Part shown: one piece after another, positions 1 through 37,851 of the stretch
Position numbering within the stretch: the first letter of the stretch is position 1
How the letters are laid out: each line of letters opens with the position of its first letter
DNA from: Lophium mytilinum
Taxonomy: Eukaryota
Length of the DNA stretch: 37,851 nt
Direction: 5' to 3'
Assembly: GCA_010093605.1 (NCBI GenBank)
Contig: MU004184.1
Coordinates: 2,366,801-2,404,651, forward strand
Program-made: the position numbers and the translations under genes
The notes under the pieces: model-generated
Seen by the model: only the letters and a program-made list of their open reading frames with translations
Told to the model about the DNA's origin: nothing
Database searches by the model: none

Positions 1-1583
1 CACTCATTGCCATTTACCCGATGCGAGTAACACAACTCTCTAGTGGTGATTTCCCATACCCTTTAGTATAGAACCTTATACCAGTGAATGGAAGGACCGC
101 TGCCTGGGAATGTAGCACACAAGCCTCTATTAGTTTCTCTGAACTGAGTGCAAGCGTTCAAACAACCGGTAAGTGAGCAAAGTTCCTGGAATACTGGTCT
201 AAACAATGATTCTTCAGCTTTGCTTATCATCCTGTAGTGACCTGCCTCCGATGAATTTGTCGAAAAGCTGCCAGGATAAAAATACAGAATTTCAAACAGA
301 AGATGTACTTCTACAATTAATAGTAAGGAGTTATAACAGACGAAAACTATGAGTGCACGTACTACCGGAAACAACTTCTAGCAATAGTGATCCAAGGCCA
401 GCTAAACTTGTACTACATAAGAGGCGTCGTCAACTTTACCTCCCGATCGAACCATCCGATCTCAGACTAGCGCTTCGGCTCGTTCCCGCTTCGCTTCGGA
501 TCAGAAAGTGGGGCGTAAGACCTGAGACCACGTGCAACACGTCACGTTTGCTTAAAATAAATAAGACTAAGACGACGAACTCCGGTTTCCAATTTCTGTA
601 ACGTAAAAGCTGGGAAGAAACGACACCTCATGTCGTATTTTCCCGCCGTTTTCAAACGGCCCGTGCCGGCTACCTGCTAGTATTTTCGGAAGGTATGAAG
701 AAAATTGAAAGGGTTTCAAGAATCTACGCATGTACGGGTTTACATAGGCTGCCGTCGCAGTAAGCTGAAGAATAATCGGACAGTGAGCGTCCGACATCCG
801 CCACTATTCTGAGCTGTCGGTGTTTAATTACTGTTCTCTTGGCTTTGGGCAAATGGGAACAATCTTGAAAGTATTGCAAGATTCTTCCGCGGTCTTGCAA
901 AGGCTGATGTCGCGATGGCTATACTGCTCGAATTCATACATGCAGAGTCGGAGGTTCACGAAGTTCAAGTTGAAGACGTTTTCATCGCCCGATTGTCTCG
1001 ACTCCTGGTCGAAGACAGTTTGGGAAGAGTTAAAACAAAGCCATGAGGCCCTCCCTAGTGTTGGATCACCGAAGAGTAGTACTAGTCGACTAGAATCCCC
1101 CAGCTATTTACCTCCTTCCTTGGCATTAGGTAGTAGAAAACATGGACACTAACCACACATTGCCCTCTGAGGATGCGATTCGAAAGTCACAAGTGATTAT
1201 TTATACTCTCCGAGTGAGGTGCTCGCACAGGCGCACATCGTGGTTAGATCTAAAATCCTCCGACGCGACGAGAAGATCAAACCATTGGCGTGAAAGGTCA
1301 TGGGGGGTAAAAAGTTGAAAGAGTTGCAAGATTTTACGTGGACGTCTAAGTCGGAATGCTGAAAGGTGCTCATTCAAGGCTCCTTAACACACGCATTCGG
1401 CATACGAGGGTCACAAGTTCAAAGTTGGAGATTTGGCCATTTCAATGGTCATATTCGGATCACTTCTAACTAACTACTCGGAGGGAAGAATCAGGCTCGG
1501 CTAGAAGCAACAGTGAGAAGAAGCACAATGAATCTGCTGTTCATCAATGTAGAAGAAAGACTCTAAGAGTTCGATCGCCTTTC

Positions 1584-2250
1584 TTAATCGAAGAAACCAT
1601 GATGAATGTTGGTGAAAAACCCGGGGAACCCACTGAGGAGTAGCACCGATCTAAGACCGGGAACCAAGACGGATGATGCCAGAGGGGTGGGTCGTTGTAC
1701 ATCTTCGGCATTGCCATATCCTTCGTCCAAGTATGATTGAAAGGGAGGCTTGAAGTCGGCTTTTCGGCCGCAAGACCTGCGGCCGGGAAGACAGTTAACC
1801 GGCCAGCGACAGATACTGATCGAGCACGAGGTGGTGGTGCTGAGCCTGGTGCGGGTTGCGACGAGGCGGACGAAGGGATCTGCGATGGCCATACTAGCCA
1901 TCCGCACAGGAAATCTTGTGAAGTAGTTTAAGATTTGATGGCGAAGAATTTCAAACTCTTGCTTTAGGAGCTGGAACTCCAGCTCCTTTGGACTGCCATC
2001 TCGGGCCGTCTCGCTCGAGCTGTGGGGGCGTCCTGTCATCGCTACAAGCAAAGTTAGCTGTGTGTCTAATAGTGACGACCTGAGCGTCGAAGTGGAGTTT
2101 CAGGACTTACTCATGTTTGTCAGCTCGAACACGTCGGGCTGTGGGTGATGAAGGAAGTGTGACTGAACGTTGACGGAAGTTCGAGTTTGTGGCCGCAAGA
2201 CCTGCGGCTAGAAAGATCTTTAGACGGTCAGCCACGAGCGGTGGGAGGGC
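1584..2250 (-). pseudogene. Putative decayed spliced gene of unknown function, with one intron at 2042-2110
   Basis: The minus strand has a canonical intron: GTAAGT donor at 2110, GCTAAC branch point, TTGTAG acceptor at 2042. Splicing ATGA (2114-2111) to 2041 opens the 1584..2051 frame. Two similar peptides (VADRLKIFLAAGLAAT and VAGRLTVFPAAGLAAE) lie in other frames, which suggests frameshifted decay. No family recognised. Confidence 0.3.
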
Positions 2251-3344
2251 GTGGTGATTCTAATGTGTTGAAGGAAGTGTGAATGTATGTTGGAGGTTCG
2301 AGTTTGCAGCAGGTGTTTTGTTGTGGCCTGGTGGGCAGCGTGACCACGCCTTACCCGATTGGGACGCGCTACGTCAGGTCCACGTTTTGGGCTCACCACT
2401 TCAATTTGCGCTGAGCTCTGCTTGCCTAGGTAGTATCTTATGGAGTATTTACGCCTTAATAGGGCGTCTGATGGCAGTACACGAGGGAAATTCTTTGCTT
2501 CCAGCGGCCTCTGGACTTGATATCCTGATCAGTGTCAACATCGGGTTGCAAATGTTCGCAACCGAAACCTAATCCTGCGTAGCGATCTTTTCCTCTAGAG
2601 GACTAGGGCGTTCCAGAGTGAAGTTGGCCGTTACAGTCCCAAAGTCACGTCACCTAGTTTGCAGCGCGCTCTAAAAGTGGAAATGCAGTGTCAAATGAAC
2701 GTAAGTTCCTATACAATCCCATCCTTGACTGTGTTGGAGTGCGAAGAGGTGCTTAATACCCTAGATGCCACCTCGAGTGAGCTAGCCGGGAGAAGACCCA
2801 TGCCACCGCGAGAATCAAAGGCTCAATTACGCGATATCTAGCGACCTCCCTCAGCCTAAACACCTACTGCATCTGCGAATCCTATCATTATATCCGCGGC
2901 CATGGCCCATCCTACGCCTCGACGTCGAAGACAATTCAGACAAAGACATTCGGAGGAGTGATAATGAGGGTAGAACTCCCCCGGTTTCAAGAACATTGGA
3001 GGCATTCGCGTCAAAGCCATAGGATAGGTGAGACACATAAGATTTACTCGACGTGAGCAGTTGCAGCGTTTGGGTTTTCCCTGCCTGTCTCTTTATCTCC
3101 TGAATCCCCGACGACCACCTCACTTCTCTGGGGATAAAACGACAGCGCGTGTCGATTTTTCCCAACAACTCGTGCAGGTCTGTCACACACGGAACCACAG
3201 CGTGAGGATAATTGTATTATAGCACATGGAACAAGTCTGTGCACACCCGCTAGCTACTGCTTGGGGTACCCCCAAAGACTTTTGAAGATCTAAGAGTGAT
3301 GTCGAGTTCCAAGCAGTGAAGATTAGACTGCAATTTGACTGCGT

Positions 3345-4100
3345 GCCAGCTTAGTGGCCACGGTACCCCTTACAGTGGTATCTACTAAGCAAAGCTCGAG
3401 TGGAGTGGTGATAGATTAGTGTGCCCAGCCATGCGGTCTATCATAATAGGAGGAAAGCGCAGTTTAAAGGTCGATATAGTGGATATTAGGCTAGCTTTTA
3501 GATAATTATATAGAAGCTATTGGGGTAGCCCTTACAGTGGTGTCTACTAAGCAAGACTAGAGCCGAGGAGTAATAGATCAGCGTGCCCAGCCATATTGCC
3601 CTATATTATAGTAGGAAAATATAATATAAAGGTCCATATAGCAGATATTAGACTGCCTTCTAGGTGAGTGTATTGGAGTTATCGGGGCATCCCTTACAGT
3701 GGCGTCTAGTAAGAAAAATCTGAGCGAGGTAGGGATGAATTCGTGTTCCCGGAGAAAGAGGCCAGTACTGAAGAAGGAAAATGAACTGTAGATATCAACG
3801 CACTAGATACTAGGCTACCTTTAGAGGAATGCATACATGCTAGCCAGGCCACCCCTCACAGTAACATTCAGTGAGCAAGCGCGGACTAAACAGTGACAGA
3901 TTCCGTATGCTCAGAAATATGGTCTGGTACTGTAATAGAAACACGGCGTAGGGGTCGATGCTGTGGATATTGGGCTACCTCTTAGAAGATTGCATACATG
4001 CTACCTGGGCCACCCCTGACAGTGGTCTCTAGTAAGCAAGACTCGAGCCAAGCAGTAACAGATTCGCCTATCTAGACATATTGTCTATTACCGTAGTAGT
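3345..4100. repeat. Degenerate tandem array of about 162-bp units (about 4.5 copies)
   Basis: The anchor CCCT(T/C/G)ACAGT(GG/AA) recurs at 3367, 3529, 3691, 3853 and 4014, giving spacings of 162, 162, 162 and 161. Internal blocks are shared, such as TCTA(C/G)TAAG(C/A)AA and GATA(T/C)T(A/G)GGCTA. Confidence 0.92.
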
Positions 4101-4279
4101 CTTATAGCTCTCCATATTCACCGGTGATAGCACTCCGTCGATTGCCGCAAAGCCTTTAATCGCCGCCGCACTTGCATTTCCATCCGCGAGCTCCAGCCAC
4201 TCCACTAATTGATGTTGCGAGCGTTTGCGTCTCCATCTTGCTATCACCACCATCTTCGAGATCGCCGGTATTGCAAAAC

Positions 4280-6060
4280 ATGGCGTCAAATGCTCCCCAC
4301 ACCGAAGACCATCTTGATCCGCGATCCTTGTATCGCTTCCAGACAACTCGCGATGTCTGGGCTTTCGAGCTCCTGTCCTGTGAGAAACTAGTCACTAGGC
4401 TTGTAAAGGTGCCCATCTTATGCGATAGATTGGAAGATAGAGGAGATACCACCCCGGCCACGGCGGAGGAGAAGAGGGAGATAAAGAGGCAACTAGAAGA
4501 GTTGTGGGACGAGATGGCTGAAGTCGCTCGCTCAGGATCCGTAAGTTAATATCGCGCCATCCATTAAAACTTATTTTTAGCTCTTTTAGGCCCTACTCGA
4601 GCATGCGAAGTCGTTCCTCGATTATCCCTTTAACGGCGTTGATCCTAAAGTGAACCCACTGGGACCGTTCACACAATCCGACCCAGAAATCGCACGCCAC
4701 ACTCCCACCCCGGTCGCCAGTTATTCTCCCCGATACCCCACAGTAGTTCGAGATCCAAATGGTACCTTCGTCGAGCTACGTTGCTACATGTGCGATGGCA
4801 ATGCGACAGCCTCCCGAACCCGCCGTCGCGCGCAGTTTCTCAGAGGCGTGGGCGGGTTTCAGAACCACCTCCACCAAGGCCACAACATTCGGCTGAGCCC
4901 ACAGATGACCCTGGTAAAGTGTACCGTAGGCTGGCTTTTACCGAGACAGGTCCAAGCTCTCCATGACGAAACTCCTAACGCTCCTCAAATCGAGAAGGTC
5001 GAGTGCCCACCCGCGTCTAATGCTCACGTCGAGGGTGTTTCCGACCGATTAAGCTCCCCAGTCTCTAGCGAAGTTGTGGATGATGCTGTAAATGGTATCA
5101 GTAGTCTTCTAAAGACCGGTGGAAAGCGTGGTAGGTCGCAGACTGCTTCTCCCGAAAGCGAACCCGTACGCCAACAGATCACCGAAGCACATCATGTTGA
5201 TACTGCTCCAACCGCGGCCGCTACAAGGACACGCCCGCCCGTATTAGGTGGAAGCGCCTCGAGTCCTCTCGTACCCGCCACAACTACCGCAACTACTGGT
5301 GCTTCTGCTATTCGCCCTAGTTCTACCAAAACGAAAACTGCTGCTAAGACAGTACCATCCACGAAGACTCTCTGGAAAGCCAGCGACCACCCGGCGCCGC
5401 AACGCTCGCCGATAGCCCCAGTTTGGTCACCCGTTTCTGTTCCGTCGCCCCTTCGCGTGGATGATAATCCCGAGCTAGACCTTGGCGCTCATGGCCTCGT
5501 TCATAACTCCTATAATGATGACGAGGACGAGAGTACTCATACTCCCGCAAGCTCTCGTAGAGGTATATTGAAGCGTTCGCTGCGCGCGGAGAGGCCGGGC
5601 CCGTCCAAACGAGTCAAATTCGGGCCTCGTCTTGTAGAGTACGAGCCAGGCTCACCGCCGCCCCAGCACCAAGACCCCCCCCTCAGCGAGCGTGCCAAAA
5701 TGGAGATGCAGCACTGGGCGCCGGTCGTGAAGCTCCATGACGGAACCTACGTGAGCATCCAATGCATGGAATGTTCGAGGGATGAGATCCGGTACATTCC
5801 AGCTGGCCTAGAGATGTTGCGAAGCCACTGTCGCCGTCGGCATGAAGCCACCAGATGGTGGCTGTCTCGCGCAAATTGGCGAAATGCCCTGATTGACGCC
5901 TGCGCGGGCAATGAGGTCTCGGAGAGAGAGATGCGTTTGATGTGGATGAATGGCCAGGGTCACTATGACGGTATGTAGGCACAGTCAAACGTGCTCTGAT
6001 AGATTACTAATGTACGATACAGACGCGTCCGAGGCTGAGAACTCCGAGGCAGAGGATTAG
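4280..6060 (+). CDS. 559-aa protein with two AHC1-like C2H2 zinc fingers separated by a Ser/Thr/Pro-rich linker; join(4280..4540,4590..5970,6023..6060)
   Basis: Introns 4541-4589 (GTAAGT..TTTTAG) and 5971-6022 (GTATGT..TACTAAT..ACAG) join ORFs 4172..4549 and 4650..5978 in frame to TAG at 6060. Fingers: YPTVVRDPNGTFVELRCYMC..GFQNHLHQGH (4734-4883) and WAPVVKLHDGTYVSIQCMEC..LRSHCRRRH (5715-5843). Confidence 0.8.
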
Positions 6061-6170
6061 GGACACGGGGATGAGGATTAGCGGTACGACTGAGGCTGTT
6101 TATATGGCTCTCAATAGATAACAATGGACTCTCATACTCTGAATGCTTCGCTCCACTTTTGCTCTTTCAA

Positions 6171-6257
6171 CACCACTGCAAGGGGTGGCCCGGGAGCACT
6201 TATGCAGCTATCCAAAAGGTAGCCTAACATCTACAGTGTCGACCTTTGTGATGTGTC
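6171..6257 (-). repeat. Inverted partial copy of the 162-bp repeat unit
   Basis: The reverse complement reads ..AAAGGTCGACACTGTAGATGTTAGGCTACCTTTTGGATAGCTGCATAAGTGCTCCCGGGCCACCCCTTGCAGTGGTG. This is colinear with array segments at about 3466-3542 and 3950-4026. Confidence 0.85.
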
Positions 6258-6396
6258 CCTAAGTTCGTCCTTTGTGATGTGTCTCTAGATTCGTTGGAAA
6301 GGAGCCTCTATATGGTAATATATAGAGAGTTTCAGCAAACTCCCGGGCACGTAGGTAAGAACGGTAGCAATAAAACGAAACAGAGAGGCTACCGCG

Positions 6397-6604
6397 TACA
6401 GCTTAAGGTAGGGCTATACGTACGGCCTCACGTAGAGTCTCTCCTATGCGGCCTTTCTTATACGGCCTTGAGGCCCCGCCAGCTCAGAATGCAGCTCGCG
6501 AGGCAGCGCGCAAGGCCACTGATACGGCAATACGTACGGCCTCGCATATGGCATCACGTACAGCTATATATAGCAACATGTAAAGCGTTACCTACGGCCA
6601 TCAA
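6397..6604. repeat. Degenerate 12-bp minisatellite (consensus about TACGGCNNYACG)
   Basis: Units include TACAGCTTAAGG, TAGGGCTATACG and TACGGCCTCACG (6397-6432), then TACGGCAATACG, TACGGCCTCGCA, TATGGCATCACG and TACAGCTATATA (6523-6570), and TACGGCCATCAA (6593). Confidence 0.65.
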
Positions 6605-7290
6605 GAACAGAAAGGATAGACGCTCGGATAGATGTGGAGGTGAATCTTTGGAGGAAAATTCTAACTCCTTCGAGCTAATTGGAAGGGGTCGTGTACGTGG
6701 GCTAAAACGGGGTGCATGGCAAGTGTTCCCCATTCTCAAAGTCAATAATAAAGCTAATGCTTAGACTGACGAAGCTTCATTCCTAGTCGGAAAACTCGCC
6801 GGGGAACCTAGGACCATGCGTTCCACTGAATGAGTCTCGTTACGCTGTACGAATATCGTGTAAGTTGAGACTCTTTTGGTGTTTCGGGAAAGACACGAAA
6901 GGCTACGGAGCCATGTTCGAGTAAAGACTTCTTAGCCACACGGCGTAGTTTGCCCAATACCGGCACTACTACCTGCTGTCCCTTCGCCATGAAAGATGTG
7001 GCTATAGGTGGTGGATCAGCCTATAGTGAAGTGTGTTTTGGCGTAATGATGGCTTTTTAGTTTCCTACATATAGATAGAGGCCGTAAGCTGAAAAGCTAT
7101 CGAAGCAATGTACCCGGGCTGACTAAAGTCGCGGGCAGTAAACGAGCAAGGAGGAGATAGTGGGATTAATCCTTGGAATGTGGACTAAGAATCGTAGTTT
7201 TGTAGACACTTGGCGGAGAAGACAAGGGAACAAAGACCTGGAAATAGAAGGCCATAAGGTGTGTAGGTAGTGAAACGGGGGTTCCAAGGG

Positions 7291-7297
7291 TATAAAA
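7291..7297 (+). promoter_or_regulatory. TATA-like element upstream of the candidate structured RNA
   Basis: TATAAAA lies about 50 nt before the base of the 7348-7468 hairpin, and no coding gene starts nearby. Confidence 0.3.
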
Positions 7298-7319
7298 TAG
7301 TTATATTGCTTGGCGACTT

Positions 7320-7499
7320 CAAAATCTTCGGGCTCTGGTACAACGTTCAGTTGATCTTTAAGCCTACCCCAGTGGTCGAGTTAGCGCTGTTAAAGCTCCT
7401 TCGGGGGTGAGGTTTCAACGTCAAACATTGACTCTTCTGTACCACTGGGTGGGTTGACGGATCAGTTGTCCTTACTATCAGTCTTCGAATACCTTTTTT
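7320..7499 (+). ncRNA. Candidate structured non-coding RNA (long imperfect hairpin, possibly Pol III transcribed or pri-milRNA-like); family unknown and 5' end approximate
   Basis: Nested helices are 7348-7356/7460-7468, 7361-7376/7441-7455 (one C bulge), 7378-7384/7428-7434 and 7389-7394/7414-7419, with an apical GCUCC-UUCG-GGGGU (7395-7408). About 8 G-U pairs form on the + strand, and T6 follows at 7494-7499. Confidence 0.55.
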
Positions 7500-7521
7500 G
7501 CTTTTGCTTTCTTATTTTTTT
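7494..7521 (+). terminator. Possible Pol III oligo-T terminator
   Basis: TTTTTT at 7494-7499 and further T runs to about 7521 follow the hairpin directly. Confidence 0.3.
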
Positions 7522-7918
7522 GGGCATGCCCACATGACCATCACTTGACCTTGTGTATGTATCTCGATAAATATTGTAACCCAGCACCTATGCCGTCTTT
7601 CAGGGCTCTTTAATCCTCGATAATTCTACTCCTGACAATCACTCAAAGAAGTACCGTACCACCGTGCAATCTTGATCAATCAGTTGACAATGCTAGCATC
7701 ATCGAGAATTGTGAAATAATGTGCTCAAATCTCGCCAGACTAAATACATACCTATCTTTGTCCATCTCAGACAGCGACAAATCCTTCCTTCTACGGGCGT
7801 TCTCGAAACAGTCCAGAATAAGAAGAAACTACGTCACCATCCATGCGGTATATGAATTAAACCTCTCAATCTGTTCTCAGTGGGGCGGCGAGATAATGGA
7901 CCGCGTCCCCACCCAAAC

Positions 7919-7945
7919 TATATATATATATATATGAGTCACGTG
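7919..7945 (+). promoter_or_regulatory. (TA)8 microsatellite abutting overlapping TGAGTCA (Gcn4/CPC-1/AP-1 type) and CACGTG (E-box) motifs
   Basis: The sequence TATATATATATATATA-TGAGTCACGTG lies about 370 bp upstream of ATG 8312. A further TATAAAA is present near 8038. Confidence 0.35.
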
Positions 7946-8311
7946 GACCCGCAACCACGGAACCGTGATGATCCACCCACGTTTGGGAAAGAGGAGACTT
8001 CAGGAACCATGATTCGAGTTAGAGCGGACCATGAGTGTATAAAATCTCGACAGGCCTTACGTTTCTTCCCGCACATCTTTCAGAACTATTTCTTCTGCTT
8101 AGACCACGCTTTTACTCTTGCGTTTTACAACCGCCCCAAAAGCATTCGCCTTCTTAAAGGCCCCGTCTGTCGCTTTACTTATCGCTTTACTTGATACAGA
8201 ATCGGCTCCTGGTGCTTTCTGCTTCTTTTCCCACTCAAGTAGTTACGCTCGCTACACCCTGCCTCGCGTCGTCTTGAATATCTTTCAAAAAAGTGCAAGT
8301 CCATCGTCCCG

Positions 8312-11300
8312 ATGGATCACCAGTCATCAACACCCGAGCATGCACCCCAAGAGGCACGACTTGTGGAAAATGCATCCCAAGCACCCCAGTTGGCTTCAGC
8401 AGTCGCCTCGCTCGACGTGCCAACAGTCACGAACCCATACATCGGACCACCACCCACGAACCCATACATCGGACCACCAGCCACGAACCCAGCCATCGCA
8501 GCACCAGACGCAAACTCATCGAATTCCAACCCAAACCCCGAACCTATAGCGCTTGTTGAACCAGTCCAATATATTAAAGGAGCCGAAGCCCCGATGACTC
8601 GGGGCGAAGAAAAGAATGGAGATACGCGCATTGAGAAGGAAAAGGAAAAGGCCGCGACGTACGAACTAGCGCACGTACGCAAAGATGAAGAAGCCGCCCA
8701 GAGCGTTGCCGAACCCAAGCAGCAGATTCCAAAGATGGACGATGGATACTACGGAGTGAACCAGTTCTATAATGAGGCTAGGTGGTCAGAGGCGGAACTG
8801 GGGCCTCAGCCATGGAACAAAACGGCAGAATTTCCCAGTCGTGCCCTTTCACTTCGTGATGCGATGCCCGACCACACTCGTCTAGAGGAAGAGACCATGG
8901 AAGCGCGGCGCGAGAGCGACGTCGCCTTATCGCCCCCGATCGCTCGCACGCCAGAGGTCCCGCCGCCGATTGCTCGCACGCCAGAAGTATCGTTGCCGAT
9001 TGCTCGCACACCAGAGGTACCGCCGCCGACTGAGAATGCCGCAGCAAACATGGACTTTGAACCTACGAGTAGTGAAGATCCCCCTCCTAACACTTCAACG
9101 ACAACTCCGGAGACTCTCGACTCCGAGGACCCTGTCGACCCCGAGATTCTCCGCAAACGTTCGTTGCTCGTCCCGTACCCTGGCGAGCCCACTCCTCTCG
9201 TGACACCGATATACATCCAGGGCCTAACTTCCATAGCCAGGAAGGAGAAGGACACGTTGGAGAAAATGGTAGCGGCTGAATGGGAAGCGCTGCAACGGAG
9301 CACGAAAGGTTCGGATGGGGAAGCTAAAGCCGTGAAGCAGCTTGCGACATGGTCGCGGACCTTGACTCTTAACGAGGAACGAGAGAACCGTTCTCCGGCG
9401 AAGACGGCGGCAAAGACGCCCAAGGAGGACGATGCGAAAGGGGAGGCGGCCAAAAAAGAGGAAAAGGCGCATCGTTTTTCAGCCGGTCTCGCTTATGCGG
9501 AGATGCCCCATATGCCCCAGGAGCTCCAAGGACTGATCAAACCCATGGATATCATGAAAATTGCCAGTCTTGCGGAAGACAAGAAGGAGGGACACAAAAA
9601 GGTTGTCGCTGAGCAGTGGTATTGCCTCGCAGCCTACCCAAAAGACTCCCCGGAATACATCTTAGCTCACGAAACGCTCACCAAATGTACAAAAGTCTTT
9701 GCACAATTGTACCAAGAGGGGATGCAGCAGAACACTATCCAGGAAGCATCGAAGGCTCCACAGGAATTGACCTTGATTCCAACTGGTCAGTCTAGCACAG
9801 ATGCGAACAGTGCAACAGACCTCAGCATCTACGGCGTCATCCGACCCGAAGAAATCCTTAACCTCCCACTTTCCGATGCAACAAAGGGCCACTACCATGC
9901 CAAGGCTTCCACTCTCTGGAACACGCTCCAGACTGCTCAGAAAGACACGCGGACGTTTGAGCTGGCCTACAAGAATTATGCCCAACTGTCGTGGAAAGTT
10001 AGGCAAATCGCGCGCGAGCGTCAAGTCCAGCCGCCGGCACCGCAGCCTATTCAAGACGAGCAGGAAACACAGGGAGCAGCCGGGTTTCCGGCATTCCAAG
10101 GGGCTTATAGAGCATATCCATCAGTGGAACCTTGGAATAATAATTATTTGCCTGTTCCGTCAGCAATGTCGTCGCTTCAGCCTTTCCAGACAGGCACCTG
10201 GACTGGGTTCAACAAGAAGACTCAGAATCTGAATCAGGCTACCGCGATGGACTATTTCGGCGCATCGTATCCAGCATACAATCAGGCCAGTTCTTACCCG
10301 GCCGCTACGGCCAGCTCTTACCAACCCGGCGGCCTTGTGGCGTGTTCGTGCCCGCAGTGCACTGCACAGCAACTGCCGACGTATCAGAACACTCTTACCG
10401 CATCCACGACATTCCCAGTTGCTATCGGGATGCCGGCTATCGCGCAGAATGGGATTCCGCAGCAGGTGCAGGCGATGAGCGCGTCCCAGCCTGTTGCAGC
10501 GCCTGCACCCGCAGCAGAACCTAAGCAGGAGATGAGCCCTGGCCAGGAGTTGATGGTGGGGGCGGAGCAAACCACTACCCGGGAGTCCGAAACGGATGAG
10601 AAGTCGACCACCACCCAGGACACCGAGGCGAAATTTGCCAAAGACGTCGCCACCATCCTCAGCCGCTACCCGGAACCCAAAGACCTAGCGGAGCTTCTCG
10701 TCAGGTCAGAGAATGACTTTCACTCTTTCAAGAAAGATAGCGTGAAAGCCTGCACTACCCTCACTGGGCTCTTGCAGGCGAAGGACAAAGTAATCGAGGC
10801 ACTCAAAGCCCAAGAGACTGATTCGGTATCGGCCGATTACCTGGAAACCGAGCGCGAGCTTGCTAACGCTAGGAAGAATATGCAAGAATTGCAGGCTGAT
10901 GTTCATCGCGTGCGTGAGGCTAAAGAAATCTTCCGGACTCGGTTCAAGGAGTGGCAAACGAAGCTAGAGAGCGCCGAACCCGCGGATAACGAGCCGGACC
11001 CCAAAGATGCCGGAGAAGAAGAACGCATGGACGACCAAGAGCGTGCGCAAGATCCACAAGACTTCCCCTTCCTATTGAAGACGGAGAACGAGAGCCAATG
11101 TGAGGAGATCGCCGACCTGCGTTCTGCAAACGAAGCGCTTGAAGCCGCGGCACGGAAAGTTTCCTCGGGATGCGAGAACTGCGTAAGATCCGCCGCCGAG
11201 CGTGAAACCGACCGCGAAAAGCTGAAGACCATGGGAGTTAAGAGCGCGGCATTGGAGAAGGAGATGGAGGTCGCATCCGAGAAATACAAGTTGTATAAAC

Positions 11301-13192
11301 ATCACTATGTCTCGCTCAGGCTCCGCTGTATCGCAGCCGCCAAGGACACCAAGGCTAGTAAGATATTGGCGGGCGAGAACGAGCAGCTCAAGAAAGCTCT
11401 CAAAGAAGGGGGCATAGCATACGATAGCCTTTCCGAACAGTTGGCCGAATTGAAGACTGTCCAGACCGACTTGGAGGAGTTGAGAAAATCCTACGACAAG
11501 ACGTTTGTCGAGTTGAAGACCACCCAAACGGCTTTAGACGAGCTAAAGAAAGCGTCCGCCCAAGCGACGATCGATTTGGATTCCGCCCGTAGGGAAGCCG
11601 GAAGACTTCAGGTTGCTCATGAAGAGGGTCAAGCTAAGCTGGCGTTCTTAGAGACTGAGGGTGAACGTACTCGGGAGAAGTTGCGCCAAGAACAAAGCAG
11701 GTTGGCCGCGATTGAGACAGAGAGACGCAAGCTTGTGGATGAGCTCAAAGAACTAAGCGACGATTCCGACAATCTCACAGCCGACCTGGACCTGGCCAAC
11801 GAGCGATTTTTGCAGCAAGGGAGCAATCTCAACGCCGTTGTCTATCACAACGCTAGACTGGCCGACGCGAAGAATGAGCTGGAGACACGTTTCAACAAGG
11901 TCAAGATGGAGCTGGAATCAGCATATTCGCAGCTTGCCCAGCAAAAAGACTGTCTGGACTTGACCGAGAAGGAGAAGCAGGATCTTGCGGCCGAGAATGA
12001 GCAACTGACAGCCAATACCATCAACCTAGAGAAACAGCTTCACGAACAAGGAGCCAAGATATCTTCCATCCTGAGTAGAAATGATGTCTTGAGCGCCGAG
12101 AAATCACAGCTCAGCAACGATCTCATGGTCATGAGTGCCAAGTACAAGGAAGTCGGTGAGAAGGTTTGCTACCACCAAGACAAACTCACCTTATCGGAGC
12201 AGAAGAACGCCGAGAACGATCAGCTTATCAAGCACCTCGCCATGGAACGCGAGCATAGCGCGAGGGAGGTCGACAACTTGAGCATGCATGTTGGAGTGGC
12301 CGAGAAAGCGATTGGCCGGCTTGAGACCGAGAATGAGCAACTTCGAGACGACCATGAACTCCTCCAGGTCGAGTACAAGAGACAGAGCGAAACCATGCAA
12401 AATCAAGCCAACTGTATAACCCAACAGGCGGGTGTTATTCAAAAGCAAAAGGAATTTCGGCAGCAGAGCGAAGACCAACTCGAGAGCTTCCAGCGTATGA
12501 GCGATCAGGTTTCCAAGCTCGACAAGACGATCCTGGACCTGGTGGCCGAGAATAAGAATTTAAACGACAAATACAAGGACGCGTGCGAACGCTTCACTGC
12601 GAATTGCCAAGAGAAAGCGAATCAGATAGCCGAAGTCGCGAGATACAGAGATCTTTTGGCGGTTGAACTTGAAGAACTTGAAGCTAAATTGGCAGATGAG
12701 ATCTCTTCGAGACACTTGGCGGAATCCGAGTTCACGAGGGTGCTTGGCGCTTTAGACGATGAGCACCAGAAAAACCACGCGCTGGAGGTTCTGATCGAAT
12801 CTCTCCAAACTTCGCTAGATGGCTCGGCGGAGAACAGTCAAAAGGCTGAATCTTGCGATGAGGCTGCTGAGATTGACGACGAGGCTGCTGAAATAGAGGC
12901 CGAGGCCGCCGAGGTCGAGGATGAGGTCTCCGAGGTCGAGGTCTCCGAGGTCGAGGATGAGGCCGCCGAGGAAGAGGATGAGGCCGCCGAGGAAGAGGAT
13001 GAGGCCGCCGAGGAAGAGGATGAGGCCGCCGAGGAAGAGGATGAGGCCGCCGAGGAAGAGGATGAGGTTTCCGAGGTCGAGGATGAGGTCTCCGAGGTCG
13101 AGGATGAGGTCTCCGAGGTCGAGGATGAAGATTGGGTGCAGCTCTCAGCGGAAGATCAGCAGCATCCGGTGTACACTGACTGGCGTCCCTAG
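8312..13192 (+). CDS. 1626-aa single-exon protein: Pro-rich N-terminus, three ~56-aa TAF12-N-terminus-like helical repeats, Q/A-rich segment, ~700-aa coiled coil and acidic repeat tail
   Basis: An uninterrupted 4.9-kb ORF. Repeats lie at 9197-9364, 9533-9700 and 9836-10000, and a heptad-like E/K/L/Q-rich region spans about 10700-12820. No catalytic motif was recognised. Confidence 0.9.
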   Translation: MDHQSSTPEHAPQEARLVENASQAPQLASAVASLDVPTVTNPYIGPPPTNPYIGPPATNPAIAAPDANSSNSNPNPEPIALVEPVQYIKGAEAPMTRGEEKNGDTRIEKEKEKAATYELAHVRKDEEAAQSVAEPKQQIPKMDDGYYGVNQFYNEARWSEAELGPQPWNKTAEFPSRALSLRDAMPDHTRLEEETMEARRESDVALSPPIARTPEVPPPIARTPEVSLPIARTPEVPPPTENAAANMDFEPTSSEDPPPNTSTTTPETLDSEDPVDPEILRKRSLLVPYPGEPTPLVTPIYIQGLTSIARKEKDTLEKMVAAEWEALQRSTKGSDGEAKAVKQLATWSRTLTLNEERENRSPAKTAAKTPKEDDAKGEAAKKEEKAHRFSAGLAYAEMPHMPQELQGLIKPMDIMKIASLAEDKKEGHKKVVAEQWYCLAAYPKDSPEYILAHETLTKCTKVFAQLYQEGMQQNTIQEASKAPQELTLIPTGQSSTDANSATDLSIYGVIRPEEILNLPLSDATKGHYHAKASTLWNTLQTAQKDTRTFELAYKNYAQLSWKVRQIARERQVQPPAPQPIQDEQETQGAAGFPAFQGAYRAYPSVEPWNNNYLPVPSAMSSLQPFQTGTWTGFNKKTQNLNQATAMDYFGASYPAYNQASSYPAATASSYQPGGLVACSCPQCTAQQLPTYQNTLTASTTFPVAIGMPAIAQNGIPQQVQAMSASQPVAAPAPAAEPKQEMSPGQELMVGAEQTTTRESETDEKSTTTQDTEAKFAKDVATILSRYPEPKDLAELLVRSENDFHSFKKDSVKACTTLTGLLQAKDKVIEALKAQETDSVSADYLETERELANARKNMQELQADVHRVREAKEIFRTRFKEWQTKLESAEPADNEPDPKDAGEEERMDDQERAQDPQDFPFLLKTENESQCEEIADLRSANEALEAAARKVSSGCENCVRSAAERETDREKLKTMGVKSAALEKEMEVASEKYKLYKHHYVSLRLRCIAAAKDTKASKILAGENEQLKKALKEGGIAYDSLSEQLAELKTVQTDLEELRKSYDKTFVELKTTQTALDELKKASAQATIDLDSARREAGRLQVAHEEGQAKLAFLETEGERTREKLRQEQSRLAAIETERRKLVDELKELSDDSDNLTADLDLANERFLQQGSNLNAVVYHNARLADAKNELETRFNKVKMELESAYSQLAQQKDCLDLTEKEKQDLAAENEQLTANTINLEKQLHEQGAKISSILSRNDVLSAEKSQLSNDLMVMSAKYKEVGEKVCYHQDKLTLSEQKNAENDQLIKHLAMEREHSAREVDNLSMHVGVAEKAIGRLETENEQLRDDHELLQVEYKRQSETMQNQANCITQQAGVIQKQKEFRQQSEDQLESFQRMSDQVSKLDKTILDLVAENKNLNDKYKDACERFTANCQEKANQIAEVARYRDLLAVELEELEAKLADEISSRHLAESEFTRVLGALDDEHQKNHALEVLIESLQTSLDGSAENSQKAESCDEAAEIDDEAAEIEAEAAEVEDEVSEVEVSEVEDEAAEEEDEAAEEEDEAAEEEDEAAEEEDEAAEEEDEVSEVEDEVSEVEDEVSEVEDEDWVQLSAEDQQHPVYTDWRP
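8429..9030 (+). repeat. Two coding minisatellites: 27-bp (TNPYIGPPx) x~3 and 30-bp (xPIARTPEVx) x3
   Basis: ACGAACCCATACATCGGACCACC repeats over about 8430-8500, and CCGAT(C/T)GCTCGCAC(G/A)CCAGA repeats over about 8935-9025. Confidence 0.85.
12857..13132 (+). repeat. 21-bp coding tandem repeat encoding acidic heptapeptides (EDEAAEE / EDEVSEV)
   Basis: GAGGATGAGGCCGCCGAGGAA occurs in five near-perfect copies, flanked by GAGGATGAGGTCTCCGAGGTC copies. Confidence 0.95.
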
Positions 13193-13680
13193 TGGAGTAG
13201 AACGAAACAGAATTTGGATGCGTTTGTTGGTTTGTTCGTGAATTTTAGGGATAGATTGGAAGAGAGTGGCAAGTAGAGAGAGGGTTAATAGTAGTTTGAT
13301 AGAGATCTTGTAGTTTTATAATAGAAATCCTACCATTAATATCTGGTGTCCGTGACTGAGAAGATGATGCGCTGAGAAGGCTGACTTAAGTGATACGAGG
13401 ATAGTGAAATATAGACCGAAACTCATTGAGAAGATCGAAATGCCGTTTTTATTTTCGCGTACATCCATATGATTTTATATGCCGTTGGAGTCTAACACGT
13501 ACCTCGTGACCATTCTCGTGCCTGATTTCGAAGATGATCCAGGCCTTTGCGCATCCCAGTCGCACTTCTAATATTCGTATGTATGCGTCGGGATGGAAAT
13601 GCTCCGCACAACAGTCTTAGGCCTCCGCCAGCCCAAACAGGCTTCCCCTTATATCCATGAGATACACATCCTCTTCACTC

Positions 13681-14299
13681 CTAGCTCGAAAAGTTCTCCG
13701 CCTCCTTCTTCCTCTTCTCAATCAACTCCATCCCCTTCTGTCTTCGCTCATCCCTCAAACTTATAAACACCCAAAACCAAACACTCAACTCCACAAAGCC
13801 CCATGTGAATACTATCGCGTTCTTCAGGTGATCCCCAACGCCACCCCTATAGTTTTTGGGCGCCAGTATCCCCCCTTCCTTAAATATATATGTGTACCCA
13901 GTGATGCCGAACAGGAAGAGGAGACGAACGGGCACTTGCGTCCCCCAGTAGATACGCGCATACTCATCGGGTAAGGAGACGGCGGTGAGATCGGAGATGC
14001 CGAGGAAAGCAAGGATGATGGCGAGGAAGGCGGTGACGGCGTTGGGGGTAGTGAAGCCGGGGGGGATGTCCTGGAAGGTTGGAGGTCAGTGTTATTGGAG
14101 ATCTCGTTGTTAAGAGAAGAAACCGGACGAGGAGACATATAAGCGGTGCATGGTAACGTACAAGGCGCATCGACTGTCCTAACAGGAAGACGATATTTTG
14201 ATCCGCAATGGTTTTTGGGGAGGTTAAGAAGAAGTAAGCGAGTGTGATGTGGAAGAGGGCTAAGCAGCGGATTATGGTGAAGGCGGAGACGAGAGCCAT
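13681..14299 (-). CDS. ILM1: Increased-loss-of-mitochondrial-DNA protein 1 family membrane protein, 175 aa; complement(join(13681..14070,14162..14299))
   Basis: Motifs MALVSAFTIIRCLALFHITLAYFFLTSP..DQNIVFLLGQSM, LGISDLTAVS..YWGTQVPVRL and LKNAIVFTWGFVE..WFWVFISLRDER. Intron 14071-14161 (GTACGT..CTGAC..CCAG) keeps the frame. Confidence 0.9.
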
Positions 14300-14501
14300 G
14301 GTTGCGCCAATTGAAAGTGTGGACCTTGGGAGAGATTTGAGGTTCATGAGATGATCTTGGTGTTGAGGTTTGGGCACCGGAGTTTGGCGGAATTTTGGAG
14401 GCTTGGCGCCAGTTACTAATCGGGATCCTCGACGACATCCCGTTTCTCTGCTATACTTTCTTTTTTCACAATCCGCTTCAAAATTGATCTTTGTAGCTAT
14501 C
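14300..14501. promoter_or_regulatory. Compact bidirectional promoter region between ILM1 and the dipeptidase
   Basis: The divergent start codons at 14299 (-) and 14502 (+) are separated by only 202 bp. Confidence 0.6.
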
Positions 14502-16110
14502 ATGTCGCTTGACACTAAAGGGGAAGGCAATTCGCCTTTCCTTCATCGAAAAAGCCACCGTTCGACTATCAAGTTCATTGTTGTACCACTTGTTTTGATA
14601 TCATCATGGATGCTTCTCTCCTTCTTCAGTCCATCTCAATTGTTTCAGCACTGCCGCAATCAGATGCACAAAGCTCATCCGTTGACAATTGAGCAACGGG
14701 CTATGAAGATTCTGAACGAAAATCCTCTAATCGGTCAGTCATAATCTCAGGTCGATTCGGCCTGGGATCTACGCTGATGGATCGCAGACGGCCATAATGA
14801 TCTCGCAATTCTCGTTCGATTTGCGTATGGAAACCACATCTACACGGACAAGTTCAAGAAGGGCTTTGAAGAAGGCGGATTGATGGGTCACGTGGATATC
14901 CCGAGGCTTGATAAGGGCAAGGTTGGTGGCAGTTTCTGGAGCGTGTTTGTGCAATGCCCCGCCAACATCACGGATTTCTCGGATGAGAACTATGCTGGGC
15001 GTGAGTTGTTCCTATTTCTTAGCTTTCGATCTCCATTTCATTGCGTGCTTTTGTCATCATTTCAATACCTTTATCCACTTGTATCCTCTTTTTTCTACCA
15101 CCAAACCTCTCCGCCCCTGCCGTATTTACCCTCCATCTTCTCGTATCGAGCCGCCGCTAAACTCTCTAGCTATCCGCCAAACCCTCGAGCAACTCGACGT
15201 CTACCGCCGCCTCGGCGCCGCCTACCCAAAATACTTCACGCCCACCCCCTCATACGCCGCCGCCCTCTCCGCCTTCTCCTCCGGCCACCTAATCTCCCCC
15301 GCCGGCATCGAAGGCCTCCACCAAATCGGCAACTCCCTCTCCACCCTCCGCCTCTACCACTCCCTCGGCGTGCGCTACGCCACCCTAACCTGGAACTGCC
15401 ACAACGCCTACGCCGACGCCGCCGTCCTCACCACCCCCAACGCCACCTACAAATCAACCCCCCTCTGGCACGGCCTCAGCACGGCCGGCCGCACCCTCGT
15501 CACCGAAATGAACCGCCTCGGCATGCTCGTCGACCTCTCCCACGTCTCCGCCGACACGATGCGCGACGCGCTCATCGGCCGCGACGGCTGGAACGGCAGT
15601 CTCGCGCCGCCCATCTTCAGCCACAGCTCCGCGTACGCCATCTGCCCGCACCCGCGCAACGTACCAGACGACGTGCTGCAGCTCGTGAAAAAGCGGAACT
15701 CGCTCGTTATGGTGAATTTCAGCCCGGATTTCATCTCGTGCGTGCCGAGCGATTCGTGGACGGGGCTGCCGGAGCTTTATAAGCCGAATGTGACGATGGG
15801 GCAGGTGGTGAGGCATATTCGGCATATTGGGGAGCTTATTGGATATGAGCATGTGGGGTTTGGGAGTGATTTTGATGGGATCCAGACGACGCCGGAGGGG
15901 TTGGATGATGTGTCGAAGTATCCGGATCTGGTGGCGGAGTTGCTGAGGCAGGGGGTGAGTGATGGGGATGTGGCGAAGGTTGTGGGCAGGAATCTGTTGA
16001 GGGTGTGGAAGGAGGCGGATGAGGTGGCGAAGAGGTTGCAGGCGGAGATGGAGCCGTTGGAGGATGAGATCAAAACTGGGTGGACGGGACTGAGCGGTGA
16101 GGAGCTATAA
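14502..16110 (+). CDS. Membrane dipeptidase (peptidase M19 / renal dipeptidase family) with N-terminal TM anchor, 461 aa; join(14502..14733,14788..15000,15170..16110)
   Basis: Motifs PLIDGHNDL, GHVDIPRL, GIEGLHQIGNS, TLTWNCHN, EMNRLGMLVDLSH, IFSHSS, HPRNVPDD and GSDFDG. Introns 14734-14787 and 15001-15169 restore the frame. Confidence 0.95.
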
Positions 16111-16431
16111 GATCCTGATGATTTCATTCTCTCCAAGCGGGACATAAGAGGAGTGCGGATTTCCGAGTCTGTACGAAATTTACATGTATATAGAGCTTGC
16201 TGTCGCATTACTCTACTGTTTCTGGGTAAGGCGCAGGAACTTTGACATTCGAGGAGTCTGGTAATTTCCCAAGTCCTATCGTTTGGGAGTCTGTCGACCA
16301 ATATTCCTGTCAGGTACGCTTTTGATGTTTTTCGGAGAGGGATCTCACTCATTCATTTCCGTGCTATTCAGCTAACTACAGCTTTGGTATAGTCAGGGAG
16401 AGGGGAATGGGGAGAAGGCGAGAGAGGGACA

Positions 16432-19400
16432 TCAGCCCTGAAACACCCACTCCTCATCATCGAGCTCCGCCCATCTCCCCAATGCCGGCGTCGTGGGCTC
16501 AGGATCCTTTGGTGCACCTTGATCAATCTCCTTACCACCTCCAATACCGTCAACGGGGCTCCCACTCTCCTCCCCGCCATTCGCAACCCCATCTTTTTGC
16601 TCGCCATGATCACTTCCTTCGCCACTCGCAACACCCTCCTCCTTCGCCTCCCACACCTCCTCCTCCCTCTCCCAGTCCTCTGCCACCTCAACTTCCTTCT
16701 TCCCCGCTAGCCCACTCTTCCGCGCCAACACCGTAAAGCGGCCGCTACCAAGTCCACTACCCGCTTTGCTGCCATACCCACCACTCACAGCACCCAATCT
16801 AGCAGCGCCACCAGCACGCCCGCCTCTCGCAGCAACCTGGCTCCACCCGGCGCCCGGTCCCGCATCCGCCTCCCTCCTATGCACATTGAGGCTAGAATCC
16901 AGGCGGACGAGCTGCAAGCTGCCCAGGCCGTGAGAATTGACGACTTTGAGCAGCGCGGGTTTAAGCGCCGTCAGTGCCGCTTCGACCTCGCGCTCCGAGT
17001 TTGTAAAAGCCGGGAGCGACGGCGTTAACGCAACCTCTTCACTGGGTAAGAACGCGATATCAAACTGCATCTTGTGCGGCTCGACTTCTGCGCGAATCGT
17101 AGCGCGGAGTTCTTCGATCGTGAGACCGAAGCGCGGGCTGGAGAGGAGGTAGCCGTTGTAGGGCTCCCCGAGTAAGTTACTCTTCTTCAAGCCAGAAGAG
17201 GCCGCGGGAGGCGGCGCGGTGTTAGCGGTCGAGACGCCTAGCGTGCGTTGGGTCTGGCGGATGCGGGCGCATTCCGCGAGGGTCTTCATAGGCGCGGTGA
17301 CGAAACGGGGAGTTTTGAAGATGGCGACGTGGCGGTGCGGCTCCGGGTCCACGCTCTCGCTATCGAAACCGAAGTCTTCGGCCAAAGCGTGTAGGAAAGC
17401 GCGGTAGGAGGAGGGCATGGGTTTGAACCGAAGCCTCCGCTCAGCCGGGTCAGCAGCAAAGAGGCGGAAGTCTTTTTCTTGCGCGGAGGCCCACTGGACG
17501 TTGTCTTGGTACAGTTTAAGCGTTTCGGTGGAGTACGGCACATGGTCGTCTGCGTGCGTAGCTTGATCGATATTCAACGCGAGCGCGAGTTTGCGGTTAC
17601 GCTCGAGGCGAGCGCATTCGTCGTCGCATTTGAGAGATTTGGTAATGTTGCCCTCGGAAGTTTTAGAGGCGCCGCATTTGGTCTCTTGCTTTATACGCTG
17701 GCAGTCGCACGTGACGAAGATTTTGTGCTGGCAAGGCCGGTCTTCTTTGCACGGATACGGGGAGTGACAGGGTGCCAGACAGGCGTGGCCGCATGTGGGA
17801 AGCTCTTTGCCGCAAGATTGTTGGCAGGGTTCTTCGCACTCGCCTGGGGTGTGGCATTGCTTTTGGCACCTGGTAAAGGTTAGCAGGCTGTATATGAGTG
17901 AAATTGCCTTGCGATAGATCTGTGTACACCCTTCTGACACCCTCTGAGAGGACCTCGCGAGTTTCCAAGTATTTCAAAGCAATGAAATCCCGCGTGTCTA
18001 GATCTTCCAAATGCATCGAGAATCTTCAGGCGTTGGTGGACAAGCGCACGCAAGTCGTTCCGCCTGATGATTACCCGTGCTTTCTAGATTCCGGAAAAGG
18101 CATCGAGGTCATCCAAAGACTGCAAACGAGTATAGGCAGATCTTTGTAGTGACGAGCTTCTACCTCTTCCAGATCTCGGACATTGCATTGAAGGACCTCA
18201 GACAGCGACAGATCGGTGTACACAGACCCATAGCGAGAGCAAAAATAGAACTTACTTGTGCGCACCACACCTCAACTTCCTCCCACAAACCTCTCCACAG
18301 CGTGCCTCCGTCCGCCAGCACGGCTGATTCCTCATAGTGTTCTTTCCACAAAGGCACGTCTTGGTCGTCAAAAACGGACATTTCGGGCACTCTTCCTCAT
18401 CTTGGTGACAATTGTGCGTAACCTGCTGGTGTCCACACGCCTTCGGCCTCTCACACTGCCACCGACAAGGGGGCGGCTTCGTGCCGCAAGGCAACGGAGG
18501 GTGTAGAGTAGTTTTGCCACAACTGCAGGAAACTTCGTCAAAGATGGCTTCGCGACACGATTCGCAGGGGCCTTTGTGACAGAGCTGCTGACAGCGATGC
18601 AACGGGTTTCCGCACTTCAAGGCTCGGTCGCAGGTCCGGGTGCAGATATGTTCGGCTTCAAAGCCATCATCGGGCCTACCTGCTGCATGAAGGGCACGAA
18701 GCTTGCGCTTACTAGCCTGACGGTCGGCTGCTTTACGCTCGCCTGGGCAGCAACGCTCTCCACACTCATGGCGACCACAATTTAAAGTGACGCGGCACAC
18801 GCGCATGCACTGGGGAGCCTCTTCGGTGCCTTGATGACAGATGGTGGACGAAGTGGTGCGGCCACATCGGCAGATGATGGAGACTTTTTGGAGGCAAGGC
18901 CTGCACTCCTCCTGATGGCAGAGTTGAACGCAAGCGTGATCGCAGGGCAGCGTTTTGCCGCAAGGCTCTGTGCAATTAGGTATCGGATCCTCACACGTCT
19001 GTCGGATCTTGGCTGATATTTCCTCTAGTGGCGTTTTACCACAAGGGCAACGTGAAACAACATCCGGTGATCGAGGGCAATGCGTCGGCTCGGCATCCTG
19101 TCTATGACACGGCTTGGAGCACGAGTGCTTTCCGCAGTCGAAGTCTCGGTCGCAATTATTCGAACATCCAAAGATTCCAGTCCACTCCGCCAACACCTTC
19201 GTTCCATCTTCAGCAATGTGCGATCGAGCGCTCTTCTCCTTCCAACCCTGCTCACAGCACATTATATCTTTCTCTACCTGCCCACAGTAACAGCGAGCGG
19301 GAACGCGGACTTCACACGCTCCGCAAGGCCCTTCGTGGCATGGTCTATCGCAAATGTGCTCACCACAGGGCATAAGTTCCCCGCAAGGCTCACCACAGCT

Positions 19401-20477
19401 CCATCCTGATTCGTAATTCGTATCAACACATCGCTTCGTAGACGTCTTCTTTTTGCAAAAGCAAGTCTGAGTGGGTCCCATATGGGCACATGGAGGGCAA
19501 GGCCCGCTATGACATATGTTCGGGCAAGGATGAGGGCATTTCTTCAACAGTCGTTGTCTCGCACAAGTTTGACCGCAAGAAAAGGGCGGGGTTCCAGGAA
19601 GGGGTCTCGGATCTACCTCTTTCTCGCACCAACATGTGAACATCTTCGGCATGTCATCCTTTGGAAGGTTGCAGCCAGGGCATCTCCATTGCCGCGGTGG
19701 AGGCATTTCACCGTCCTGGGCTTCGCGGCGCGCAGCAGCAGAGCCTTCGTTGGTAGACCACTTCTTGATACAGCTCAGATGGAAAACAGTCCAGCACGTT
19801 CGGCACGACCACACGCGCGAATTTCTCCGCACGTCTTCGGTACAAATCGCGCACTCATAGTGGCCATTGTCAATATCCTCGTGCGTTCTCGTTGAGATAT
19901 CCGGCGCTTGTGATTTTGACATCCGACGCCTTCGGGGCAAGTTCTTCGCTCGACCCGAATGGGGCTGGCCAGGTCGGAATTCAGGCGCATCGGCTTGCAA
20001 TCCTGAGGCTTTAGACCGACCAGTGGGGTTCCCCTGGTCCGCGGATTCCTGCGTCAAATCGCCACCGAATTGACGACGTCCGCCAGCTGCCATGCGAGAC
20101 TGGTCTCCGCCTCTCCCTCTGCCTGCATTATGATTGTCGCCTCTGGCCCGACCTTGAGGACCCCCGCGACCTCCTCTTCCTCTTCGCGATGGTCCGTGAT
20201 TCTCGCTAGTAGAAGCCTCCGCGATAGAAGGTTCGCCGGGCGCAGGTTGGGATGGAGGAGCTACAGTCGCTGGGGTCAAAGCTGTGCCTCCACGGCCGCG
20301 TTGGGGTCCGCCTCGACCCCTCCTGCCTCCCCGCTGTGGTTGTCCATTCTCGGGCTGGTCAGGAGCCTGCGACGGTGGGTTTCGGTTCTTCGGTCGTCGT
20401 CGTCTTGGGGGTGGCTGGTCCGTAGGCCCGGTTGGTAGCTGTCCTGGAGGAGGTCCTGCAGCTGGAGTTGCGGACAT
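16432..20477 (-). CDS. FAP1: FKBP12-associated protein 1 / NFX1-type protein (RING, NF-X1 zinc fingers, R3H), 1219 aa; complement(join(16432..17869,18256..20477))
   Basis: RING motif YECAIC..WSCRTCWTVFHLSCIKKW..WRCPGC, many CGxHxCxxxCHxGxC NF-X1 repeats, and R3H motif RFKPM..RAFLHALAEDFGFDSESVDPEPHRHV. Intron 17870-18255 (GTAAGT..GCTAAC..CCAG) joins CGAHK|CQKQCH. Confidence 0.95.
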
Positions 20478-21118
20478 GCTCTGATGGATATGGGCTATGG
20501 CGCTGGCCCCGTGGGTTTCCAGCGTGCACGAAGTGGGGAGTCTTCGGGTCTTTTGGTTTCGAGGAATCGGATGAGGCGCCCTTGACAGTGGCAAGAGATT
20601 GTAGGCAGTAAGAACTCTGGAATCTCAAGAAGTTTGCTGGAATTAGTTGGAGGGGCAAACCCGGATGCTTCGTAAGGAATTTGACGAAGGAACTCGCTCA
20701 GGCACCAATAAATATGGCCTGGTGAACGGTAAAGAAAGGAAGCTGGTGGGGAGGGAGTGAGTTAGTGGCGAGCAAATGTTCTTGTAGTCGTAGAGAATAT
20801 TTGGCCACGGACAGCAAGCGACGCTAGCATGCAAGCACAGCCTGCCTGAGGACTCAGAGCAGGCGCCGTCACTATGACTCACGCCCGTGTCTGCAGGATT
20901 CGTCCGCTTGTACAAACACCAAATCCGAGGTCGTGCAGGATTGAGAGGGAATGGTAGCTGCGTGAATGCTGGATGTCTATAGTTCTTCGGTGTTGACTCG
21001 GCGGGCGCGAGAGGCGTCATTAATTCGGAGCTTCGGCGAAGGTGTTGTTCCACCAGCTTGGCACCTTGGTCTTCATCAAGCTCGCCCTCATCCATCACCC
21101 CCATCACGATACCCAGAC

Positions 21119-22237
21119 ATGGCATTGCGATCACTTGGGGCACTCGCTCTCGCATCTGCATCCGCAGTCTCCGCCTTCCAGAACACGTCCCCTTTCTTTC
21201 TCTTCTCCACCTCCGAGTAGGCCGCCCAGAGCTCCTCCGTAGGCCTCAAGCTAATTACTTCTTCCAGCCGACTCCAGCTCTTTGATAACGCCAACTCCCA
21301 GCTTCTCAGCGCGAATGCCCTCAATACATATCTCAAGCAGTCCCTCGCGGAATGTGCGCCATCGGGAACATCCGAGACCTACATCGTTGTCCACCAAGCT
21401 GGCGCCTCCACCTCCGACTACCAGGACGACAAATCCGCGCCCTATCTCTCCGGGTGGCTAGACGGAAGCGATCCCCAAATCAAACAGAAGATAGTCGTGC
21501 CAGAAGTCGTGGGTCGGACCTATCCTCTAATAGAGACCGTTCAGACAACCCTCAATGAATGCGGAGGGACAGCGGAATGGTTAAATCACAGTAGGGGCTG
21601 TTTTTCCGATCTGCTCTGACGCTGAAGCTAATAATCGTCTGCAGAGAACGTGACAGATAATACTGGAAAGTCGTATGCAGGAAGGGTTCGCGAGGGCCCT
21701 CAAATCATCACAATTTCGTATCCTGCCCTCTCAGCACAAAACTCCGCTGATAAGCTCGCGGAGCACGGTTGGTTTCCTCAGCAGCCAATTTGAGGATTAG
21801 AGCTAATTTCTACCTAGATGCACTGCTTTCCGACTTCATCCACAACTACATGAAAGACGAGCAGTGGACTGTTATATATGTGACGACGCCAAGAGATGCG
21901 CCTGAGGAACTGGCGACACAGGCATACGAGATGGACGAGCCTTTCCCCGACAACGTCAACATCGAGCTAAAGCGAGACGTCGACAGCCATGAGAAAGAAA
22001 GGGTGTTGGAGGGTGGTCTTTTCGAGAAATACATGTTCCTTTCTCCAGGTACGTTCCACCTCCCATGTCTCACAAATCCTAGCTAATGCGAACCTGCTAG
22101 GTCTCTTCATGGGCCTTACCGCCGCTGTTCCTCTCTTCCTCATCCTATACGTCGGCATCTCCGCTCTCACTAGCCTCGAAGTGTCATACTTTGCTTTTAG
22201 CAAAGAGATGGGTCCGGTAGCGCAGAAGAAGCAATAG
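21119..22237 (+). CDS. BIG1 / V-ATPase accessory (Ac45/Voa1)-like type I ER membrane protein, 303 aa; join(21119..21216,21268..21590,21645..21767,21818..22048,22101..22237)
   Basis: A signal peptide is followed by FQNTSPFFLFST, with C..TYIVVHQAG internally and a C-terminal GGLFEKYMFLSPGLFMG-TM-LEVSYFAFSKEMGPVAQKKQ. Four introns with GCTAAT branch points all preserve the frame. Confidence 0.88.
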
Positions 22238-25200
22238 GTGGGTATGTATATTGTGTAAAGAAGGCTGTGTATGGAATTGGAGTCATGGCGCGAGGCTAAA
22301 GATCTATCGAGATAGCGGAATGAATTGCTTGTCTTTTTGGAAATCATATCTGCATGGATTGATGATCGCCGCTAAGCATCCAATCAATGCAGCTAGATCT
22401 CTATCCTTTCTCATCACTATCCTTTTCACGCCCTGTAGACCAGAGAACTTTCCGTTCAATACAATGGCGGTAACTAGACTCATTGACAAGGGAAAATATG
22501 AGTGCTCCACGAGCCTCGGCTTTACTTGGCGAGCTAGCGCCAACCACCAACATTAGTCTGTGTATGGGGATGAAGATGGTGGCCAGTAAGGAAGTTTGAG
22601 AAGTTACGACGTGTTAGTGGCACATCGCCTTCGGCCAAAATGTCATCGAAGATAGATCTTTTGGTCGCTCCCTTGGTAGGGACGCTCTGTATTTCCGACC
22701 TTCATAACACTATGAAGAGGCTCACCATTAAAATAGCAGTTTCTAGCTAATTACTAATGCGGGAACATTCGAGTATTTGCGAAGTGGGGTTGCGATTTCT
22801 GTAAAATTGCGACTTCTATGGATTTCTTGGTGGAGAGGCTGGGAAATTGTGCACCAACAGTCTCGGCAATCAACGCATGCAACCATCGGAGCGGACTATG
22901 GGAGTGAAGAATAGCCCTCATCAATGCGGTTTAGGTTACGCCTCAGGTTGGCTACAAGAAGTAGCTTTCTAATTACCGGATGCTTTTGGGTGGAGGTCTT
23001 TCCCATTTCGAATTCGACATTTCCTTTGACGTCTCGTTCATGCAGGTGGCTCGGAGGACCGCCTTCAAGTATATCTCTCACCGTGGCAGATGCTGCTGGA
23101 TTGCTGGTTGGGAGCTTGCCGACAACACTGGAAACAAAGGTTCATGCGGATGTGCCTATGCGTTGGTGACCTCGACCAGGGTGGCTACAGCGCGGGTCTT
23201 TGGGTTGTACATCTAATGTGAGGCTAAGGGGCCCGGTCCAATATCTCCGTCGGGGTGATACTATAGAAACCCAGAAAATGATATGCAAATACTGCATGAA
23301 GAGGGAAATCAACCGAGGCATATGGTCATCGATGAGACGAGTTCTTTCTGCTCTGGAACGCAATCAAATACTACCACATGACTCGGATGATATCAATGCT
23401 GAGAAAATCGGGCGTGCTGAGCTCTGCGCATAAAGCAGCGCCGAGGAACGGTTGACGAGTCGGGATCGATAGATCTATCGGAGCCTTCACATAGAGACCG
23501 CCGAAAGCCGCTCACACTGGCGCCTTCAGTACATGAAAGTATCATTCTAGCTAAAAGTGTCCCCTTCGGTGGTCGAGATTGCGTCGTCTAAAGTTCTTTT
23601 CATCTGGTGGGAAAGAAGGCTATGACACTCTTTTATCCATGGGTCGCAACGAATTAGAACCTGTCTCTACACCTTCTGAACTACCGACGACGCCTCACTT
23701 GCACTCTCAAAGCACTGTAGAAAAGCTATTCATAGTGCTATCGAGACGGCGCCTCTATCTGGCCATGGGATGCTCTGAGACCTTGTCCTGCTGATAGCTT
23801 ACGGACTGAAAAGGGCGCTTTGCGGGTTCGAATGAGGAGGCCTTGTTCCGGCAGTTTCGATAGCATGGATGAGAGAGGATGTCATAGTCTCGGGTCTAAT
23901 CTGTTTGCGCTATCTGTGATGAAGGTCTTAAGAATCCCATGGGAAAGAGCAATCTCGAGCTATGAAACAGTCCAATTTCTGCTTCATAAGGATAGCGGGT
24001 CCCTTCAAACGACTCATGATCTCGTTCGACATCGACCGTATTATCATTGCATGAGAATCCTCGAAATCTAGTATGAAAAAAATGTATAGAGTAGCAAGAC
24101 TTGCAAACCCTGTGCAATAAGAGGCCTCCCTCGCGCTTGAAAGATACATCACCGAGAGTGGCTATGATCTTGACTGAGACCGTTCTCTCGCCTCCAAGTG
24201 AGATTCGTAAGAGCCTCCCGGTAAAGCAATGTATGAAGCGATAATAATCTTAGAGAGCCTTACGGAAGAGATCCTCTTCCTTGCGCTTTCAAACCGCTCG
24301 TGGCAGGCTGATATGATCTCCTCCAATGTCGCGACATGAACGAGCGAATGGGAAGTTCGGAAAGGCTCCCGGCAAAGAGCCTGAAGAGCTGCAAAATGCA
24401 GTTGCGACCCTGATTATGGGTTGCGCTTTCGAACCATAAAGGTCCGAGAATCGCATGATTCTGTCTAATTGCGAGAATTGATGGGCGTACGGAGATTGCG
24501 AACCATTTTCGTCTAACAATCGTGGGTAGTTGTAAGATCGGACTACCCATACTCTCATGAAAGCGTGGGTTTCAGATTTCGTTGCATGAGGGGGGCAGTC
24601 CAACACCCTGTGAGGCGGCCCAGGGAGCTATTGGGCTTGCTAAGGCTGGCCTCCTACGAATTTAGATGATCTACAGGGGGACCTCGGGTGATGCTAACCA
24701 AGGGTACAGAGACACAGTGCGGATGTACGTTTCGAGGATAGGAGAGTTCATATGAAGAAAACGGACTCCTGAACTACTACATCTTATTCAAAGGGCGCCT
24801 GATCGGGATTCGAATTCGGTTTTCGAATCGAGTATCGACATCGTCCATATTTTGGGCCGTGCCTTAGGTTTCCATCCAAGCCGATCTGAATAAGACGTGC
24901 GAAGGGTTCCGTCGATGAGTTTGGAGTTTCCTCGAAGGTCGTAGTCTGCCATGTCCGAAATGAAAATCTGCGGAGTAGAGATGCATACGGCATGGACTGG
25001 GAATTCAGAGTTGCAAAGGGAATGCAATTTGGGCGAAGGGGGTACTCCTTAGGACGCGCACCATGTTTCGAAAGCGGAGAGGCGGATTGGTGGATGAGAT
25101 GTCGAGGGGTAGTGGCGTGGTAAGAAGTCCGAGGAGAAATCCGGAAGGGATCTGTGACGGAGAATTTTATTTGTGCTTGGATCCGAATTTTATATAGACA

Positions 25201-25297
25201 ATTTTACGAATTGAAATAAGCAACTGTTAGCTATTCAAGACTTGTGCTTCCTATTAGTTTGCCTGCCTGCTATAGCCCCGACGGAGATCGAACCACC

Positions 25298-26446
25298 CTA
25301 CGCCGCTGCGCAATTCAGATGCCATTTCGCATGAGGACGGGAGTCCCATATCCACGACAGCTTTGTGAAGCATACAGTCTGAAGCAACTTTCTAGAGGCC
25401 CAATTGCGGAAGACCAGGTCCATCATACGTGGGAAGTATGACCCTTTACAAAGAAAGCCGTAGCAGACTTGAGAATACGATTGCTCCTCATACGATGCGA
25501 GGAAAAGTTCTATGGTGAGGAATTCCAAGATCAACATAGTTATCACAGTCGGCTTTAGCACCAAATCCCATAGCCCCCAAAGTACAGCACGCAGCATTTC
25601 AAGCTTGCTGGCGTGCGGCCAGAAGGACCTCAGTTCTCGCAATGCGTCGATGAATTCGCCGATTTTCACACCGTTGGGGTCCTCAACGATCCAGCATGCC
25701 CATTCTAAAACAGTGGGACCCCAGAACGACCAGTCCAGTGTGTCGATATTGACTTTCAGTACGGGCGGATCCGTCAGATGCGCATCCCGCCATGAAGCAG
25801 TCCGCTCGCCAAGGTTAATGCCCCCGGTAAGGCTCGAAACGGAGAGCGGACTGTTAAAAGTGAACGTCAACGCCCCATCGTCATCGACCCACCAGCAGTG
25901 CCTGTCAATGGCCCAGTAATGTGGCGCGAGACCGTATACCCACTCAGGCCAGGGCCGGCGGTCCTTTTTAAGAAGTGGATTGAGATGTTTGGACTTCGGT
26001 ACTCGATGATTTTGTGAACATGACCAACAGACTCCGGTAACAGTTGCTTCTATGGGCTTTAGAGCCCGGGTTTCGAAACTTATTCCGTTGTTCCGACTCG
26101 GTATCCGGCGAATCCAGAGGCGATGCTGGATCTTTGGCGAACTGTCGATGACGTTTCTCCAACGTTTATTGATGGATCTGTAGCGCAGTTGATGGGGTGT
26201 TCCGGCACACATAATGATATTTTCGAGTATCTCGGTGACATTTAAGGCTCGAAACGTTGCGGATGCCGGGTCGATGCAGATACACTGGTTGTGACGAGCC
26301 TGCACCTTGGCCCTGTAATGATATCGAAACCCGTGTACTACATCGACACCAATACGAGAAGACTGATAGAGGAACGGGGGGAGTTCGAAAATGAGACGCC
26401 GAGGGAGATTAGGCACCAAAGCAATCGTGGTGAAGGAGAAGTCCAT
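25298..26446 (-). CDS. F-box-like protein of the lineage-expanded Dothideomycete type, 382 aa (start uncertain)
   Basis: F-box-like segment ALNVTEILENII....LRYRSINKRWRNVIDSSPKIQHRLW. The downstream ASWRDAHLTDPP and VEDPNGVKIGE resemble the SWRxMxLTxPP and GVTxG motifs of such families. Confidence 0.7.
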   Translation of the reverse strand: MDFSFTTIALVPNLPRRLIFELPPFLYQSSRIGVDVVHGFRYHYRAKVQARHNQCICIDPASATFRALNVTEILENIIMCAGTPHQLRYRSINKRWRNVIDSSPKIQHRLWIRRIPSRNNGISFETRALKPIEATVTGVCWSCSQNHRVPKSKHLNPLLKKDRRPWPEWVYGLAPHYWAIDRHCWWVDDDGALTFTFNSPLSVSSLTGGINLGERTASWRDAHLTDPPVLKVNIDTLDWSFWGPTVLEWACWIVEDPNGVKIGEFIDALRELRSFWPHASKLEMLRAVLWGLWDLVLKPTVITMLILEFLTIELFLASYEEQSYSQVCYGFLCKGSYFPRMMDLVFRNWASRKLLQTVCFTKLSWIWDSRPHAKWHLNCAAA

Positions 26447-27774
26447 GGCGACCGAGAAGCGGTGGTAGATTGTGGTAAGCGTTGTTCGCTGTCGTGAGGT
26501 TGAGTGCTTCGACGAATGCTTGAGCTGGGGACGTTTTTGATTTTATGTTCGTCGTAAGCTGGTGCGGTCTGATCTTGATTCGAATCGAATCATCCTTCGA
26601 AATGGAACCACGTAACAGCAGTCCCGCTAAGCCTCATCGCACAACAAGAGGCTGGGAAGGGACTAGGCCAGATATGCCTATCATTGCGCGAATGCTCGCC
26701 GACGTGCCTTGTATTTCGGATGTGTGCACGCAAGTAAAGTGTTCGCGCGCCAATTTGTTTGAACGTTGCGATAAGAAGTGACTGTAGGCTTGACGCCAGA
26801 ACAGTTTTGCTAAAAGATGACACATAGACGAGCCATTCTTGGAGGTTGTTGATCCATGGAGAGCACTGGCTCTCAACCATGGACGTCTACGACAAGTGAC
26901 TCATCACAGGCTTGAATCTTCGATCTTTAGGCAGCGAAATTGTGAAGATGAGCCAGATGATCAGAAAGATGATGATCAGAAAGCAAAGAAGGTTATATCC
27001 TACGTGTCGTGCCCAAGATGTTGACGCTTACCGAGCAGAGATGCGGCACTGACAGAGCTTCAGAACGACGGAAGTTTGAAGGACAACTTGAGAGAATTCC
27101 CATTTGAAGGAGACCGTTCATTCTCTATCATCTTTAGAGGTATGGCTGCCGCTACTCGGGAACTCTCACTCTGAGCCCATTCACCTTGTCACTACGAATC
27201 TAAATCCCCAGCACAAGTCGACCTTGATCAAAATATCCGATAACACGTCCCGATTGACCAACAGAACGACTTACTCCGGAGAACTGCAGCTGTCTAAGTC
27301 TGGAGAAGATGAGAATTTAGAAGAAGGGGGTGGAAAGCATATCCAATCCAAGACGTCTCATGCTTAAGAGGCGAGGATCTTGCCCCAGTACTGACCTATA
27401 TTCTGTTCCTTCACGACAACGGGTTTTACTCTTCATCTAAATTCACATCATTGCCTCAATCTCGCATACGAACGGTCTTCCAAGGCCGAAATAGTAGGAT
27501 GCGTGCCCTCAAAAACTCGCAGCATCGACTCCATCGGACAATCGAATGCGACAGCAACGCCCCCCCTCCGCACCCATCCCCGTCTACCCGCTCCCCAAGC
27601 CCCCTTAGGCAGCTCAACCCGCTCACGATGCTGAAACTTCGCACCATCACCAAGAGCATGGAAGGATGTCGTCAAAAAGCACGCCCTACGCCGCATCCAT
27701 GCTAGCGCAGCCTCCCGCATTGCTCCCAAAAACAGCAGCGGGCTGGCCGCCGATAGCCGATCCCTGGCACAACA

Positions 27775-27813
27775 CCAAACTATAGGGTAAGCCCGCGCCA
27801 AACTATAGGGTAA
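27775..27813. repeat. Perfect 16-bp direct repeat CCAAACTATAGGGTAA x2 upstream of the dehydratase gene
   Basis: Copies lie at 27775-27790 and 27798-27813, with a third GGGTAA near 27829. Confidence 0.85.
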
Positions 27814-28030
27814 CATGCAATCACGATGGGGTAAGAGATACGGACTAGACCTCTGCGGTTTGAGGGGGAGGAGAAAACCGGAGCGCGCATGCTGTTTGGG
27901 GGTTTCTTATCTGCGTCCCACTTGCAAACGTTTAAGAGGGCTCACATTCCCGTAGCTTTCGCGGTTCTTTTCGTCTCACATCACTCTCAACACTTTTCAC
28001 TTTATCAATTGAAGAAAGAGTGACATCGCA

Positions 28031-29342
28031 ATGGCTGTACCTATCCAGCCCCCCTCGCCCCCAGCCTCTGGCACCACCTCCCCAAAGCAACAGCACGCAC
28101 AACCATGGATCACGACTCCACTCAAGGAGTCAGCCGCGCTGTCAAAGGCGGCGGGATGGTACGGTCACACTTCCCTCCTCCACTGTTCATCACATCACGG
28201 ATCTTCTAAATCGTAGAAGCAGAATCTTCCTCAAGCTAGAGAACCTGCAGCCAAGCGGTAGCTTCAAGAGCCGGTAAGCAGCATTCAAAATCTCTCTAGA
28301 TCGTCTATACTATCACGACAGTGATCACGTGATCCCCCATCTTCTCATCCCTCTCTATCGTCCTCTACAAGATCCACTCTAACACTCCCCAAGCGGCATC
28401 GGCCACTACATCCTCCGCCGCCTCGCCGCCCTCCCCCCCAGCACCCGCCCGCACATCTTCTCCTCCAGCGGCGGCAACGCCGGCCTTGCCGCCGTGCACG
28501 CCTCCACCGCCCTCGGCCTGCCCGCCACCGTCTGCGTGCCCCTCTCCACAAAACCGCTCATGATCTCCAAACTCCACGCCGCCGGCGCCTTGGATGTCGT
28601 CGCGCACGGCGCCGCCTGGGCCGAAGCCGACGCGCACCTCCGAGAGGTTATCATCAAAGAGCACGAGGCCAAGGGCGGCGTGGCGATCTACACTCCCCCG
28701 TTCGACCACCCGGATATCTGGACGGGGAATTCGACGGTTGTGAAGGAGGTTGCGGCGCAGATGCAGGAGAGTGGGGATGGCGCGCCGGATGTGCTGATCT
28801 GCAGCGTTGGGGGTGGGGGCCTGCTGAATGGGGTGATGGAGGGGCTGGATTCTCTGGACCTGAGCTCGAGCGTCGACGTGCTGGCGGTTGAGACGGCGGG
28901 GGCGGAGAGCTTGGCGGCCTCGATGTCGGCTGGCTCTTTGATTAGTCTGCCGAAGATTACGTCGCAGGCGACGAGTTTGGGGGCCGTGAGGGTGGCGAGC
29001 AAGGCGTTTGAGTACGCGACGAGGGAGGGGAGTCGGGTGAGGAGCTTTGTGTTGCCGGATGCTGAGGCGGCTATGGGGTGTTGGCGGCTGGCGGATGATG
29101 AGAGGTTGATGGTGGAGTTGGCGTGTGGGGTTAATGTCGCGCTATGCTATGATGGGCGGCTTGAGAAGGCGCTGGGGCGCAAGGTGCGGCCGGAGGAGAA
29201 GGTGGTGGTTGTGCTCTGTGGTGGCAGCAATGTAACTGCAGAGATGCTGCACCAATGGCGCGAGGAGTTCGGGTGGATTGAGAAGGGGATGCCTGAGACG
29301 GGTGGGAAGGTGCCGAGCGAGGTTGTGAAGCCTGTAGTTTGA
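28031..29342 (+). CDS. PLP-dependent L-serine/L-threonine dehydratase (CHA1-like), 376 aa; join(28031..28158,28220..28273,28394..29342)
   Basis: Motifs PWITTPLKES, IFLKLENLQPSGSFKSRGIG (PLP lysine), SSSGGNAGLA, PPFDHP, CSVGGGGLLNG, ITSQATSLGA and VVLCGGSNVT. Confidence 0.93.
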
Positions 29343-29554
29343 AGGGGTTGTGATTGGGTCTTGGTGGTTTGCGTTGACTTTTTGAATATGATAGAGAAAA
29401 GACTTTGGGTCAGTATCGAAGGATCTAGATAATATACTTTTCTTTTGGGGTTTTATACCATACACCAAACGCCTACCGGGTATCGCATGCATCCCTGAAT
29501 CCGAAATAATACGCCTTACCCCAATATCGCTATTCACGTTACTCGCAAAACCCC

Positions 29555-30664
29555 CTAAGCGGCAGCACTGGCAGTCCCCAATTGCGACTTGCGGAAATTC
29601 CAGTAATTCGCCCGAATCGGATCATACTTCTCCGCCAGCAAATCCAGCACCCTCGCCGCCTCCTCCTTCTTCCCTTGCTCCTGCGCATAGATCTCCGCCA
29701 ACAAATCCAGCGCGTGGCTCGACTTGATTTCCTCAGGCCTCTCCACCGGCGCAAACTCGGCCGCGAACTCCTTCAGCGCAGACGGCGCGAGCTTCGCGGC
29801 CCGCAATACACCGCGGATATAGTTCCACGGCGCTTGGTTCTGGGGCGCTTTGCGGATCGCTTCTTTCGCGTACCTATCCCAATATTAGAACCCTAACGTG
29901 ATGCAGCTCCAAGGAAAACTTACTCAACCTCCCGATCCACTATCTTCTGCTCAACCACCACCCCATCCTCGCGCCCAAACACCAAGAAAAACCGATGATT
30001 CCACACGCTATTATTCCTGACATCATGCTCCAGCATCGCCTCCACATTCTCCAGCTCGCCAGCATCCCACAACGAAAAGCGCTTCACGAGCCACTGGCGG
30101 TAGCTCCAGACGTGGTAGTTCTTGGCATCCTGCTCCATCATGCTGGCGACAAAGGCCTGCTCGCCCTCGGCCGAGTCGAGGGCGTCGACGATGGTCTGGC
30201 GGTGGTGCCAGATCTGGTAGTTTTTGAGGTGCTTGAGCGCGGTCGGGTTGAGCCAGGCGAGCTCGGTGCGGAGGGGGGAGTTGAGGGCGGAAAGGACGCG
30301 GGCGCGGTAGAGCCTAGATTAATTACCGCGTTAGCATATGTCTAGGCTGTGGATTTCCCTGATCTTGCGCCGCACGAGGGTTGTGGAGTCGAGCGCAATG
30401 TCGATGCTAGGGTGGTGTGGACAAAGACTGATTGAGGCGTTCTTACCAGACGGTGTAATGCGCCGGGTTCATCCCAATGATCCGCTCTGTGAGACCAAGC
30501 ACTCGCTCGCTCATCTCGTTCTTCGCCATTACGGCGCGGAGGTACGACATCGCTTCGCTGTATTCGTCTTTATACGCGATGGCGGCGAGAGGGTGCGGGC
30601 CGCCGTCGTCTTGTGGGAGGGGCTCGATGTCGGCCCAGGCGGGGTCGGAGGCGTACGAGGTCAT
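29555..30664 (-). CDS. RAM2: Protein farnesyltransferase / geranylgeranyltransferase-I alpha subunit, 308 aa; complement(join(29555..29873,29924..30313,30447..30664))
   Basis: PPTA repeats NPAHYTVW|LYR, KNYQIWHHRQ, DAKNYHVWSYRQW, DVRNNSVWNHR and PQNQAPWNYIRG, plus C-terminal YDPIRANYW. Two canonical introns. Confidence 0.96.
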
Positions 30665-31567
30665 CGTGAGAGGAGTCTGCGGTTCTGGAGGTCTGGTTGG
30701 GAGAGGGCACCAGCTCGAAGGGTTGCAGGTGTCTTTTGCTGGAGAAGGAGGGGAGGTTGAAGATGACATGCCCTGCATGGTGGGGAGGCTGCGATCGTCG
30801 CGGCAAGCGAGGCTGAGACAAAGCAACACCACGACTGGAGAACAATACCAACGACGGAATGTGTGGAAGTTCTGTGGATGGCGATGAGGGCGTCGACTAC
30901 GGGTTCGAAATTGGGTCGAGTGATGGTGGTGAAATGGTGAATTGAGCTGGAGGGCTTCACAACCTTTTTCTCTGATTGCTTGAGTGCATTTCTTCCTCGT
31001 CTCAACTCATCAATTCTCATCACCAGCCAGATTTTCGACTACTCTTGGCAGAGTCTTTGATGGGAGGAATACGTTGGGTACTGTATCAATGATAATTGGT
31101 TGACGAATGGCCAGCTCTACTTCTCGTTACGACGTTTCTTATGGTCACCGGTAAGACGTATTCTATCGCGCTTTCCTCATCCTCATCGTCGACTTCATCT
31201 ATCTCGATCTAAGTTTCAATTCTTTATCTTCTCTTTCGTAAGCATGTGCATCAGCGAAGCCCAATCTTGCTCGCAAAACACTGCAATGGAGGAACCAATG
31301 CCTCCGCTCTTCTCAATGCAAAATATCCTCAACCTAGGCCAATCCTATCCCGAAGCAGTCAGCCTGTCATCTCCGGGATGGTCGTAGCTACGGGTATGTA
31401 TCTCGTAGTTTGATCTAGGTCTTCTCAAAGAATTTGTATGCTAAGTACTCAGCAACTGTGGTGCGCCGAGATCGAACCACGGTTCGAGGGACTCGATCGC
31501 ACACACTTGAAAGACTGATCCCTCACATATTTACGACGTAACAACCTTCTACGAACAACGGCATCAA

Positions 31568-33388
31568 ATGAGCACCACCACACCTCCCGAACCGTACGAT
31601 GAGGGCCACTTCATGGACGAAGTGCACTCTCGAGCCATATCGACCCTCCCACAGTCAATGCCATACTCGAAATCCAGCCTTCTTTCGCTCCCGCCTGCAA
31701 TCCGTGCTTGCATACTTAAACACACTGGGCTCGTACGGCGATGCCCAATCAGTTTGATGAACGAGAGTGATCGGGCTTGCAAATTGAAGGCAGCGGCCTG
31801 GGAACCTGGCATGGCTAAGCCTAACACGGACGAAGAAATATTAAATAGCCATACGGAAGAGCCTCGGTGCTATGGCATGTGCAAATCCTCCAGGGCGTGC
31901 ATCCACCCGGTCATTTCAACGTCCATTCTTCATGTATGCACACAGTTGAGCGACGAGGCGACCAGAATCCTTTACGGCGAGAAGACGTTCGATCTGGCCT
32001 TGTACAGCCCGTTGGCTCTTCGGACGTTTCTCAATCTGAGCAAAGACGCGAGTCCATCGTTGAGACTCGTGCGCGTTTTTCTTTTTTGCGGAAAACTATG
32101 ATTTGGGCTCTACGGCAGAGTCGGAACCGTAGAAGACTGGGAGTTCGTCTGCCAACGATTAGGGGAAAACGCTACCGCTTCCAAGCTAAGTCTGTTCGTC
32201 CCATACGAGGCTCAAGCGCTACTTGTAGAAAATGACTTGATCTGGTGGCAACAATCCCTTCCCCCTCTAGAGCATTTCTCCTTTAGCGTGGACCTTGAAG
32301 GACGGCGCCCCGAATCCCTGTATTCCACGACCACGATTACAGCCATCTAGCTCCAAGCGAAACAACTGACAATCAAGCCGCTCTCTTCCTTTCCAAAGTT
32401 TTTCGACTTCCCACGACATGTCCAAGAAGTGGTCATCGCCCATACCGAACTCGTCATTAATACTCCATCGCAACCCTACAACGGAACCTTCCTGGACAGT
32501 TGTGGAATTTGCATCTCGGCAACGCAACATGGCGTGCCACGTCGTGTTTGTTGCCAGATCTCCAGGCCAGCTCCATGGATTTGGCACTCCGATCCTTGTG
32601 TATGCAGAGACAGGAACATCGGCGGCTACATATGTATATGCAGTGAAAGGAATATGGGCAATTCATGCAGTTGCGCTAAAGTGACCGATGGCGCCGATGG
32701 GGTCTGCAGCTATCACTGGTCCTCCAGCTGCACATGTGACCGCCTTCCATCGACGCTCTTTAGGGTCAGTAAGGCAATGAACAAGCTCGCCACTAGGACT
32801 TACTACCTTCAAAACCAATTCTTCGTTCGCAGCAGTCCCACCACAGGCATTGCAAGCGTATACAACGCCATCACACGTCTTCCCAGGCACAAACTCCGTT
32901 ACATTCGCTACCTCAGGTTGGACGTCCGCGAGTCTAGATTTGAACGTGAGTTCCAGGCCATTGGGACGTGGACAGCGCTGTTCACGCATTTAACGCGCTA
33001 CGGGCATCCCAATCCGGATATACAGATCGTCATGACCGGAGGCGACTGGGGTATATACGACTCGGAACACAACAATCGGACTATCGCCACGCGGACTAAT
33101 AAGATTGTCAAGATACTTCACCGTCTTGGGCCCTATTCTATCGTGTTCAACACCAGGGTATTCGCGCACTGTATGAACGGTCGACTTCTCACCAACAGCA
33201 ATCAATGGTATATAAGTCGACCTGGTCGGCACCAAAATCAATCTTGCCCCGAAAATCGGGTCTATCGGTGTTGGACCTCACCGCTCTCGAGTCCGGGCAG
33301 TCATCATCACGAAGTAGTGTTGGTGTGGTCAATGCGGACTGGGGCTCTCCTACCGGACCCTCAGCCTCTTACTGATTTCCTTTACTGA
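31568..33388 (+). pseudogene. 607-codon frame for a tandem-duplicated F-box-like / Cys-rich protein, interrupted by in-frame TGA (32099-32101) and TAG (32348-32350)
   Basis: ORFs 31568..32101 and 32429..33388 share a frame and the gap is open apart from one TAG. The two halves are similar: LLSLPPAIRACILKHTGLV..SILHVCTQLSDEATRILYGEKTF and FFDFPRHVQEVVIAHTELV..TLFRVSKAMNKLATRTYYLQNQF. Confidence 0.8.
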
Positions 33389-33521
33389 GAGGCGATGTCG
33401 AGACTGGCCGTTTGGCCCGGATCTAGGATCAATGTAGCTGTTACGCGGACGCTTGCGTTTATGTGGAATTCTTAATATACGGTTGATATTTAGATATTGT
33501 ACACGTAATATATAGATCTAC

Positions 33522-36500
33522 TGTAGGAACGCTTTTCTATATAGATCTAGTATAATTAAGGCCTATACAGGCCTCTCTAATATATATATAGCCTAGCTAG
33601 ATTTCTATATAGAATTAATATCTATTATCCTCTAAATTCTTATATTATATAATTAGAAATATTATATCTAGTAGCTTAGTTATAGTTCTAGCTACCTCTA
33701 AAGCCTTCTTAGAGGGCTATTAAGTTCTTAAACTTAATAGTATAGAGCTAGCTAAGGCTATATTCTTATAATTAACCCTTAGTAATAATAAAAGATATTA
33801 GCTTCTATAATTAGTAGAATTTTTAGATTATTATAATAATACTAAGCTGTATTAATAGTTTCTAAAAATTAACCTAATTAGTAATTAATAACAACTATTA
33901 ATAATAGCCTCTAATTAGTATTAGGCTAGTATTATAGTATAACTACCTATTATAAATATTCTTATAAAAATTAAATAGTATAGGTTTAAAGAGCTCTTAG
34001 CTAGAATATTACTATAGAATTTTTCTATTCCTTTTAATACTTCTATATAACTAACTACGCATTCTATTAGCTACTAAAGTAAGATTAATAGTAGAATAGT
34101 AAGAAGAATAATATTATAGCTTAATAGAGCCTAATAATTATATAGTAATTAGAAATCCTTATAAGTTAATTATAAGAAGAAGGCGGAGAAGTTCTTTTAA
34201 GAATCCTCCCTCTCTAATAGAATATTAAAAAGTATTTAAGTAAGAAACTTAATATTACTATCTTAGCACCTTTTTTTTACTCTTTACTTTAATTATATTA
34301 TAGTTATTAACTCTTTTCTACTCTTTCTTATTCTTAGATATTTTATAACCCTTAGCTTTCTTTTATATTTAGTAATAGATATTATTATTTTAATAGATTA
34401 CCTTCTAACCTTTAAGAACTCTTCTAAAGGCTCTTTTAGTTTAGTACTATATTTTATAATCTATTTAATCTAATATTAGCCTTATAGACTAAGTAGGCCG
34501 CTACTCTAGAATTTATTAAGCTACTAGTTTAAGATTCTCTAATTATTTATAGTAGTACTCTAGCCTATAATCTAGGGCTTACCTATTAAGGGCTATTATT
34601 TACACCTTCTTTAAATAGCTATTAATACTTCTAAGCCCCTATAATAGAGTATATAATAAATTACTAGAAACTAGAACTCTTTAGTTTTATATTAGCTTCT
34701 TTTATATAATAGTAGTAGGCTACTATACTAGAATAGCTATAAGCTATAGTCTCTAAGTACTATACCCGCGTTAAGAATGTATTAGATAACTTCTAGCAGT
34801 AGCCTACTTCTTAGAGTACTACTAACTTCTAGAGTCTACTATCTAATACTTTTTTAGATTATCTAATACTAGACTATAATAAGCCTTTATTAGAATAAAC
34901 TATATAAGAGCTTTAATAAGCCTTTAAAAGAATATTAGCTATAAGAGAACCTTATTTAATAGTGCTATTTAAAGTTTTTATAAGAACTCCCGCTATATAG
35001 TTAGGTAAAGTTAATAATAATATATACTCTATCTAGATAATTTAAATATATAACTTTATTACTATATAAGCGGACGCCTATTAATAGGTTTACTAGTAGA
35101 TACTAGAAACTTAAAAAATTTAGCTAGCCGGTAGCTATATAGCTAGAACTGTAGCTATTTAATAGAACTAAGATATTTAATAGTACTACTAAGATAATAC
35201 TAAGTTTACTATATTAGATTAGTTTTTTACTACCTTTAGCCGCTACTATAAGAGTATAGATACACTAAAGTAATACTAACACCGCTTTAATAAAATAGTA
35301 TAGATAACTAGTACTTAATAGTTCTTTAATAAGCTTATTAAAGCTACTTATATATGCCCTCTTAATATAGCTCTATCTAATTTTAAGGTATATTAACGTG
35401 CCTGCGCAGGTTTAAAACCTAGCCTTAAGTTTTATATTAATACCTAAGCGTAGGCCCCTTCTAATTTTAATAAATAGATAGTGTAGGTTACTACTACTAA
35501 TAAGTATTAGATCTTCTAGTATAAGAGAATAAGAGACTATTAGGGCCGCCTTAATACTATCTCTAGGGCTAATAAAGAATTAGATAATAATTACTTCTAA
35601 GAAACTAATATTAATCCTAATAAATATAAATATCTAAATACTAAAGATAACGCTAAACTTAATGCCTTTAAAGGTAGAAATACTACTAGATCTTAAAAAC
35701 GCGGTTAAGGCTATAGCGGATATAGTAAAGGTACTACTTAATAGAATACTAATATGCGTAAGTACTATAATTATAGTAAGAAGGGCTATATTAAACGCAA
35801 CTATATTTAGCTAGCTAAGAAGCTATTAAAAAACTAGAAGGGTTAGTAGCCTTAAAGTAACTAACTAATCTAAAAGATAAGACTTCTACTTTTTATAAAC
35901 TTATAATAGAAAAGAATTAGCTGCCCTTTAATAATTCTTCTAACTAAATTATTATTAAATTAATAGAAGAAAGAATCTACTACCTTAACTTTCTAGGTAA
36001 ACGTCTTTTAGAATATAAGAGAACTTTAGAACTATCTAACTATTAGAAAAAAACTACCTTCTTAATTAATTATAGCGCTAATTCTATCTATATATTATTA
36101 AAGTATACTTAATATTAGCTAAGAAATATTAAAATAATAGCCCCTAAGGTAGTTAAACTTCTCTTAGGTATAACTATAATTAGTATAAAAGCCTTAGAGA
36201 TTCTATTTAAAATCTATATACTATTAGATACTCTAACTATGCATATTCTAGACCTTAAAGGGTATTAATGCATTCTTAGTATAACCTAGCTATAGTAATA
36301 CTAAGCTATTATTAACTTCTTTACTAATTCTATTACCTTATAAACGCAGGTTAGCCGCAACCTAAAGATTAAACTAGTAGCTTATTAGCTTAATATATTA
36401 AGCCCTATTATAGACCTTAGTCTCTCTAAACTAGAATACTAGGGTTTTATTAATATAATATCCTATTAGAAGTATAAGAGGCTCTTAGTAGATAAGCTTA

Positions 36501-37851
36501 ATTCTGCTTACCTTTATATTATAAAAGCTTCTAATAAACTAACGCCGGATTAGGTACTATAATCTAGTACTAATCCGCTATTAGAAGATAAGAATTTATT
36601 ACCCCTAATTAATTATATTACTACTTCTATATAAGAGAAGTTCTAAAAGCTTCTTAAAGAGTATAGACCTTATTTCTATAATATTCTTTCTAATATTTTA
36701 CCGCCTAAGTATAGATATAACTATCTAATTAATACTAGAGATATAAAGCTAGTAAATAATACTATATACCGCCTCTTATATTATTAAATAGAGAAATAGA
36801 CCTAATAAATCTATAAGCTACTAAAATAGGGCCTTATCTAAGAGTCTATTAGTGCCTAGAAATCTTTAGTTCTTTTTATTCTAAAGCTAAATAGTAAGTA
36901 GTAAATATATATTAACTATAGAGCACTTAATCTAGTAACCTAAAAGAATATCTACTCTCTACTATATATTAATAACTACCTATAGTTATTTAGAAAGGCT
37001 AGATTCTTTACTAAGATTAATTTAACCTCTAGATATTACTAGCTGCATATTTATTAATTAGACGTCTATAAGACTACTTTTAATATAATTAAAGAGAAAT
37101 TTAAATTTCTAGTTATACCTTTTAGCCTTTATAATGCTCCTGCTACCTTTTAAGCTATTATAAATAACACCTTATAACTATATCTATATTAATTTATACT
37201 TATCTATATAGATAATATTATAGTATTTTTAGAAATATTAGAAAAGTATCTTAACTACCTCTAATTATTATTTAAAGCTCTTAGAAAGAAATAACTATTT
37301 ACTAAAACTAATAAGTACTTAATTACTTAAGAAACTATTAAGTTCTATAGCTATATAGTTTCTTATAGAACTGTAAAACTAATAACTAATAAACTAGACG
37401 CTATTTAGTATTAGCCTATTTCTACTAATATCTATAAAGTCTAATAGTTTATTAGACTAGCAATATACTATTAAAAGTTTATTAAGAACTTTACCTATAT
37501 ATTAGTACCTCTCTATAAGCTTCTAAAGAAAAGCAACACTATAATATAAAAGAAAAAGTACTAAGCTATTATATAGAATGTTAGCTATTAAATTACTTTT
37601 AACTCCCTTAAGCAAAAGCTTATTAAATACCCTATGCTCGCCCTTATTAACTAGTTAAAGTCCTTTTAGATTAAAATAGACACTTCTAATTTTACTATTA
37701 AAATAGTCCTTCTCTAATAAGGAGAAGATAGTAAGTAGCACCCTATTATATTTAATAGTTAGAAGCTTAATAAAGCTAAATTAAACTATCTAGTTTATAA
37801 AAAAGAACTTCTAGTAATTAAAGAAGCGCTTAGAATTTAGTAATACTATAT
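33522..37851 (+). mobile_element. Heavily RIP-mutated Ty3/Gypsy LTR retrotransposon (protease-RT-RNase H), truncated by the window end; left boundary approximate
   Basis: There is an abrupt switch to AT-rich, TpA-saturated DNA with almost no CpA or TpG. Relic motifs: protease LINYSAN (LIDCGAN, 36062-36082), RT INYRALN (36911-36931), PFSLYNAPATF, YIDNI (YxDD, 37205-37216), RNase H IDTSNF (about 37676) and NYLVYKKELLVI. A candidate LTR start TGTAGG lies at 33522. Confidence 0.93.

Follow-up and report, generated by a model that had tools for sequence, protein, structure and literature searches.

A TATA-box and oligo-T framed hairpin locus in a Lophium mytilinum spacer: a candidate RNA gene built like Neurospora milR-1

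Fungal U6 genes with a promoter of the SNR6 type have a TATA box at -30, an internal A block and a T-run. Pol III-transcribed microRNA-like genes have, to our knowledge, been worked out experimentally only in Neurospora. The milR-1 locus of N. crassa is intergenic and yields a pri-milRNA of ~170 nt, and a T stretch directly downstream is common to milR-1, milR-2, -3 and -4 (Yang et al. 2013, PMC3547838). In the consulted sections of this paper milR-1 is described as having no A and B boxes, while the recruitment of Pol III needs TATA-like elements. A sequence-only reading of the locus presented here had referred to several Neurospora milRNA precursors as Pol III-transcribed hairpins ending in oligo-T; by the same sections (PMC3547838) this is accurate for milR-1. 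The annotation of fungal milRNAs is notoriously unreliable. Basic standards are met by less than half of the mi/milRNA loci published for fungi, and the well-supported ones (tiers 1-2) present two of three attributes: an intergenic position, conservation and sRNA-seq support (Johnson et al. 2022, PMC9757828, consulted in part).

The candidate lies in the window, i.e. the whole stretch of 37,851 nt of Lophium mytilinum DNA that was analysed. This DNA is filamentous-fungal in look, and the RNA contigs mapped to it contain short GT..AG introns of 54-169 nt. According to the ORF and Pfam annotation of the window, the hairpin has an intergenic position in a spacer between two protein genes (Table 1). 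Reading frames across the hairpin did not exceed 85 codons and none of them had a start codon. The downstream 1626-aa ORF is transcribed: an RNA contig of run X1 covered 8061-12938 with a depth of 22.6. Its protein is coiled-coil-like by eye and carries an acidic C-terminal tail of tandem EDEAAEEE / EDEVSEV repeats. Short repeats with a period of 12 nt (TACGGCCTCACGTA-like) were present at 6397-6560 in five copies and two groups, within an open frame of 170 codons that is not protein-like in appearance. A second hairpin on the + strand (7047-7102) comprised ~20 paired positions with a 13-bp stem, GAUGGCUUUUUAG / CUGAAAAGCUAUC; a C-box-like AUGAUGG at 7046 and a CUGA at 7120 are located near it. 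The z score of this second hairpin was only -1.68, and its Rfam matches, MIR6438 and GlsR6, were far sub-threshold. An AT-rich, RIP-like block with a GC content of ~0.25 closes the window (33400-37851). In the paper collection searched, no paper paired Lophium mytilinum with small RNA.

Table 1 Features of the hairpin locus and its surroundings; positions are those of the window
Feature	Position	Strand	Remarks
Spacer holding the hairpin			2.3 kb; flanked by two + strand genes
Upstream gene	end 5978	+	396-aa ORF; without Pfam domains
Downstream gene	8312-13192	+	1626-aa ORF; without Pfam domains
TATAAAA	7291-7297	+	from sequence; as -30 element predicts a start near A7321
T-runs	T6 7494-7499, T4 7502-7505, T7 7515-7521	+	from sequence
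A-box-like TACCCCAGTGG	7365-7375	+	10/11 to the consensus TRGCNNAGTGG
TTCGAAT	7484-7490	+	resembles the B-box core only; pairs with 7327-7332 as outermost helix
Full imperfect rod	7327-7489	+	58 bp, 12 G-U; predicted MFE -57.5 kcal/mol for 7322-7499
Core hairpin	7348-7468	+	three outer helices of 10, 9 and 6 bp robust, mean pair probability 0.81-0.99
Outer extension helices	7327-7332/7484-7489 and 7335-7340/7476-7481	+	6 bp each
Helix	7348-7357/7459-7468	+	10 bp
Helix	7361-7369/7447-7455	+	9 bp
Helix	7371-7376/7441-7446	+	6 bp
Helix	7378-7384/7428-7434	+	7 bp
C(UUCG)G mini-hairpin	7395-7399/7404-7408	+	5 bp, mean pair probability 0.69
Intron-like segment	7364-7475	-	GTAAGG 7475->7470, GCTAAC 7385->7380, TAG ending at 7364

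The framing of the fold by a TATA box and a T-run, rather than the fold itself, sets the locus apart in the window. The signals named by the sequence-only reading were all located: TATAAAA upstream of the hairpin, T6 behind it, and the repeats of CTTCG at 7326-7330 and 7483-7487 besides the one at 7399-7403. The start predicted from the TATA box coincides with a pyrimidine-purine step (C7320/A7321). Within the first 33 kb, the + strand has two TATAAAA, at 7291 and at 8038, the latter 23 nt upstream of the start of the RNA contig of the downstream gene (8061). Two of the five runs of at least six T on this strand, again in the first 33 kb, belong to the hairpin locus; both strands combined contained 14 TATAAA and 8 such T-runs. 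In the 37.9-kb window, both strands taken together, a TATAAA with at least six T following at 100-260 nt was observed a single time, at the hairpin locus, whereas ~0.07-0.2 of these units per window are expected by chance, calculated from the observed densities. The rod begins 6 nt past the predicted start (~+7) and ends 5 nt short of the T-run, and reading of the sequence revealed no run of four or more T between the predicted start and the T6 terminator. The array of T6, T4 and T7 could represent a Pol III terminator plus back-ups or a pyrimidine-rich promoter tract.

Internal promoter elements were less convincing. The sequence TGGTCGAGTTAG, which had been proposed as A-box-like, is present at 7373-7384, but is a poor match to an A box. 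The element TACCCCAGTGG may be taken as weak evidence for an A box, because the first 33 kb yielded 11 A-box-like matches with at most one mismatch on their + strand; at ~+45 from the predicted start it would also lie deeper than the A box in tRNA or U6 genes. The full B-box consensus had no match with up to two mismatches in 7200-7600.

The nested helices described earlier for 7348-7468 are predicted on the + strand, though the extent given for them was too short, as the rod of 58 bp spans 7327-7489. For 7340-7480 (+) the minimum free energy was -46.7 kcal/mol, with 47 bp including minor pairs, among them 9 G-U. The five outer helices had pair probabilities of 0.81-0.99, the inner third of the rod reached only 0.26-0.69. 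The C(UUCG)G hairpin is present with its loop at 7399-7404; it does not form the tip of a clean rod, as had been assumed, but sits in an apical region predicted to be asymmetric or branched. CTTCGG is a common hexamer: the first 33 kb contain it 19 times on the + strand. The statement that nearly all non-Watson-Crick positions are G-U was overstated. Aligning the arms as a DNA palindrome, with every transition scored equally, gave 47 Watson-Crick positions, 13 G.T/T.G (one of them within the UUCG loop), 4 A.C/C.A, 7 mismatches of the transversion type and 19 gap columns. The comparison of 12 G.U versus 4 A.C corresponds to a calculated two-sided binomial p of ~0.08; the G.U excess is marginal and has to be seen as suggestive.

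The fold was modestly better than chance and strand-asymmetric. On the + strand, z scores of -2.55 for 7340-7480 (1 of 200 dinucleotide shuffles as good) and of -2.79 for 7322-7499 (2 of 200) were obtained. The same segments reached -1.13 (27 of 200) and -1.73 (7 of 200) on the - strand, and folding 7322-7499 (+) as DNA yielded -1.23, with 22 of 200 shuffles as good. The sequence-only reading had regarded the pairing as a product of selection on RNA structure; the + strand indeed beats its shuffles and the - strand does so less, the effect being modest only. For calibration, a grid of 944 stretches covering both strands in steps of 80 was folded, each stretch being 160 nt long and compared with 40 shuffles. 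It was run in DNA letters, thus tetraloop bonuses were absent, and it was unregistered on hairpins, while the candidate was taken at its best register. In this grid 41 stretches had z <= -2, 18 z <= -2.5, 13 z <= -2.8 and 9 z <= -3, with a minimum of -3.77. The two grid stretches overlapping the candidate showed z scores of only -0.68 and -1.24; with the grid script at the best register (7328-7487) we obtained -2.42 on the + strand (4 of 200 shuffles as good) and -1.84 on the - strand. Among 7,542 stretches of 141 nt, the candidate lay ~1.6 sd under the mean in GC-corrected energy. The hairpin fold alone is ordinary for 38 kb on two strands, since 18 of the 944 unregistered stretches reached z <= -2.5. 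The best folder of the window, 24321-24470 on the + strand, had a z score of -3.77 on the grid and, when 200 shuffles were used, of -3.06; this multi-hairpin structure occupies a gene-poor interval and is without signals like the TATA box and T-run.

Fold and framing were also considered jointly. Since the signals, not the fold, set the limits of the segment, its z score is comparable with the grid and corresponds to ~1 in 70. A loose unit rule (TATAWA, spacing of 60-260 nt, T5 or more) retrieved 36 units in the window, 32 of them inside the AT-rich block and 4 outside; 7321-7499 had the best z score of all 36 (-3.34, 100 shuffles), followed by a runner-up with -2.12. The joint chance of framing and fold was calculated as ~0.001-0.003 per window, a value to be read with all framing signals chosen post hoc. 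Per fungal genome this amounts to about one to a few chance units, a number similar in order to that of the true genes of this kind that might be expected.

Known RNA families did not account for the hairpin, in agreement with the earlier reading by motif. None of 4227 Rfam families reached its gathering score in the whole window, and at E <= 10 nothing was found on the hairpin within 7000-7800, where two sub-threshold matches were located at 7045-7101. ARAGORN detected no tRNA in the window, and none in 7000-7800 with introns permitted and a lowered threshold. Hallmarks of known small RNAs (C/D or H/ACA box arrangement, Sm site, cloverleaf) were absent from the hairpin by eye. When 7291-7521 was compared with the rest of the window by BLAST, the matches were all of 11-14 nt with E values of at least 1, hence neither a second copy nor a complementary target inside the window; among the other indexed DNA stretches there was no look-alike by sequence or place. 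A screen of public sequencing runs listed no RNA run that contains 7200-7600. Short non-polyadenylated RNA is not expected in data such as the contigs of run X1, a run that carries the same species label. Among the spliced RNA contigs listed for this run, which show presence and not absence, no piece was on the hairpin; the depth in the bins 6671-8004 was ~1, and next to none of 35 sampled words of 7200-7600 occurred. A metagenome scan with an exact 21-mer from the hairpin gave 0 loci, and for the upstream 396-aa protein none of 118 pattern hits was confirmed. The blanks in the RNA contigs and the metagenomes are uninformative in either direction.

In filamentous fungi, TATA boxes and T/C-rich tracts are also usual components of Pol II promoters, and the hairpin may be an imperfect inverted repeat without dedicated function that arose by chance or is slowly decaying, the TATA box and T-tract being unrelated to it, either cryptic or part of a Pol II promoter. 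We take this as a real possibility, well short of an even chance. The stability of the hairpin falls within the background, as z <= -2.5 was reached by 18 of 944 stretches and the energy residual is only ~1.6 sd, and the spacer is rich in hairpins, with other low-z stretches on the + strand at 6241 (-3.15), 6721 (-2.50) and 7041 (-2.28). Only 47 of ~75 arm positions are Watson-Crick pairs, with 19 gap columns in the alignment, and the interior of the rod is ill-defined. A hairpin by itself is also weak evidence, because, of the mi/milRNA loci published for fungi, less than half pass basic standards according to Johnson et al. (PMC9757828). Against a chance repeat stands the framing of the fold within a few bases by the single TATAAA...T6 unit of the window; furthermore, no Pol II gene is placed to use the TATA box at 7291, the downstream gene having its own TATAAAA at 8038, and both the z scores and the G.U pairs are biased towards the + strand. 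In another reading, the locus would be what remains of a foldback or MITE-type transposon after its arms deteriorated through transitions. The entire element is a single inverted repeat of ~160 nt, transitions make up 17 of 24 mismatches, and the AT-rich RIP-like block at the window end suggests that repeat-directed mutation may operate in this genome. RIP as described in Neurospora needs longer repeats than these hairpin arms, however, and further copies were missing, both in the window, where the best other match was 12-14 nt with E >= 1, and as look-alikes in other indexed DNA stretches. By reading the sequence, target-site duplications were absent at 7327/7489 and at 7348/7468. A transposon relic is regarded as very improbable.

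Pol II transcription could also include the hairpin itself, either in a minus-strand intron of ~112 nt (7364-7475) or in the leader of a + strand transcript; we judge this unlikely. In the contigs of run X1, 7997 is joined directly to 8061. The ends of the skipped segment are CT..AC, which on the minus strand makes a canonical intron of 63 nt (7998-8060) with GTAAGG as donor, CTAAC as branch and AG as acceptor; no ORF of more than 60 codons runs across the junction. From this joint it follows that a minus-strand spliced transcript heads towards the hairpin; it is probably non-coding. Antisense to or upstream of the 1626-aa gene, the minus-strand transcript would overlap the TATAAAA promoter of that gene at 8038. 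The RNA-supported intron is located ~500-520 nt from the intron-like segment, upstream on the minus strand, and shares with it the donor hexamer GTAAGG and 11 of 12 positions of the branch context. In yeast introns, pairing between donor and branch region is known to bring donor and branch point together. The minus-strand hairpin, flanked by GTAAGG and CTAAC...TAG, resembles such structured introns, but differs from them by its weak minus-strand fold with z scores of -1.1 to -1.7 (-1.13 and -1.73 for the two segments), where many shuffles were as good. A 7364/7475 joint was absent among the listed contigs of run X1, which show presence and not absence, and the run was nearly without the 35 sampled words of 7200-7600. 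The splice motifs are degenerate: an equally loose set is found on the + strand with GTGAGG at 7406, TTGAC at 7454 and CAG at 7465. In addition, an intron would leave the TATA box and T6 unexplained.

Our tentative reading, to which we give somewhat less than an even chance, is that of a stand-alone, TATA-dependent hairpin RNA gene of the Pol III type and the milR-1 kind. The case for an RNA gene is carried by the framing with TATA box and T-run alone, because the stability of the hairpin is within the chance range of the window. The TATA box would direct Pol III initiation near A7321, and the transcript of ~175 nt would terminate in T6, with T4 and T7 as back-ups. Such a transcript is predicted to fold nearly end to end into one imperfect rod. 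By analogy to milR-1, the rod may be cut by Dicer with subsequent trimming on an Argonaute, releasing a small RNA from the well-paired middle (7361-7384 / 7428-7455); alternatively, the rod could act as an intact structured RNA. What was observed are the signals in the sequence, how rarely they occur in the window, the precision with which they frame the fold, and a modest bias of the fold towards the + strand; the polymerase, both ends of the RNA, any processing and any function are inferred. On the other side of the balance, the B box is unconvincing, the A-box-like site appears too far in, and pairing is predicted with little certainty in the inner third of the rod.

If real, the locus would be a further gene of the already known milR-1 kind. 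A TATA-driven Pol III rod of ~175 nt in a Dothideomycete might then be the first gene of the milR-1 type described beyond Neurospora and its relatives, or the first of a new class of intact rods; either of these we consider rather doubtful. The combination of TATA box, transcript-filling rod and oligo-T would, if true, provide a testable rule, based on DNA only, for fungi without small-RNA data. If the locus is untranscribed, it serves to size the background: 38 kb contain many hairpins with z scores of ~-2.5, and the framing alone is distinctive.

In its architecture the candidate resembles fungal U6 genes by a TATA box ~30 nt before a purine start, an internal A-block-like motif and an oligo-T terminator with extra T-runs. 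It differs by the lack of Rfam U6 similarity, by a putative A-like block at ~+45 and not at ~+20, and by an unconvincing B block. Of the attributes of well-supported fungal mi/milRNAs named in the consulted part of Johnson et al. 2022 (PMC9757828), the candidate presents the intergenic position only. The comparison with milR-1, as far as that gene is portrayed in the sections of PMC3547838 consulted, is closer: both loci are intergenic, the candidate between two protein genes, and the hairpin-forming primary RNA predicted for the candidate would match that of milR-1 in length (~170-180 nt). In both, a T-run lies just downstream (T6 in the candidate) and a TATA element, here TATAAAA, upstream, the TATA element replacing the classical A and B boxes. 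For milR-1 the small RNA, the binding of Pol III and the dependence on Dicer and QDE-2 are documented, whereas the candidate is known from DNA alone. It would also belong to another fungal class if the host is a Dothideomycete, and the likeness described here is one of layout. With respect to this layout, "built like milR-1" appears to be a fair description of the candidate architecture.

Follow-up and report, generated by a model that had tools for sequence, protein, structure and literature searches.

Introduction

The TAF12 proteins of filamentous ascomycetes carry a single copy of an N-terminal module of about 60 aa, referred to here as TAF12-N, alongside a further helical module and a histone-fold domain. 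To our knowledge, the parts of housekeeping coactivators are not among the usual mobile domains. Domain shuffling is itself a known kind of event; neither TAF12-N as a donor domain nor its reuse was found in the literature searched.

In yeast, Taf12 has been reported to bind Ino2, Rap1 and Gal4 (PMC10716077, PMC4579351, PMC11377671), and the N-terminal regions of Taf4 and Taf12 have been placed near DNA in TFIID, where the region of the long fungal TAF12 N-terminal extension is seen solely as unassigned density (PMC6220335). The available portions of these four papers map no activity of yeast Taf12 to a TAF12-N homolog, and those of PMC8137143, PMC11370418, PMC5386856, PMC5576489 and PMC8080568 contain nothing on the module. 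A protein layout of interest for the present locus is that of budding yeast Ede1, an endocytic scaffold and selective-autophagy receptor in which three EH domains are followed by a prion-like region, a coiled coil and C-terminal Atg8-interacting motifs (AIMs) (10.1101/2020.05.26.116368).

Here, we analysed a window of 37,851 nucleotides from Lophium mytilinum. An original prediction had placed three repeats resembling the TAF12 N-terminus in a giant coiled-coil and acidic orphan protein, and had suggested a decoy or adaptor role.

Layout and conservation of the repeat-host protein

An open frame occupies 8243-13192 of the plus strand, and its first ATG (8312) opens a single-exon ORF of 1626 aa (P0001, 8312-13192). 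A single-sequence query of 1.84 billion representatives returned one ortholog, P0003 (1843 aa) from Mytilinidion resinicola, and none of the 295 and 235 pattern matches in metagenome contigs was confirmed as a further one. P0001 is thus not the orphan it had been taken for, since P0003 has the same three repeats. No Pfam family matches the repeats themselves.

The protein begins with a Pro/Ala/Glu-rich arm (aa 1-295, 8312-9196), probably disordered as judged from its composition, which contains two short tandem arrays (8420-8507 and 8931-9029) and is weakly conserved against the ortholog over its first 226 aa. The three predicted units, about 58 aa each, were all found, starting at aa 296, 408 and 509: R1 (aa 296-353, 9197-9370), R2 (aa 408-465, 9533-9706) and R3 (aa 509-565, 9836-10006), with 45%, 36% and 47% identity to the ortholog, respectively. 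They are followed by an Ala/Gln/Pro-rich low-complexity region (aa 566-765, 10007-10606) without a Pfam match; within this otherwise divergent region, the short motifs GTWTGFNKKT and CSCPxC are common to both orthologs. A long coiled coil of about 740 aa (aa ~766-1505, 10607-12826) comes next, recognised by its heptad enrichment and 39% identical to that of P0003; all its coiled-coil matches in Pfam were below threshold. No paralog that could have been the source gene of the Pro/Gln region or of this rod was found in the 43.4-Mb genome. An acidic tract (aa 1506-1604, 12827-13123), mostly missing from the ortholog, largely consists of a 21-nt tandem array of 11.1 copies (12902-13128). Both the coiled coil and the acidic tract of the original prediction are in place. 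A conserved C-terminal tail beginning with DEDWVQL (13124-13189) ends the protein.

Conservation is distributed unevenly along this layout. Identity to the ortholog was 36-47% in the repeats, 30-33% in the linkers and 38-50% in the rod; hence the repeats do not exceed the rod in conservation and exceed the linkers only slightly. The best-conserved block is the rod head (aa 766-835, 10607-10816; 69% identity), which includes the top 21-aa window with 19 of 21 residues identical, and the second most conserved window is formed by the last 21 residues (17/21, 81%). Conservation thus peaks outside the repeats, a point that the earlier reader had overlooked.

Transcription and neighbouring loci

Sequencing run X1 behaved as RNA, with seven joints having GT-AG ends on either strand and with 3500-6500 uncovered. 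One unspliced X1 contig spans 8061-12938, the contigs giving no strand. Just upstream of the ORF, a low-depth CT..AC joint at 7997-8061 marks a minus-strand intron without an evident coding frame, possibly from a divergent or antisense transcript. On the other side, the Ilm1 gene (PF10311, 13099-14400, minus strand) is convergent with the ORF, and its strongly covered transcript contig extends to 13099 and overlaps the final 94 bases of the ORF. Because of this minus-strand intron and the strongly covered convergent gene, antisense read-through across the ORF is possible, and the long conserved ORF is a stronger sign of a real gene than the X1 coverage. The ORF has no RIP-type skew (TpA/ApT 0.57).

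Elsewhere in the window, a 462-codon ORF at 4590-5978 (+) bears a CxxC...HxxxxH-like unit at each end and has neither a Pfam match nor X1 coverage. A membrane dipeptidase M19 gene (+) and an NF-X1/R3H gene (-) are convergent within 14485-21245, with a minus-strand intron (16290-16349) at the end of the contig bearing the dipeptidase exons. The block at 33600-37851, with a GC content of about 26%, is AT-rich; its dinucleotides are skewed in the manner of RIP (TpA/ApT 1.76), and it is probably a decayed repeat.

The repeats are homologous to the TAF12 N-terminus

A profile was built from TAF12 N-termini only, and the TAF12 set comprised 121 proteins (120 listed among 161 matches, plus P0005). 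The module was present as one copy in 119 of the 121, the two lacking it being short (444 and 487 aa), and none of the 119 had more than one copy. On this profile R1, R2 and R3 scored 30.9, 35.9 and 27.6 bits, compared with at least 58 bits for the TAF12s themselves. Among 302 decoys, either shuffled or reversed, the highest score was 6.4 bits, and the best non-copy in a six-frame translation of 229,023 aa reached 5.8 bits. When the three repeats were compared by HHalign to a set of 21 TAF12 modules, the result was 98.1% (E 1.3e-13).

The whole genome (43.4 Mb, 49 contigs) led to the same answer. When the repeat region was used as query, the top non-self match was the N-terminus of the fungus's own TAF12 (E 2.4e-8, 35% identity), as had been anticipated. 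In the reverse direction, all seven scored candidates for the 63-aa TAF12 module were module copies, R1-R3 included, with E-values of 5.4e-7 for R2 and 0.165 and 0.80 for the other two. R3 as whole-genome query retrieved a further copy on contig C2 as well as TAF12. Among the 119 TAF12 modules, the own one ranked first for R1, R2 and the C2 copy, second for the first of three copies on contig C12, and twelfth for R3. A further instance came from PDB 9ynu, whose TAF12 (chain I, 770 aa) has the module at residues 44-106 (E 1.8e-15). Taken together, profile scores, HHalign and genome search support homology of the repeats to the filamentous-ascomycete module.

The mutual likeness of the repeats was compared with 20,000 shuffles. 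It was exceeded in none for R1-R2, with p=0.0012 for R2-R3 and p=0.20 for R1-R3. Mutual homology is hence directly detectable in the first two pairs and undetectable in R1-R3 taken alone; each repeat is tied to the others because all of them match TAF12.

Homology in sequence is not accompanied by the rest of TAF12. The common ground, by sequence profile and predicted secondary structure, is the module of about 60 aa. TAF12 has one copy of it, a second helical module and a histone fold; P0001 has three diverged copies and neither of the other two parts, and adds the coiled coil and the acidic tail. The histone fold PF03847 is absent from P0001, in agreement with the original prediction that it is not TAF12 itself, and is likewise absent from P0003. 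The single PF03847 match in the genome is the own TAF12 (P0004) on contig C9. A TAF12 paralog or a split TAF12 was ruled out for want of the histone fold and the second helical module.

Over the N-termini of the scanned TAF12s, no Pfam family passed its cut-off. The Taf12s of yeast and Komagataella (6t9i, 6hqa) were not among the matches of the module profile at E<=10. With a full-length profile, Komagataella residues 70-110 came into register with the hairpin only inside a long low-complexity alignment. As the module profile misses these proteins, homology gives no ground for carrying the activator-binding data of yeast Taf12 over to the module.

It could be argued that the repeats are generic amphipathic hairpins which resemble TAF12 by chance. 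The fold is indeed simple, and the module profile weakly matches the repeats of protein A, at no more than 8 bits per domain. Convergence of this kind is nevertheless extremely improbable and was rejected, since the repeats stand far above the decoys on the profile, TAF12 is their top non-self match in a 43-Mb genome, HHalign agrees, and the copies are nearest to the TAF12 of their own lineage.

Predicted fold of the module

The TAF12 module, modelled from 108 sequences, reached a pLDDT of 88 with helices at 9-14, 20-39 and 45-74. For the repeat region, an AlphaFold model was made with the ortholog as the sole alignment input and no TAF12 (mean pLDDT 72, pTM 0.39). It displayed a short helix, a 20-residue helix and a long helix three times over, joined by low-confidence linkers; the helices of R1 were at 13-17, 24-43 and 49-73. 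Each repeat was thus modelled like the TAF12 module, that is, as a short helix followed by a helical hairpin. In view of the low-confidence linkers and the pTM, the repeats are, in the model, independently folding beads on a string.

Searches with the predicted structures brought no solved structure to the fore. Foldseek gave no match at E<=0.001. The best matches in the VIA fold search (Z 6.7 and 7.1) were generic hairpins, with no PAH, RST, TAFH, NCBD or HHD among those listed; Med15, KIX and hub domains were also missing from the listed fold matches, although such lists do not exclude them. In the ESM Atlas, the TAF12 module hit three unnamed clusters under 0.9, and no usable match was obtained for the repeats of the ortholog.

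Among described folds, the predicted hairpin of this domain from a transcriptional coactivator subunit recalls the alpha-alpha hubs, small helical domains in which an antiparallel H2-H3 hairpin is joined by a five-residue loop (PMC7948954). The gap between H2 and H3 is five residues in the TAF12 model, R1 and R2, and one residue in R3. The module differs from these hubs in that its loop has no large hydrophobic anchor (3% or less in any loop column of 119 TAF12s), its first helix has only 5-6 residues and a fourth helix is missing. According to the same source, the NCBD and HHD hubs also do without the large hydrophobic beta3 loop anchor of prototypical members. The protein A B domain and the GA module are likewise small tandem three-helix units at the end of a stalk, and share a weak local similarity. 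They belong to bacterial surface proteins, the protein A match covers only 21 residues, and, among 21 TAF12 modules, five gave a weak match to Pfam GA, with 5e-4 as the best E-value. We read this likeness as convergence.

Other copies of the module in the genome

At least seven stray copies of the module were found in three genes of this genome: three in the window ORF, one on C2 and three on C12. Seven is a lower bound, as the genome search scores the best candidates only. The C2 copy lies in a 314-codon ORF (L005:811-1755, C2 near 2247200-2248130, +) in which a domain of about 200 aa without a Pfam match precedes a C-terminal TAF12-N copy of 67.7 bits. This is the best-preserved copy, 52% identical to the own TAF12. 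The C12 copies form almost the whole of a 279-codon ORF (L006:988-1827, C12:1248550-1249386, -) and scored 42.0, 20.5 and 17.6 bits; this ORF adjoins a gene with two DUF7726 domains.

The front domain of the gene on C2 has four paralogs on C3 and C8 in which the module was not found, and thus the module was grafted onto this gene. The paralogs form two divergently oriented pairs (L026:1384-3182 on C3 and L029:1414-3209 on C8); one of them bears two CCHC zinc knuckles, and the shared domain is without a Pfam family. The second conserved helical module of filamentous-fungal TAF12 (aa 135-246, L002:3557-3892; no Pfam family over cut-off) served as control, and its whole-genome search gave TAF12 itself only (one of one candidate). 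TAF12-N is therefore mobile in this genome, with two further host genes that the earlier reader had overlooked.

Trees were built on a weak alignment of 61 columns, and IQ-TREE used 48 of the 129 modules. In the FastTree topology, R3 fell outside the main clades, in a position between them. IQ-TREE placed 8 of the 10 copies beside the own TAF12 and those of Pleosporales (aLRT 83), with both R1s pulled to a long branch. Two monophyly constraints went unrejected (AU p 0.15 and 0.56, from too few replicates). With such an alignment and neither constraint rejected, the trees are unable to count the captures.

Age of the capture and constraint on the repeats

The repeats pair by position with those of the ortholog (scores 111, 100 and 149) and align over their full length. 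The predicted triplication was thus confirmed in both P0001 and P0003, and is older than the split from Mytilinidion. Synonymous sites of the repeats against TAF12 were near saturation (pS 0.63-0.75), from which it follows that the capture is old.

Core hydrophobic positions were retained at 12/13 in R1, 10/13 in R2 and 12/13 in R3. When drift to the same identity was simulated, this retention had p=0.004, p=0.12 and p=0.0013, respectively, and 7 of the 8 copies tested were below 0.05, two partly aligned copies having been left out. The K, W and A positions were present in all eight simulated copies; a joint drift test including them is post hoc, these positions having been picked after the copies were seen, and is not leaned on here.

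These data bear on whether the repeats are mere passengers, i.e. pieces of the TAF12 5' end which were duplicated into genes and evolve near-neutrally within a tolerant disordered arm. The repeats do evolve at about the same rate as the remainder of P0001, R2 is the one copy that misses significance in the drift simulation, and their dN/dS against TAF12 (0.21-0.33, on about 40 synonymous sites) is not far under the value of about 0.5 that, by our own reasoning, would be expected with TAF12 alone constrained. Even so, this explanation is very unlikely, because cores are kept beyond drift in most copies, all three repeats persist at full length in both genera, and the capture is old.

Discussion

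The capture of a TAF12 N-terminal domain that no family lists, and its reuse at least seven times in three lineage-specific genes, is well supported. For the window ORF, we put at roughly 45% the reading that P0001 is a multivalent, lineage-specific adaptor made of three heads, a Pro/Gln region, a rod and an AIM-like tail. Its observed part is the homology, the triplication, the fold (in the model) and the retention of the core. In this fungal lineage, a three-helix domain of about 60 aa from the TAF12 N-terminus was captured, and it was already triplicated when the line split from that of Mytilinidion. The long coiled-coil protein now carries, at one of its ends, three heads that are joined by flexible linkers and, in the model, fold independently. 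The rod may dimerise and thereby present six heads, which would grip short helical or disordered partner peptides through avidity, in the manner of small helical hub domains. At the far end, the acidic W-V-Q-L tail would dock a second partner, most plausibly Atg8. We infer that TAF12-N is a protein-interaction module, and the ligands of the heads may be of the class bound by TAF12's own module, or drifted versions of it.

A different outcome of the same homology would be a nuclear decoy or competitor, the decoy being one option of the original prediction. Its repeats would resemble the TAF12 module enough to draw off the partners of that module, be they activators or subunits of SAGA/TFIID, and transcription would be adjusted in this way. 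True homology, the high rank of the own TAF12 and the kept K, W and A positions speak for it, as do the reported yeast Taf12 partners Ino2, Rap1 and Gal4, with the limit that no sequence link was found to the yeast activator-binding region. On the other hand, only four of the eight non-core residues conserved in TAF12 are present in each window repeat, compared with 6-8 in 92 of the 119 TAF12s, and the profile scores of the repeats are well below those of TAF12s. No classical nuclear localisation signal, mono- or bipartite, was found in the 1626-aa protein, which is a weak test as the own TAF12 has none either. With about half of the conserved non-core residues lost and no such signal found, the decoy proposal is weakened, and we regard it as unlikely on balance.

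It is also conceivable that only the fold was recycled and that the repeats took up a role outside transcription, as stable mini-domains that self-associate or that engage a partner of a lineage-specific structural rod, be it cytoskeletal, septal or in a membrane. The retained core with a drifting TAF12-specific surface would suit such a role, and so would the unrelated, lineage-specific nature of the hosts and the strongest constraint lying in the rod head and the tail rather than in the repeats. It should be pointed out, though, that three genes took TAF12-N and none took the neighbouring helical module, which suggests a ready-made useful activity, and that K26 and A53 in the numbering of the profile, which outside the core are the two positions best conserved in TAF12, remain in the copies. 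We consider this role somewhat doubtful.

The tail is the candidate second docking site of the proposed adaptor. DEDWVQL (DEEWVQL in the ortholog) follows the acidic tract, lies outside folded domains and fits the consensus W/F/Y-x-x-L/I/V with preceding acidic residues, as given in PMC4915120. The strict AIM pattern occurred in 1.4% of whole-protein shuffles; the motif is seen in no more than two sequences, which are related to each other. This genome has an Atg8 gene. Such an acidic-aromatic tail could just as well be a motif of the activation-domain type. In its order of three N-terminal binding modules, low-complexity region, coiled coil and putative C-terminal AIM, P0001 recalls the Ede1 layout described above. 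Neither an EH nor a UBA domain was found in P0001 by Pfam, and the likeness is one of layout, not of homology. In a more far-reaching reading, a repurposed coactivator domain would catch the cargo of an autophagy receptor: ligands of the TAF12 module (activator domains of transcription factors or unassembled SAGA/TFIID subunits) would be bound by the three heads, the rod would cluster these, and the DEDWVQL tail would pass the cargo to Atg8. That transcription regulators are degraded along a lineage-specific route built by such domain theft is an idea to which we give little credence.

The reach of these findings is narrow, covering two genera so far. They define a conserved domain of filamentous-fungal TAF12 that is without a Pfam family or a solved-fold match. 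They also provide a natural experiment in which TAF12-N travels, and in the model folds, as an independent unit, with at least seven copies in three unrelated genes. These copies are ready-made variants for probing the ligands of the extended N-terminus of fungal TAF12. Should the heads still bind ligands of the TAF12 type, P0001 would link transcription regulators with autophagy or with a scaffold in the cytoplasm.
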